IMG/VR virus record: IMGVR_UViG_3300031669_000004
Strand: one strand, 5' to 3'
DNA: 56,896 nucleotides
Source of the DNA: an uncultured virus (IMG/VR IMGVR_UViG_3300031669_000004)
Lineage: Duplodnaviria; Heunggongvirae; Uroviricota; Caudoviricetes
The notes beneath the pieces are model-generated. The model was not told the origin of the DNA and made no database searches. It worked only from the letters and a program-made list of their open reading frames with translations. The translations under genes and the position numbers were made by a program. This document shows positions 1-56,896 of this stretch, piece by piece; the first letter of the stretch is position 1; every line of letters begins with the position of its first letter.

Positions 1-12
1 GCCGTAACAAGG

Positions 13-282
13 ATGAGACTTGGGGAATCCAAGAATCATGGTAATATATCACCAACGAGGAGACCTTTTAATATCAAGGAGGCTTTAGAAGGCAGGCCTA
101 TTCAAACCAGACAAGGGTTAGAGGCTATACTGCAAAAAGAAAGATCTATAAATCCACGTTTTCCTCTTCTAGTATTGGTAAAATTTCCACACGCTGATCT
201 AGTATACACCTATAACACTATGGGATGGCATTCTAAGGAAAAACGGGAAAATGATCCATTGGCATTATTCATGATAACCTAG
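13..282 (+). CDS. Hypothetical protein, paralog of ORFs at 2017 and 2261
   Basis: Shares PFN(I/L)xEAxxGxP(I/V) N-terminal motif; start uncertain. Confidence 0.5.
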   Translation: MRLGESKNHGNISPTRRPFNIKEALEGRPIQTRQGLEAILQKERSINPRFPLLVLVKFPHADLVYTYNTMGWHSKEKRENDPLALFMIT

Positions 283-457
283 GAGAAGATGATGTTTAAT
301 ATTAAAGCGCAATGCCCTGTATGTCATGGGGCCAATGAAGTGGTAGATAAGCGTGGGGAAAAGACTACCTGTATGACTTGTTTTGGCAGGGGGTACTTGT
401 TGGTTCCACGTCCGGCAAATCCTAACTTTAAACAGGAACCTGGGAGAAGGGAATAAG

Positions 458-1084
458 ATGGCCACTTACATTAGATTATTGGTTATACCAGTCAAAGATG
501 TGGTGGAGGCTATGCTTCGTGGGGATGTGTTCTTTAAAACAGAAAAGGGGCAAGTAGCCATTTCCTCTATTCGTATGAGAACATACACAAAGGGAACTGA
601 TTGTGTTCATTGTGGTAGGCAAGGTAGTTACTTCGCCATGGAGACCTTCGCAAGAGGATTGGTTAAATCACCTCACTTAAACTTGTATTGTAAGCAAGGC
701 CCTACGGCGACTGAGATCATGATGACTAGTGATCATATACTGGCTAAGTCAAGAGGAGGTTCTAATAATGATTTAGGTAATCGCCAACCTATGTGCTGTG
801 TATGTAATTCTAAGAAGGGGAGTTTTGACACCGTAGAAGAAGGTTTGAGGGCAAGCAAAGATGCAAGCAAAGCAGCTAGGGTATTATCAAGGCCAAAGAG
901 ATTAGAAAAGGCTATATCCTCGTCAACTTATTGCATAAAACAGCTAGAAGCAGGGGATACCTCAAAGGACTGGAGGAAGACCTTACAGCATAAACTATAT
1001 GATTCAATAAAATTAGAAAGGGCGTTGAATAATGAACAGGATTCGGAATCTATTTTATTCAGTAGAAAAATCTGGGGCGGGTGA
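458..1084 (+). CDS. HNH endonuclease-like protein
   Basis: CVHC ... DHILAKSRGG...N...CCVCN HNH/Zn motif; ATG 458 after GAAGGGA chosen as start. Confidence 0.75.
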   Translation: MATYIRLLVIPVKDVVEAMLRGDVFFKTEKGQVAISSIRMRTYTKGTDCVHCGRQGSYFAMETFARGLVKSPHLNLYCKQGPTATEIMMTSDHILAKSRGGSNNDLGNRQPMCCVCNSKKGSFDTVEEGLRASKDASKAARVLSRPKRLEKAISSSTYCIKQLEAGDTSKDWRKTLQHKLYDSIKLERALNNEQDSESILFSRKIWGG

Positions 1085-1349
1085 TTTAGTTCCTATCACG
1101 GTTAAAGAACTTGGGGATCTGCTACTAGCTGCTGAGACCTTGCGCATGGTGGCAAGTGAGGCGGAACTACTAAAGGCCAATCTTATGGTTGATCGTGGTA
1201 GGACTATGATTCGTAAGTCGGATATAACCACCTCTAAGGAATTGGATGAGTGGATTGCTTCTTCTAAATGTGCCTTAACGCCACTTGGCGTCGGTGATCT
1301 TAATGCAGTTGATGTAGGGGACTTTGTCTCGGAAAGAATAAGAAAATAA
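1032..1349 (+). CDS. Hypothetical protein
   Basis: ORF overlapping upstream gene, ends at terminator. Confidence 0.55.
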   Translation: MNRIRNLFYSVEKSGAGDLVPITVKELGDLLLAAETLRMVASEAELLKANLMVDRGRTMIRKSDITTSKELDEWIASSKCALTPLGVGDLNAVDVGDFVSERIRK

Positions 1350-1381
1350 AAAAAATCCCAGCTTAGTTCTGGGATTTTTTT
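1350..1381. terminator. Bidirectional intrinsic terminator
   Basis: A-run-ATCCCAG-loop-CTGGGAT-T-run between convergent genes. Confidence 0.7.
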
Positions 1382-1902
1382 AGCCTTTCTAAGGCATCTT
1401 CTGAATCTCTTATTATATCATCTAGATTTAAATCTTCCTGCATGTCTGGCCACCAATGGTTGCCTTTGCTGGAATTGGCCAAAGCTGAAAGTGGCTCCAT
1501 GTTAGATAAACAAGTAAAACCGGATACGAACTTGGAATTGAGGGGAACAATGTGATCAACATGGAATGGAAATCCATAAGCATCTCTTAGATTTTTTGCT
1601 TCTTTATATATTGCCGAAATGGCTTTTAATTCTTCTGGGTTATTCCTGGTCCAAGAAGCGATTTGCTCATCTTCCTTTGTCCTTCTACGATTAACTAGAA
1701 GTGCGTGTTTCTCAGGATTATTAATTATCCATAGGGCTTTGCGAACTGCATCCCACTCTTTATAAGATTGGGTTTGTCTCTCTGCATCTCTATTAATTTT
1801 TTTACAAGGAATACAACGACTGTCATAGCCACGCTTAGAGGCGTTGTTCTTATGGAAGTGATGATGGGGCTTTTCCTCTTTACAAACAGAGCATTGTAAC
1901 AT
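1363..1902 (-). CDS. Free-standing HNH (homing-type) endonuclease with N-terminal Zn ribbon
   Basis: CSVC...CIPC; HVDHIVPL...N...NSSKGN; inserted opposite to neighbours. Confidence 0.8.
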   Translation of the reverse strand: MLQCSVCKEEKPHHHFHKNNASKRGYDSRCIPCKKINRDAERQTQSYKEWDAVRKALWIINNPEKHALLVNRRRTKEDEQIASWTRNNPEELKAISAIYKEAKNLRDAYGFPFHVDHIVPLNSKFVSGFTCLSNMEPLSALANSSKGNHWWPDMQEDLNLDDIIRDSEDALERLKKSQN

Positions 1903-1945
1903 ATTGGTTAGTGGCTATACCGCTTAGGTTGGTCAACATAGGTCT

Positions 1946-1954
1946 ATTATAACA
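1946..1954 (-). promoter_or_regulatory. Sigma70-type extended -10 (TGTTATAAT) upstream of HNH gene
   Basis: Reverse complement of ATTATAACA, ~45 nt upstream of start. Confidence 0.5.
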
Positions 1955-1970
1955 TAATGAACCGTGGTTT

Positions 1971-1979
1971 TGGTATAAG
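1971..1979 (+). promoter_or_regulatory. Phage promoter motif TGGTATAAG
   Basis: Exact copy upstream of plus-strand genes. Confidence 0.7.
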
Positions 1980-2016
1980 TATTATGTAGGAGCCCACAGT
2001 TAACTTGGAGAAGAAA

Positions 2017-2259
2017 ATGAAACCCTTTAATCTTGAAGAAGCAAAAGCCGGAAAGCCCGTAGGAACAATAGGCGGTAGTTCAGTTACATTTCTAAGCTTT
2101 GATATGAAAAATCCCAAACCTATTGTTGCCCTTATCCACGATCCCAACTGGCCTAACCAAGAGCGCTGTGAGGCGGTGGTCTCTTATGACGAAACAGGGA
2201 TAAACAGTGAAAAATGGGAATCTGATGAAGATGACCTGTGCATGATACAAGGAGAATAA
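2017..2259 (+). CDS. Hypothetical protein (MKPFNLE family)
   Basis: GGAG RBS; tandem paralog of next ORF. Confidence 0.7.
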   Translation: MKPFNLEEAKAGKPVGTIGGSSVTFLSFDMKNPKPIVALIHDPNWPNQERCEAVVSYDETGINSEKWESDEDDLCMIQGE

Positions 2260-2260
2260 A

Positions 2261-2659
2261 ATGAAACCCTTCAATTTGGAAAAAGCAAAAGCAGGTGAAC
2301 CCGTTCAAATGGGAGACGGACGGCCAGTTACTTTTCTAAGATTTGACGTGAAAAGTGGCAGACCTATAGCGGCTATAGTTACAGAGAATGATGCTGATTA
2401 TACCCCCGGTGAGGAGTTGATGTGTTTTGACGAAAACGGGGATAATGGTGCGGGGTATGGCGAAGAATTCAATCTATTTATGGTCTCAAAAACAATGACT
2501 GGTTGGGTAGCAATAGGACGGGTCCACGTAGATAAGTTTGATACCGATCCCCCTATGGCAGTCTGTGGCGATGTGTATCCTACCAAAGAGGCAGCCAAGA
2601 GGAACTGTACCTTCTCTGATGCTGATATCATAGAAATAAAATGGGAGGTTGACCTATGA
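2261..2659 (+). CDS. Hypothetical protein (MKPFNLE family)
   Basis: AAGGAG RBS; N-terminus nearly identical to preceding ORF. Confidence 0.75.
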   Translation: MKPFNLEKAKAGEPVQMGDGRPVTFLRFDVKSGRPIAAIVTENDADYTPGEELMCFDENGDNGAGYGEEFNLFMVSKTMTGWVAIGRVHVDKFDTDPPMAVCGDVYPTKEAAKRNCTFSDADIIEIKWEVDL

Positions 2660-2725
2660 AGCAAGTACTTGAAAGTGTAACTGCTATTCAAAAGTATATG
2701 GCTTTAATAGAAATTGATTAGTAAC

Positions 2726-2754
2726 AACCCCCTAGAGGTTTTAGGGGTTTTTTT
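2726..2754. terminator. Intrinsic terminator between convergent operons
   Basis: CCCCTA-loop-TAGGGG plus T-run. Confidence 0.6.
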
Positions 2755-3895
2755 AGCCAGTAATTTCTACTGGGGTGTTGTCGTCAATTTCTCCAGCTTC
2801 CAAGGCTTTAAGCACAGCTGCCTCAGTTTTGAATTTAACTGTGGTTTTGGCCATGTCTGGGTCGGTCATGTGCATACTACCAAGAATAGCTTCATGGCCT
2901 GGGCTGACTAAGGAATGGCCAATGCCCTTTCTTGAGTCGAATATTTGATGCTGAGGCAATAGCTTCTTTTTAGCTTCTGCAACTGCCTCAGGCCCCATTG
3001 GTACAAATAGGCTTAAGGCGTCGCCGTCGAAGTCTCCCGCAAAATATGGTAGATGGATAGGGTTAATACCCATAGCCGTACCCTTGATTGGGACTGGGTA
3101 TACAGCAGTGATATTACTCTTCATCAAGGTAGGCGCACGGTTAATGATCATTGGCACTTGTTTTATAACTTTGTTAAAACTGGCTACAGCAGCTGGCGAT
3201 CTTTCCTCGTATGCCTTGGTAGCATTGATGTAGTCGTAACCATTCTTTGATAAGTCTCTGAGTATATGTAGTTTATACATAGTCCAGAGAATATCACTAG
3301 GCACGGCTGCCTCGTTAAATCCTAGATTTGGCTCTGCATATATAGTGGCACGGCCCGAGAAATCTTGTTTCTTGGAAAGTATCTTTGCGTGGAACAGTCC
3401 ACCCTTCGGCCCAGCAGTCCCGGCAACCTGCCTTAAAAGGCCCTTAACGCCTCTCCCTTTCGAATTAGGTGATATGGCCTCACCCAACCCAACGATGGCT
3501 TTAAGGCCATTATACGCATCAGCACGCTCAGCTATAAGTTCGCTGGCTGGAAGAATATCCTTAATATCCTTAAGTGCATTATTAACCACCATATGATCTT
3601 TATAAAGAGAATTGACATCAGAGAACTCAATACGATTTCCACCCATGACTGTAGCTGGTCTAACGACCGGTGGTACTACAGCTATGTTATGAACTACGTA
3701 AGCCTCGTCTCCAGATAAGCCTGATCTTTTTAACCCGTCTAGATACTTGATTCGCTTAATTAACTCATCTCGTTTAGATGCGGACTTAGAAGTTTTAAAC
3801 TCATCAGTAAGCTCTTTAATTTTGACGGCCGGGTCTACCGCGGCTAGCATGGCTTTAAAGGCGTCCCCTGTTACAAGCGGTGTATTAGTAGCCAT
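2753..3895 (-). CDS. rpoC: Multisubunit RNA polymerase beta' catalytic (middle) fragment
   Basis: VVPPVVRP, SDVNSLY, KKQDFSGRATI, NRAPTL and AGDFDGD motifs collinear with the clamp/active-site part of bacterial beta'; bridge helix and trigger loop region absent. Confidence 0.93.
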   Translation of the reverse strand: MATNTPLVTGDAFKAMLAAVDPAVKIKELTDEFKTSKSASKRDELIKRIKYLDGLKRSGLSGDEAYVVHNIAVVPPVVRPATVMGGNRIEFSDVNSLYKDHMVVNNALKDIKDILPASELIAERADAYNGLKAIVGLGEAISPNSKGRGVKGLLRQVAGTAGPKGGLFHAKILSKKQDFSGRATIYAEPNLGFNEAAVPSDILWTMYKLHILRDLSKNGYDYINATKAYEERSPAAVASFNKVIKQVPMIINRAPTLMKSNITAVYPVPIKGTAMGINPIHLPYFAGDFDGDALSLFVPMGPEAVAEAKKKLLPQHQIFDSRKGIGHSLVSPGHEAILGSMHMTDPDMAKTTVKFKTEAAVLKALEAGEIDDNTPVEITG

Positions 3896-4199
3896 GGCGG
3901 AAAGTATACTTTTTTTCTAAAGATTTGACTGCTTTCTTACCCAATTTAGTCTTCAACGTTGACTTAAGATCGTTTACCGCTTCTCCTATACCTGAAGGAA
4001 GTCCATGATATTTGTTAATTCCTGCTGCAGCCAATCCACTAACTCCGCCATCGACAAGTGCATTTTTAGCAGCTCCCTTTAGTCTATCAGTAAACGAACC
4101 AGGGGATAGCAGTCCTACGGTACCGCCTAGTGCTGCCCCTATTAACGCAGATTTACCTACATCCATACTAGCTATTTTTTCCAAATATTTATTACTCAT
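3885..4199 (-). CDS. Small Gly/Ala-rich hydrophobic protein between RNAP subunit genes
   Basis: Tightly coupled to both neighbours; GxxxG segments; N-term MSNKYLEKIAS. Confidence 0.65.
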   Translation of the reverse strand: MSNKYLEKIASMDVGKSALIGAALGGTVGLLSPGSFTDRLKGAAKNALVDGGVSGLAAAGINKYHGLPSGIGEAVNDLKSTLKTKLGKKAVKSLEKKYTFRHGY

Positions 4200-4200
4200 T

Positions 4201-7200
4201 TTATACCTTCACTGTTCTAACCAATTTACCATTATTAGTATTATCAACCATATCGAACTTACCATCACCTTTAGGGTGAATGCCGTACTTGCCTGAAGTT
4301 ATGTTATCGAACTCCCCAGTGCTAAGTCCAAGCACTGATTTAACAGGGCCTTCAAAAGCCGGATTAACCAGAGGTTCGGCTAGATGGTAATGGGCCCACT
4401 GCTCACCTTTCAGACCACCAGTTATAGCTTGGTCATATAAACCACCGTCTTCTGGGACTAGGTTTTTAGCATTGAGCATTAATGGTTCCTTAAGGGCACC
4501 GTTACTCATATGCAGTATTTCCTTATCTGTCATAGGAGATGCAGTTATGTTCCCTCCATCTATTTTAACGTTAACCCCAGCACCCTTCATTGTGTCAAAA
4601 AGCTTTTTAGTAGCAAAGGTAGTATTAGGTTTTGGTAGTGGCTCTCCACGAATAAACTTAGACCAGTAGTCATCATTCTGTTCTGATTTAACAGTAGAAA
4701 TTTCCTTAAGATTTTTTCTAGCATCAGAACCCAGCAAGCCTAACATTTCCATCCAGCCTACTGACTTGGAACCTTCATCCCCACCCTTAGTAGGTTGATG
4801 AACATTATCATACCCACCAACACTACGGGCTGATAAGTTTTGATCTGAGGTTTTATATAACTTAAGGAAGTATTGTGGTCCACCGAAGATCTGGCCATAG
4901 CTATGACCTGTTTTAGGATCTATGATTTCATCGGTATCCGATAAGCCATGTTTAGCCAAATCGTCCTTAACGGCTTTAAGATTACTCTTATTAGAGAAGT
5001 TATCTACTAAGTATGGTATGCCTGTTTTCTGGGCGACTTTAGCCGCAGCTGTTTCCATAAGCTGACCAAGATTAATACGAGAGGTTACTGAGGCTGGGTT
5101 AAGAACTAAGTCAACTGCTTTGCCAGTGGCTTTATTAGTAGGCATTTCAGTATCAGGTAATATTAATGAGACAATACCTTTATTACCGTGTAGCCCGGTT
5201 AACTTATCCCCTACCTCAAGTGATTTCACACTACGAATAAAGAAGCGTACGCTTTTGCTACTAGTGTAAGCATCTACAACCGTACCTTTTTCTGAATGTG
5301 TCCATTCTTCTGAAACTAAACGATACGGGTTTACAAGACTCTTGTGTAGACGTCCTAGGATTTTATCCTCAGGAGTAGCTTCCCTTTTTTCTAACACTGC
5401 ATATATTGGATCTCCATAGTCCATTTCTACTCCTTCTTTGGCGTAACCATAATCATCAAGCTTAGCCAATTGCGTAGGAGTAAACTTATTAGGGAAATAT
5501 CTTTTTAGTAATATCTTCTTAGCAACAGTATTGGGATTAACCTCATAATCTACTTTATAAGAATGATGGGAGTCCATACTCTTAGCTGCGCTTTCAGAGA
5601 TAACCATACCATCTTCGTGGTTATATCCCTTGTAAGGCATATAAGCTGCGGTAAGGTTTCTACCTAAGGATAAAACTCCATTAGAAGTGTAATTATTATC
5701 ATATAAAGCAGTAGGTCCTTTTAGGGTATCCCCCTTGCTTACTAATGGTTTCTCATCATCATGGAACCCTTTCATATTAAAAGGTAGGTTCCTTACTGCC
5801 TCTACTTTTTCTGTGATTCCGGTTTCCAAGTTTTTAATATGAACCTCTTTATTATCCACCTTAGTTACAATACCTGGACCTCTAGAGCTTGTAGCCGTTA
5901 TATCCCCAAATGCTTTCACGAAGGGGATTCCCTTTTCGCTAATTGTCTGTACTAATGGCTGTTCCCTATTAACTAATGATAGTGCCTGTGGCAATGCCTT
6001 ACCAGCCATAGTCAAACGCCCTGGGTGATTGGAGTTTAAGAAAGGTATAAGGTTAGTGGTTACAGTGTACATATTACTTGCATGAGGTATCCAATACTGT
6101 ACCCTACTTCTAGGTACGGACCTCATTTCGCCATGATCTTGGGCTTCAACTACTTTATCAGTAGTAGTTCTTTTATCGGAGAATCCTATCACAGAGTTCA
6201 TCATTTCACCTACTGACAGATATTTTTGATGACCTTCATTATCTAATACTGGCGTGTATAGGTTACCTTCTTTGTCCCTATGGGCGTTAATAGCAAACCT
6301 TTGATCAATACCGGCATGGCCTGATTCTGGTGTCCTAGATGGATCTATAATACCTAGGTGAGAAGGATCAATGTTACGGGCACCCATAGGAACACCACGT
6401 TCACTAGATATACCACCTTCGGCAGGTCCTAACACAGTTACTTTACCTACGTTTTCTAAGCTTTCAAGAGGATTAGTTTCTTGAGGCGTGGCTATCAAAG
6501 ATGATTGTTGTATGTAAGACGAATATACTTTACTAAAAGGTTTAACTGGTATGGCTTGGGAGATCTTTGGGTTATTTTGGTCTATACGTTCCATACCAAA
6601 ATTCATTTTATTTTTTACACGGCGAACACTATCATGATCCTTGGCAAATCTAGTGGCCAAGAAATCAGGTAAGTTCTGTACTTTTTTAAACTGTAATGAA
6701 TCTCGGTTATCCTCTGGTCGTTCTCTAGTATGTACTTGGACTAGGTTTCTAAGAGTAGATAAAAGTGCCTCTTTGGTTATCCCAGTAAAGGATTTACCAA
6801 GCGTAACCTTAGTAGTATCAGGGCTTAAAGTCGAGGCTTCTAGAGATTGTTTCAAGGCTGCGGCCATTTCTGGAACTGTGCTTGCTGGATTTTTAGTGTA
6901 AACCATACGTGAGTATAGTCCACGAATGATCTTATCCTCTTTACCCTCGGTGGCCGATACGTTAGCTTCCCATACATCTTTAGGTATATACTTTGTGGCC
7001 TCTGCCTCGTTTACCCCGTATACATCCTTTAGTAGTGGGCCTATAGGAGTATGTGTAGATCCTACTTCTAAGAAGAATAATTTGGATTGAGGGTCCAATA
7101 CTATGCGGAAGCTGGCCCCTTTACCAGTGTTAACGTGGGCCTCTAACTCATTAGTGTTCTCCCTGGTTCTAGTATACACTCCCGGCATAAGTTGTAGCTG

Positions 7201-7560
7201 ATTGGCAACTGAATAGGATGAGCCTTTATAGACCAAGGTATGCTTATCAGTTATATGAAACGCATCCATAAGACTGAAGTTTTTTTCTTGATCAATAGGT
7301 TTTCCGGTAGCCTTAGAATACATGGTCAGATCCCCACGTATAGGATAAGTCATTGATTTAGATCTAAGTATAGCATCTTTCTCATCTACCTTATTAATAT
7401 CTTTGCGATCACTATGAATGTTGGTCACATTTATTATGTAGTTTTTATTCTCGATAGGAAACATACTAGCTAAAGATTTAACTAATACACTATCCGCGTC
7501 TTCATTGATCTTTTTAGGTTTTGAGAAGATGGGGGCTAACTTGGATTTGTCGGTAGGCAT
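4201..7560 (-). CDS. rpoB: RNA polymerase beta subunit fused to N-terminal segment of beta'
   Basis: TPESGHAG, GYNHEDG, GDKLTGLHGNKG, LNPASVTSRINLGQ, YFLKL, ARSVGGY..QP, TVKSE; then beta'-like SPMTDKEI..S.G.LKEP..LN.KNLVPEDGGLY..ITG and HYHLAEP. Confidence 0.93.
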   Translation of the reverse strand: MPTDKSKLAPIFSKPKKINEDADSVLVKSLASMFPIENKNYIINVTNIHSDRKDINKVDEKDAILRSKSMTYPIRGDLTMYSKATGKPIDQEKNFSLMDAFHITDKHTLVYKGSSYSVANQLQLMPGVYTRTRENTNELEAHVNTGKGASFRIVLDPQSKLFFLEVGSTHTPIGPLLKDVYGVNEAEATKYIPKDVWEANVSATEGKEDKIIRGLYSRMVYTKNPASTVPEMAAALKQSLEASTLSPDTTKVTLGKSFTGITKEALLSTLRNLVQVHTRERPEDNRDSLQFKKVQNLPDFLATRFAKDHDSVRRVKNKMNFGMERIDQNNPKISQAIPVKPFSKVYSSYIQQSSLIATPQETNPLESLENVGKVTVLGPAEGGISSERGVPMGARNIDPSHLGIIDPSRTPESGHAGIDQRFAINAHRDKEGNLYTPVLDNEGHQKYLSVGEMMNSVIGFSDKRTTTDKVVEAQDHGEMRSVPRSRVQYWIPHASNMYTVTTNLIPFLNSNHPGRLTMAGKALPQALSLVNREQPLVQTISEKGIPFVKAFGDITATSSRGPGIVTKVDNKEVHIKNLETGITEKVEAVRNLPFNMKGFHDDEKPLVSKGDTLKGPTALYDNNYTSNGVLSLGRNLTAAYMPYKGYNHEDGMVISESAAKSMDSHHSYKVDYEVNPNTVAKKILLKRYFPNKFTPTQLAKLDDYGYAKEGVEMDYGDPIYAVLEKREATPEDKILGRLHKSLVNPYRLVSEEWTHSEKGTVVDAYTSSKSVRFFIRSVKSLEVGDKLTGLHGNKGIVSLILPDTEMPTNKATGKAVDLVLNPASVTSRINLGQLMETAAAKVAQKTGIPYLVDNFSNKSNLKAVKDDLAKHGLSDTDEIIDPKTGHSYGQIFGGPQYFLKLYKTSDQNLSARSVGGYDNVHQPTKGGDEGSKSVGWMEMLGLLGSDARKNLKEISTVKSEQNDDYWSKFIRGEPLPKPNTTFATKKLFDTMKGAGVNVKIDGGNITASPMTDKEILHMSNGALKEPLMLNAKNLVPEDGGLYDQAITGGLKGEQWAHYHLAEPLVNPAFEGPVKSVLGLSTGEFDNITSGKYGIHPKGDGKFDMVDNTNNGKLVRTVKV

Positions 7561-7562
7561 TA

Positions 7563-7841
7563 TTAATTTCTTTCTAGATACTCTAATATCATGAAGTACT
7601 TATCCATAAATGTGAACTTATCTGAATTAAGCAGGATGATGTCTTCTTCTCCTGGTTTTGCTTGTAGGGCTCTGGTCTTTATATCACATAGCTGAGCCAT
7701 ATCAGATGCATCGTCCACATCTGCTTTAATACATCTATACGACATATTATCAAGACTAGACTTGTTAGACATCTTACCTGAACCTGGACCCGGCATAGCC
7801 CCGATATCTCTGGTCTCTAGATGATTAATTCCTTCTGCCAT
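7563..7841 (-). CDS. Hypothetical protein in RNAP operon
   Basis: Closely spaced in minus-strand operon. Confidence 0.7.
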   Translation of the reverse strand: MAEGINHLETRDIGAMPGPGSGKMSNKSSLDNMSYRCIKADVDDASDMAQLCDIKTRALQAKPGEEDIILLNSDKFTFMDKYFMILEYLERN

Positions 7842-7843
7842 AA

Positions 7844-9658
7844 TTATGTTCCTTTACTTGGTTTTGGTTTTGAGTTGTCTTTTGACTTTGATGCCGGTGC
7901 TTGGGTACTTTTCTGCTTAGATGCCGGAGGCGGTGAGGCCGGGGTATCATCTGGTGCAGCCGCATTTACTTTAGCATCTACCTCTGCTTGTTGGGAGGTT
8001 GCTTCCATATTTTGTTGCATTAAGCTGGATACCATTAGATATTGGCCATAATCAGTTACCTTCAGATTATTCATGAAGGTACGCTGTGTAACGTCATCCA
8101 CTTGGGATAGCTCCATAGCCATATTTTGGGCTTTTTGCACAGCCGTCTTATATTCTTCATTTTCGTTCATTTCTTCTGATTTCTTACGGCCGGCCAAGAA
8201 CTGTGCCTGCTCTGTTTCATACTGAGCTTCTATTTGAAGTTTAGCTGCGGTTACTGCTTCTTCCTTAAGTAGCTCTTGCTCCTTAGAGAAATCCATCCCC
8301 ATTTCCTCATATAGCGTTGTGAATGATGCCTTGCCATTCATAGCCAATTGAGACATTAGGTTTTTAAGATTATCGTCATCCAGTAACTTAAATGGCAGCA
8401 AGTCCACTTTAATGTTCTCGATTTCTAGATATGAGGAAACCTTAGTCATAGCCCAATCAATAAAATCGCTTAGTCTACTTGTGTAGTTGAATAATAATGC
8501 TTCCATCATACGAAGACCAATTGAGGTAGATTCCCAGTTAGTAGTTCCAGATAACAACTCTCTTGAAACACCTAACGACAACAGAATTGAATCCTCGGCT
8601 TGTTGTATTTCCTGTGAAACTAACAAGTTCTTACCCTCCCCACCAAGCGCTTGGTATCCCACTGGGCTAGGGGCAAAGACAATGTGGTTAGGATCTTGCT
8701 TATGCCTTAATACTGCAGCCTGCATATTACCAACGAAGTTTCTTATAGACATAGCCACAACTGGATCGGAGTTAGCCGTCTGAGGTTGTGGATATAAAAC
8801 TCGTAGTGGACTTAGGTACTCCAATGATATTGCTTCATTAGCCTTTCTCAATGTCGCTTGATAGAAAACTAGGCTATACAGGGAGAGCATTGGTGGTATA
8901 GCAGTACCTTCTACTGATGCTCCGGTAGTAACATTCATTAAGTGATATATACTATCATGATCAAACTTAAAATCCTGATTGTGTCTAGCCGCTTCCACAA
9001 AACCCCAAGGTATTGTATCTATGAGTAATCTATCTCCTCTTGCTATCCTATTTTTCAAACTACTAGGTATTTTATAGAAATATTCCTTCTCGCCAGTAAT
9101 AGGGTTATTATTAACCACTATAGATAGCGGATCCCATCTAACCACATTCATATCTGCTATAGATTTAGATTTAGAATCTACTCTATTGAATATCCCTTTA
9201 TAACTGCAGGTTGGGCATTTACCTGTAAATTGCCATTGCTTGAACTGTAGCCAAGGTGATTTCTTAGCTGAGTATGATGTCTTGCAGGTTGGGCATTCTA
9301 AGGATCTATGAATTGGAGTATAGATAGACACGAAGCTATTACCAATGGTGAAGTACTCGAACCCTATATTCATAAGGGCTTCCTTCATCTTAAAACTTTT
9401 GAGTATCTCTAAATATTTATCCTTCATCTTATCGTTTTTAGTATCGATGGTGAAATCGGTGATAGGATAGGTGGCGTACTTTCTAAGAGTCTCAGCAACT
9501 ACTGGACTCTGTAAAATAATATACTTACTCCAACGAATCGTGTCGATGAAGTTACGCGGTAGGAATTGGTTACCTACTAAAAACCATGGGTTAGGGCTAT
9601 TACTAGTAGCTCCGTCTGAGACTCCAGGTATTGGAGGGGAATTTAATATTGAAGACAT
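7844..9658 (-). CDS. Putative portal-like structural protein with Zn-ribbon insertion
   Basis: 604 aa; portal-like segments (G.AIPPM..L...A.L.KAN...SPL; SLGVSRELLSG); CPTC...CPTC insert; helical/low-complexity tail. Family call is inference. Confidence 0.5.
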   Translation of the reverse strand: MSSILNSPPIPGVSDGATSNSPNPWFLVGNQFLPRNFIDTIRWSKYIILQSPVVAETLRKYATYPITDFTIDTKNDKMKDKYLEILKSFKMKEALMNIGFEYFTIGNSFVSIYTPIHRSLECPTCKTSYSAKKSPWLQFKQWQFTGKCPTCSYKGIFNRVDSKSKSIADMNVVRWDPLSIVVNNNPITGEKEYFYKIPSSLKNRIARGDRLLIDTIPWGFVEAARHNQDFKFDHDSIYHLMNVTTGASVEGTAIPPMLSLYSLVFYQATLRKANEAISLEYLSPLRVLYPQPQTANSDPVVAMSIRNFVGNMQAAVLRHKQDPNHIVFAPSPVGYQALGGEGKNLLVSQEIQQAEDSILLSLGVSRELLSGTTNWESTSIGLRMMEALLFNYTSRLSDFIDWAMTKVSSYLEIENIKVDLLPFKLLDDDNLKNLMSQLAMNGKASFTTLYEEMGMDFSKEQELLKEEAVTAAKLQIEAQYETEQAQFLAGRKKSEEMNENEEYKTAVQKAQNMAMELSQVDDVTQRTFMNNLKVTDYGQYLMVSSLMQQNMEATSQQAEVDAKVNAAAPDDTPASPPPASKQKSTQAPASKSKDNSKPKPSKGT

Positions 9659-9747
9659 TTAGGGTACCTAGGTGAATATCTATAGTATGGTAGCATATTT
9701 GATATTATTCATCAATCTATTTTAGTTTAAACTTAGATTCATTATTA

Positions 9748-9756
9748 TGGTATAAG
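9748..9756 (+). promoter_or_regulatory. Phage promoter motif TGGTATAAG
   Basis: Exact copy at strand switch. Confidence 0.7.
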
Positions 9757-9793
9757 GATTTGTAGGAATATTTAATTAATTTAGGGGTCTGCC

Positions 9794-10393
9794 GTGGAAA
9801 TGATAATAAACCAAGAAACGTTGTTGGAAACAATGTTAGACCTGGATAAGTTAAAAATGCTTTTGTTTTGTACTGTTCCAGTGTTTCTTGAAATAATAAA
9901 GTATGACTCTGATGGTATAACACGGTATTCCCACTTGGTTATGCGGATGAGAAAGATTGAACTTTTCGAGGAAGGTTTGACTTTGTTGTATAAATTACCT
10001 AAGGAAGAGCGTTTACAGGCGCTAAAAAGGCTTAAAAATTTACATATACCAAGCCGTTTGTGGTATAAGACACTTGAGGAGAATAACGTCTCTTCTAATT
10101 CAAATCAAACTCAAAACCTTAAGGAGCCAATCATGAGTAAAGCTGAGTTCGTAAAAGATGCAAACGGTAAGAACCCTGGTGAAGAAGGCTACATCGAAAC
10201 ACCAAACACAACCATGAAGGAAAAGTTGCAAGCGGCCTATGAAGCAGGTAAGGCCACTTTCGGCAGCTCTCTCTGGAAAACCGTGGGATGGACCTTCCTG
10301 GGTATTATCGGCGGTGCAGGTGCAGCTGTTGGGTACATGAAGTACACTGGTAACAAAACAACGGCAGCCGGTGCAGACGGCTCCGGAGAGTAA
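9794..10393 (+). CDS. Hypothetical protein with C-terminal TM helix; likely in-frame second start at 10133
   Basis: Internal TGGTATAAG (10061) and AAGGAG RBS before ATG 10133. Confidence 0.6.
   Translation: MEMIINQETLLETMLDLDKLKMLLFCTVPVFLEIIKYDSDGITRYSHLVMRMRKIELFEEGLTLLYKLPKEERLQALKRLKNLHIPSRLWYKTLEENNVSSNSNQTQNLKEPIMSKAEFVKDANGKNPGEEGYIETPNTTMKEKLQAAYEAGKATFGSSLWKTVGWTFLGIIGGAGAAVGYMKYTGNKTTAAGADGSGE
10061..10069 (+). promoter_or_regulatory. Phage promoter motif TGGTATAAG (intragenic)
   Basis: Exact copy upstream of RBS/ATG at 10133. Confidence 0.6.
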
Positions 10394-10543
10394 GTTGGTA
10401 TGCAGCGCCTTCCCCTAGGCCTGCTTGCCATCTGAAAAGGAATGGTCAGCGAGATATCGCTGGCTGTTCCCCACTCTAATAAAGAAGCCTTTGCTCAATT
10501 TGAACCATGACCTTAAATCAACTTATACCTTTACTCTTGGAGA

Positions 10544-10942
10544 GTGATCATGAAAAGTTTCGTGAAATTATTAGCATCCCCCCTTTTGTTTATCGCTTTG
10601 TCAGCTCATGCCCAAATTAATTGCCAGAACATCGGTAATCAGCGTATTTGCAATGACGAATTTGGCAATAGCTCCACGACACAACGGATCGGAAACCAGA
10701 GCATAACAAACTTCAACAACGGCCAGTCGGCAACCACCCAACAGATTGGTAATCAAACTATTACGAATTACAGCAATGGCGAATCTGCTACGTCACAACA
10801 GATTGGCAATCAACGCATCACAAACTTCAATAATGGCACTAGCGCAACAACACAACAGATTGGAAATCAGACAATCACGACTTATAGCGACGGCCATACA
10901 ATTACTTGCCAAAACATCGGTAATCAACAAATTTGCAATTGA
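10544..10942 (+). CDS. Secreted repeat protein (19-aa QQIGNQ repeats)
   Basis: Signal peptide ending AHA; repeats T(T/S)QQIGNQxITNxxNGxSA; CQNIGNQxIC at both ends. Confidence 0.8.
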   Translation: MIMKSFVKLLASPLLFIALSAHAQINCQNIGNQRICNDEFGNSSTTQRIGNQSITNFNNGQSATTQQIGNQTITNYSNGESATSQQIGNQRITNFNNGTSATTQQIGNQTITTYSDGHTITCQNIGNQQICN

Positions 10943-11049
10943 GCAATATGAAACAGGTTTAGTTTTGAACCAAAACCACTCTAAAAAAGAAGACTCATAT
11001 CTTCTTTTTTACCCACGTGGTATACTATTCAATTACTTAGGAGTATCAA

Positions 11050-11376
11050 ATGGATTTTTCGTTTAACAACAAGGATATAAAAAAGTATTTCGATGGGGAT
11101 GATTCTTGCCCCCCAATACGGGAAGTTATTTATTTAGATACTCACCCATTAATAAGACCTAATTTTTTATTAGAGGTAAATTCCTTGGTGGTCTCTGCTG
11201 GGGAGAAACTTATGGCTGCTAAGGCCAACGTTAACTCTAAACCAGTAAAAGAGTTAGAACGGTTATGTATAAATCTTGGTACTAACCTTCCTAAGGATGA
11301 GGCTAGTGCAGAGATATTCCTTAAGCATCTACGTGATCTATACAACCTATGTAATTCTATTTTAAGGAATAAGTAA
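11050..11376 (+). CDS. Hypothetical protein
   Basis: AGGAG RBS. Confidence 0.7.
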   Translation: MDFSFNNKDIKKYFDGDDSCPPIREVIYLDTHPLIRPNFLLEVNSLVVSAGEKLMAAKANVNSKPVKELERLCINLGTNLPKDEASAEIFLKHLRDLYNLCNSILRNK

Positions 11377-11834
11377 TGCAGATAACAAAGCAAGGATTAT
11401 GGTTCAATCATATGGGGGACAAGATATGTCTTATGTGGTTCTGGAACCCCTTACCAAATAGGTATTTCTCTAAGAAGTTACATTGCACGTTTTCCTCTAT
11501 GAAGGAGTACAAGAAGTACATGGGATCTCCTGTTGGGGTTAAAGAAAGAAACGTAATAGGGTTCAACTATATGGATCTAGTGAGGACTTATATAGGTCTT
11601 AATTTTAGTGGTGAGTACGTTATAGTGCTAACTGATATAGATCTATCTAAACGGCCATCAGTATTCTGGGAGAACATTCCGTACATTAAAAAAATGGCTT
11701 TTACAAATGAGGTTGTAGTAATGAGATGTAAAGATGCCGGACAGATGGATACCATTATGGTTTCAATAGAGCCAACCTTTGCAGTAGCATGGGGTTTTAA
11801 AGATGGGGAGTTAGTGAGTTCCAATGATCATTAA
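11376..11834 (+). CDS. Hypothetical protein
   Basis: TAATG stop/start coupling. Confidence 0.7.
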   Translation: MQITKQGLWFNHMGDKICLMWFWNPLPNRYFSKKLHCTFSSMKEYKKYMGSPVGVKERNVIGFNYMDLVRTYIGLNFSGEYVIVLTDIDLSKRPSVFWENIPYIKKMAFTNEVVVMRCKDAGQMDTIMVSIEPTFAVAWGFKDGELVSSNDH

Positions 11835-13527
11835 GGAGTTGAATGGTGGTGAGAATATACTATTTGAACCTGAAGATGCTAAAGAACGTAGGTATCTAGA
11901 ATCTTTTCCAGGATTACTAAGGGAGGGTTTACATTTTTTTAGTCCTGGAAAGCCAAGGGTTATCTATAATCTTTATCAGAGAATATCCAAGCATATAAAA
12001 CCACACAATATAAGGTACACACCTTTAGTGCAAAAGATGGTTACTGAATCTTTTCCACTATTGGATCTACCCATAGATTTTACTTTTTATACATCACCGT
12101 TGGAGCATCAACTACAAGCACTTAGGTTTATGTTTACCCAAGGCTCCTGTGGATTATTACTAGATCCTGGACTTGGTAAAACCAAAGTAGTACTAGACTT
12201 CATATACCTAATGAGCTTTGGCAAGGTAATTATAGTATGCCCAAAACCCCTACTATACGTTTGGGAAGTGGAGATACTTAAACACCGTCCAGAACTTAGT
12301 TTCTATATAGTTAATAGTACTGATTGGGAGAAAGAATCTGAAGGTATAAATAAAGCCCAAGTAGTAATATTGAACTATAATAAAGCCGTAACACTTGAGG
12401 CCAACCTACTATCATTGAAGGCGGATTTTCTGGGACTTGATGAAGGTCTAATAAAAAATTACACTACTGATAGAACTAAATCATTAACTAGACTGGGGCG
12501 CAGCATTCCCTATAAGTGTGTTATGTCTGGGACGCTGATAAACAATTCCCCCTTGGACTCTTTCTCGCCCTTACGATTTCTAGAACCTGCATTAGTAGGG
12601 GAGGGTGTTACTAGGTTTAAAGATAGGTACGCCATAACGGCAAGACAAAATAGGAATATAGTAATTGGATTCAGGGACATGCCTGAGATTCAAACTATAT
12701 TAGCTTCGTCTTGTATAGTGATGCGTAAAGAGGAATGGTTAAAGGATTTACCTCCCAAGAAGTTTCACCTTATTAAGTGTGCTCTTGAGGGCGAAGCTCT
12801 CAGATGTTACGAGGACTTGATAAGTAACTGGATGTTCGAATATCAGGGTGAAACATTTGAGTTTGATAATGCACTTCCTAGATTAGGCAAGTTATTACAA
12901 ATAGCAAATGGATTTACTTATGTTGCTGATAAAGATCCTCTAGAGGAACTGACTGAGAAGAAGGTTAAAAGTAAAAAACGAAGAACACTCTTCTTTAAAG
13001 AACAGCCTAAGATAAAAGAATTCCACGAACTCTTAGTAGATCCCGACAAGCTCTACAAGCGAAGGGCTATAGTATGGTTTAACTATCAAGCAGAGTTGGA
13101 TTTACTTGAAAGATACCTTAAAGAACAAGGTATTAAGTATCTAGTGGTAAAAGGTGGGGAAAAAGACGTCGGAGGAAAAATAGGTTTATTCAACTCCGAT
13201 CCCTCCTATAGATTTCTACTTGGACAAGCTAGAACTATAAATTATGGTGCTACCGTACTAGGAGATAACGAGGATTATGAAGTACCTCCTGAGTTTAGTA
13301 CCACTGTTAGTGACCAAGTCTTTTATTCGTTGAACTTCTCTCTTGAGGTGTTCTTACAACAACAAGATCGTATACATAGAATAGGTCAGACTCTAGAATG
13401 TAACTACTGGATCCTACTGACCAACTCCTGTATTGAGGCTAGAATACATCAAGCCATGGAGGATAAAATCTTTGTTAATAGATCATTACTAATAGATATT
13501 TCAAAAGAGGTGTCTATTTTAAAATAG
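11824..13527 (+). CDS. SNF2-family (SF2) helicase
   Basis: DPGLGKT motif I, LDEG motif II, MSGT motif III, QQQDRIHRIGQ motif VI. Confidence 0.9.
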   Translation: MIIKELNGGENILFEPEDAKERRYLESFPGLLREGLHFFSPGKPRVIYNLYQRISKHIKPHNIRYTPLVQKMVTESFPLLDLPIDFTFYTSPLEHQLQALRFMFTQGSCGLLLDPGLGKTKVVLDFIYLMSFGKVIIVCPKPLLYVWEVEILKHRPELSFYIVNSTDWEKESEGINKAQVVILNYNKAVTLEANLLSLKADFLGLDEGLIKNYTTDRTKSLTRLGRSIPYKCVMSGTLINNSPLDSFSPLRFLEPALVGEGVTRFKDRYAITARQNRNIVIGFRDMPEIQTILASSCIVMRKEEWLKDLPPKKFHLIKCALEGEALRCYEDLISNWMFEYQGETFEFDNALPRLGKLLQIANGFTYVADKDPLEELTEKKVKSKKRRTLFFKEQPKIKEFHELLVDPDKLYKRRAIVWFNYQAELDLLERYLKEQGIKYLVVKGGEKDVGGKIGLFNSDPSYRFLLGQARTINYGATVLGDNEDYEVPPEFSTTVSDQVFYSLNFSLEVFLQQQDRIHRIGQTLECNYWILLTNSCIEARIHQAMEDKIFVNRSLLIDISKEVSILK

Positions 13528-13567
13528 AAAAAGGGCCATCAAAAACACTTGCTGGCCCTTTTCTTTT
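13528..13567 (+). terminator. Intrinsic terminator
   Basis: AAAAGGGCCA...TGGCCCTTTT. Confidence 0.55.
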
Positions 13568-13580
13568 AAGGAGTAATTAC

Positions 13581-14117
13581 ATGTTTCCTAAACTACGTAA
13601 GATTGTACTGGTATTAATAGCGCTGTGGGCTGTTCCAAGTCACGCATCTACTTTTATAAAGCCTAAACCTGAGATGGTCCATTTAGCCAGGCAGCTGGCT
13701 TACAAGGATTTTCCGAGGGCATCAGATATCCTTACGATAATGAGAATAGAAAGTGCATTCAATCCACATGCAATAAATAAAATGTCCAATGGCATAATGC
13801 AGGTTAATTATGGATCTTTTGACTTCAGGGTTAATATGAGGCAAGGAGTATCTTTACTACGTGAGTATTATCTTATAACTCATTCTAAGATGGGGGCTAT
13901 TAAGGCATATAACATTGGCATAGGTAATTATCTCAAAGGCCACTTAAGATATAGTGCGGAGGATTACTGGGATAAGTTCAGAACGCATTTCCCCTCTTAC
14001 GCCAGGTATGAGGCACACTACAGAGACTCTATTCCTACTGAGTCCGCTAGTTTCCTATTTAAAAAGGATCCTAAGGAATGGTGTTTTAAGCAGTATCATA
14101 CCTATGATTTTATCTAG
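13581..14117 (+). CDS. SLT-domain lytic transglycosylase with signal peptide
   Basis: IESAFNP, GIMQV and AYNIG motifs. Confidence 0.85.
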   Translation: MFPKLRKIVLVLIALWAVPSHASTFIKPKPEMVHLARQLAYKDFPRASDILTIMRIESAFNPHAINKMSNGIMQVNYGSFDFRVNMRQGVSLLREYYLITHSKMGAIKAYNIGIGNYLKGHLRYSAEDYWDKFRTHFPSYARYEAHYRDSIPTESASFLFKKDPKEWCFKQYHTYDFI

Positions 14118-14144
14118 AATATATTAGTTATAGACTACCTTTAC

Positions 14145-14153
14145 TGGTATAAG
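14145..14153 (+). promoter_or_regulatory. Phage promoter motif TGGTATAAG
   Basis: Exact copy. Confidence 0.65.
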
Positions 14154-14172
14154 TAAATTAAGGAGAAAGAAC

Positions 14173-14883
14173 ATGATTAAACACCTAATGCTAATACTTC
14201 TAGTATTACTCAGTACTAATGAAGCATTTGGTTGTGGTGAGATTAAGCCCAACTATGAAATAACGCAGATAGTAAAACGCTTGGCTTATCCAGATTTTCC
14301 TCAAGCGGCAGATGTGTTCGCAATAATACGCAATGAGTCTTCATACAGACCAAACGTTATTAATAGATCTGGTAGGGAAGATTCAAGGGGTTTGATGCAG
14401 GTAGCCAAAGGCCCTTTAAATATAAGGCTTAACATAGCAATGGGAGTTTCCCTGTTGAGAGAATATTACATGATTACACACTCACGTAAAGGTGCTGTGA
14501 TGTCGTATAATATTGGTATAGGTAATTATCTCAAGGGCAGACTCAAGGTTAGTGGTAATCGTTATTATTCTAAATTTCTATTACAAAGGAGCGTATATGA
14601 GCACTATGCAAAAACTGGGAAACTTCACTATCTCGGCCGTTATCGTGGTTGTACTTCTAGGTACGATTATGTATCAGGTGAACGAGTACATGAATATACC
14701 CACCGTCGAGGTCTCCCATCTCACTGGGAAGCCAAGTATAATCATACTTCCAGATGGCACAAGAGAGAAAGCCACACCTGGCAATCTCCCAAAGAAATAT
14801 CAAGTGCAATGGATATAAGGAGAAAACCATGCTTACTTTCTTGGCAGGAGTCGTCTTCGGCCCACTACTCTTGTTCCTCGTAG
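14173..14883 (+). CDS. Second SLT-domain lytic transglycosylase (tandem paralog)
   Basis: NESSYRP, GLMQV, SYNIG; shares GVSLLREYY.ITHS..GA with upstream paralog. Confidence 0.85.
   Translation: MIKHLMLILLVLLSTNEAFGCGEIKPNYEITQIVKRLAYPDFPQAADVFAIIRNESSYRPNVINRSGREDSRGLMQVAKGPLNIRLNIAMGVSLLREYYMITHSRKGAVMSYNIGIGNYLKGRLKVSGNRYYSKFLLQRSVYEHYAKTGKLHYLGRYRGCTSRYDYVSGERVHEYTHRRGLPSHWEAKYNHTSRWHKRESHTWQSPKEISSAMDIRRKPCLLSWQESSSAHYSCSS
14597..14818 (+). CDS. Small membrane-anchored protein nested in alternative frame of SLT2
   Basis: AAGGAG RBS; N-terminal TM (AVIVVVLLG). Confidence 0.65.
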   Translation: MSTMQKLGNFTISAVIVVVLLGTIMYQVNEYMNIPTVEVSHLTGKPSIIILPDGTREKATPGNLPKKYQVQWI

Positions 14884-14921
14884 CATTAGGGGTACTGAGA
14901 TTCATAGCGGGATTCTTCTAA
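14829..14921 (+). CDS. 30-aa hydrophobic peptide
   Basis: TAAGGAG RBS; MLTFLAGVVFGPLLLFLVALGVLRFIAGFF; followed by terminator. Confidence 0.55.
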   Translation: MLTFLAGVVFGPLLLFLVALGVLRFIAGFF

Positions 14922-14925
14922 CAAC

Positions 14926-14952
14926 AAAGACCTCTTCCAAGGGGTCTTTTTT
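14926..14952 (+). terminator. Intrinsic terminator
   Basis: AAAGACCTC-loop-GGGGTCTTT plus T-run. Confidence 0.65.
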
Positions 14953-15007
14953 ATTTGTCAGAGGTTTCTTTTTAGTATTCAAGTACTTAAATAAAAATAC
15001 CCGGTTT

Positions 15008-15232
<225 letters not shown>

Positions 15233-15426
15233 TTTGTCATAATCAGTATTAGTGGTAATGTTTATTGAGAAATGTATATTTAGACTTGCGGCTTTAACTG
15301 ACTAATTACGTTTATGTCGTATATACATTAGGGTTAAATACTGACATCAATTTCGGATCGAAATAGAAGGTGTCAACCTTTTAGGGCTATTGTGTCCTTA
15401 GCATGTCTTGATATAACAACATAATG

Positions 15427-15435
15427 TGGTATAAG
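15427..15435 (+). promoter_or_regulatory. Phage promoter motif TGGTATAAG
   Basis: Exact copy. Confidence 0.7.
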
Positions 15436-15483
15436 AATTTAGTAACACCTTACTTTATTTACGCTAGAAAAGGAAATAACACA

Positions 15484-15975
15484 ATGAAAGAAATGGTATA
15501 TATAGATATGGATGGCCCCTTGGCCGGATTTGAAGAATGGTCGGCGGAAGTTATAGGGCCTGATTGGAAGAAAGAGATAGACTCTCCTTCTTGGGGTAGG
15601 TACACAGAACACCCTGATATGTATCTTTGGCTTCCGTTATCCCCAGGGGCTAAAGAACTTTATGAAGCATGCTGCGAATACACTGGGGATAAGAACCAAG
15701 TTCAACTGCTTACTGCTCTTCCTAATAGGGCCAGGGATTCCTTCCCACATGCCCCTGTTCATAAGATCAGTTGGGCTAGAAAACATATAGATCCTAAGAT
15801 ACGAGTTGTGTTTGGACCTTTTGCCCAACATAAACGTTATCACATCAGATTTCCAGGGGATGTATTAATCGATGATACTGTTCTTAACATCAGCCAGTGG
15901 CGTCACGATGGTGGCCGTGGTATACTACATACCTCCGCCGCCGAATCTATAAGGCAATTATTTTCCACTAAGTAA
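15484..15975 (+). CDS. HAD-family 5'(3')-deoxyribonucleotidase-like protein
   Basis: YIDMDG motif I, LIDD motif IV, W...GG.GILH; AGGA RBS. Confidence 0.85.
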   Translation: MKEMVYIDMDGPLAGFEEWSAEVIGPDWKKEIDSPSWGRYTEHPDMYLWLPLSPGAKELYEACCEYTGDKNQVQLLTALPNRARDSFPHAPVHKISWARKHIDPKIRVVFGPFAQHKRYHIRFPGDVLIDDTVLNISQWRHDGGRGILHTSAAESIRQLFSTK

Positions 15976-15987
15976 AGGGTAGATGTT

Positions 15988-16281
15988 ATGACAATGAACT
16001 GTAAGGTAGGTAGTGTGGCAATGATAAGACGTAGTTACGCACATAACGAAGGTAAGGTGGTAACCTGCCTAGAGTTCATTGGTAAGATACCTGGCAGTGT
16101 AAGTCCGAATACAGACTTTTGGAGAGTAGATACGCCAATACGTGGGATAGGACTTGATGGTAGACCAAGTGAATTCTTTACTCATTATGTTAGGGATTAT
16201 TGTTTGCAACCGCTGATATATACCCCAGATAAAGATGAGATGTTGATTATAGCAGGAGATCCGGGAAAGGATAGAGTATGA
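15988..16281 (+). CDS. Hypothetical protein
   Basis: Operonic ORF. Confidence 0.6.
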   Translation: MTMNCKVGSVAMIRRSYAHNEGKVVTCLEFIGKIPGSVSPNTDFWRVDTPIRGIGLDGRPSEFFTHYVRDYCLQPLIYTPDKDEMLIIAGDPGKDRV

Positions 16282-16931
16282 TAGAGCATTTTGATATAAA
16301 TACAAAAGGAAGTGATTATGTAATGGGGGATTTACATGGTTGTTTCCCTCATTTAGAAAAACAGTTACAGGAGATAGGATTTGAAGAGGATAAGGATCGC
16401 CTTTTTAGTGTAGGCGACTTAGTTGATCGTGGATTATACTCTGAGTTTGCACTAGAATGGTTACAGAAGCCATTCTTTCACTCAGTCCTTGGCAACCATG
16501 AACAAATGGCTATCTTCGCCTCAGAGGGTAGTGTAGACATCCGCAACTACATTAATAATGGAGGATCGTGGTTCCTAAATCTCCCGGTTGGATTACAAAA
16601 GGAATTTGGTACGGCATTTAAGAAATTACCGATTCTAATAGAAGTGGATACTCCTACTGGCATGGTCGGTATAGTTCATGCAGAATGCCCCACCAATGAT
16701 TGGGAATATTTAAAGGCTAGGTTAGAAGAACAGCATAGTGAAAGGGTAGTAGATGTCTGCCTTTGGAATAGGGATAGATTGTATAATAATATAACCTCTA
16801 CGATATCTGGGGTAAAAGAAGTTATAGTAGGACATTCAGTAGTCACAGAGGATACTTGGAGGGGCAACGTACATTATATAGATACTGGCCTTGTTTACGG
16901 CCAGAAGTTGACTATTATAAAGATTAACTAA
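16278..16931 (+). CDS. Metallophosphoesterase (lambda NinI/PphA-like Ser/Thr phosphatase)
   Basis: GDLHG, GDLVDRG, GNHE, VGHS, IDTG. Confidence 0.92.
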   Translation: MIEHFDINTKGSDYVMGDLHGCFPHLEKQLQEIGFEEDKDRLFSVGDLVDRGLYSEFALEWLQKPFFHSVLGNHEQMAIFASEGSVDIRNYINNGGSWFLNLPVGLQKEFGTAFKKLPILIEVDTPTGMVGIVHAECPTNDWEYLKARLEEQHSERVVDVCLWNRDRLYNNITSTISGVKEVIVGHSVVTEDTWRGNVHYIDTGLVYGQKLTIIKIN

Positions 16932-17044
16932 TATGAAATACTTTTTAGTTTTAATGCTACTAAGCGGATGTTCCACTATACATCACCCTAAAAATACCTC
17001 GACACTCATCATGCCTTTAGGTAGTACTCAAAAAACCTAATCCT

Positions 17045-17053
17045 TGGTATAAG
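17045..17053 (+). promoter_or_regulatory. Phage promoter motif TGGTATAAG
   Basis: Exact copy. Confidence 0.7.
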
Positions 17054-17096
17054 AATGTTGTAGCAAGTCTCAGTAATTTCATTAAGGAAGAATAAG

Positions 17097-17630
17097 ATGC
17101 GTATATATTTAGCAGTATTAGTATTATTTTTTATGGTGTCAGTCTCAGCAAATGCCACCACCCTTAGTATACTAGGGGGACAAGCAGTATCTAACAGTCT
17201 CTCAGACGAAAAGTCCAATGCCTGGGGAGTAGAACAGGAAATGAACTTCAAGCACAACACTTGGCAGTTTGGGTATATGAACGAGGGTCATAAATCCAAC
17301 GGTCAGAAGAGGGATGGTATATATGCCATGTACAAGTTGGCTTCACCCCTGACTAGTAAATTAACCACCTCAATATCGGCCGGGCCATATTTTACAGCCA
17401 CAACTGTGAATGACCAAGTGTATGCGTTAGATACTACTGATGAGCATTCCCTTATTATTAATCCGGGGGCTTACCATGATTCCTATGGCCTAGCATTGCT
17501 TGCATCTGCAGAGGCAAAATATCAAGTCTCAGCTTTATATGATGTAGGTGCTAGATGGGAACATGTTATGTTAACTCAACATAGTCTGGATGCTGATGTA
17601 TTTTTTGTAGAGTTTGGACGGAAATTTTAA
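17097..17630 (+). CDS. Small outer-membrane beta-barrel protein
   Basis: Signal peptide (ANA), alternating amphipathic strands, C-terminal Phe BAM-type signature (VEFGRKF). Confidence 0.7.
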   Translation: MRIYLAVLVLFFMVSVSANATTLSILGGQAVSNSLSDEKSNAWGVEQEMNFKHNTWQFGYMNEGHKSNGQKRDGIYAMYKLASPLTSKLTTSISAGPYFTATTVNDQVYALDTTDEHSLIINPGAYHDSYGLALLASAEAKYQVSALYDVGARWEHVMLTQHSLDADVFFVEFGRKF

Positions 17631-17640
17631 AGGAGTATAT

Positions 17641-18135
17641 ATGTCAAAAGCAACTAAAATAGTAATCTTCGATATAGATGGAACCTTGGCGGATTCATCA
17701 AAACGTGTTCATTATATACTACCTAAAGATGGTGGTAAGAAAAACTGGAAGGCCTTTATGGACGAGGCTAAATATGATGAACCACACCCTCACGTAGTAA
17801 GTCTAAATAAGATGTACTTCAATGCAGGATACCACGTAGTCCTATTGACGGGTAGAGAGGCATCCCGTAGGCAGGATACTTTAGATTGGTTGAATAAAGA
17901 AGGAGTAATATTCCATGCCTTGATAATGAGATTAACCAGTGATTATGGTAAAGATAATTTGGTTAAGAAAGCCCTTCTTGAGTCCTATCTTGAAGCCAAT
18001 AACCTAGAATTATCCCAAATAGAAGTTTTGTATGAAGACCGCTTACACGTAGCAGAAACCTGGCGTGAGATGGGCCTACCAGTATTTTTAGTAGGTGATG
18101 AGTGGAGAAATCCAGAAGTAAAAGAAGAAGTATAA
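17641..18135 (+). CDS. HAD phosphatase, T4 PseT (PNK) 3'-phosphatase-like domain
   Basis: FDIDGTLA, LTGR, YEDR...WR..GL; no kinase P-loop. Confidence 0.85.
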   Translation: MSKATKIVIFDIDGTLADSSKRVHYILPKDGGKKNWKAFMDEAKYDEPHPHVVSLNKMYFNAGYHVVLLTGREASRRQDTLDWLNKEGVIFHALIMRLTSDYGKDNLVKKALLESYLEANNLELSQIEVLYEDRLHVAETWREMGLPVFLVGDEWRNPEVKEEV

Positions 18136-18150
18136 TAATAAGGAAAGCAA

Positions 18151-20367
18151 ATGCTGGTTACAAAAAGAGATGGGACCACCCAACCGTTAGATTTAGATAA
18201 GATTCACGCAGTATTGGAATGGGCGTGTGACGGAGATGCAAAGATGGGCTTGCGCCAAGTAAAGGGCGTAAGCGTATCTCAGATAGAAATGGCAGCTCAG
18301 CCGCACTTCCATAACAAGATAAAAACATCAGATATTCATGCAACTATAATAAAAGCAGCGGCAAGTTTAATAACAGAAGACACACCAAATTATGATCACG
18401 TAGCAGCTAGATTAAGGTGGTTCGATGTTAGAAAGAAAGCATTTCAGGATAATACCCCGCCACATATATTGGAGGTTATTAAAGCAAACATTAAGAGAGG
18501 GGTATATGACGCAGATCTACTTAGCTATTATTCAGTAGAAGAGTGGAATACAATCAATACTTTTATCGACCATAGTAGGGATGACTTGTTCCGCTTTGCA
18601 GGTGCCGAGCAGATGTATCAGAAATACCTGGCCCAAAATAGAAAGACCAAGAGAATATATGAAACCTTTCAATTTCCCTACATCTTAGTTGCAGCTATTT
18701 TGTTTAAAGAGTACCCGAAAGGAATAAGACTGGATTATGTTAGACGATATTACGACCAAGTATCACAGCACTTTATTAGCCTACCTACCCCAATCATGGC
18801 CGGTCTACGCACTAAGACTAAGCAGTTTAGTAGCTGCACTCTTATTGATTCTGGGGATTCCTTAAATAGTATTACCTCAGCAGCAACCGCTATTGTAAAC
18901 TATGCCAGTAATAAGGCTGGTATAGGTATTAATATGGGTCGCATCAGGGCGGTAGGACAACCTGTACGTGGGGGCGACGCAGTTACAACTGGGGTTATCC
19001 CATTTGCCAGACTATTTGCCGCTGCACTAAAGTCCTGTAGTCAGGGTGCAGTACGCGGTGCCAGTGCAACATTTAATTATCCAATTTGGCACTTGGAATT
19101 TGAAAATCTTATTGAACTTAAAAACAACAAAGGTACTAGCGAAACTAGATTACCTGTGGTAGACTACTGTGTTCACTTGAACAAGATGATGTACGAAAGA
19201 TTGCTCTCGAAAGGGAACATAACCTTTTTTACTCCCGATGAAGTCCCAGATCTGTACGAGGCCTTCTACGGCCCAGCAGATATTTTTAAGGTGCTATATG
19301 AGAAATATGAAGCAGATCCAAAGAAAACGAAGAAAGTGTTACCAGCTGTTGAGGTCTTCACAAAACTAGTTTCAGAACGATTTGGCACTGGTCGCATTTA
19401 TATAATGAATGCGGACCATGTCAACACACATAATAGCGTATACGAAAAAGTGTATATGACTAATCTGTGTGTAGAGATAACTCTACCAACGACCCCGATG
19501 GGTTCTATTGAGTCACTCATAGCATTATGCACATTGTCTGCCGCCAACTGGGGTAAAATCCAGACAGAAGCTCAGATGGCAGAGGCATGTGAAATGGCTG
19601 TACGTGGTCTTGACGAACTTCTTGATTATCAAAACTATCCAAACGAAGCAGCGCAAAGACATACGCAACGTTATCGTCCTTTAGGTATCGGTATTATTGG
19701 GCTTGCCCATGATATGGTCAAGAATGGTCAATCTTGGGGAAGTAGTAAGTCTTGGGATTGGATTGAATCCAAGATGGAATCTATGGCATATTTCCTCACT
19801 AAAACTTCAATAACCCTGGCTAAAGAAAAAGGTGCATGTCCAGCCCATACCAAGTATCATGATGGGATATTCCCAATAGATACTGCGGTGGGAGGAACTA
19901 ATCCTAACTATGACTGGGAAGCCCTTAGAGTTGAAGCCAGAGAGTACGGAGTACGTAATGCTACTAACACGGCATTGATGCCTTCTGAAACCTCTAGCCA
20001 ATTAGCTAATGAAACTAATGGTGTTCAACCACCGCGTAGACTTATAACTACTAAAGGTAATAAGGATGCGACCACGGCACAAGTAGTACCTGAGTATACT
20101 AAGTATAATCATGCTTATGAAACGGAGTGGAACATCCCAGTATCTGATTATCTCAACGTTATGGGTAGATTGCAGAAATACGTTGATCAAAGTATATCGG
20201 CTAACGAAAGCTATGATCCTAACAAAGGTGAGGTCAGCGTTAAAGTTCTTCTACAGAATATGTTGCTTGCATACAAATTAGGTATTAAGACTTTATATTA
20301 TTGCAACACTAACACTGACACGGAGGAAGTAGAAGATGGATGCGATGCCGGAGCTTGTAAGATCTAG
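18151..20367 (+). CDS. nrdA: Ribonucleotide reductase class Ia alpha subunit
   Basis: ATP cone VTKRDG, QFSSC, TNLCVEI, MPSETSSQ, KTLYY, C-terminal CxxxxC. Confidence 0.97.
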   Translation: MLVTKRDGTTQPLDLDKIHAVLEWACDGDAKMGLRQVKGVSVSQIEMAAQPHFHNKIKTSDIHATIIKAAASLITEDTPNYDHVAARLRWFDVRKKAFQDNTPPHILEVIKANIKRGVYDADLLSYYSVEEWNTINTFIDHSRDDLFRFAGAEQMYQKYLAQNRKTKRIYETFQFPYILVAAILFKEYPKGIRLDYVRRYYDQVSQHFISLPTPIMAGLRTKTKQFSSCTLIDSGDSLNSITSAATAIVNYASNKAGIGINMGRIRAVGQPVRGGDAVTTGVIPFARLFAAALKSCSQGAVRGASATFNYPIWHLEFENLIELKNNKGTSETRLPVVDYCVHLNKMMYERLLSKGNITFFTPDEVPDLYEAFYGPADIFKVLYEKYEADPKKTKKVLPAVEVFTKLVSERFGTGRIYIMNADHVNTHNSVYEKVYMTNLCVEITLPTTPMGSIESLIALCTLSAANWGKIQTEAQMAEACEMAVRGLDELLDYQNYPNEAAQRHTQRYRPLGIGIIGLAHDMVKNGQSWGSSKSWDWIESKMESMAYFLTKTSITLAKEKGACPAHTKYHDGIFPIDTAVGGTNPNYDWEALRVEAREYGVRNATNTALMPSETSSQLANETNGVQPPRRLITTKGNKDATTAQVVPEYTKYNHAYETEWNIPVSDYLNVMGRLQKYVDQSISANESYDPNKGEVSVKVLLQNMLLAYKLGIKTLYYCNTNTDTEEVEDGCDAGACKI

Positions 20368-20483
20368 TCTCCCTAAGGCGTACAATGGATGTACTTGCCA
20401 TTGTCATAGACAACAAGGAGTGATGCATTTCACTGCTTGTTGTTCTCCTGTAATTAACCCAATATTAGATATGAAGGCTAAAA

Positions 20484-21521
20484 ATGTTATCGACACTGAA
20501 CCTAACAGCGGCCTCTGACCACCTCTTCTTCGGAGAGTCTGGTCACGGGCTTGCTAGATATGATATACCTCGTTATCCCATCTTCAAGAAGATGAATGAT
20601 AAGATGAGGTCTTTGTACTGGAACTTCGAAGAAGTAGATATGTCCCAGGAGAAGGCATCTTTCAATAAAATGACCGATGCTGAGCAATGGGTTTTTACTG
20701 AGAACCTAAAGCGACAAATCCTTTTGGATTCAATTCAAGGTAGAGCTCCAGCTCTGGTATTTCTGCCTCACTGTACTGATTCTAGTCTTGAGAATTGCTT
20801 AACCACTTGGCAGTTCTTTGAGAGTTTACACTCAGAATCATACACGTATATAATCAAGGCCATATATCCAGATCCAACAGTAGTGTATGATGCTATCCCA
20901 TCTATTCGGCCTATAGCTGATTGTGCGATAAGTATATCAACTGTATATGATCATATGATGGCCCACCCCAATAAGGAGAATTTATTCCTTGCATTAATAG
21001 CTGCCAATGCCTTGGAAGCACTAAGATTCTTTGTGTCCTTTGCTTGTACATTCTCTTTTGCAGAGCGTGGTCTAGTAGAGGCTTCGGCAAAGCAGGTGAA
21101 GTTTATAGCTAGGGATGAGACCCAGCATCTGGCTCTAGTTCAACACCTTCTGAAAGCACTTCTAAAAGATGATCCTGAATTTGTAGAAATAATGGGGGAT
21201 CTGCGGCCGCAAGCTATACAGCTGTTCGATGAGACTGCGGAGCAAGAGAAGCAATGGTGCCCTTATATATTCCAGCATGGATCTGTACTTGGCCTCAATG
21301 AGAAGATACTATCAGATTATATAGATTATTTATTACCACGTCGAAAAGCCGCAGCAGGACTGACGACCACAACTAGGTTTGAAAGAACCAATCCTATACC
21401 TTGGATTGATAAATGGTTATCGGATAGTAGTTATCAGCCGGCACCACAGGAAGTAGAAGGAACGGCATACTTAACTTCTTCCTTGAAGAATGATGTATCG
21501 GAGTTAAACTTCGAACTTTAA
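20484..21521 (+). CDS. nrdB: Ribonucleotide reductase class Ia beta subunit
   Basis: LDSIQGR, ESLHSESY, EALRFFVSFAC, RDETQH, APQE. Confidence 0.95.
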   Translation: MLSTLNLTAASDHLFFGESGHGLARYDIPRYPIFKKMNDKMRSLYWNFEEVDMSQEKASFNKMTDAEQWVFTENLKRQILLDSIQGRAPALVFLPHCTDSSLENCLTTWQFFESLHSESYTYIIKAIYPDPTVVYDAIPSIRPIADCAISISTVYDHMMAHPNKENLFLALIAANALEALRFFVSFACTFSFAERGLVEASAKQVKFIARDETQHLALVQHLLKALLKDDPEFVEIMGDLRPQAIQLFDETAEQEKQWCPYIFQHGSVLGLNEKILSDYIDYLLPRRKAAAGLTTTTRFERTNPIPWIDKWLSDSSYQPAPQEVEGTAYLTSSLKNDVSELNFEL

Positions 21522-21593
21522 GGATTTGAAGGTATAAGGAGTTGTGAAGAGGAGTTAGCTTTTAACTCCTTTTTTTATTTGAAAGGAATTATT

Positions 21594-22493
21594 ATGGCTG
21601 TACCACGCAACTTAGTATCAATAGCACCAAGGCCACTAGGATTTAACGTGACCCCACCAAATAATGGAATATACTGGGGGCCAGATACCCCTACGCCTAT
21701 GGTTAACACGTTTATGGGGCAACCAATAACCGCACAACAGATGAGCGATCTAATGAGACAACACCCAGAGTATTTTCACATGCACCAGACCGCTCCGTTA
21801 CCGGGAAGGGCAACGCTAAATACTACTGCTAATCTAGACCGATCACCTTGGACCATACCACCAGAAGCTAGATCACGTAACATTATATTGTGGTCACGCA
21901 ATGATGCTAAAACTTCTAGGCATCCTAGAGCTAGAACTAATTTAATACATAGCTCCAAAGTAAAACATAATGTACTAAATAACTTCAATACGTTACATGA
22001 AGAGTACCCCCGTAGAAGTTATCTTAGACCAATAGGTGGGATGCATAGACCAAATGACCCAGTAGAATTGACTACATTTGTTCATGACACGGTTTTTGTC
22101 TTTGAACGGGGACACCAAGGCACTCAACATTTATATATAATGGGCCAACCGGCACTAACGCTTATGAGTGTATACTTACCCTATCACCCATCAGGAGATG
22201 TATTAGAATATCACTTAGCTGAGATACGATCCACTAGTACACCACGTTCTGAAAAGTACAAGCGATTATTTTTACGGCATTTAGGCTTTGATTGTACTTT
22301 ATATCGTGGTAAACTCAGTATCCTTATTCCCGGTATGGATAGGTTAATTATTGAAAATGGAAAGGGATATAGATTTGCTCTGCCAACCTCAATTCCAACA
22401 GATCCTTTTGATAGAGGATATATGGTGTCAACCACAATGGCTACAATGGCCACAAACTCAGCATCAAGAATAGGAACGATATTATTAAAATGA
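21594..22493 (+). CDS. Hypothetical protein
   Basis: AAAGGA RBS; AGGTATAAG promoter variant at 21530. Confidence 0.65.
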   Translation: MAVPRNLVSIAPRPLGFNVTPPNNGIYWGPDTPTPMVNTFMGQPITAQQMSDLMRQHPEYFHMHQTAPLPGRATLNTTANLDRSPWTIPPEARSRNIILWSRNDAKTSRHPRARTNLIHSSKVKHNVLNNFNTLHEEYPRRSYLRPIGGMHRPNDPVELTTFVHDTVFVFERGHQGTQHLYIMGQPALTLMSVYLPYHPSGDVLEYHLAEIRSTSTPRSEKYKRLFLRHLGFDCTLYRGKLSILIPGMDRLIIENGKGYRFALPTSIPTDPFDRGYMVSTTMATMATNSASRIGTILLK

Positions 22494-23128
22494 AGCAATA
22501 TCAAATAGAAGCATTAAAAACAAAACCAGAATCCGCCGCACTATACGAAGATGCACAACATGCCGGATTCGGCCTAATAACTGAAGTAGGTGAACTGGTC
22601 GATACTTATAAAAGAAATAGGTTTTATAAGAAGGATTTAGATGTAAAGAATCTTATTGAGGAGTCTGGGGATGTGTTGTGGTATATAGCTATAGGGTATC
22701 ATTCCTTACAGTTGGACATGCCGGATGTACCTCCTCTACCCACATTTATAAATCCTGCGCTTGGGCAACTGACGTTGGACAAACTATTAGCCAAGTTAGC
22801 CCATCATGCAGCCAACTTCTTCTCTATAACGTTGATGTATCCTGAAAGTTGGCAGGAGGAGCAATTAGATTATGATCTCAATAGATTATACTATTATATG
22901 TCCTTATTCACCAAGCAAGAACTAGGGGTAGATATAGAGGATGCGGCAGTAGCCAATATAGAGAAATTAGCCAAGCGCTACCCAGGTAAGGTCTTCTCTA
23001 TAGAAAAGGCGTTAACAAGAGATACTGAGAATGAACTTAGTCATATTGAGATAAAGGAGAAAATAGATGAATCTGGAGAGAGAACTAGTAACGATACGGA
23101 AAGTGTCGAAGATAGAGCCGATAGCTAA
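22490..23128 (+). CDS. MazG-like nucleoside triphosphate pyrophosphohydrolase
   Basis: GLITEVGE, EESGDVLWY, NIEKLAKRYP. Confidence 0.85.
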   Translation: MKQYQIEALKTKPESAALYEDAQHAGFGLITEVGELVDTYKRNRFYKKDLDVKNLIEESGDVLWYIAIGYHSLQLDMPDVPPLPTFINPALGQLTLDKLLAKLAHHAANFFSITLMYPESWQEEQLDYDLNRLYYYMSLFTKQELGVDIEDAAVANIEKLAKRYPGKVFSIEKALTRDTENELSHIEIKEKIDESGERTSNDTESVEDRADS

Positions 23129-24194
23129 TGCGGATAATATCGAGCTAGCCATAGTAGATGGTTGGCAATGTGTGGTAAAGAAGGGTGAATTCCAAGTTGG
23201 TGACGAAGGTATTTATTTTGAGATAGATAGTTTCATACCATTTAAGGATCCCATCTTCGAATTCTTGAGAAAGAATGCCATAACCTGGCGTGGGGTAGAA
23301 GGGGTTAGAATTAAGACTATTAAGTTACGTGGCCAGATTAGCCAAGGGCTGCTTCTACCTATTACCTGTATACCTCCTACTACTCGCAGAGATCCAGAGT
23401 CCTTAGCCTGGTATTTTGGGGTGGAAAAATGGGAGAGAGATGGGCCTATTCAAGAAATCAGGTATGACTCATGGATAGATAACATCATACGTTTCTTTAC
23501 TCCTAATAAGTATAGACCAGCCGTATTCAAGTTTATATATGGATTTATACTACCACCTAAGAAGTTGAAGGCAAAAGGATCTTTCCCAGATTTTATACCT
23601 AAGACTGACGAGGAACGTATTCAAAACATAATCAATAAGAAACTTGGTTGTGAAGATGAGTACGAGGTAACTGGTAAACTAAATGGATCCTCTATGACTG
23701 TGTATGTTAAAGATGGAAGATTTGGCTTCTGCTCCCGCAATGTTAAGTTGGGGTTAGAAGGTGGATCCAGATTTGCCGAGGTAGTGAAGAAATATAGTCT
23801 GCACGAAGTATTGCCAAAATTTCTTATAGATAGAAATATAGCTATACAGGGTGAGTTGTGTGGTCCAGGTATCCAAGCTAATTATGAGGAGCTATACGAA
23901 TTAGAATTTTTCGTATTTAGAATCTATGATATAGATGCTAAGCGCTATTACAACCCAGAAGAAAAACATAAGTTTTTAAGAGAATTGTGGGAGTATGGAA
24001 TCCATCTTTATTCTGTACCATTGGTAGGCAGGTACATGTTATCTAAGTTTGCTAATATCCAAGATTATCTAGACTTTGCAGAGGGCCCCTCCATAAATGT
24101 TAAGAAGCGTGAAGGGGTTGTGTTCCAACGTATTGATGGTGGCGATAGCTTCAAGGTTATCGCTAATTCATATTTATTAAAAGGAGGAGATTAA
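23067..24194 (+). CDS. ATP-dependent RNA ligase, DRB0094 family
   Basis: N-terminal IEPIANADNIELA..DGWQCVVKKG domain; KLNGSS, QGELCG, REGVV, SFKVI. Confidence 0.9.
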   Translation: MNLERELVTIRKVSKIEPIANADNIELAIVDGWQCVVKKGEFQVGDEGIYFEIDSFIPFKDPIFEFLRKNAITWRGVEGVRIKTIKLRGQISQGLLLPITCIPPTTRRDPESLAWYFGVEKWERDGPIQEIRYDSWIDNIIRFFTPNKYRPAVFKFIYGFILPPKKLKAKGSFPDFIPKTDEERIQNIINKKLGCEDEYEVTGKLNGSSMTVYVKDGRFGFCSRNVKLGLEGGSRFAEVVKKYSLHEVLPKFLIDRNIAIQGELCGPGIQANYEELYELEFFVFRIYDIDAKRYYNPEEKHKFLRELWEYGIHLYSVPLVGRYMLSKFANIQDYLDFAEGPSINVKKREGVVFQRIDGGDSFKVIANSYLLKGGD

Positions 24195-24395
24195 ATGAAG
24201 TATCTGCAGTTAGACAAACACCTTATCCCAACCATACTAATTAAAAGGATAGAGCAACGTGAGGAGGATGGGGTGGATAATGGAGCACCAATCGTATGGC
24301 TCTTAACCGTGATTCATTTCCGTGATGGAACTGAGTTACTAGTCGATGAGGAATTTGAGGATGTCTGCGATTTACTCAATCCTATAGGTAGGTGA
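24195..24395 (+). CDS. Hypothetical protein
   Basis: GGAGGAG RBS. Confidence 0.65.
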   Translation: MKYLQLDKHLIPTILIKRIEQREEDGVDNGAPIVWLLTVIHFRDGTELLVDEEFEDVCDLLNPIGR

Positions 24396-24400
24396 TTTCT

Positions 24401-24409
24401 TGGTATAAG
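24401..24409 (+). promoter_or_regulatory. Phage promoter motif TGGTATAAG (start of RNA-gene cluster)
   Basis: Exact copy. Confidence 0.7.
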
Positions 24410-24435
24410 TATTATGTAAGAGTCTTAATGTTTAT

Positions 24436-24513
24436 AGGCCAGTATCACAACCGCCTTCTAAGCGGTAGCCGTGTAATGGACCAATGCAGGTTCGAGTCCT
24501 GTCTGGCCTACCA
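24436..24513 (+). tRNA. Atypical tRNA-Arg(UCU): no D-arm, 19-nt extra region
   Basis: AGGCCAG/CTGGCCT acceptor, ACCGC-CTTCTAA-GCGGT, GCAGG-TTCGAGT-CCTGT, ACCA. Confidence 0.75.
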
Positions 24514-24533
24514 TTAATAACGAGGAGGCTATA

Positions 24534-24746
24534 ATGAACCAATGTACAGTAAGTGCACATTTCAATAACGTAGCAGACTTCGTTAAAGAATGTGATGAGA
24601 ATCATATGAGATTGCAGGAAGAGACCGACGATAAAGTGATAGCTCTCTACGGGGATGAGTATATGGGGTACTTCAACCATTCAACCTCTAAGGGATTTCT
24701 ATTGTTGGAATCCATGGCAGTTCAACCACAATCAATGTTGCATTAA
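24534..24746 (+). CDS. Hypothetical protein
   Basis: GAGGAGG RBS. Confidence 0.65.
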   Translation: MNQCTVSAHFNNVADFVKECDENHMRLQEETDDKVIALYGDEYMGYFNHSTSKGFLLLESMAVQPQSMLH

Positions 24747-24748
24747 CC

Positions 24749-24875
24749 ATAAGCCAGCCAAAGTAGGTGCCTCTCCAAGCCAGTAATTCCTAACAAGAGA
24801 TATTCGAGTTCTGCAGAACGTCGATATTGAGTAAGGGATGAATACGAGGTCAGGTGCCTTCTTTGGCTGGTTTAT
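24749..24875 (+). ncRNA. Candidate rod-shaped ncRNA with internal bubbles
   Basis: 15-bp terminal stem (one G-U), further AGGTGCCT stem with G-U pairs, apical hairpin. Confidence 0.5.
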
Positions 24876-24898
24876 TTACACAACAAAAGAAAGGTAGT

Positions 24899-25146
24899 AG
24901 AGATTGGTACGGGGGCGTACGATACTGTTAGTAACGCAGTAACTTTCACTGCTGCAAGTGGCGTAGTAGCCCTTGACTTCGCTAATCAATCCGTCTAAAA
25001 TAGGTAATGTAAGAATTCCTCAGTGTTTGCGACTAGGAAATGTATACGCCATGTGAATATCGGAGGAATGAAACCGGGGAAACCTAGGTGTCGGCCGTAA
25101 AGCTAAAAGAGCAATTCCCAAGCCCAGGTTGTAAGGGTGCCCGTAT
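24899..25146 (+). ncRNA. Candidate structured RNA(s) of unknown class
   Basis: GATTGGT/ATCAATC closing stem with inner hairpins; ATTCCTC/GAGGAAT stem; no ATG ORF. Confidence 0.3.
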
Positions 25147-25149
25147 ATA

Positions 25150-25555
25150 AATGGTTGTGGGAAGTGTAGTGCTTCCAAATTCAATTAAGAAAGTTATCCA
25201 ACACGGCAGTTCGATTCTGCCCACCTCCACCAAAAATAACCTAGGCTTTATCAGCGCCAAAGTGTTAACGAAATAGATCTTCTTCATTAAACGACGTGGA
25301 TATAAGTTAGTGATCTAGATGTAAATCTAGGTTATTTCTGATGGGGGTGACATGGCTTCGACTGGGTGATAAATATTAGGAGATGACAACTCGGTAAAGT
25401 ATAGAGAGCCGTATAAATCTATATGCAGCATGTAAATGCAAACGATGCACATGGAGCGCAAGCTCTGGCAGCCTAGGGCTACCTGAACAGGCCACTAGTT
25501 TATTAAACAAGTGTGGATAGAAGAGGCCCGGTGATAACGATCCGGGTCTTTTTGA
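25150..25555 (+). ncRNA. ssrA: Circularly permuted (two-piece) tmRNA
   Basis: Acceptor piece ending T-arm + CACCTCC-ACCA (25232) precedes coding piece starting GGGGGTG (25343); G3-U70; tag ANDAHGAQALAA* at 25438-25476; terminator 25520-25554; 5' boundary approximate. Confidence 0.92.
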
Positions 25556-25617
25556 TTATGGCCCTATAACAAGGACTTTAATCAAAAAGGGATTTACTTA
25601 ACAACAAGGGGAATAAT

Positions 25618-26139
25618 ATGTTTATGACGCTAGATTCACTGTTTTTGGGTAAGATGCAAAAAATATGTGACTATTTGCACGATAACCTAGGTATATCGAA
25701 ATTCAAGCTTTACCGCCTATTTATCATGAGTAGTATTTCAGGGTACCTACTCTGTTTTTGCATAGAAAGATCAATACCTTATTTCTTATTTCTATTAATA
25801 ACTTCCTACTCAGGTATATCATTGATTAGGATGAGCCTTGATGAAGAGGCATACTTCCTGGAGTATAACGAGGTTTTCCAATCATTCTGGAACACTAAAA
25901 GAGGTATGAGGATGCTTGGTTTTTTCTGGGCCCTGGGACTTATGGTAATATCTTTCAAGACTGACGATTTGATATTGAAGATAATAGACGTAAGCATGAT
26001 TTCTAATACTCTATGGATGTACGTCGAAGGATGTTTGCCAAAACCACCTAGTAAGAGCAAATTCAAAGAAAAGTACGAGAACTTCAAAACCAAGCTTGGG
26101 GAAATACTGGAGCCAACAGCCCAGCCATCACCAGGGTAA
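25618..26139 (+). CDS. Hypothetical multi-pass membrane protein
   Basis: Several hydrophobic segments; AAGGGG RBS. Confidence 0.7.
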   Translation: MFMTLDSLFLGKMQKICDYLHDNLGISKFKLYRLFIMSSISGYLLCFCIERSIPYFLFLLITSYSGISLIRMSLDEEAYFLEYNEVFQSFWNTKRGMRMLGFFWALGLMVISFKTDDLILKIIDVSMISNTLWMYVEGCLPKPPSKSKFKEKYENFKTKLGEILEPTAQPSPG

Positions 26140-26149
26140 AGAGCATCAG

Positions 26150-26734
26150 GCTAACTAGGTAACCTTATAGCATAGGAGTGATGTCCCTGTGCCGTTAAAA
26201 TGGACTAGGCCCATGCACAACCAGGCTATACCAATGCCTGGATTTCAGCGCCGCGAAAATCCATTCCTAGCTGTATCACTCTATTATTTAACAGGAGATC
26301 CTGCCAGGAAGAAGACCTAGCTTAGTTAAGCATATTTGATAGAATTATATAGATGAGATTAGAGATTAGAAATACTTTGAGTGTTGTAAGGTAGTTGTTT
26401 CAAAGGGATTCACTTACCTCCGGATCACTAGAGTCATATCTAGAGATTTTAGTAAAAAAGTTGACAACTGGAATAGACAGAGTAGGGGAACCAAGGTGAG
26501 AGAAAGCCTGGTTCCCTGATCACCCATATTTAATTCTCAGCTCAACCTAGGAAAAGGGCTGCGACAATTTGAGGGTTAAGGGAGACATCCTCCGGCCTTA
26601 ATTCGGTCACGTCACAATGTATGATACAACGCATTGGATTAACTCCGACTACGTGCGGCTGCACAATTCCACGTAGAAACTAACACCGACCTGCCATGCC
26701 TCTCAACGATGCACACTTTGGCAGGTTTTTTTTT
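26150..26734 (+). ncRNA. Large structured non-coding region (one or several ncRNAs)
   Basis: ~585 nt with no ORF in the track and many stems; ends in ACCTGCCA/TGGCAGGT + T-run just before a tRNA. Confidence 0.55.
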
Positions 26735-26736
26735 CA

Positions 26737-26813
26737 GGGTCTGTAGCTCAGTTGGTCAGAGCAGAGGACTCATAATCCTTTGGTCGTTGGTTCGAACCCA
26801 ACCAGACCCACCA
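26737..26813 (+). tRNA. tRNA(CAU), probably Ile2 (lysidine type)
   Basis: Cloverleaf, loop CTCATAA, CCA; resembles bacterial Ile2 rather than Met. Confidence 0.85.
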
Positions 26814-26832
26814 AATAACAAGAAAGATTCAC

Positions 26833-27078
26833 ATGGAAGAAACCGATTCAGAGTGCATATGTAAGATGAACTGGAGAAACATAATAAAGAAGTCTACTCC
26901 CTTCTTCAATAGAAAATATTTGGATAGGGATGGGGAAGAGCAAGTCTTCGTAGGAGTAGTTCATGCAGAGGATGACTACTATTACTTAATGTGGAATATA
27001 CCTTCAGGCAAATCTAACTTATTATCTTGTGTGGGAGATATAGAAGGATTTGGGTATACTTTAGTCGAAGAAGTTTAA
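26833..27078 (+). CDS. Hypothetical protein
   Basis: ORF directly after tRNA. Confidence 0.6.
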   Translation: MEETDSECICKMNWRNIIKKSTPFFNRKYLDRDGEEQVFVGVVHAEDDYYYLMWNIPSGKSNLLSCVGDIEGFGYTLVEEV

Positions 27079-27096
27079 TCAACGAAGGAGAGCATA

Positions 27097-27273
27097 ATGG
27101 CAGCAACGAAGTTTGGTGTACACTGTAATAAGCACGGTATGCAAGATTCCAAGAAAGGTTACAAGATCGTTTTTGTAGCCAGACCAACAACCAAGAACAA
27201 ACGTCGTGATGGTGGATGCCCTATGTGTAAGGCAGAAGGCCATACCTCTTCATGGATGGGAGGTGGACAATGA
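27097..27273 (+). CDS. Small basic Cys/His (Zn-binding?) protein, 58 aa
   Basis: AAGGAG RBS; CNKH...CPMC; below ORF-track cutoff. Confidence 0.6.
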   Translation: MAATKFGVHCNKHGMQDSKKGYKIVFVARPTTKNKRRDGGCPMCKAEGHTSSWMGGGQ

Positions 27274-27692
27274 AGACTATAACGTGGAAGAAGACATCAT
27301 TGTTCTATCGTTTGGCAACAGTGTATGGGCCAATGTGGTCACATCTTCCTTGTGGGGACTTGTGTTTTTATACCAGGGCTGTGGCTATGGGAGTGTTAGG
27401 TGTGCTGTCCAGAATAGCACTCTTTAGTTTTGCCGTAGTAATAACCTTGGGTGGGTTAATACCATGGGTAGCGTTCATGTTAATGCATGGGTTGGTAGAG
27501 ATCGGCCCGTTAGCCACCGTTAACGCAATATTGGATGGTGTATTTTCCATACTCGCACTTATGATATACGGGGGTTATCTTATGAACCAACATGGCTTAA
27601 ACGTCGAAATAAAACCACCTAGTTTCGTCAAGGAAGCTTATCGAAGTTTCAAAGATAAGACTTGCGTACGAGTTGAGTTCACTAACGACTAA
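27270..27692 (+). CDS. Hypothetical membrane protein
   Basis: GGAGG RBS, ATGA overlap, TM segments. Confidence 0.7.
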   Translation: MKTITWKKTSLFYRLATVYGPMWSHLPCGDLCFYTRAVAMGVLGVLSRIALFSFAVVITLGGLIPWVAFMLMHGLVEIGPLATVNAILDGVFSILALMIYGGYLMNQHGLNVEIKPPSFVKEAYRSFKDKTCVRVEFTND

Positions 27693-27743
27693 CAATAAAG
27701 AACGAGGATCAAACCTCGTTTTTTTAGATAATTCCCAAATCCT

Positions 27744-27752
27744 TGGTATAAG
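27744..27752 (+). promoter_or_regulatory. Phage promoter motif TGGTATAAG
   Basis: Exact copy after terminator at 27701-27725. Confidence 0.7.
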
Positions 27753-27998
27753 AAAATTGAGAGAAATCTTAACGTCTTTTTATAGTATTTTGAACAACCG
27801 TCCGAGTATACAGGGTTAGTATTCAGTTAGAAGTCTCCCCTTTCTTTTAGTCTGATACTCTAATGTGAAACCACGGAAGTAGCTGGTGCCTTAAGTACAA
27901 GTCGTGGGACCTAAGCTCCTGCGCACCAAATACAACTTGTAAGATATGCTAGGATATCTTATTAGTTTTTTTAACCCTAGAAAACAAAGGAGTAACAA

Positions 27999-28415
27999 AT
28001 GAAGTTAGTTAATACCCAAGTACTGGTTAGTCTGGCCAATGTTGATCTGACAGCACAAGCTGCAGCTTACGGCGCAACAATGCCTACTGACATCCGTGAT
28101 GAATACAATCGTCAAATCAACGAGCGTAACACGGAAGTAAAGAAAGCCGCTGTAGCAGAGATCATCAACCTGATCGACAACAAAGATGAATTCATCGTGT
28201 CGAACCAGGTTCAGATCAATGCACTGCAAGCACAAATCGACAACCTGAAAGCACTTCAGGTCAAGGTTCAACGTGCTGGCGACTTCGGCATGTCCACCCG
28301 TAACTACTTGCCGCTGCTGAAAATCATCGGCGCTGTACCCGCTGGTACGGATAAAGCATTGACCACAGTTCCGGAAGACTTTGTCGCTCCGACTGCGGCT
28401 GCGACTGCTGCCTAA
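27999..28415 (+). CDS. Hypothetical coiled-coil protein, probably highly expressed
   Basis: AAGGAG RBS, biased codons (CTG, ATC, AAC), own promoter and terminator. Confidence 0.8.
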   Translation: MKLVNTQVLVSLANVDLTAQAAAYGATMPTDIRDEYNRQINERNTEVKKAAVAEIINLIDNKDEFIVSNQVQINALQAQIDNLKALQVKVQRAGDFGMSTRNYLPLLKIIGAVPAGTDKALTTVPEDFVAPTAAATAA

Positions 28416-28435
28416 GTAATTAGGTGATGTATGAG

Positions 28436-28466
28436 AAAAACCCAGATTCGTTTCTGGGTTTTTTTT
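28436..28466 (+). terminator. Intrinsic terminator
   Basis: AAAAACCCAGA-loop-TCTGGGTTTTTTTT. Confidence 0.75.
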
Positions 28467-28489
28467 AGCCAAATAAATGAGCCACTTTC

Positions 28490-28498
28490 TGGTATAAG
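28490..28498 (+). promoter_or_regulatory. Phage promoter motif TGGTATAAG
   Basis: Exact copy. Confidence 0.7.
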
Positions 28499-28592
28499 AA
28501 TGTGTAGGAAAATTTAAGGTTAATCAGGTTGTATTCCACTTGAAAACCATGGAAGTATTTGTTTATTCTGAATTCACTTAAGGAGATAAGAA

Positions 28593-28880
28593 ATGAACGA
28601 TGTTAAAGTTTTAAAAGGTAACCGTATGTATGCCAACTTTGAACATTCCAACGGGAGGGAATTCAAAGGTGAATTGGAGGGTTGTGGAGAGGCCCTACGC
28701 ATATTCGATGTTTCTACAGGTGAGAAAATTACCGAACTTCCCACTGATAACGAAAGCCACATTACACAGCCTGATCTCGACTTGGCCTGCTCTGTATTGT
28801 CGTCAATAGTCAAGACAGAAGAAGTACTTGCTAAGGCTGCTAAGCCAGCGGTGGAATTGGCTGTAACCGAACCGGCGTAA
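28593..28880 (+). CDS. Hypothetical protein
   Basis: TAAGGAG RBS. Confidence 0.7.
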   Translation: MNDVKVLKGNRMYANFEHSNGREFKGELEGCGEALRIFDVSTGEKITELPTDNESHITQPDLDLACSVLSSIVKTEEVLAKAAKPAVELAVTEPA

Positions 28881-28893
28881 TCTAGGAGAGAAA

Positions 28894-29130
28894 ATGATAT
28901 TTTTTGGGCTGTTGGATTTCATAATAGCGTTTTGCGTTATTATGATTTTTGGTACTCAGGTAATAGTACCAGCGATAAAGAATACCGCCATGTTTCCGTT
29001 CTTTAGGAAGCAGGGTAAGTTGGAAGCAGAGGAAATTTCTCTGAATCAAAAAGACGTTGAACAGAAGTTGGAATACAAACTTGAACAACGAAAGCAGTCT
29101 AATTTAAAAGAAGGGGAACACAATGTTTAA
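28894..29130 (+). CDS. Small membrane protein upstream of SPFH gene
   Basis: AGGAG RBS, N-terminal TM. Confidence 0.7.
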   Translation: MIFFGLLDFIIAFCVIMIFGTQVIVPAIKNTAMFPFFRKQGKLEAEEISLNQKDVEQKLEYKLEQRKQSNLKEGEHNV

Positions 29131-30352
29131 AGCTACGCCACGATTGATCATCGGTCTTGTAGTTATGCTGGTAGTACTTATCAGTATTCCATTTATGGTC
29201 ACCACCCTGGATTCTCACCATATCATGGTGGTCCAAACCATTACCGGTAAACTGGACGTCTACACGAATCCAGGTCCGAAGTGGATTGGTTTGGGATCGG
29301 CCACGAAGTACACACGTCAGGCTCAGTACAGTTTCTGTAGTGTTATTGATCCAAAGACAGGTGAGGAAACCAAATGTCCAGGAGCAACCTCTCTTGGTAA
29401 ACGTGTGCGATTCTCTGAAGGTGGCCATGGTATCCTTAATGGTGCCGTCAGTTGGCAAATGCCTTTGGATACTCCGAGTATACTTAGGATACAGAAACAA
29501 TTTGGTAGTGAGGCGGCAGTTGAAGATATGGCGGTCGGTAAAACTCTTGATTCTTCGATATACTTCTCTGGCCCGATGATGAGCTCTACAGAATCCTCTG
29601 GTACACGTCGTGGCGAATTGATCCAGTACATTGACGATCAAGCCGAGCACGGTATCTACCAAACTCAGGCTAATGAGATGGTAGTTAAGGACCCAACTGG
29701 TGGAAATCAAACAGTTTCCGTTACTACGATTTTGAGAGATGCCAAAGGCATGCCTTTGCGTCAGCAGCCTTCGTTATTGCAGGACTTCAACATTACCCTG
29801 CTTCCCCTTTCTATCAATGAATTGAAATACGATAGGATCGTGGAAAGACAGATCGCTGCTCGTCAAGAGTCAACTACTCAAGTTCAGATTGCTATAGCAA
29901 CCTCGTTGAAGGCAGAGCAGCAAGCCAAGACGGCGGAAGCTGAAGGTAAAGCTGCTGCAGCTCAGGCAAAATGGGCACAGGAAGTCATCAAAGCAACGGT
30001 GGTTACTAAAGCTCAGCAGGATCTTGAAGTGGCACAGTTGGCAGCACAAACTGCCCAGCAGTATAAGTTGCAACAGACCCTTATCGGGGAAGGTGATGCG
30101 GCAAAGATGAAACTGGAGATGGCAGCTAACGGCGCTCTTAATCAGAAACTGGCGGCGTATGTTACTGTTAACGAGGCGTACGCTAAGGCAATTGCCCAAG
30201 CACGTCCCGGAGCATGGGTACCGCTTACATCTATGGGTAACTCCCAGGCAAATGGTAGTAGCGCATCTACGCTGGTTGATCTGTTGACGGCTCGTACAGC
30301 TAAACAACTGAGTCTCGATACCTCTATCGAAAGTAGTCCAAGCAAGCAGTAA
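29123..30352 (+). CDS. SPFH/band-7-like membrane protein
   Basis: N-terminal TM, PG motif, Ala/Glu/Gln-rich coiled coil (AEAEGKA), 409 aa. Confidence 0.7.
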   Translation: MFKATPRLIIGLVVMLVVLISIPFMVTTLDSHHIMVVQTITGKLDVYTNPGPKWIGLGSATKYTRQAQYSFCSVIDPKTGEETKCPGATSLGKRVRFSEGGHGILNGAVSWQMPLDTPSILRIQKQFGSEAAVEDMAVGKTLDSSIYFSGPMMSSTESSGTRRGELIQYIDDQAEHGIYQTQANEMVVKDPTGGNQTVSVTTILRDAKGMPLRQQPSLLQDFNITLLPLSINELKYDRIVERQIAARQESTTQVQIAIATSLKAEQQAKTAEAEGKAAAAQAKWAQEVIKATVVTKAQQDLEVAQLAAQTAQQYKLQQTLIGEGDAAKMKLEMAANGALNQKLAAYVTVNEAYAKAIAQARPGAWVPLTSMGNSQANGSSASTLVDLLTARTAKQLSLDTSIESSPSKQ

Positions 30353-30406
30353 GTAATGAAAGAGCCGAGAAATTCCCGGCTCTTTTTTCATCTTAAAGGA
30401 GAAGTC

Positions 30407-30721
30407 ATGAGTAAGGTTCACGTAAAGATTTTGAAGGCTGCCAGAAAGAAGATACAAACTAGGAGCACAATGTACCTCTGCTATGCAGTTGCTATGGCAT
30501 CTGAAAATGAGAATTTACAAGAGGCCGGTCACGAGATAATCAATCAGATACGTAACGACTTACAAATACCTGGGTGCCTATGGACAGTAAATTCTCTAGA
30601 AGAATGGCTACATGTAAAGAGAGTCGTACCGTTGCCTATTCTACCTTCCACTGGTAAGATGCGGAGAACCCGTATGCGTTGGGCCAAGGACTTAATCAAA
30701 TATTGGAGGCATCAGCCGTGA
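30407..30721 (+). CDS. Hypothetical protein
   Basis: AAGGAG RBS before ATG 30407. Confidence 0.65.
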   Translation: MSKVHVKILKAARKKIQTRSTMYLCYAVAMASENENLQEAGHEIINQIRNDLQIPGCLWTVNSLEEWLHVKRVVPLPILPSTGKMRRTRMRWAKDLIKYWRHQP

Positions 30722-31578
30722 GCACTACGAAAGAGTTACAAGTGCAGGATTTCCCTAAGAAGTTTCCATGTGGGGAGATTCATGTAAAAATAGCCGATCA
30801 TATTCATACCTTAGTGGATATTAATGGTATTCTATGGATAGAAAAGCGTATAAGGTCCAGTGATGACATCATGGAGATATGTATGCTTGTAGATGCGATA
30901 CGCCGTTATTACGGGTATACCCCTGCTCCCAATATAGGTCTCAGAATACCCTATGTTCCTTATTCTCGTCAGGATCGTGTCATGGTTCCAGGGGAGAGTT
31001 TATCGATAAAGGTATTTGCTGATTTGATCAATTCTTTGAAATTTGACGAAGTTGTTATCTGGGATCCACATAGTGATGTTACCCCGGCTCTGATCAATAA
31101 CTGCAAGGTAATACCACAGGAGGATTTGCTCATGGCGACCTTTGCTGGTAGGACTCAAACCAACTTATCCGAGTACGTCCTCATCTCTCCTGATGCTGGT
31201 GCGAGAAAGAAAATCCTCAAGGTTGCTGAAAGGGCAGGTATTAAGCAGATAATCTACGCAGATAAGGTACGGGACGTTTCGACGGGTAAGATACGCGGGA
31301 CTACCATAGACTACGGCCAGTTCAAATTTGAGCAAGATACCAAGTTTCTTGTCGTAGATGACTTAATTGAGTACGGAACGACGTTTACCGAAATAGCTAA
31401 AGCTTTGTCCCGTTCCATGATTGGACTACGTTACACTATTGACCTACATATAACTCATGGCTTCTTCCCGGGAGGTCTGGACCTATTAAAGACATATTTC
31501 GATAATATTTCCTGTGCTAATCTTATGAATGCCACTTTAAGGGATGACATTAGGTTGACACATTACACCTCTGTGTAA
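30718..31578 (+). CDS. PRPP-synthetase-like protein (likely NARP1 Adps, ADPR-PP synthase)
   Basis: FPCGEIHV, PYVPYSRQDR, DPHS, ISPDAGA, VVDDLIEYGTT, ITHG; GGAGG before GTG. Confidence 0.88.
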   Translation: MSTTKELQVQDFPKKFPCGEIHVKIADHIHTLVDINGILWIEKRIRSSDDIMEICMLVDAIRRYYGYTPAPNIGLRIPYVPYSRQDRVMVPGESLSIKVFADLINSLKFDEVVIWDPHSDVTPALINNCKVIPQEDLLMATFAGRTQTNLSEYVLISPDAGARKKILKVAERAGIKQIIYADKVRDVSTGKIRGTTIDYGQFKFEQDTKFLVVDDLIEYGTTFTEIAKALSRSMIGLRYTIDLHITHGFFPGGLDLLKTYFDNISCANLMNATLRDDIRLTHYTSV

Positions 31579-31584
31579 TATAAT
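31555..31584 (+). promoter_or_regulatory. Consensus sigma70 promoter TTGACA-N18-TATAAT for HNH gene
   Basis: TTGACA 31555-31560, TATAAT 31579-31584. Confidence 0.7.
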
Positions 31585-31607
31585 TGCCCTTTACTAAGGA
31601 GCAATAG

Positions 31608-32171
31608 ATGGTCGAAGAATGGAAAGGTGCGCTAGGATATGAGTCTACCATATTAGTAAGTAATATGGGGAGGATTAAATCAGTAAGAAGGATAATATCC
31701 TTCTCGGATAATAAACCGCCGAGAATAATTGAGGGTAGGATTCTTAAGACCCAAACTAATAACCGTGGGTATCAAACTCTTAGATTCACACATGAAGGAC
31801 GCAAAATATCTAAGAGGGTACACAGACTAGTAGCAGAAACTTTTATACCTAATTTGGAGAATAAACCCCAAGTTAACCATAAAGACGGTGTTAAGGCAAA
31901 TAATTTTGTGGGTAATCTTGAATGGGCGACTAATGCAGAAAATCAACTTCATGCTGTAGCTAATGGATTAGTGACCCGCCCCTTAGGCGAAAATGCGTAT
32001 AGGTTTAAATCACTAATAAAAGTATTTGACAAAGGAGGCAATCACATAGATACACTAACTGGTAATAAAGATATGCAAATTAAGGGATATGACTTTAGGT
32101 TAGTATCCGCCTGTTTATTAGGTAAAAGACACTCCCATCGCAACTGTACATTTTATAGAGAGATAACATGA
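31608..32171 (+). mobile_element. NUMOD4-HNH free-standing homing endonuclease
   Basis: EEWK...GYE....VSNMGRIKS (NUMOD4); VHRLVAETF...QVNHKDG.K.NN...NLEW. Confidence 0.92.
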
Positions 32172-33955
32172 AACTCGTCGTATCAGTACTGGCCGACTTC
32201 TATAAGACCGGCCACATCTTCCAATACCCAAAAGGAACTTCCCTGGTCTACACAAACAACTGCCCTCGTGGTGGGCAACATTTCCCAATCAAGGGGATCG
32301 ATAAGATCCTCTTCTTCGGCCTGCAAGGCATCATCCAGTGGCTTATCATCGACACTTGGAATGAGGAATTCTTCCAACGCCCAGTTGACGAGGTTGTTGA
32401 CGAGTACAAAGCAATCATGGACAAGGCCCTTGGACCAGATGCCGTGACAGTACACCACATCCGTGCATTACACAAACTGGGGTACTTACCCTTGCATATC
32501 AAGGCGTTGAAAGAAGGATCGCTTGTTCCATTCCGCGTCCCTACCTTTACCATTCGTAATACCGTACCAGAGTTCTTCTGGCTGGTAAATTACTTCGAGG
32601 ACATGCTCTCTTGTGAATCCTGGCCTGTAATGACAGTAGCTACTTTGGCATATTACTTCCGTGTAATGCTGGAAGAGTTTGCTGACAGAACTGGTGGGGA
32701 TAAGGCCTTCATTGATTGGCAGGCACATTGCTTTGCCTTCCGTGGTATGCGTGGTATTCACGATGCAACCCAGTCATTATCGGGGCACATGCTTTGCTCA
32801 TTGGGCACGGATACAATCCCCGTCATTCCTTACTTGGAAGAGTACTATTCAGGCGGGGAGACTTTCATTGGGGGTAGTGTACCTGCTACGGAGCATAGTG
32901 TTATGTGTATGCTCATAGCCCAAGCCATGGACAAGATGTTGAAAGATGGTACTGCCCCTGCTACGTATGATGAGCAATGGCGTGAGGCCGAACGTAAGGT
33001 ATTCAAGTACCTTATCACTGAGGTCTACCCTTCAGGTATCGTTTCTATAGTTTCGGATACGAAGAACCTGTGGGATGTGTTAACCAACATCGCCCTTTCT
33101 TTGAAAGAGGAGATCCTGGCAAGGGAGGTGAACGCATTAGGTATGGCCAAGGTTGTATTCCGTCCAGACTCCGGTAATCCAGCAGATATTATCTGTGGTA
33201 GTACACAGGTTTATGATTTAACTGATCCAGGTACTACTTTGGATGATGCAAAAGAATGGGCAAGAGAGATATTGGTTGAAGGGATAGCAGAAGCAACACC
33301 TCATGGTGAAATAGGTGATGGTAAGGGGGTAGGATATTTCAACTTCGAAGGTAAGACCTATAAAGGAATTGTATCTATTGAGTGGGATCGTCATGATAAA
33401 CAATTCTACTATGTATCTGATTCAAAAATGAAATCCTTTGAAGAGATTACTTTATCCCCATCGGAAAAAGGCGCACTGGAATGCCTCTGGGATGCCTTCG
33501 GTGGTACTATTAATGATAAAGGCTTTAGGGTTCTTAATGAGAGAGTTGGCCTTATCTATGGTGATTCAATTACCCCGGATCGTGCTGAAGATATCCTTAC
33601 TCGTTTGGAGGATAAAGGCTTTGCTTCGACTAATGTAGTCTTTGGTCGTGGTAGTTATGGCTCTGTGTACAATACTCGTGATAGCACAGGTTCAGCCATG
33701 AAAGCAACATATGGCGAAATCGATGGAGAACCATATGAGTTGTTCAAGGATCCAATAACTGATTCTGGCACCAAGAAGTCTCAAAAGGGCCTTCTCCGCG
33801 TCGAGGAAGAAAATGGTACCTTCGTATTGTACGATCAGCAAACGTGGGAGCAAGAGGCCTTAGGAGCTCTGCAAACGGTATTCCTGGATGGTAAGTTAGT
33901 CCGGAAAGAAAGTCTCGCTGAAATTCGTCGTCGTGTAGGTTTTATCAACATGTAA
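32168..33955 (+). CDS. Nicotinamide phosphoribosyltransferase-like protein (likely NARP1 Namat)
   Basis: DFYKTGH, SVPATEHSVM, SIVSDT, RPDSG, GLIYGDSIT, KDPITDSG.KKS. Confidence 0.92.
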   Translation: MKLVVSVLADFYKTGHIFQYPKGTSLVYTNNCPRGGQHFPIKGIDKILFFGLQGIIQWLIIDTWNEEFFQRPVDEVVDEYKAIMDKALGPDAVTVHHIRALHKLGYLPLHIKALKEGSLVPFRVPTFTIRNTVPEFFWLVNYFEDMLSCESWPVMTVATLAYYFRVMLEEFADRTGGDKAFIDWQAHCFAFRGMRGIHDATQSLSGHMLCSLGTDTIPVIPYLEEYYSGGETFIGGSVPATEHSVMCMLIAQAMDKMLKDGTAPATYDEQWREAERKVFKYLITEVYPSGIVSIVSDTKNLWDVLTNIALSLKEEILAREVNALGMAKVVFRPDSGNPADIICGSTQVYDLTDPGTTLDDAKEWAREILVEGIAEATPHGEIGDGKGVGYFNFEGKTYKGIVSIEWDRHDKQFYYVSDSKMKSFEEITLSPSEKGALECLWDAFGGTINDKGFRVLNERVGLIYGDSITPDRAEDILTRLEDKGFASTNVVFGRGSYGSVYNTRDSTGSAMKATYGEIDGEPYELFKDPITDSGTKKSQKGLLRVEEENGTFVLYDQQTWEQEALGALQTVFLDGKLVRKESLAEIRRRVGFINM

Positions 33956-33966
33956 CTTAACAAGGA

Positions 33967-33994
33967 AAACGGGGAGTCAATCCCCGTTTTTTTT
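33967..33994 (+). terminator. Intrinsic terminator
   Basis: AAAACGGGGA-loop-TCCCCGTTTTTTTT. Confidence 0.75.
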
Positions 33995-33997
33995 AAT

Positions 33998-34237
33998 ATG
34001 GAATCTTTGGAATCAAAACCGTCCGGCCAGTATTCAGTTACTACTCAGACACAGGAATATGATGTAGTATCGTCTTTGAGCCTAGGTAATCTAATAAAGG
34101 AAGTAAATGAATGTCTAAGAGAGGGATGGCGTTGTATAGGAGTAATGGTTACGGAAAAAAGCGGTAATGACATTGTATACCTACAAGCATTATCTAGAGA
34201 AGTAAGGTATAAGCAACAGAGTATGGGTCCTAGATAA
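33998..34237 (+). CDS. Hypothetical protein (DUF1737-like)
   Basis: Y.VV....L..L..EVN..L.EGW..IG pattern. Confidence 0.5.
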   Translation: MESLESKPSGQYSVTTQTQEYDVVSSLSLGNLIKEVNECLREGWRCIGVMVTEKSGNDIVYLQALSREVRYKQQSMGPR

Positions 34238-34250
34238 CAGTAACTTAACT

Positions 34251-34259
34251 TGGTATAAG
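34251..34259 (+). promoter_or_regulatory. Phage promoter motif TGGTATAAG driving candidate ncRNA
   Basis: Exact copy. Confidence 0.7.
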
Positions 34260-34265
34260 TATAAT

Positions 34266-34509
34266 ACGGTGTGTAAGGTGTTATCTCATAAGTAACGATG
34301 GCGGTCGGGATGTCATTTACCTATTACCCTTGGCTGGTCAGCCAGATACCCTTTACTCTGAATGCTATAAAACTTATCATTGGCCTACCTTACACACGGT
34401 GCGGTGCTTTGGTGATAAGTGGAGCTCGTACACTTCTCGACCCGGAAGCTTTTATGGTGTACATTAATTCAGGGATGACTAGAAGCCAAGGGAATATTCT
34501 TGGCTTTTT
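34266..34509 (+). ncRNA. Candidate stand-alone pseudoknotted ncRNA (~240 nt)
   Basis: Own promoter and terminator (AAGCCAAG/CTTGGCTT + T-run); at least 6 compatible helices, two crossing. Confidence 0.65.
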
Positions 34510-34527
34510 ATCTTTCTTATCTTTCTT

Positions 34528-34536
34528 TGGTATAAG
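34528..34536 (+). promoter_or_regulatory. Phage promoter motif TGGTATAAG
   Basis: Exact copy. Confidence 0.7.
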
Positions 34537-34567
34537 AGTTTATGACTAGATATTTAAATAGGAGGAA

Positions 34568-34858
34568 GTGATGACAGATTCTTTTAACTCAGGGGACTGG
34601 GTTCAAGTTGTAAAACCAGAACCATGCTGTGGAAATCAAAAGTATTTAGGCCTCGTTTTTAAGGTAGAACAGGTGGCTGGGCCTAAGCACTTTGGGTTTG
34701 ATCTTCTATATTGTGGTACGTGTATGGCAACCACGTCTAATCCAATAGTATGGAAAAGCACCGTAGGTGATATACTGGGTTTTACCCAGAAACTCTCAAG
34801 AAACTACCACCTCTCATCGAGGAAGAACAGCAGGAAGTACATAAAGAAATTTCATTGA
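34568..34858 (+). CDS. Hypothetical Cys-containing protein
   Basis: AGGAGG RBS. Confidence 0.6.
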   Translation: MMTDSFNSGDWVQVVKPEPCCGNQKYLGLVFKVEQVAGPKHFGFDLLYCGTCMATTSNPIVWKSTVGDILGFTQKLSRNYHLSSRKNSRKYIKKFH

Positions 34859-34877
34859 TTAACTAAAGGAGAATATT

Positions 34878-35309
34878 ATGGCGTTAAGAAAAATAGAGAC
34901 AGGTCTTGAGGTAGATTCAGGAAGCCTTATACTAAGTGGCAATATATCGACAGATATTGACTTAATTTGTAACGACTTACGTAGAAGACTACATGAGCAA
35001 GTTGAAGAGGCTAGAGCTGAAGCCTTACAAGATTGGCCGGATCATACTATGTTCTCCTTTGCCCCTGGCCGTCAGGACTCTGCTTCAGCGTGGTTTAACA
35101 TGATAACTGAGCGTCCTGAAACCACGGAAGAAATAGAGGCAAGATTGGCTAAAGAGAGGAAGGCTGAGATAAGAAAACAGAAAGCTAAACTAGCTGCTAG
35201 AGAGAAAGACTTAAAGACCATTAGGGAATTAGCTATTAAACATAATCTACCACTACAAATTAACCAGGAAGCTTTATCTGGAGCTATACCTGCAGGAGAC
35301 CAAGCATAG
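34878..35309 (+). CDS. Hypothetical protein
   Basis: AAGGAG RBS. Confidence 0.7.
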   Translation: MALRKIETGLEVDSGSLILSGNISTDIDLICNDLRRRLHEQVEEARAEALQDWPDHTMFSFAPGRQDSASAWFNMITERPETTEEIEARLAKERKAEIRKQKAKLAAREKDLKTIRELAIKHNLPLQINQEALSGAIPAGDQA

Positions 35310-35310
35310 T

Positions 35311-36186
35311 ATGAAACCAATGTTAGGAACAACGGCTGATCTAGATAAGTTAGTATACCCCGTATACGGGTCAGTAAAGGGGGATGGCATTAGGGTGAAT
35401 ATCTATGATGGACGTTGCCGTACCAGATCCTTAAAACCTCTTCCAAATATACATACCCGGACACTTTTAGAATCCCATCCGGTTTTGGAAGGGTTAGAAG
35501 CAGAAATAACAACAGTCGAAGATCTGGCAGATCCAGAGTCTTTTAATAAAGCCACCAGTGCATTTATGCGTCATAAAGAAGTCCCTGATTTATTTATGTG
35601 GATATTCGACGTTATCAATGGCGACCCATTCAGTAAAAGGTATGATTATTTATGTGACTTAAAATTGCCATCCTTCGCCAAAATCCTGGAACAAACCCTA
35701 CTTAATAATAGGGAAGAGGTGAACGAATACGTGGAATCCAAAATAGAACTAGGGTATGAAGGGGTCATACTTCGTCATCATGACTCATTGTATAAATTTG
35801 GTAGGGCAACGGTAACCGGGGGCCAACTGCTTAAAGTAAAACCTATGGAAGATGCCGAAGGCGTTCTCATTGGTTTCGAGGAGGGCACTATAAATACCAA
35901 CGAAAAACAAACCAACGAACTTGGTAGAAGCAAAAGATCTAGCTCTAAAGTGGGATTAGTACCAAGCGGACTAGTAGGTACCCTGCTAGTACAACATCCC
36001 CTTTGGGGAGTGGTTAGGGTATCTGGTCTGAAGGATGATCTGGCTACGAATATGTTCCATCATTTTGATGAATATCGCGGGTTATTAGCAACATTTAGAT
36101 ACCAAGCACATGGAACCCTTGACGCCCCAAGAATAGCTAAGTTCAAGGGGTTTAGAAGCCCAGATGATATGACACTACCAGATTAG
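35311..36186 (+). CDS. ATP-dependent DNA ligase (minimal type)
   Basis: KGDGIR motif I, IFDV, GYEGVILR, YKFGR, LLKVKP, OB domain ending PR..KFKGFR. Confidence 0.92.
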   Translation: MKPMLGTTADLDKLVYPVYGSVKGDGIRVNIYDGRCRTRSLKPLPNIHTRTLLESHPVLEGLEAEITTVEDLADPESFNKATSAFMRHKEVPDLFMWIFDVINGDPFSKRYDYLCDLKLPSFAKILEQTLLNNREEVNEYVESKIELGYEGVILRHHDSLYKFGRATVTGGQLLKVKPMEDAEGVLIGFEEGTINTNEKQTNELGRSKRSSSKVGLVPSGLVGTLLVQHPLWGVVRVSGLKDDLATNMFHHFDEYRGLLATFRYQAHGTLDAPRIAKFKGFRSPDDMTLPD

Positions 36187-36197
36187 GAGATAGAATA

Positions 36198-37211
36198 ATG
36201 AGTGAACAGATACCTTCATTTAGTGGATCCAAGAGAAGAGAACAAGCTACACTAAATATAAGCAACAAATCACTTAATGCAGTACTACGAGAGATCGATG
36301 AGGAAATAAAAGGTATGGACATAGAGGATAAAGAAAGCGTAGGTTTAGTAACCTCGAAAACTAATTGGGCTACCTCCGAAGGTAATTACTGGGCAATCGG
36401 AAAAACTTGCGAGACAGTTCCGTGCGCTCTATATGAGGCAGCGTATTCTGATAGCATAGGATACTTTTTAAAAACTCTAAGTAACAACATGGATGACATC
36501 ATCGATCTACCTGACTCAGAATCGGATAGATTAATCAAAGAGATAGCAGAATTTACTACTCTTAAGTCCTCCTTTGAAAAGCATGGCTTTCTATATAAGC
36601 GTGGTATATTGCTCTGGGGGCCACCTGGCTCAGGTAAGACAGTTACCATACAGCAACTCATAAGGCTGTTCACTAAGACCGGGGATGGTATCGCAGTTAT
36701 GTGTAAACATCCTGGATTGCTTATGGAAACTCTACGCGATTTTCGCAAGGTTGAACCAGATCGCCAGGTACTCGTAGTTATCGAGGATTTGGATGCCCTG
36801 ATAGAAATGTATAGGGAATCTGATTTCCTTAACATGTTAGATGGGGAGGCTCAGTTGCAGAACGTGGTGTACGTAGCTACCACTAACTATCCTGAGATGC
36901 TGGACAATCGTTTCAAAGATCGCCCATCCCGCTTTGATACAATCCGTAAGATAGATATGCCTTCTGAGGATGCACGACGAGTTTATCTACAGGTTAAGTT
37001 GCCCGAGATGAAAGCAGAGGAAATAGAAGTATTTGTAATTGGTAGTAAGGGGTACTCAGTAGCGTACCTAAGAGAACTTATTGTTCTGACTCAGTGTTTC
37101 AAACTATCAACTGAAGAGGCCTTTAAAAGGTTAGATATGATGAGAGATAATATGCCGGATAGTTCCAAAGCTGGTAATTCTAAAAGTTTCGGATTTTCTG
37201 TAGGGGAGTAA
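36198..37211 (+). CDS. AAA+ ATPase
   Basis: RGILLWGPPGSGKT, VIEDLD, ATTNYPE.LD...RPSRFD. Confidence 0.92.
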   Translation: MSEQIPSFSGSKRREQATLNISNKSLNAVLREIDEEIKGMDIEDKESVGLVTSKTNWATSEGNYWAIGKTCETVPCALYEAAYSDSIGYFLKTLSNNMDDIIDLPDSESDRLIKEIAEFTTLKSSFEKHGFLYKRGILLWGPPGSGKTVTIQQLIRLFTKTGDGIAVMCKHPGLLMETLRDFRKVEPDRQVLVVIEDLDALIEMYRESDFLNMLDGEAQLQNVVYVATTNYPEMLDNRFKDRPSRFDTIRKIDMPSEDARRVYLQVKLPEMKAEEIEVFVIGSKGYSVAYLRELIVLTQCFKLSTEEAFKRLDMMRDNMPDSSKAGNSKSFGFSVGE

Positions 37212-37495
37212 TATGATACTAGAATATTGGTGGATTATGCCAGTGGCTATGTTAATATTAGGAGGATATATCCTTGGCTCTATAAAATACACCTATGAAA
37301 CAATAGCATTGGTGGTCGGATGTAGTTTAGTATTCGGGTCTATAACATTTATTCTTGGATATATTATTTAGATGTGTTAAAATAGCTTTATGAACATCAC
37401 ATTTACATCCTCACCACTTAGTAAACCCGAGTATAATAACGACGGAGGTACGGTGCTGGGCTAAAGGAATGTAATTGTTACTGAAGTATTCTTAA

Positions 37496-37528
37496 GCCCC
37501 AGACCGAAAATCTGGGGTTTTTCTTTTG
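37496..37528 (+). terminator. Intrinsic terminator
   Basis: GCCCCAGA-loop-TCTGGGGT plus T-rich tail. Confidence 0.65.
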
Positions 37529-37625
37529 GAGTATCATGAACTTATTATGTCATTGGTTTGGTCACAAACGATCTACACGCAGAGAAGCAAAAATGAGATG
37601 GAAAACTTATCCATGTAGTAGATGC

Positions 37626-37654
37626 GGAGAATAGGAGAATAGGAGAATAGGAGA
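37626..37654 (+). repeat. Tandem 8-mer GGAGAATA x3.6 at RBS
   Basis: GGAGAATA GGAGAATA GGAGAATA GGAGA. Confidence 0.8.
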
Positions 37655-37658
37655 TATT

Positions 37659-37844
37659 ATGTTTATTATTAAGAAACAGGTAGTAACATGTGACGACTGC
37701 CCACACATTGATACATCTAGTGGTATGTTTGAACACTTCTGGTGTAAGAAAGAGGACAGGCAGTTGCCTAACAAGGATTTACCAAAGATCCCAGAATGGT
37801 GTACTTTGAATAGCGGAGGGGAAGATGAGAGCTTACGGACATAG
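37659..37844 (+). CDS. Small Cys-rich protein (paralog of 44553)
   Basis: CDxCPH...WC...IPEWC. Confidence 0.65.
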   Translation: MFIIKKQVVTCDDCPHIDTSSGMFEHFWCKKEDRQLPNKDLPKIPEWCTLNSGGEDESLRT

Positions 37845-37978
37845 TCGTAGAGACAAATTGGAATGTAAGTATGGTTGCTGTGCTGGTAAGTCCGGAAAAC
37901 AAAAGAATGGTCGAAAGATTGTTGATAGGGCTAACAGAAAGACGGCTAGGTACGAAGGTAATAAAGAGACTACTTAAG

Positions 37979-38051
37979 TCCCTTGTAGCTCAGTTGGTAG
38001 AGCAAGGCACTGTTAATGCCTGAGTCATTGGTTCGAGTCCAGTCGGGGGAG
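37979..38051 (+). tRNA. tRNA-Asn(GUU), CCA not encoded
   Basis: Cloverleaf, loop CTGTTAA. Confidence 0.9.
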
Positions 38052-38067
38052 TTAAGTAGTTTAATTT

Positions 38068-38142
38068 GGTCCGTTAGCTCAGCGATAGAGCAATCCCCTG
38101 TCCAGGGATCGGTCGACGGTTTGATCCCGTCACGGGCCGCCA
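38068..38142 (+). tRNA. tRNA-Asp(GUC)
   Basis: ATCCC-CTGTCCA-GGGAT; variant D and T loops; CCA. Confidence 0.8.
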
Positions 38143-38158
38143 GATAAAGGAGAAGATT

Positions 38159-38398
38159 GTGCTTGAGGAATTCAACAAAGTTAAAGGTAAGTTAAGTAGT
38201 GGTGAACAAGAAGACTTTCACCGCAAAATAACCAGCTTAAATGCTAACATTGTATTTTGGAAAAAACGACTAACCCATGAGGTAGCCACCGAAAGAAAAG
38301 AAGCAGAATTTGAAATCAAACGTTGTGAGGGATTGCTTGTTAAGATGGGCAAGGACATGGCTAAAGCAGTATCCAAGAAGGAGAAAAATGATGAGTAG
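38159..38398 (+). CDS. Hypothetical protein
   Basis: AAGGAG RBS right after tRNA. Confidence 0.65.
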   Translation: MLEEFNKVKGKLSSGEQEDFHRKITSLNANIVFWKKRLTHEVATERKEAEFEIKRCEGLLVKMGKDMAKAVSKKEKNDE

Positions 38399-38552
38399 AG
38401 ATAGGCATATTCCGGCAACCTGGCCCTTCCCAGAACTACCCATAGAGATAAAGGCTAAGGTTGGTAGAAGTTTACCCACCAAAGTTAGGCCTGCAGTAGT
38501 ATGGCCTTCCGTTGACAGAAGGAAGAGTACACCCGACAGACGAAAGGAGTAA
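38388..38552 (+). CDS. Small basic hypothetical protein
   Basis: AAGGAG RBS. Confidence 0.5.
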   Translation: MMSRDRHIPATWPFPELPIEIKAKVGRSLPTKVRPAVVWPSVDRRKSTPDRRKE

Positions 38553-38553
38553 T

Positions 38554-38763
38554 ATGATATTCATACTTCAACCTAAAGTACGTCTTAAGCCAGGAGATAA
38601 ACGAGTAATAAATAGATTCGTTATCTGGAGAAAAATAGGTAATGAATTAAGAGTATTCCACTGGAGTAGGATAGTTCAGATATACGAAGAGTATATTAAT
38701 GTAGATGGGAATGGGTATGAGTCTGACTGTTATCACTGGAAAGACGTATCCTGGGCAGATTAA
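38554..38763 (+). CDS. Hypothetical protein
   Basis: AAGGAG RBS. Confidence 0.6.
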   Translation: MIFILQPKVRLKPGDKRVINRFVIWRKIGNELRVFHWSRIVQIYEEYINVDGNGYESDCYHWKDVSWAD

Positions 38764-38767
38764 ACAT

Positions 38768-38859
38768 GGAAGGCTGGCTGAGAGGTCTAAGGCAGCGGTT
38801 TGCTAAACCGTCGTTCGGGGTAACCCTTACCGTTGGTTCGAATCCAACGCTTTCCGCCA
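38768..38859 (+). tRNA. tRNA-Ser(GCU)
   Basis: Class II cloverleaf, loop TTGCTAA, GCCA. Confidence 0.92.
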
Positions 38860-38873
38860 AAAAGGAGAATGAG

Positions 38874-39110
38874 ATGAAAACCAAGGATGTAACTATCTAC
38901 AGAGACGTAGCGGTGCCAATTAGGCATAAGTGCTGGCACATCCATAAAATAGGGGGGAAGGTTCATCGTGACTTTACCAATGATGTTGGTGATATACCAG
39001 TTGCTCGTAGTAACCCGGATACGGGCCTTTGGGAACAAGTTGTTAATAACCGTGGCAGAGCGTACGCAGCACGGAAAAGATTGAAGTACAGAAAGGACAA
39101 AGATGTTTAG
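38874..39110 (+). CDS. Hypothetical basic protein
   Basis: AAGGAG RBS right after tRNA. Confidence 0.6.
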   Translation: MKTKDVTIYRDVAVPIRHKCWHIHKIGGKVHRDFTNDVGDIPVARSNPDTGLWEQVVNNRGRAYAARKRLKYRKDKDV

Positions 39111-39417
39111 TTTTATGCTACCACCAGAAATACGTGCTATGGATGGCAACTACGAGGAAAGAAAAATAGGTAAGGAATTTTTAGATAATGGACTAACAGT
39201 TTCGACCGCCTTCACAACAGATGAGGGGTTTGAAACAGCTGTGGGATCAGAGTTTATGTATGGCTGGGTTATAGTAGAAAGATATCCTTCTAAAGAAGAT
39301 GCTATAGATGGGCATAAGAAGTGGGTTGATTTCGCAGCCACCGGTGTAGGGAAGACTGTACGTAGCCTAGGTAGTTATGATAATGACTGGGTCCCAAGCG
39401 ATGTGGTATTGAAATAA
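39103..39417 (+). CDS. Hypothetical protein
   Basis: AAGGA RBS. Confidence 0.65.
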   Translation: MFSFMLPPEIRAMDGNYEERKIGKEFLDNGLTVSTAFTTDEGFETAVGSEFMYGWVIVERYPSKEDAIDGHKKWVDFAATGVGKTVRSLGSYDNDWVPSDVVLK

Positions 39418-39431
39418 ATTTGGAGATCCTT

Positions 39432-39629
39432 ATGAAAATCGAAATAACCGATGGTATGTTTGATGGTATGGTTTTACCGTGTTTGAAGAAACAACTGAAA
39501 TGCGTTAAGGCTGATATTAAACAACTTGAAGCCAAAGATGGTAAAGAAAAGTATGAGTTGGAGAATCTACAAGATTCTAAGATCATGAAAAAGCACCTTA
39601 AAGAGGTAATTAAGTATTTTGGTGGTTAG
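39432..39629 (+). CDS. Hypothetical protein
   Basis: GGAG RBS. Confidence 0.6.
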   Translation: MKIEITDGMFDGMVLPCLKKQLKCVKADIKQLEAKDGKEKYELENLQDSKIMKKHLKEVIKYFGG

Positions 39630-39648
39630 TCGTGGTTTGCGATAATTG

Positions 39649-39657
39649 TGGTATAAG
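39649..39657 (+). promoter_or_regulatory. Phage promoter motif TGGTATAAG
   Basis: Exact copy before tRNA-Glu. Confidence 0.7.
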
Positions 39658-39680
39658 AATTTGTAGTAAAATTTAGATTA

Positions 39681-39755
39681 GTCATGTTCGTCTATCGGTT
39701 AGGACATCAGGTTTTCATCCTGGTAAGATGGGTTCGACTCCCGTACGTGACTCCA
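39681..39755 (+). tRNA. tRNA-Glu(UUC)
   Basis: Cloverleaf, loop TTTTCAT, CCA. Confidence 0.88.
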
Positions 39756-39769
39756 GAAAAGGAAGTAAT

Positions 39770-39970
39770 GTGGATATTGAGTTTAAGAAAGTTAGCGAGA
39801 CGGAGAGAGTTTACTATTTTCCAAATGGAGAAAAGATAATTTTAGGCGAGATAGAGAGTATTGGAATAAGTAAGTCTGGTACTCATAGAATAAATCTTAG
39901 GGATGGACGGAAATGTATAATACCATCGGGTTGGCTGTATATAACATTTTTAGGTCACTGGTCCTTTTAA
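39770..39970 (+). CDS. Hypothetical protein
   Basis: AAGGA RBS, GTG start after tRNA. Confidence 0.6.
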   Translation: MDIEFKKVSETERVYYFPNGEKIILGEIESIGISKSGTHRINLRDGRKCIIPSGWLYITFLGHWSF

Positions 39971-39973
39971 GAA

Positions 39974-40051
39974 TTACATGTGGCGGAGTGGCCCAACGCA
40001 ATGGTCTGCAAAACCATACAACCATCGGTTCAAATCCGATCATGTAATCCA
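39974..40051 (+). tRNA. tRNA-Cys(GCA)
   Basis: Loop CTGCAAA, U73, CCA. Confidence 0.85.
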
Positions 40052-40101
40052 AGGAGAAAGAAATGAGTAACAACAAAGAAGAGGCTACACATAAACCCAT
40101 C

Positions 40102-40177
40102 GGGTGTGTAGCTCAATGGCTAGAGCAACCGGCTTTTAACCGGTAGGTTGTGGGTTCAAGTCCCACCCCACCCACCA
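40102..40177 (+). tRNA. tRNA-Lys(UUU)
   Basis: Loop CTTTTAA, CCA; one acceptor mismatch. Confidence 0.9.
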
Positions 40178-40250
40178 AATGCAGCGCCGTAGTAAGTAGC
40201 ACCGTAGCACAGCAACATACTTGTAATTTAACCCTGATAAGGAACTTAGC

Positions 40251-40418
40251 ATGTCAAAGAAACCAGCAACACCAAAAGCAAAGATGGCCCATGATACCAC
40301 TCAACTTCGTGGCAGAATTGAACTAAATCCTATACAGGCTACGATAGCTATGCCTGAACAAGGTAACACAGTGGCGTCATGGCCACCCTCAGTTTATAAG
40401 TTTGACCCAGGGCTGTAG
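40251..40418 (+). CDS. Small hypothetical protein (55 aa)
   Basis: TAAGGA RBS; below ORF-track cutoff. Confidence 0.45.
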   Translation: MSKKPATPKAKMAHDTTQLRGRIELNPIQATIAMPEQGNTVASWPPSVYKFDPGL

Positions 40419-40435
40419 AAGGCTCAACGTCAAGG

Positions 40436-40741
40436 ATGAAGCATAGCGCCAGACGACCTGGCATTGATATTAAATATCATGATCTGTATTGCATACGCGA
40501 TGAGATGGGGCGTGTGAAACTGGGTAAATCTGGTTGCCTTCAGGCTAGGTTTAGAGAAATACAAAGTGGAAGTGGAGGCAAACTGACTTATGAGTTTGCT
40601 TGGCCTGCACTAGGTAAATTGGAAACTAAGGTGAAAAATTACCTTAACTTATGTGGGTATCATATACATAGTGAATGGTACTACGTTGATCTACCTACTC
40701 TTAAGAGAATAGTAGAAATAGTAAGAATGGATCAAATGTAA
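40436..40741 (+). CDS. GIY-YIG-like (T5orf172-type) nuclease domain protein
   Basis: LYCI....VKLGKS....RF.EIQSG...E......L......SEWY. Confidence 0.7.
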   Translation: MKHSARRPGIDIKYHDLYCIRDEMGRVKLGKSGCLQARFREIQSGSGGKLTYEFAWPALGKLETKVKNYLNLCGYHIHSEWYYVDLPTLKRIVEIVRMDQM

Positions 40742-40880
40742 TAAATTTCTAGCAAGTTGAAAGTAGAATAGTTGAGAACTACTACTTGCGAAAGGCATTG
40801 TACGTCCGTGGTGCAGAATATATAGTGACAGGGCTGGGTTCAACCACCTACGCCAAGTTGCAAACGGAGCCAATTTAATA

Positions 40881-40955
40881 CCGAATGTAGGCTAGTGGTA
40901 AGTCGTCTGGTTTGGGACCAGAAAATCGAATGTTCGATTCATTCCATTCGGACCA
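40881..40955 (+). tRNA. tRNA-Pro(UGG)
   Basis: Loop TTTGGGA, C1-G72, ACCA. Confidence 0.88.
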
Positions 40956-40998
40956 ATTAAAAGAAAGAGGTCTCATTCTCTTTTTTAGGTTAGTTTAG

Positions 40999-41007
40999 TG
41001 GTATAAG
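40999..41007 (+). promoter_or_regulatory. Phage promoter motif TGGTATAAG
   Basis: Exact copy. Confidence 0.7.
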
Positions 41008-41041
41008 AAGATGTAGAAGAATTTAATTATAGGAGGCACTC

Positions 41042-41233
41042 ATGATCAGTTTGATTAAAGATGTCGTCGTAATATTAACAATGATATTCCTTCAGATACC
41101 ATTAGGTATAGTAACAGATATCGTTACATTTGGTGGCAAGTTCACCAACACCGATAAGTCGTATACTATGGAAACTCTAGAGAAGATAATGGATACAATA
41201 AACAATTGCACCTGTCCCTTTAGAAAGAAATAA
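41042..41233 (+). CDS. Small membrane protein
   Basis: AGGAGG RBS. Confidence 0.65.
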   Translation: MISLIKDVVVILTMIFLQIPLGIVTDIVTFGGKFTNTDKSYTMETLEKIMDTINNCTCPFRKK

Positions 41234-41581
41234 ATGTACAAACAAGTAATAGTATTACGCAAAGACTTAAACATGCGTAAAGGTAAGATGGTAGCACAAG
41301 GTGCACACGCATCTCTTGGAGCCATCTTACCTTGTATGGACGACCAAAGGGTTAAGGGTTGGCTAGCAGGGCCATTCAAGAAGATTTGCGTTTCTGTTAG
41401 CTCAGAAGAAGAGCTGCTGGAACTGCACAAGCTGGCAAAGAACGAAGGGTACCTAACCGTCCTAATAAAAGACTCAGGTTTGACTGAGTTTAACGGGGTT
41501 CATACCTATACGGCAATTGCTGTTGGGCCTGGACTTGAAGAAGATATTGATAAAGTAACGGGGAATTTGCCGTTGCTATGA
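41234..41581 (+). CDS. pth2: Peptidyl-tRNA hydrolase, Pth2 type
   Basis: KQVIVLRKDLNM.KGK..AQGAHAS; KKICV; IKDSGLTEF; TAIAVGP; VTGNLPLL. Confidence 0.93.
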   Translation: MYKQVIVLRKDLNMRKGKMVAQGAHASLGAILPCMDDQRVKGWLAGPFKKICVSVSSEEELLELHKLAKNEGYLTVLIKDSGLTEFNGVHTYTAIAVGPGLEEDIDKVTGNLPLL

Positions 41582-41874
41582 AGAACCATATAGTAAAGCG
41601 TATGTATGTAAGAGTACCTCCTAAATGGTGGGTAGTACCAGATTTTATATCTCTACATACTATTACTGATTATGATAGGTATCACTTATTTGAAGGATAT
41701 TGCATAACGGTACTAGACTGTAAGAAGTCAGGGCGTCATTATAACAAACTTTTAATAGACGGTGACTACCACCAATTTTTGTCATGGATGGGATACTCTA
41801 AATGGTGGGAATACTATAAGTTAGAAAGAAACATATTTAAACGATTCTTATTTGGTAAATGGAAGGTGAGATGA
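41578..41874 (+). CDS. Hypothetical protein
   Basis: ATGA overlap. Confidence 0.55.
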   Translation: MKNHIVKRMYVRVPPKWWVVPDFISLHTITDYDRYHLFEGYCITVLDCKKSGRHYNKLLIDGDYHQFLSWMGYSKWWEYYKLERNIFKRFLFGKWKVR

Positions 41875-42116
41875 AAACTAATCATAAACGTAGCTTTGTA
41901 GCACCCTCAGAGAATCGCAGGGGTAACTATGTGGTATTCTTCCAAAGGGTCCATCTAGTTTTATCAGATAGGGAAGTATCTGCAGGTGTGACAATGGCCG
42001 ATGGACACCCACATAATGGTATAGCCAGATCTAGAAGGGGGGCTAAGAGATATATAAACTCCCGCACTAGGTTCCATGAAAACCAGGAGCTACGAAAAAT
42101 AACAAAGGAGATTTGA
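41871..42116 (+). CDS. Hypothetical basic protein
   Basis: ATGA overlap. Confidence 0.55.
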   Translation: MKTNHKRSFVAPSENRRGNYVVFFQRVHLVLSDREVSAGVTMADGHPHNGIARSRRGAKRYINSRTRFHENQELRKITKEI

Positions 42117-42386
42117 GTGAGTGATAAACCAGATTTACTTCCATGTCCCTTCTGTGGCAAGAAACCAGACTGGGACGATATGGATATGCTGTACCCCTCT
42201 GGGACTCTCTGGGTTTATAACGAAGAGTTTGAGATGCGTACTTACCATAGGATGAACAATAGGAAAGAAGGGGATAACTTCTGTTATGTCATGCACTGTA
42301 CATGCAATGTTGGTGGGTGTGGGGCCGAGATTCATGGGGATTCGAAAGAGGAAACTATTGAAAAATGGAACAGGAGAACACCATGA
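42117..42386 (+). CDS. Lar-like (restriction alleviation family) Zn-finger protein
   Basis: LLPCPFCG...C....CGA.....EE.IEKWNRR. Confidence 0.75.
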   Translation: MSDKPDLLPCPFCGKKPDWDDMDMLYPSGTLWVYNEEFEMRTYHRMNNRKEGDNFCYVMHCTCNVGGCGAEIHGDSKEETIEKWNRRTP

Positions 42387-42727
42387 GTCTAGAAGATTGT
42401 ATTACTGGGGGTGTTTGGAAACCAGCCAGTGTTGAGGATGAACCAAGAACTATACTTAGCCGATTCCAGGTTTACAAAGTTAAGAATCCCAAGACTAATA
42501 ACTGGGACATCCACTTCGCTGGATGGTGTGGAGAAGGAAGGGTTTGTTCAGCGGTTCAGTCCTTTGATAAAGCTACGAGGTGTGGTATAACCAGGTCCGG
42601 TAGGGTCTATCAGTTATCTGGTGATCCAGGAATGAACATGGATGCAATGTATGTTTGGGGTAATTGGCTGGCTATCTATGGCAACCCTGAACACGAATGT
42701 ATTACAGAAGAATATTTGCGGGTATAG
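42383..42727 (+). CDS. Hypothetical protein
   Basis: AGGAG RBS; HFAG...GRV.S.V..FD...G.TRSGRVYQL.G.PG. Confidence 0.7.
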   Translation: MSLEDCITGGVWKPASVEDEPRTILSRFQVYKVKNPKTNNWDIHFAGWCGEGRVCSAVQSFDKATRCGITRSGRVYQLSGDPGMNMDAMYVWGNWLAIYGNPEHECITEEYLRV

Positions 42728-42740
42728 CTTAGTGGTAGAG
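42718..42740 (+). pseudogene. Truncated 5' fragment of canonical tRNA-Gly
   Basis: GCGGGTATAGCTTAGTGGTAGAG = acceptor 5' strand + D-arm only. Confidence 0.65.
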
Positions 42741-42759
42741 AGGTTAAAGAGTATTTAAA

Positions 42760-42846
42760 GCGGCGATGGTATATGTGGTAGTGCACCTGCCTTCCAAGCA
42801 GGCAGACCTTATTGGTCGTATGCAGGTTCGAGTCCTGTTCGCCGCT
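42760..42846 (+). tRNA. tRNA-Gly(UCC) with long variable arm, CCA not encoded
   Basis: GCGGCGA/TCGCCGC, CCTGC-CTTCCAA-GCAGG, GACC-TTATT-GGTC extra arm, U73. Confidence 0.82.
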
Positions 42847-43564
42847 CTAAATACTTTTGGATTTCTTCTATCCTAGTCTTCTTAATGTATTCCTTATGAC
42901 TTATTCTAAGAATAGTTAGGCCGTAGGTTTGTGATAAGTAATCATCCCTTAAAGAATCATATTCTGTAGATAATCCATGTTGGGTCCCATCTAATTCTAT
43001 TACTAAGGAAAGCTCGGGAAAATGAAAATCGACAAAATAGGTTTTTGTTATATCCTTTCTTTTGAAAGATTTTTCGGTTTCGAATACGACAAAAGGATAC
43101 TTAATATCTAGCCATTGTTTAAATGAGGCCTCAAGCCAGGATCGTTTTGATCTCCCTCTATTTTGTTGTGGATTAAACCCATCAGAGATTCTTTGAAGCA
43201 TGAGTAGTGAAAGTAACTTTGATTTGCATCCCTTAGAACAGGTCCTTCCCACTAGGGGATGAAGTTTATGGCATATCTCACATTCATATAATTTTGTGGA
43301 GGGTGGAACTTGTTTTCCATCTACATATCGAAAACCTTTTCTAAATCCTTTAGGAAGATTTTTCTTTGAGGGACCCCATAAAGAGTTGTTGTATTTTGCC
43401 GAACAGGAATGGGAACAAAATTTGTCTTTGCAGGGTAAGGAACATGATAAACAAATTTTATTAAATGATTTGATAGAATGAGATTGTAGGTGGGCCTTTA
43501 AGGATTGAGTTGTTATTTCCTTTTTGCAAACCAAGCAAGAACATCGGAGTAAAAATTTTGACAT
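42809..43564 (-). mobile_element. Putative free-standing homing endonuclease (Zn fingers + Vsr/DUF559-like PD-(D/E)xK domain)
   Basis: Multiple CxxC; S.LE; YFVDF....LVIELDG.QH....D..RD..L....G.TILRI; antisense, overlaps tRNA-Gly 3' end. Confidence 0.8.
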
Positions 43565-43571
43565 AGTTATT

Positions 43572-43580
43572 ATTATAGCA
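43572..43580 (-). promoter_or_regulatory. Sigma70 extended -10 (TGCTATAAT), probable leaderless transcript
   Basis: 7 nt between motif and ATG at 43564. Confidence 0.55.
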
Positions 43581-43598
43581 TAAAACAAGGAGAGGACC

Positions 43599-44285
43599 AT
43601 GATAATTTCATCACCGTTTAAAGACTACTACGATTACGTAGCCCATCAATATGGGGGCGGTGATCCGAAGATAGTTTATCCCAGGATAAGATTAGCCGAA
43701 AGAGATAAGTATGGGTACATGGGCATTCGTGAAGTAAAACTGCCAGATAGTTTAGGTATCCGTAATGGATCTACTAAAGATAAATACGAATACAAGTGGC
43801 TTGTTATAACTGGTAAATACTATCTGCTGGTGAGACTATATTATTATGATAATTATATGGTCCATCATGAAACACCCTGGTCCGTATTCGCACCTGGTAA
43901 GATACAAGAGGTAGACGATAGATTAATAAGTAAGCGTAGAAACCGTATCTCTTGGATGTTTGAAGAGCCTAAAACGTATGAGTATTACGTTGGCAGATCT
44001 GACCCTAGACTGATAGAAATTTCGAGGGAAATCCAGGCACCAGTATTCTGTCTTTGTCCTGATGGTGTAGAAGGGGATGTACCAATTTTAGGCAATCTTG
44101 GTATCCCTTCTATTATTTCAGCCGAACAGATATATCAAGATCTGAGCTACTTCATGGGTAATATAATTAATGAAGTACCTGATTTACAACCAGCCGGTAA
44201 ACCCCCGATGACTGACAAGGAAAGAATTTTAAGTCACGGGTTTGATATGAAAGCATCTTTTAGGCATAGAAATAAGGGGGGATAA
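43599..44285 (+). CDS. Phage hypothetical protein
   Basis: IIS.FKDYYD N-terminus; I.SHGFD.K.SFR C-terminus. Confidence 0.75.
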   Translation: MIISSPFKDYYDYVAHQYGGGDPKIVYPRIRLAERDKYGYMGIREVKLPDSLGIRNGSTKDKYEYKWLVITGKYYLLVRLYYYDNYMVHHETPWSVFAPGKIQEVDDRLISKRRNRISWMFEEPKTYEYYVGRSDPRLIEISREIQAPVFCLCPDGVEGDVPILGNLGIPSIISAEQIYQDLSYFMGNIINEVPDLQPAGKPPMTDKERILSHGFDMKASFRHRNKGG

Positions 44286-44286
44286 C

Positions 44287-44550
44287 ATGAAACTATGGCG
44301 TAAGTTTCTATGTATAATAGGTCTTCATTTCGGCCAACGTACCGAGAATTGCTGTGAACGCAGATGTGTCTGCGGTGGTAGTTACTGGGGTCATGTAACA
44401 GAAGATAGGCTTACCCGTTTTCTCGGTCATTTTATCTGGTACTCCGCAAAGAGAATTAAAGAGATAGAAGCCTCTGGTAAGATGCGAGACTTAGTTTGTG
44501 GAACGGGGGAATTTAACCAGGATGAATGTCCATATTGTAAGAGGGAATAG
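44287..44550 (+). CDS. Cys-rich hypothetical protein
   Basis: Operonic, RBS. Confidence 0.55.
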   Translation: MKLWRKFLCIIGLHFGQRTENCCERRCVCGGSYWGHVTEDRLTRFLGHFIWYSAKRIKEIEASGKMRDLVCGTGEFNQDECPYCKRE

Positions 44551-44552
44551 TT

Positions 44553-44753
44553 ATGACCGAGGTGTCCATAAAAATAAAGTGTTGTGATACATGTCCCCAC
44601 ATGAGATCTCAAAGATTTCATACGGCGAATTATTTTGAATATGTGCAAGAGTGGATATGCCGTGAACATAAAAATCAAAGAATTACTTTATTTGAAATGT
44701 TTGATGATAAACCAGAGATACCGGAGTGGTGTCCTTTAATAGGGACTAAATAA
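44553..44753 (+). CDS. Small Cys-rich protein (paralog of 37659)
   Basis: CDTCPH...IPEWCP. Confidence 0.65.
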   Translation: MTEVSIKIKCCDTCPHMRSQRFHTANYFEYVQEWICREHKNQRITLFEMFDDKPEIPEWCPLIGTK

Positions 44754-44956
44754 TGAAACCTATGAAAAATAAAAGCCTGGAAATGATAGAAGCCATCGAG
44801 GTTTTATTTCCAGGCACAAAGGATGCTATGGCAAATGGGATATGCACCTTGTGTAAGTTACCTATAACAAAGTTTGACGATGAAATGTCGGAAAAGGAAT
44901 ACCAGGTTTCCGGTATGTGTCAGGAATGTCAGGATAAAGTCTTCGTGGAGGATTAA
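44753..44956 (+). CDS. Small Zn-finger protein
   Basis: CTLC...KEY.VSGMCQECQD. Confidence 0.7.
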   Translation: MKPMKNKSLEMIEAIEVLFPGTKDAMANGICTLCKLPITKFDDEMSEKEYQVSGMCQECQDKVFVED

Positions 44957-45261
44957 ATGCATAGAATAATAACTTGGTATGTTTGGGTGTTAACGAATAT
45001 TCAACAAATATGCTTTGATCTGGCCTCCAAAACTGGTTATTGCTATATTTGTAAAAGTTATCCGGGATATCCGACTGATTTTAAAAAATTTTGTTCACGT
45101 TGTGGGAGAGAACCATGAAACTTCAATTTAGATGTGGATGTGGTCTGGTTAATTACAATCTCGAGGATTGGTTGGCCCATTTTAAACATGGTAAAAAGGG
45201 AACACGGAGAGCGATGGTTCTCCTAATGCAAACAAGAATAGAAATAATTTAAATAATCAAT

Positions 45262-45354
45262 GGGTGAGTTGGTGCTAAGGCGTGTGCACTACCAGACTGT
45301 AAATCTGGTCCCTCGTGGTAAACATTGTTGGTTCGACCCCAACCTCACCCACCA
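45262..45354 (+). tRNA. tRNA-Tyr(GUA)
   Basis: CCAGA-CTGTAAA-TCTGG, long variable region, enlarged D-loop, ACCA. Confidence 0.85.
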
Positions 45355-45374
45355 AATAAGAAAGGGAAAATAAT

Positions 45375-45596
45375 ATGTGGCTATTTCTTTGGTTATTCAC
45401 ATTTATTATAAGTTTTGTCAGTACAATATATATTGCGACGAGCAAACAAGATATATGTATTGGGGAGGCGTTAGCAATATTCGCAGGGTCTATAATACCT
45501 GTAGGCAATTTAATTATTCTTTGTATATTAATAGTAAGCATACACGAAGACGAAATACATGAATTCTTCTCCAAGACGATAATAAAGAAGAGATAG
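45375..45596 (+). CDS. Small two-TM membrane protein
   Basis: Hydrophobic; follows tRNA. Confidence 0.6.
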   Translation: MWLFLWLFTFIISFVSTIYIATSKQDICIGEALAIFAGSIIPVGNLIILCILIVSIHEDEIHEFFSKTIIKKR

Positions 45597-45614
45597 AATT
45601 AAGACATCAATTTG

Positions 45615-45623
45615 TGGTATAAG
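45615..45623 (+). promoter_or_regulatory. Phage promoter motif TGGTATAAG
   Basis: Exact copy before tRNA-Leu. Confidence 0.7.
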
Positions 45624-45647
45624 AACTATGCAAAGAAAGAGATTTAA

Positions 45648-46403
45648 GCCCGGGTGGTGGAATTGGTAGACACAACGGACTAGACCATGGTGACATGGTT
45701 CGGGTCACTAGCGAAAAATGAGTTGGTAGTCAGTGCGATAAACTGTGGTAGAAATATCACAACTGAGCGACAGCCAAATGGAACAGCCCACACTCTATAG
45801 ACGAGGTTCGGCGTAACAACTCAAGGGAAACCCGCTAGTAGTATTTCCGTAAATTCGGCGAACGCTAAACCGATTCGAGACAAATGTTATCAGTTGAGGA
45901 TGAAAATCCAATATTAGGCTGATGAGGATCCTCGATAGGCAAAGGTATTCAATCCTGCCAACGCCGAGCCAAACCTAACAATAACGAATACCTTGATGTG
46001 GAGTCCTAGCGCCATGTTATAAACCAGAGGTTTTATGGTTTGAAGGGTATGGTCGATAATGCAACAGTAGATATGCTGGTCCCAATTGAATGGCAACAGG
46101 AGCACACATGGGGCGTATTAGGAAGGTGTAGAGACTAGAGACGGAATGCCTAAATAGATAAAGAATAGCTGTGTTAAAGCCGATACGAATGGTCGAGGCA
46201 TAGGTAAACTAAATTTATATGGCGATAGCATAGTCCAGACCACGAACGACAATTCATATAGTAATCCCTGCTGTAGGCGTAGAAACCCACTGGGTGCGTG
46301 TATATATGAATAACGACGTAAGTCGGCGGTGAAAACCGAAGTGGTAAGTAAAATCCGTCGGGGAGAAATCCCCGTGCCGGTTCGATTCCGGCTCCGGGCA
46401 CCA
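45648..46403 (+). tRNA. tRNA-Leu(UAA), split by group I intron (exons 45648-45681 and 46349-46403)
   Basis: Joined exons give ACGGA-CTTAAAA-TCCGT anticodon arm, class II arm, ACCA. Confidence 0.92.
45682..46348 (+). mobile_element. Group I self-splicing intron (667 nt, no evident endonuclease ORF)
   Basis: U-G in P1 (GACU/GGUC), P AAATTCGGCGAAC, Q CAACGCCGAGCC, R GTGTAGAGACTA, S GCATAGTCC, terminal G. Confidence 0.9.
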
Positions 46404-46426
46404 AACAAAATAAAGGAGGGGCATCT

Positions 46427-46633
46427 ATGATTATTGGTGTAGCATACGTAGTAGGTATGATTATAACCGCAGCGCTAATAAGGAGATCCTTTCTACATGC
46501 GTATAATGGCGGTAAGTATAATGAATGGAAATCTATTGCTATATACATAACAATGGTTATCCTTTGGCCGCTTACTTTAGTATTTGTGTTATTTGTATTA
46601 TGGATAGGAAGCATGCTTCCTCCAACCTTCTAA
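46427..46633 (+). CDS. Small two-TM membrane protein
   Basis: AAGGAGG RBS after tRNA. Confidence 0.65.
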   Translation: MIIGVAYVVGMIITAALIRRSFLHAYNGGKYNEWKSIAIYITMVILWPLTLVFVLFVLWIGSMLPPTF

Positions 46634-46664
46634 TCATCTTTAACATAGCAAAAGGAGTTGCAAA

Positions 46665-48680
46665 ATGGCAGACTTTCTTAGTTTCAAATTAGCAGTATCA
46701 AAGCAGTTCGACTTAATGAAACAGCATTCACTGTTCCGTATGGCAGTGACTAAGGAAGCACTCTGGGACACCTACTTAGGTAGCTTCCCAGAAGGTACGA
46801 ATCCTATTTTCAAAGAGAGGCGGGAACATGACTGTCAATGTTGCCGCAGCTTCATTAGAGCCGTTGGAGGATTGGTAGCAATCATCGACGGCAAGATAGT
46901 TAGCATCTGGGATGTTAAGACCGAAGGTGAATACCAAGTTGTAGCAGATGCTTTATCTGCATTGGTAAAATCAGCACCCATCGAGAACATCTTCCTGCAC
47001 ACAGAAACACAAGCAGGTATCGACAAGAACTTCCAGGATACCGGCGAGGGTATTAAAACGTGGAATCACTTCTACATCAAACTACCGACAGCTAACATCT
47101 GCAAGGGTGTCGACATTGGTACAAGACTGGGGGAATCCCATTCGGCAAAGGATGTATTTGCTCGTGCTTTGGCAGAACTTACATTAGACTCAGTAGATAC
47201 TGTACTGGAGCTTATTGCCCAAAACTCGTTGTATCGTGGGGAAGAACATAAGTTTGTAGTTGATTCGTTCCGTAAGTTGAAAGTGGCCTATGGTGAACTG
47301 ACAACAGACTCACAACGTGACATCTTCTGCTGGTCGTCGGCTGCTCCCGGTTCAGTCAAGCATATCCGTAACTCGGCAATTGGCACCCTGCTGGTAGACT
47401 TGTCCGAAGGTATGGATTTGGACGTTGCTGTTAAAGTCTTTGAGTTTAAGGTTGCCGGTCCTAACTACAAGCGTCCTACTGCCTTGGTTACTAAAGCCAT
47501 GGTGGAGAAGGCTCAGAAGGCCATCGAGGAACTGGGACTTACCAGTGCGTTGGAACGTCGTTATGCCACGCTTCAGGACATCACAGTTAACAACATTCTG
47601 TTTGCTGATCGTGATGCCAAGAAGGTAATACAAGGAGGTGTGTTCGCAGAGATATCAAGCGGTATAGCCGAGAAGCCTCAAAGCTTTGACAAGGTGGAAG
47701 AAATACCTGTTGACGTATTCCTGAGCAGTGTTATGCCAGCGGCCAAGAGCGTTGAAGTAATGCTTGAAAACCGCCATGAAGCCAACCTGGTCAGTCTTAT
47801 CGCCCCGGTTGATCCAGAAGCCAAGAACATGTTCAAGTGGCCTAACAAGTTCTCCTGGTCGTATACAGGGGAAATGGCCGATTCAATCAAAGAGCGTGTG
47901 AAGAAGGCTGGTGGTAAAATCGAAGGCGACCTGTGCTGCCGTTTGGCATGGGACTACACTGACGACTTGGACTTCCACATGCTTGAGCCAAAGGGTGGAA
48001 CTCATATTTACTTCGGCAACAGAAGAAGTAAATCTTTTTGCGGTGGTATACTTGACGTGGATGCTAACGGTGGTGATGGTATTATGCCTAACCCAGTAGA
48101 GAACATCTACTACGCCGACAAGCGTACCATGAAGGAGGGGAGTTATGTACTCAATGTCAACAACTATTCCAGACGTAGTTCAGGAGTAGGCTTCGAGGTA
48201 GAGATCGAGTTTGATGGCAAGATCCTCAACTTCGTGTATGACAAGGTGCTTAAGACCGGTGATACGGTAAGGGTTGCGGAAATACGCTACTCCAAGAAGG
48301 ATGGGTTTAGTATTGTGAACTCACTTCCTTCGTCGCAAACAGTGAAGAACATGTGGGGGCTATCAACACAGTCCTTCCACAAGGTATCAGCTTTGATGAT
48401 GTCCCCTAATTATTGGGACGACAAAACAGTTGGTAACAAGCATCTGTTCTTCATGCTGGATGGTTGTCTTAACGATGGTAGAGCAAGGGGCTTCTTCAAT
48501 GAGTTCCTGGCCGAGGAGTTGACCCCGCACCGCAAGGTTCTGGAAGTAGTCGGCTCCAAGATGAAAACCGAGAAATCTCAAAATCAACTGAGTGGTATCG
48601 GCTTCTCGTCAACACAGAGAAACCATGTTCTGTGCAAGGTAGAGGGTAAGTTCACCCGTGTTGTAAAAGTAGTATTTTAA
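46665..48680 (+). CDS. Large phage protein of unknown function (671 aa)
   Basis: AAGGAG RBS; HDCQCC; LAW...DDLDFH..EP and LDVDAN..VENIY segment resembling YfaP/DUF2135 domains. Confidence 0.8.
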   Translation: MADFLSFKLAVSKQFDLMKQHSLFRMAVTKEALWDTYLGSFPEGTNPIFKERREHDCQCCRSFIRAVGGLVAIIDGKIVSIWDVKTEGEYQVVADALSALVKSAPIENIFLHTETQAGIDKNFQDTGEGIKTWNHFYIKLPTANICKGVDIGTRLGESHSAKDVFARALAELTLDSVDTVLELIAQNSLYRGEEHKFVVDSFRKLKVAYGELTTDSQRDIFCWSSAAPGSVKHIRNSAIGTLLVDLSEGMDLDVAVKVFEFKVAGPNYKRPTALVTKAMVEKAQKAIEELGLTSALERRYATLQDITVNNILFADRDAKKVIQGGVFAEISSGIAEKPQSFDKVEEIPVDVFLSSVMPAAKSVEVMLENRHEANLVSLIAPVDPEAKNMFKWPNKFSWSYTGEMADSIKERVKKAGGKIEGDLCCRLAWDYTDDLDFHMLEPKGGTHIYFGNRRSKSFCGGILDVDANGGDGIMPNPVENIYYADKRTMKEGSYVLNVNNYSRRSSGVGFEVEIEFDGKILNFVYDKVLKTGDTVRVAEIRYSKKDGFSIVNSLPSSQTVKNMWGLSTQSFHKVSALMMSPNYWDDKTVGNKHLFFMLDGCLNDGRARGFFNEFLAEELTPHRKVLEVVGSKMKTEKSQNQLSGIGFSSTQRNHVLCKVEGKFTRVVKVVF

Positions 48681-48692
48681 AAGGAGAGTAGT

Positions 48693-49133
48693 ATGAATGT
48701 TGATGCATTGTTTATGAAAGGGACTCGTGCCAAGATACGATTCGAAACGTCTAAAGGTCTTCTGACCATTGAAGACCTGTGGGATTTGGGCAGACAGCCA
48801 CTGGCTAGTACCACCGGTAAGCTTTGTTTGAACAGCATAGCGGTTGATTTGCACCAGCAATTGGAAGCCAGGGGGCGTAAGTCCTTCGTGGATGATGTTG
48901 CTGAAGTGGATCAAGAACTTAAGCAGAAGCTTGATCTGGTCGTAAGTATTATCGATGAAATTAAGGCAGAGAGAAAAGCAGCTGCCGAGATCCGTGATAT
49001 CAGAGAGAAGTACGAACGAAACAACGCCGCACTGGCAAGCAAAGAGGAAGAAAAACGCTCCGCCAGAACCATCGAAGAAATACTGGCTGAGCAAGCCACC
49101 CTAAAAGCTCAGCTGGAAGCCAAGACCGCTTAA
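48693..49133 (+). CDS. Coiled-coil hypothetical protein
   Basis: RF.T.KG.LT.EDLWDL; AAGGAG RBS. Confidence 0.75.
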   Translation: MNVDALFMKGTRAKIRFETSKGLLTIEDLWDLGRQPLASTTGKLCLNSIAVDLHQQLEARGRKSFVDDVAEVDQELKQKLDLVVSIIDEIKAERKAAAEIRDIREKYERNNAALASKEEEKRSARTIEEILAEQATLKAQLEAKTA

Positions 49134-49181
49134 CTAAGTTGGGGGCCAGGAAACTGGTCCCTGTTTAAGAAAGGAGAAGTT

Positions 49182-49964
49182 GTGCATGATCCTAAGAAGT
49201 TCAAAGTAGGGGATGAGGTAAGGATAGTAAGGAAGGTTGCATCTAAGACAGATGGGTGGTCAGCCACGTGGAATGAGCATATGGATAAAACTGTTGGGGA
49301 TGGCATTATTCATAAGATAGATAATGTAAATAAAAACTATCCTTCAGATGGATTTAAGATAGGAACTTGGTTTTATCCCTCCGATTCCCTGGAATTGGCC
49401 TCAGCCCCTAAAGTCGAGGATTCCCCGAAGCGGGATGGCCACAACGTTGGTGCGTTCTCGAAGGGAGATAAAGTTACCATAGTCAGAAAGTGCGAAAGTC
49501 ATTGCAAGGGCTGGGATAATACTTGGCCCACGACAATGGATAAGTATGTGGGTAATGGGGAGGTGCATACGGTAATGAGAAGTATTGGTAGGGGGGTATA
49601 CCTAGTTGGCATACCCAGTATTGGCTGGCCCTCCGATGCACTTACCTTATTAGTCCAAGGTGCGAAGTATGACGTTTTAGTATCAAAAGAAAGTAGTCCA
49701 ATCGAAGTTCAATCAAAAGGAGAAGTTAGCATGAATTTAGGCGTAATCAAACCAAACGCAACAAACATCGGTGGTAAGGACTCGGATACATTTTCCGATG
49801 ATCTTCTTATACAGGATATTGGCCACCGAGAAGCCGAGATCGAAGCCTTGAGCAAGAACAAAGCTCAACCGGAGAAGGTCAAAGCCAAGATCAAAGCATT
49901 GCAGGATGACATCACCATGCTGGTCAAGATCATCGACGGCCGGCCAGCAAATCCAGCGAAGTAA
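49182..49964 (+). CDS. Hypothetical protein with two internal SH3-like repeats
   Basis: F..GD.V.IVRK.....GW..TW...MDK.VG.G repeated twice. Confidence 0.7.
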   Translation: MHDPKKFKVGDEVRIVRKVASKTDGWSATWNEHMDKTVGDGIIHKIDNVNKNYPSDGFKIGTWFYPSDSLELASAPKVEDSPKRDGHNVGAFSKGDKVTIVRKCESHCKGWDNTWPTTMDKYVGNGEVHTVMRSIGRGVYLVGIPSIGWPSDALTLLVQGAKYDVLVSKESSPIEVQSKGEVSMNLGVIKPNATNIGGKDSDTFSDDLLIQDIGHREAEIEALSKNKAQPEKVKAKIKALQDDITMLVKIIDGRPANPAK

Positions 49965-50034
49965 TTTCATATCTGTGATATAATGGTTTGAATATGGGGT
50001 AGGGGCATCTCTACCTCATTTTAGGAGGGCTGAA

Positions 50035-50307
50035 ATGAGTTATTGTAGATTCGATGAAGACTGTGATGTATATATGTATGCCAGTGTTTATGGGGGGTAT
50101 ACTTTTCATTTAACTCATGTTTATTGCGACAAGAACCCAACAGAGCCTGATACATTACAGGCTGAGACGAGACAAGAGGCCTTAGAGATTTTTAAGAAGT
50201 TGAAAGAAGCGGGAGCTAGATTTCCTGAGGATGCTGTAACAACTCTTGAGGGGGAAATAGCAGCGGGGGAACCGGAACACCAACCAGACCCAGATGGTTT
50301 TAGGTGA
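50035..50307 (+). CDS. Hypothetical protein
   Basis: AGGAGG RBS; upstream TGATATAAT at 49976. Confidence 0.7.
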   Translation: MSYCRFDEDCDVYMYASVYGGYTFHLTHVYCDKNPTEPDTLQAETRQEALEIFKKLKEAGARFPEDAVTTLEGEIAAGEPEHQPDPDGFR

Positions 50308-50312
50308 TTTCA

Positions 50313-50321
50313 TGGTATAAG
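50313..50321 (+). promoter_or_regulatory. Phage promoter motif TGGTATAAG
   Basis: Exact copy before tRNA-Leu(UAG). Confidence 0.7.
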
Positions 50322-50341
50322 AATTAGTACAACCCTAATAA

Positions 50342-50425
50342 CGGCTGGTGGTGGAACGGGATACACAAATGCCTTAGAAGCATTCGCCGAAAGGATTGGG
50401 GGTTCAAATCCCCCTCAGCCGACCA
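50342..50425 (+). tRNA. tRNA-Leu(UAG)
   Basis: AATGC-CTTAGAA-GCATT, class II arm, ACCA. Confidence 0.9.
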
Positions 50426-50442
50426 AACAAAAGGAGCAAGTC

Positions 50443-50691
50443 ATGAAAACTGTTAAAGTAAACCTGAGCAAACGTAATCTCCTAACCCTGTTAAGCAAGT
50501 TGGAACGTCAGGAAGCAGGCGATACGACCCTTTGTACTATCATAAAGTGTGACACGGCACATCCATTGTTCCCACAGAACGTGGATCAAATAATAGTAAC
50601 AGCGGTACCTGACGGGATTTATTATGCCCACAGGAGTCCTGGGGAGATGCACCCACTTGACACACCGAAAGATGAAAGGACTTTGCAATGA
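50443..50691 (+). CDS. Hypothetical protein
   Basis: AAGGAG RBS after tRNA. Confidence 0.7.
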   Translation: MKTVKVNLSKRNLLTLLSKLERQEAGDTTLCTIIKCDTAHPLFPQNVDQIIVTAVPDGIYYAHRSPGEMHPLDTPKDERTLQ

Positions 50692-51026
50692 CCTTAACAA
50701 AGGAAGAAAAGAGTAAAGAGCAGAAGGGTAGACTAATAAGATTAGTCATATTTATCCTCGGCCTTGCCATTATACTTACAGGCTGTACAAGCCAGACTCA
50801 ATTTGGTGATTGTATAGGGCTGGCTGATGCTAAGAAGCCTGACTTGGTGTATAAGGTCAGCGCTACTAATTTAATCGTCGCAATACTAACGTTTGAACTT
50901 ATAGCCCCTCCAGTTATCGTCGCAGTCAATGAAACGTTTTGTCCAATAGGCCGAAAAGATGGAGGGCAGAGTGAGCGAATTCCCAAGCAACAACAGCAAC
51001 CACAGTACGCCTTCCCAGGAAGCTGA
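50688..51026 (+). CDS. Putative lipoprotein
   Basis: Lipobox LTGC after hydrophobic stretch. Confidence 0.7.
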   Translation: MTLTKEEKSKEQKGRLIRLVIFILGLAIILTGCTSQTQFGDCIGLADAKKPDLVYKVSATNLIVAILTFELIAPPVIVAVNETFCPIGRKDGGQSERIPKQQQQPQYAFPGS

Positions 51027-51168
51027 CAAGGTAGTAGACTTAGGTAAGTATAAGTCTGACAGAGAGACTGCAGAGTTACTTAAAAAGGCTTTGCGGCTAA
51101 TGCAGAAGGTTAATGAACAACTTTTAGAAGTACAACGAATACTGGAAGAGGAAAATGAATCTACCTGA
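50959..51168 (+). CDS. Hypothetical coiled-coil protein
   Basis: Overlaps both neighbours; start uncertain. Confidence 0.5.
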   Translation: MEGRVSEFPSNNSNHSTPSQEADKVVDLGKYKSDRETAELLKKALRLMQKVNEQLLEVQRILEEENEST

Positions 51169-51640
51169 GAATTACCAGATAGTAAACGAACGTGGCATTT
51201 ACGGGTTTTTTAAGCAGTACAGATTTCTAAGCAACTTTCATCCCTGTGACTTAATCATCGGTGATATACATTACCCTTCATCTGAGCACGCCTTTATGGC
51301 ATATAAAACGGATAACATAGGGGAAAAAATAAGGTTATCGGGTATAGTGAAGCCTAGCGACGTAAAGAAGGCAGGGCAACTAGTTACACTGCGTCCAGAC
51401 TGGGAGTATTACAGGGTGGCAGCAATGCTTAGCTGTCTATACGCTAAATTTGCACCTGATACAGAATTGGCAGATATGTTACTGGAAACCGGGGGTAAGT
51501 ATCTTGAGGAAACCAATTGGTGGCATGATCAGTTTTGGGGATTCTACAAGCCGCAACCTGGCATTGAGGTATTCGGTGGAACTGGCGGCCTAAATATGTT
51601 AGGTAAGTGTTTGATGATTGTAAGGAATAGCTTAAAATGA
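51155..51640 (+). CDS. NADAR (YbiA-like) family protein
   Basis: FLSNF, YPSSEHAFMA.K, LRPDW, KF....L...LL.TG...LEE....D.FWG, G.N.LGK.LM.VR. Confidence 0.92.
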   Translation: MNLPENYQIVNERGIYGFFKQYRFLSNFHPCDLIIGDIHYPSSEHAFMAYKTDNIGEKIRLSGIVKPSDVKKAGQLVTLRPDWEYYRVAAMLSCLYAKFAPDTELADMLLETGGKYLEETNWWHDQFWGFYKPQPGIEVFGGTGGLNMLGKCLMIVRNSLK

Positions 51641-51811
51641 TAAACATGGATTTTCTACGTGGTACCATACTAGGACTGATCTGCACCGCAGTCTGTATAT
51701 TGGGTGTGGAGTTAGTTTTCGCAGGGACGGCGTTATCAATAGCAATATGAGTAGTTCTATTTATATTGTCAGTATTATTTTACGCTGGGAATTTGTTCTC
51801 AGTAGACTAAG

Positions 51812-51887
51812 GGACAGATAGCTCATCTGGTAGAGCACCTGAGTGAAGATCAGGGTGTGGTTGGTTCAAGTCCAGCTCTGTCCACCA
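51812..51887 (+). tRNA. tRNA-Phe(GAA)
   Basis: CCTGA-GTGAAGA-TCAGG, ACCA. Confidence 0.9.
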
Positions 51888-51902
51888 AACAAGGAAATAG
51901 AT

Positions 51903-52121
51903 ATGACTATAATGGTTAGCGTAGTAGTGTTCATAACATGCTTTATACTGTTACGTAATAATCTGGTATTCTTTATACGAGCTAAAAGGTTGAACTATAT
52001 GTCAGATCTACCTTCTGACAAATGGGCGGCAATATATAGCGATTTCGATAAACTAGATTACAACAATATGGTGTTAGACGTAAGTAAGTGGACTTACAAA
52101 CAATTTTATCCGGATGCTTAG
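51903..52121 (+). CDS. Small membrane protein between duplicated tRNA-Phe genes
   Basis: AAGGA RBS; stop TAG lies in 5' end of second tRNA. Confidence 0.6.
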   Translation: MTIMVSVVVFITCFILLRNNLVFFIRAKRLNYMSDLPSDKWAAIYSDFDKLDYNNMVLDVSKWTYKQFYPDA

Positions 52122-52186
52122 CTCAGCGGTAGAGCACTTGGGTGAAGATCAAGGTGTGGTTGGTTCGAGTCCAACCCTGTCCACCA
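52112..52186 (+). tRNA. Second tRNA-Phe(GAA), degenerate acceptor stem (possible pseudogene)
   Basis: Body near-identical to 51812 copy; GGATGCT/CCTGTCC has two mismatches. Confidence 0.65.
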
Positions 52187-52348
52187 AACAAATAAAGGGA
52201 GGTAGTGAAAATGGGTAAAAAGATAAGGTATTTCTTCTTCGCTATTACGTGCTTCTTTATAGACGGATTAGGCTTTGCCTTCCCAAGCGAAAGAAAAGAG
52301 TTCTATGATAGGTTTCATAATAATGATACACTGAACTAAAACAAAATT

Positions 52349-52424
52349 GGATTCTTAGCTCAGTTGGTAGAGCGTCGCCCTTACAAGGCGAATGTCGTTG
52401 GTTCGAACCCAACAGAATCCACCA
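52349..52424 (+). tRNA. tRNA-Val(UAC)
   Basis: Loop CTTACAA, ACCA. Confidence 0.93.
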
Positions 52425-52442
52425 AACAATTAGGAGGTACAC

Positions 52443-52808
52443 ATGGCCGCAAAGATTTACTTCTTTGGATGCATAAGAGGAGCAGGGCATTACATGTACA
52501 AATCAGGGGAGAATAATAATGCTGTTGATTATGACTTCCTGGATAAAAATCCATGGGGAAATAGTATAGACGGCTCCTTATGCCTCTGGTACACCAGAAA
52601 ACAAGGGATAGCTTCCCTTCATCATAAAGATGGGTGGACGGCTTTGTCATTCTGGGATAATAGCGTAGATGGCAGACCAGGAAGCAATGGTAATTTCCTA
52701 GCGGAGGGAATCTTTAACTTTGGTGGAATGATAGCCTTGGCTAAAGAAAAATTCCCCAACGTAATGAGTAGATTTAACTTTGAAATAACATCGGGAGAAG
52801 GGGAATGA
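52443..52808 (+). CDS. Hypothetical protein
   Basis: AGGAGG RBS after tRNA. Confidence 0.75.
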   Translation: MAAKIYFFGCIRGAGHYMYKSGENNNAVDYDFLDKNPWGNSIDGSLCLWYTRKQGIASLHHKDGWTALSFWDNSVDGRPGSNGNFLAEGIFNFGGMIALAKEKFPNVMSRFNFEITSGEGE

Positions 52809-52976
52809 TAGCATACTTAATATTCTGCTTTATAATATTCCTGCTTACACTAGCACTCCTAAGAAAAGTTAAACTGAGAGAGGCATTAGCCATAGGTGCT
52901 ATATCAATCATACCCCTGGCTAATATTTTTATGCTTCTGGTAGTGGCCATAGTGGTGTTGAGTGGGAAAGTTTAAT

Positions 52977-53053
52977 GGTGACCATAGTTTAATTGGTAGA
53001 ATCCTGGATTGTGATTCCGGAAGATGCAGGTTCGAGTCCTGTTGGCCACCCCA
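52977..53053 (+). tRNA. tRNA-His(GUG)
   Basis: G-1/C73, loop TTGTGAT, CCA. Confidence 0.92.
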
Positions 53054-53068
53054 GAAAGAAAAGGATTT

Positions 53069-53425
53069 ATGATGACTAATATTAGAACGATTGCTATTGT
53101 TCTAGGAGATAACGATTTTGGGAATACCTTCAGGCCACTACTGGAATCCGTATATACAGCCTTACTTCACCGATCCGGATTCAGCAGAGAGATAATTTCC
53201 AGCTTAATTAGAGAAGGGATTAAATTTCATTATGCGGCATATCAATATAGATACGACTATCTGGCATCCGGCTATACGAATCAAACCGTAGATAAAACGG
53301 TAGAGTACTTGGATAAAATACGGATTTTATTCGATGAAGATGCAGAACAAGATGTAGAACAAAGAGATCATGATGGCGGTGCATGGTATCTTGAAGTTGC
53401 TACAGGAACTGTATATTCTTATTGA
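53069..53425 (+). CDS. Hypothetical protein
   Basis: AAGGA RBS after tRNA. Confidence 0.7.
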   Translation: MMTNIRTIAIVLGDNDFGNTFRPLLESVYTALLHRSGFSREIISSLIREGIKFHYAAYQYRYDYLASGYTNQTVDKTVEYLDKIRILFDEDAEQDVEQRDHDGGAWYLEVATGTVYSY

Positions 53426-53432
53426 AAGCAAT

Positions 53433-53508
53433 GGGTACTTAACTCAGTCGGTAGAGCGCCATCTTGATAAAGTGGATGTCACTGGTTCGAATCCAGTAGT
53501 ACCTACCA
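53433..53508 (+). tRNA. tRNA-Ile(GAU)
   Basis: Loop TTGATAA, ACCA. Confidence 0.88.
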
Positions 53509-53618
53509 GAAAGGATACTTATGGATACTGTAACTCCCAGTAGTTCCGCAGTAATGGTACTGATCAATACCATGGAGCTAACCAATAATAAATCTGGGTA
53601 TATTTTAAATTGATTTTC

Positions 53619-53694
53619 GGGGGCTTAGCTCAGTTGGGAGAGCAATTGCTTTGCAAGCAATAGGTCAACGGTTCGAACCCGTTAGCCTCCACCA
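53619..53694 (+). tRNA. tRNA-Ala(UGC)
   Basis: G3-U70, loop TTTGCAA, ACCA. Confidence 0.93.
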
Positions 53695-53700
53695 AATAAA

Positions 53701-53787
53701 GGAAGTGTAGTTTAATGGTAAAACAGGGGATTCCAAATCCCCGGACAGATAATGCTAGTTGAGGTTCGATTCCTTGCACTTCCGCCA
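53701..53787 (+). tRNA. tRNA-Trp(CCA) with 17-nt variable region
   Basis: GGGGA-TTCCAAA-TCCCC, G73, CCA. Confidence 0.85.
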
Positions 53788-53816
53788 CAAACAAAAAGAC
53801 ATATGCTCCTTTTTTA

Positions 53817-53825
53817 TGGTATAAG
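53817..53825 (+). promoter_or_regulatory. Phage promoter motif TGGTATAAG
   Basis: Exact copy before tRNA-Gln. Confidence 0.7.
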
Positions 53826-53851
53826 AGATAGTAGGAGAATTTAAGATTAAT

Positions 53852-53926
53852 TGGGGAGTAGCCAAGTGGTAAGGCAGTGGGTTTTGAACCCACTATGCGA
53901 TAGTTCGATCCTATCCTCCTCAGCCA
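53852..53926 (+). tRNA. tRNA-Gln(UUG)
   Basis: U1-A72, loop TTTTGAA, GCCA. Confidence 0.92.
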
Positions 53927-53944
53927 AACAAGAAAGGATGTCAC

Positions 53945-54250
53945 ATGGGATTCGCTACCGATATTGAAACCATAGCATCAGCCAGAAGAAAGCATCGATG
54001 CTCCTGGTGTAATGAAAGAATTAATGTCGGTGAGAAGTACTTAAGGTATAGATGGTACGATAGTGGTGATGCAGCCACAGTGAAGCTTCACGAAGAATGT
54101 AACTCTGCTATGTCGGAGTTCATCAAGAACGAAGGTGGCTACGATATTGAATTCAGTCCTGGGGATAATCCTCGTGGATGTATCTGTGGTCATGATATCC
54201 ACTGTGAACGATGCGCAGAAAGAAGGAAATTTAGAGGTGAGATAGCTTAG
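53945..54250 (+). CDS. Zn-finger hypothetical protein
   Basis: ARR.HRCSWC...I..GE.Y; ends inside tRNA-Met 5' end. Confidence 0.7.
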   Translation: MGFATDIETIASARRKHRCSWCNERINVGEKYLRYRWYDSGDAATVKLHEECNSAMSEFIKNEGGYDIEFSPGDNPRGCICGHDIHCERCAERRKFRGEIA

Positions 54251-54312
54251 CTGGTTAAAGCAACGGGTTCATATCCCGTCTATCGTAGGTCCGAATCCTA
54301 CTCTCACCACCA
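54236..54312 (+). tRNA. tRNA-Met(CAU), elongator type
   Basis: ACGGG-TTCATAT-CCCGT, G1-C72, ACCA. Confidence 0.85.
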
Positions 54313-54494
54313 ACAATTAAAGGGGAATAATATGTGGAAAGTAGTTGACTTGATAACACAGGAAATAGTAATCACTGAAGATGGGCCTGCGGAGAACCTT
54401 ACAAAGGAGGAAGCAGAGAGAATAGCCGGTGCATATATCCGGTATCACAGAGATGGTTTGGATGCAGAAATCATAGAGCAAAAATAAAATCAAT

Positions 54495-54582
54495 CGCAGG
54501 GTAGAGCGTAGCCTGGTAGCGTGATGGGCTCATAACCCATCGTCGAAAGACCTCGCCGGTTCGAATCCGGCCCCTGCAACCA
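54495..54582 (+). tRNA. Initiator tRNA-fMet(CAU) with long variable arm
   Basis: C1xA72 mismatch, GGG/CCC anticodon stem, GTC-GAAA-GAC extra arm. Confidence 0.85.
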
Positions 54583-54601
54583 ACAAACAAAGGAGATAAT
54601 C

Positions 54602-54826
54602 GTGGCTGAAGAACAACGGCTTAAATTCGTTGAAGAACGAGATGGGGTTGATGGGGCTATAGACTTCGCCAAACAGACTCTAAAGGTTTATAGAATGGCC
54701 TTGAGACGTAGCCGTAAACGGGGATTTAATCCACCTCATCATGCAACCCTACCTGAGTATAGACTGGGGTTTATTGAGAGCTGTTTAGACTTTAGGGCTT
54801 ACTTAAGAAAAGAGGAGGTATCATGA
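54602..54826 (+). CDS. Hypothetical protein
   Basis: AAGGAG RBS after tRNA. Confidence 0.7.
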   Translation: MAEEQRLKFVEERDGVDGAIDFAKQTLKVYRMALRRSRKRGFNPPHHATLPEYRLGFIESCLDFRAYLRKEEVS

Positions 54827-55068
54827 TTACGATTACACAAAGCAAGACTGTGAATACTAAACTCGAATTGACAAATGAGGAAGCCCAAGATGTAACTATC
54901 AACTACCTAAGAAAAATAGTAATAGGGCACGAGTGTTATGTAACAGACAATGGTAGATTAGAGCACTGGACGAGTTATCCTCATGGCTCAGGAACTACAA
55001 CTGACAAGGGAGAGGCTTCTAAACTTCAGAAGGCGGCTTCAGATTTAATAAAGAAACTTATAAACTAA
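54823..55068 (+). CDS. Hypothetical protein
   Basis: GGAGG RBS, ATGA overlap. Confidence 0.7.
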   Translation: MITITQSKTVNTKLELTNEEAQDVTINYLRKIVIGHECYVTDNGRLEHWTSYPHGSGTTTDKGEASKLQKAASDLIKKLIN

Positions 55069-55073
55069 ATAAA

Positions 55074-55164
55074 GGAAGAGTGGCTGAGTTGGTTTAAGGC
55101 AGCAGTCTTGAAAACTGTCGGTCCAGCGATGGGTCCGTGGGTTCGAATCCCACCTCTTTCACCA
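55074..55164 (+). tRNA. tRNA-Ser(UGA)
   Basis: GCAGT-CTTGAAA-ACTGT, class II arm, ACCA. Confidence 0.92.
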
Positions 55165-55182
55165 AACAAGAAAGGAAAGATT

Positions 55183-55782
55183 ATGAAGATAGCAATAGTT
55201 GGAACCGGTGCCTTTGGATCTTTCCTCTGGAGAGAACTACACCGAGTAGCCTCAGATAGTATAGCAACACCTTACGATACGGGTATCGACACCGTAATTT
55301 TAGCCGTACCATCTAGTGCATACGACAAGGTAGCTAGGAAATACAGAGGCATGCACCTCATCAATGTTTGTAGCACTCAGGCCAAAACTAATTGGATATG
55401 CCAAAAGTACTCCGACAAGGTTACAGGGATACATCCTCTTTTTGGGCCAAGATCCCCTATGGAGGGTAGAACGGCTATAGTTACTACAAGATGTGAGGAG
55501 TCTGCGGAGTTTTTGGATGTTTTCGACTTGATTACTACTGGCGGGTTAAAGCTTATGCTAGGGGGAAATGGCCTAGAGCATGACAAAGTAATGTCCAAGG
55601 TACATATCCCAGTAGTACAGTTACAAGCCCGTATTAAGGAAATAATCAAGGGTGCTGAGGGTATAGCTAAAGACCACATACCAACCTCTTTCCATAAACT
55701 ACGGGAGTTCTCAGAGACTTTCGGTGATATGCCAGAGGGTACACTTAGTAGCATACTGGACAATCCTTTTTATAAGGAGTAG
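55183..55782 (+). CDS. Prephenate dehydrogenase (TyrA)-like oxidoreductase, compact
   Basis: KIAIVG.G.FG Rossmann, VILAVP, NVCS, GIHPLFGP, EHD.VMS. Confidence 0.75.
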   Translation: MKIAIVGTGAFGSFLWRELHRVASDSIATPYDTGIDTVILAVPSSAYDKVARKYRGMHLINVCSTQAKTNWICQKYSDKVTGIHPLFGPRSPMEGRTAIVTTRCEESAEFLDVFDLITTGGLKLMLGGNGLEHDKVMSKVHIPVVQLQARIKEIIKGAEGIAKDHIPTSFHKLREFSETFGDMPEGTLSSILDNPFYKE

Positions 55783-55811
55783 AATAGTCCAATCAATTAA
55801 AGAGGTACTTT

Positions 55812-56171
55812 ATGATATATTTAGCAGCGCCCTATTCCCACCCAGATCCAGCCATAGTCCAAGGACGCATGGAAAGTATCTATGCGTGCCTAGCCCATTA
55901 CATGAAAATGGGTGAGCATATCATTACCCCTTTGTTTATGCACGAAGTAGTAGTGCGTAATGAGGACATGGATGACGACTTCCATTATTGGGGTGAGTAT
56001 TGCCTCGATCTTCTAAAGCGTTGTGATCGTATGATTGTTTTACAACTTCCAGGTTGGGACATTTCTCGTGGGGTAGCCCAAGAGATAGAGTTCTGTTTTA
56101 GAAGGGATATCCCTGTGCTTTATATTATGGAGGAAGAATGGAAGCAAAGTACTACTACGAGGTTCATGTAA
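55812..56171 (+). CDS. DUF1937 / nucleoside deoxyribosyltransferase-like protein
   Basis: IYLAAPYSH...L.RCD...VL.LPGW..S.GV..EI. Confidence 0.8.
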   Translation: MIYLAAPYSHPDPAIVQGRMESIYACLAHYMKMGEHIITPLFMHEVVVRNEDMDDDFHYWGEYCLDLLKRCDRMIVLQLPGWDISRGVAQEIEFCFRRDIPVLYIMEEEWKQSTTTRFM

Positions 56172-56461
56172 CAATAGAGCCGGTATTTGATGACAAGCTA
56201 GAACAGGCTAGGCTTATTGCTGAGAAGTACAAATTCCGTGTCGCAAATCTTCTTATGAAGAAACGAGAGAAAGACACAGAAGAACGGTCTGCTAAAGACA
56301 CCTTCATGACAGGACATGGGAAGCTCTACAGGGATGTGGCTACCAGGGTAATAGGTTTGGTAAAGGAACTTCATGCTGAGGGATTTAAAGTCTGGAGGTA
56401 TAAGATAGAGGATACCATGATAGATAGTAGAATCACAGATGAGTTAGATCTTTTGGTATAA
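56138..56461 (+). CDS. Hypothetical protein
   Basis: GGAGG RBS; YEVHVT...V.RYKIE. Confidence 0.7.
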   Translation: MEAKYYYEVHVTIEPVFDDKLEQARLIAEKYKFRVANLLMKKREKDTEERSAKDTFMTGHGKLYRDVATRVIGLVKELHAEGFKVWRYKIEDTMIDSRITDELDLLV

Positions 56462-56462
56462 G
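56454..56462 (+). promoter_or_regulatory. Phage promoter motif TGGTATAAG
   Basis: Exact copy before tRNA-Thr. Confidence 0.7.
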
Positions 56463-56486
56463 ATAGTATAGAGAAATTTAATTAAC

Positions 56487-56562
56487 GCCCCTATAGCTCA
56501 GTGGTAGAGCCCCGGAATTGTAATCCGGATGTCGAAGGTTCAATTCCTTTCTGGGGGCACCA
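56487..56562 (+). tRNA. tRNA-Thr(UGU)
   Basis: Loop ATTGTAA in CCGGA/TCCGG stem, ACCA. Confidence 0.88.
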
Positions 56563-56613
56563 AACAACAACGCCATGCTGAGAAGTATGGCGTTTTATTT
56601 TTTAGGAATAGAA

Positions 56614-56896
56614 ATGAAATTAACAGTAGGAAGCAGAGCTCAAATATTAAATTTAATAGAGCACGACATACCCAAGATTAGTGATGAGGACTTAAAAAAG
56701 ATGGCAGCCAAAATTGCTCTGTCATACCTGCCCACGGAGGCTTTACCTTTATATAAGACCCATCCTGGTATGTTCATGGTAGCTAATCTAAACTTTGCTA
56801 TAACATTAGCTAATAGAAAGACGGGACAATGGTACGTAACCGTTCCTTCAGGCGGAGATTATGGTGGGGTGCATACCAGATTAAAACAGGATAAAA
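56614..56896 (+). CDS. Hypothetical protein, runs off window end
   Basis: AGGA RBS, open to end of window. Confidence 0.55.
   Translation, partial: MKLTVGSRAQILNLIEHDIPKISDEDLKKMAAKIALSYLPTEALPLYKTHPGMFMVANLNFAITLANRKTGQWYVTVPSGGDYGGVHTRLKQDK

Follow-up and report, generated by a model that had tools for sequence, protein, structure and literature searches.

Orphan transcripts without an open reading frame (ORF) have been found by RNA-seq in lytic phages. As described in the available part of one report, ncRNA001–004 of PA5oct are 236–619 nt in length and have no relatives beyond one near-identical isolate (PMC7318152), and the accessible sections of another list sRNA1 and sRNA2 of PAK_P3 as ORF-less phage transcripts of ∼100 nt and state that the functions of the T4 band C and D RNAs are still undetermined (PMC4933390). 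Within the compass of these partial sources, such transcripts are the closest known counterparts of the unit considered here, a promoter-to-terminator stretch of an uncultured soil phage (positions 34251–34509 of the window, i.e., of the whole 56,896-nt stretch of DNA that was analyzed). Like the unit, they are intergenic, without a plausible ORF and a few hundred nucleotides in length or less and, so far as the sources extend, they belong to large tRNA-rich lytic phages and have no relatives outside very close kin. They differ from it in being abundant strand-specific transcripts, whereas the unit is represented by one low-depth metatranscriptome contig.

A further likeness is to the PeSL cassettes of T4-type phages, which, in the excerpts available, are composite motifs, part promoter and part terminator, on the flanks of shuffled genes in hypervariable regions and place an early-type promoter motif directly behind a terminator hairpin (PMC2839356, PMC4122927). 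The region of the unit has the same arrangement and likewise exhibits recombination and indels, although the unit belongs to another clade, uses another motif and constitutes a cassette that has no ORF. Trans-acting small RNAs of the Hfq type, which occur in bacteria and prophages, are transcribed from a promoter of their own, are structured in the 5′ part and open farther along, and end in an intrinsic terminator that has a U-tail. The unit resembles them in layout, but its terminator has a U-run of just five before an A, and no outlier target was detected among 59 phage start regions (see below). The unit is also reminiscent of retron msr-msd RNA in that a non-coding transcript opens with ∼110 nt enclosed by an inverted repeat of 11–14 nt. 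No reverse transcriptase (RVT domain) was detected among 58 window proteins scanned against Pfam and there was no retron-related Rfam match; a retron RNA, which would call for an adjacent reverse transcriptase gene, was rejected on the basis of these scans.

The Source Phage and Its Clade

The soil phage from which the window derives has a GC content of 41%, and the stretch is present complete or nearly so in three soil DNA runs (word shares 1.00, 1.00, and 0.98), in one of them at a depth of ∼650×. Genes detected in the window include those for multisubunit RNA polymerase subunits, a helicase, a ribonucleotide reductase, an RNA ligase and a PNKP-type phosphatase, together with 22 tRNA genes (ARAGORN) and a permuted tmRNA. 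The nearest cultured relative is Salmonella phage Arash, with 53% identity in the 1118-residue polymerase subunit. According to the available part of its description, Arash is a 180 kb “orphan” phage that has 21 tRNAs and carries RNA polymerase β and β′ and a sigma factor in its virion (PMC10585845). The same 1118-residue subunit is also encoded on 32 IMG/VR contigs (51–75% identity), the complete relatives among which are 149–193 kb in size. The phage is thus an Arash-related member, of ∼150–190 kb, of a clade with its own multisubunit RNA polymerase, and the label “jumbo” that the earlier note had attached to it does not apply to relatives of this size, which are large but not jumbo.

The phage also has a peptidyl-tRNA hydrolase, Lar, NADAR, RNA-repair enzymes and an abiF-motif RNA, and PRPS-like and NAMPT-like genes near the unit match the NARP1 pair as it is described in abstracts. 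These surrounding genes lend color to the role of the unit and are no proof of it.

Promoter, Terminator, and Layout of the Unit

The features of the unit described here and below are all on the plus strand. At its upstream end is the promoter motif TGGTATAAG (34251–34259), which is of the extended −10 type (TGn followed by TATAAG) and from the position of which a transcription start at ∼34266–34273 is predicted. Directly 3′ of the motif a second, perfect −10-like hexamer, TATAAT, can be read from the sequence (34260–34265), and the exact start site is uncertain for that reason. The motif, a looser extended consensus of which is approximately TGGTATAAGaatttGTAGgAaaATTTAA, occurs 17 times in the window, in every case on the plus strand, as compared with 0.67 ± 0.74 times in shuffled sequences, none of which (0/100) reached 17. 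Ten of the remaining 16 copies lie upstream of ORFs, eight of them with an RBS-supported ORF start 28–72 nt 3′ and two with the start at 103 and 255 nt. The other six lie upstream of tRNA genes, four of which are predicted by ARAGORN and one by Rfam (the tRNA at 24436), the last being an intron-bearing tRNA-Leu. In two relatives whose polymerases are 70% identical to that of the window phage, the motif is present in 22 (G003) and seven (G004) copies, confined to a single strand in each. Judged by this distribution, TGGTATAAG can be accepted as a genuine promoter motif that is shared across the lineage, and the promoter that had been placed at 34251 is confirmed by its excess over shuffled sequences.

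An intrinsic terminator hairpin with a T-rich tail was located by a terminator scan at 34481–34508 (pair probability 0.79–1.0), in agreement with an earlier placement near 34483–34509. A second copy of TGGTATAAG (34528–34536) is found 20 nt 3′ of the terminator and 40 nt 5′ of the next gene, which starts at 34568/34571 with the RBS AGGAGG and which, having this promoter copy of its own, is independent of read-through. Terminator-then-promoter junctions are repeated in the window, e.g., around 27700–27752 and 28436–28498, and the cassette layout of the clade consists of promoter, payload, terminator, and next promoter, the payload of the unit being neither an ORF nor a tRNA. A stand-alone transcription unit of the clade would be expected to comprise the clade promoter and then an intrinsic terminator. 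Both are present here in that order, the motif being on the coding strand, and the proposal that the unit has its own promoter and terminator holds.

Coding Potential

The sole sizeable frame in the unit is an 83-codon ORF (34298–34549), which was judged not to be a gene. Pairing with the anti-Shine-Dalgarno sequence amounts to −2.8 kcal/mol for the start at 34298 and −5.5 kcal/mol for an alternative start at 34310, whereas the median for 57 gene starts, some of which are longest-ORF guesses, is −6.8 kcal/mol, with 65% at −6 or better; an AGGAG-type RBS is absent. The ORF has a codon score of 0.099 per codon, as compared with a mean of 0.337, a 5th percentile of 0.166 and a minimum of 0.094 for the training genes, and with 0.002 and 0.009 for the other two frames. 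Codon usage alone is not decisive, since the neighboring 95-codon gene also scores just 0.119.

No match to the product was obtained in Pfam or PHROGs, and a six-frame search of 26 related records gave 0 matches. Among 1.84 billion representative proteins the only true match was the product itself, the search returning in addition three long unrelated proteins. The stop codon of the frame (34547–34549) is located 40 nt 3′ of the terminator, so that a terminated transcript would be without a stop codon. The frame also crosses the next promoter, and the hydrophobic C-terminus of the 83-codon product is the T-rich terminator tail in translation. A 79-residue form that starts at 34310 has been predicted by automatic gene callers on three contigs. 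The RBS, phage-like codon usage, stop codon inside the transcript and homologs that would mark a protein gene are wanting in the unit, and the promoter-to-terminator stretch is very probably non-coding; the statement of the earlier note that it contains no RBS-supported ORF is borne out.

Predicted Fold of the RNA

A set of nested helices and two long-range pseudoknots had been drawn for the RNA by hand in the earlier note. Every one of these helices does pair where it was placed, G-U pairs included, but their number does not exceed chance. When G-U pairs are permitted, 34266–34482 offers 52 helices with a minimum length of 6 bp, 9 with a minimum of 8 bp and 3 with a minimum of 10 bp, vs. 54.3, 8.8, and 1.3 in shuffled sequences, and these counts were reached by 327, 262, and 74 of 500 shuffles; a sequence of equal length and composition thus offers about as many helices as had been listed.

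The one unusual helix of the stretch, reached in 3 of 500 shuffles, is an 11-bp Watson-Crick helix between a 5′ arm, GTGTGTAAGGT (34269–34279), and a 3′ arm, ACCTTACACAC (34387–34397), detected by the inverted-repeat and helix search and in the ensemble, where the arms pair with a probability of 0.90–0.997. It forms the perfect core of a 14-nt inverted repeat (34266–34279/34387–34400; 93% complementary) and begins at the predicted 5′ end of the transcript. Over the entire window, 2.3 ± 1.6 repeats of this kind with arms no more than 200 nt apart are expected from block-shuffled sequence. About ten distinct repeats of the 11-bp type are actually present by our reading, which excludes the simple repeat at 15097–15140, and most of these are terminators; four were counted as long-range, namely the tmRNA helix, the 34269–34279/34387–34397 helix, and two inside protein genes. 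A search of the arm sequence GGTGTGTAAGGT with up to two mismatches gave nine matches vs. 3.9 expected, and the notion that the arms are a repeated element was rejected because just the two arms match closely.

In the energy model, the first 135 nt (34266–34400) form a 5′ domain with the shape of a long imperfect hairpin, which is closed by a helix of 11–15 bp, interrupted by a large internal loop and capped by a small apical hairpin (TGGCT-GGTC-AGCCA, 34331–34344; pair probability 0.81–0.92). The minimum free energy (MFE) of this domain is −39.5 kcal/mol (z = −2.23; 1/200 shuffles), and a z of −2.2 or lower is reached by 11 of 176 arbitrarily placed 135-nt segments from the phage (6.2%). The bounds of the domain were picked after the fact. 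The segment that follows (34401–34482) is weakly structured (z = +0.76), with 151 of 200 shuffles at least as stable. For the region 34262–34512 as a whole, the fold is −71.7 kcal/mol and z = −1.33 on the plus strand, with 20 of 200 shuffles as good, vs. z = −0.81 on the opposite strand; for the tmRNA of the phage, which served as the control, z is −3.16. Both the G-U pairs and the fold z favor the plus strand as the RNA strand, as had been suggested.

The 11-bp helix, the apical hairpin and the terminator are near-certain in the ensemble. The four long-range nested helices of the hand-drawn model have a pair probability of ≤0.005, and the second of the supposed pseudoknot helices (34303–34310/34435–34442) has a pair probability of 0.0. 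Its nested scaffold has an energy of −38.6 kcal/mol and the best completion of that scaffold reaches −60.4 kcal/mol, as compared with the MFE of −71.7 kcal/mol. Pseudoknots are not scored by ViennaRNA, and the joint energy given here is our own sum: the two pseudoknot helices (∼−13.4 and ∼−9.4 kcal/mol) added to the scaffold fall short of −71.7 kcal/mol before any penalty. The 11-bp helix, which had been taken for the first pseudoknot, is not one in the best model, because it closes the nested 135-nt hairpin of the MFE structure; it is modeled as a plain closing stem, and the helices that would cross it have probabilities of ∼0 to 0.005. Under this energy model, the two long-range pseudoknots and the compact tertiary fold built on them are not supported; a ribozyme is likewise unsupported.

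Search for Relatives of the RNA

The earlier note had not recognized a family for the RNA, and the Rfam check, which was run here, gave no matching family either. At the gathering thresholds of Rfam 15, none of 25 hits in the window falls within 34251–34509. No match was obtained in the region at E ≤ 1, and at E ≤ 10 the only one in 34150–34620 was a spurious match to MIR169_2 on the terminator hairpin, its 17.9 bits falling well below the threshold of 50; ribozyme, riboswitch and leader families gave no Rfam match to the unit. The Rfam negative is not a strong one, since the 667-nt insert in the tRNA-Leu of the phage was likewise given no name. No tRNA was found at the unit by ARAGORN at default settings, and 0 genes in 34200–34600 when introns were allowed and the threshold was lowered, nor did a tRNA-clan Rfam match appear at E ≤ 10 in 34150–34620.

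At the nucleotide level, a phage database yielded no DNA match to the unit. Of two 18-mers of the RNA searched on IMG/VR, one matched 0 loci and the other a single locus of unrelated GC-rich DNA. A scan of IMG/VR for the two-arm pattern returned 18 loci, which were rejected, all of them representing an element that is unrelated to the unit and has GTGTAAGGT-type repeats in tandem. BLAST of the RNA detected no homolog in 27 related records, which comprise 26 from IMG/VR (G001 and 25 others, ten of the 25 at least 90% complete) and the metagenome-assembled genome G027. Matches in the IMG/VR records were just 14–23 nt in length (E 0.03–0.48) and were confined to 5 of 25, and those in G027, a relative with 71% identity in RNA polymerase, were only promoter-sized (18–26 nt; E 0.47–0.89). 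A covariance model built from the single sequence of the 5′ domain, which finds itself in the window with 174.9 bits, gave no match in any of the 26 IMG/VR records.

G003 contains a comparable promoter-to-terminator unit that lacks an ORF (16024–16240). Its local alignment with the candidate scores 27 vs. 19.4 ± 3.0 in shuffles (8/300 reach 27), and the two have GGTCGGG..CATTTA in common, with differing surrounding helices. The other two matches to this motif in the 26 records are coding, one confirmed as such and one judged so from its position at the RNA polymerase locus. The G003 unit was rejected as a relative on the grounds that the helices are not shared and that the motif also occurs in coding sequence, so that the resemblance is probably due to chance.

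Instability of the Neighborhood

In L021, L023, L024, and G003, different genes occupy the syntenic position 3′ of the NAMPT-like gene. A scan of IMG/VR with the NAMPT-like gene identified one locus (L021; 49% identity), which has no homologous RNA, and a metagenome scan identified ten (L022–L031), in which the RNA is absent by both blastn and nhmmer. The NAMPT-like gene is followed by ORFs in L021 and G003, by a promoter copy and then an ORF resembling a lipoprotein gene in L024, and by a promoter copy, a small ORF and an apparent transposase-like ORF in L023. In L022, the contig of which ends 23 codons into the gene upstream of the unit and 180 nt short of the unit itself, the last ∼170 nt are almost identical to the window and ∼20% divergence is seen farther upstream, indicating a sharp recombination boundary just upstream of the unit.

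Proteins of 79, 95, and 143 codons encoded here are singletons at 90% identity and are found on three identical contigs. In IMG/VR the 95-codon gene detected two loci only (30% identity) and the 79-codon gene none; in a large protein search the 95-codon gene retrieved itself and one fragment only, and the 143-codon frame gave one weak match (E 0.002) and otherwise none in 26 related records. Comparison with a variant protein (P0006) reveals a frameshift in the 95-codon gene, and in a DNA run that contains a population variant, 364 nt are skipped inside the 143-codon gene. The unit sits in a hypervariable accessory region.

Transcription and Possible Targets

One metatranscriptome run from soil (X4), selected for its coverage of part of the unit's own stretch, contains a 186-nt contig that covers 34277–34462 from end to end at a depth of 2.9 and with one differing letter. 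The contig starts just after the predicted start, ends before the terminator and enters neither neighboring gene; by our own estimate, a 186-nt piece placed at random in the 941-nt query would lie wholly inside the unit in ∼8% of cases. The run also covers 170 nt of the NAMPT-like gene (depth 3.2) and leaves the tmRNA gene uncovered, uncovered parts of the 13.9 kb compared, the tmRNA gene included, being uninformative either way. X4 contigs show neither ends nor strand and may include DNA carry-over, and the 186-nt contig is taken as a weak hint of a transcript. When duplexes of the RNA with 59 phage translation-start regions were computed, the best was −42.1 kcal/mol vs. −42.7 ± 2.8 kcal/mol for 84 shuffled RNAs, and thus no outlier.

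Nature of the Unit

A ∼240-nt non-coding transcript is plausible because the unit has a clade promoter and a terminator with no credible ORF between them. Firing of the promoter at ∼34266–34273, termination at ∼34510 and the lack of a translatable gene in the resulting RNA of ∼240 nt are directly apparent or strongly indicated. That the unit makes such an RNA is the part of the earlier proposal, a compact tertiary-folded non-coding RNA, which stands as plausible; the compact pseudoknotted fold does not, given helix probabilities of ≤0.005. The unit is an orphan and probably non-coding cassette. Tentatively, and most economically, it may be viewed as a gene-free cassette from which a ∼240-nt small RNA with a 5′ hairpin, an open stretch and a terminator is produced, an RNA that, if functional, would most likely act in trans.

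Transcription would begin at the TGGTATAAG-class promoter and end at the intrinsic terminator. According to the energy model, the first 135 nt would then fold into one long imperfect hairpin, the closing stem of which (34269–34279/34387–34397) ties up the 5′ end, followed by ∼80 nt of loosely folded RNA and the terminator hairpin. Were it functional, the product would most likely be a small lineage-specific RNA acting in trans, its ends could be shielded by the hairpin on the 5′ side and that of the terminator on the 3′ side, and contact with a partner RNA or protein might be made through the open segment 34401–34482 or the large internal loop; the two pseudoknots have no place in this proposed mechanism. 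On the other side of the ledger for a functional RNA are the lack of conservation, the unremarkable overall stability, the thin X4 evidence and the lack of a target.

As the main alternative, it is somewhat unlikely, but conceivable, that the unit is a relic cassette without function, from which a gene was lost or in which none was ever present, that is perhaps still transcribed and in which the 11-bp helix arose as a repeat by chance. On this view, the exchangeable cassettes of the clade are bordered by promoter and terminator motifs, and the junctions at which a promoter follows a terminator are similar to the cassette boundaries (PeSL) of T4-type phages, as far as these are described in the available excerpts (PMC2839356, PMC4122927). 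The neighborhood is in flux, as seen from the singleton 79-, 95-, and 143-codon proteins with few or no relatives, the frameshift of the 95-codon gene relative to P0006, the variant with the 364-nt skip and the recombination boundary in L022, and the structure statistics of the unit are at background level. However, each of the remaining 16 promoter copies in the window drives a gene, the start of the helix coincides exactly with the expected transcript start, and an intact promoter and terminator around ∼220 nt exceed what bare decay should leave. Improbable is a small hydrophobic protein of 79–83 residues (34298 or 34310 to 34549), to which any RNA structure would be incidental. The 83 open codons, the automatic calls of the 79-residue form on three contigs, a codon score slightly above that of the other frames, and the middling anti-Shine-Dalgarno pairing at 34310 (−5.5 kcal/mol) are what such a protein would have in its favor, but the score is at the floor of real genes, most gene starts compared (65% of the 57) pair better, at −6 or beyond, and there is no AGGAG-type RBS. 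Moreover, the frame runs across the terminator and the next promoter, its C-terminus being translated from the T-rich tail, and homologs are lacking in Pfam, PHROGs, the 1.84 billion proteins and the 26 related records.

Two further possibilities invoke RNA structure. With a promoter, a long leader and a terminator ahead of genes, the region is laid out like a riboswitch or attenuator, and CCCTTGGCT (34327–34335), which is a perfect 9-bp complement to the 5′ arm of the terminator, AGCCAAGGG (34484–34492), is alternatively sequestered in the apical hairpin. A factor that freed CCCTTGGCT from this hairpin could thereby permit read-through into the downstream operon, which consists of the 95-codon gene, the 143-codon gene, a DNA ligase gene and an AAA ATPase gene. 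Such a cis-acting leader with a conditional terminator is distinctly improbable: the promoter copy 20 nt 3′ of the terminator makes read-through unneeded, the antiterminator pairing has a probability of 0.0 in the ensemble, no riboswitch or leader family of Rfam matches, and a 9-bp repeat in 400 nt is expected ∼0.3 times by chance (own estimate). A compact RNA with two long-range pseudoknots, serving as a ribozyme, protein decoy or anti-defense RNA, is very improbable. All of its helices can be drawn, G-U pairs and fold energy favor the plus strand, and counter-defense functions are represented among the neighboring genes; nevertheless, the helices are no more numerous than chance provides, the scaffold is at best completion 11 kcal/mol worse than the MFE with probabilities of ≤0.005, addition of both pseudoknot helices to the bare scaffold still misses −71.7 kcal/mol, and no ribozyme family of Rfam matches. 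Also improbable is a more specific form of the functional reading, in which the unit encodes a lineage-specific counter-defense or host-takeover RNA on a mobile cassette beside the NARP1-like pair of NAD+-rebuilding genes, with the abiF-motif RNA, the RNA-repair enzymes, Lar and NADAR also present in the phage; such an RNA may, for example, act as a decoy for a host RNA-binding defense protein or for the host RNA polymerase. If that reading were true, the missing relatives would reflect the fast turnover that is typical of anti-defense cargo.

Implications

The case illustrates how chance pairings can suffice for a pseudoknot model with many helices to be drawn by hand. As regards novelty, the unit represents at most an unconserved addition to the ORF-less phage transcripts already known, as these are covered by the sources available. 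The practical value of the analysis is that the promoter motif of the clade and its cassette layout have been defined. If real and functional, the RNA would be one more orphan small RNA beside the few known from lytic phages, originating from the barely studied Arash-like clade and situated within a counter-defense gene island.

Genes flanking the candidate unit

Upstream of the candidate RNA unit (34251-34509, + strand) is a 79-codon ORF (33998-34237) that has neither a copy of the clade promoter motif nor an RBS, its anti-Shine-Dalgarno pairing being +1.2 kcal/mol. Because of these absences, and because its start directly abuts the T-run of the preceding terminator, it is doubtful whether this ORF is a gene. 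Further upstream, PRPS-like and NAMPT-like genes, separated by an HNH endonuclease gene, form a NARP1-like pair (30679-33955). Over the last 600 nt of the NAMPT-like gene, the metagenome contig L022 (2514-3113) diverges from the window by ∼17% overall, whereas only a single base differs in the final ∼170 nt; this abrupt fall in divergence marks a sharp recombination boundary near 33895.

Downstream of the unit lies a 95-codon gene (34571-34868), which appears to be frameshifted relative to P0006, a variant protein from another sample, at a GGGTTTT run near 34777-34783. When read in the P0006 frame, the gene ends at a TAA just 5′ of the RBS of the next gene. No indel was detected at the GGGTTTT run in three DNA runs. 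A contig from the soil DNA run X3 lacks 364 nt (window 34868-35231) within the 143-codon gene, and is present at a depth of 104.8 vs about 750; the gap looks like a deletion variant within the population.

Other units and leaders associated with promoter copies

The related phage record G003 contains an ORF-less unit of ∼200 nt that is delimited by a promoter copy at one end and a terminator at the other (L081; G003:C1:16024-16240), with a z-score of -2.04 against mononucleotide shuffles. This unit and the candidate have the sequence GGTCGGG..CATTTA in common, although the structure surrounding the motif is not conserved between them, and their local alignment score was reached by 8 of 300 shuffles. 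Located 3′ of another promoter copy in G003 are tRNA-like pieces (G003:C1:97232-97700), one of which resembles a tRNA whose anticodon region is interrupted by an insert; this piece was not called by ARAGORN at the settings applied. Within the window, the sole other long leader is a ∼240-nt segment that follows a promoter copy (27744-28000) and precedes the first RBS-supported ORF (28000-28416).

The promoter copy at 45615 precedes a tRNA-Leu(UAA) gene (45648-46403) whose anticodon loop is split by an insert of 667 nt; ARAGORN called this gene only when introns were permitted. The last base of the 5′ exon is U and the last base of the insert is G. Matches to other phages are confined to the 3′ tRNA half, and a search of the insert against Rfam at E-values up to 10 detected no group I intron or other family; the insert may represent an uncatalogued intron.

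An element unrelated to the candidate was found to be common to 18 viral contigs in IMG/VR (L003-L020). It consists of two to three tandem GTGTAAGGT-type repeats opposite inverted copies located ∼100 nt away, and the intervening spacer contains a (GC)n-rich block and an A/T run.

The phage tmRNA and abiF motif

The tmRNA encoded by the phage (25139-25567) is of the permuted, two-piece type and has the tag peptide ANDAHGAQALAA; a tmRNA is likewise present downstream of a promoter copy in G003. Against the betaproteobacterial tmRNA model, the phage tmRNA also gives a score below threshold, a result that hints at a host from the betaproteobacterial group. An abiF RNA motif (26690-26726; Rfam, 48 bits vs a threshold of 37), comprising a hairpin and a U-run, lies immediately 5′ of tRNA-Met (26737) and closes a stretch of ∼550 nt without an ORF (26139-26690). 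Elsewhere, the abiF motif is associated with abortive-infection genes, and the phage-borne copy might act as a decoy.
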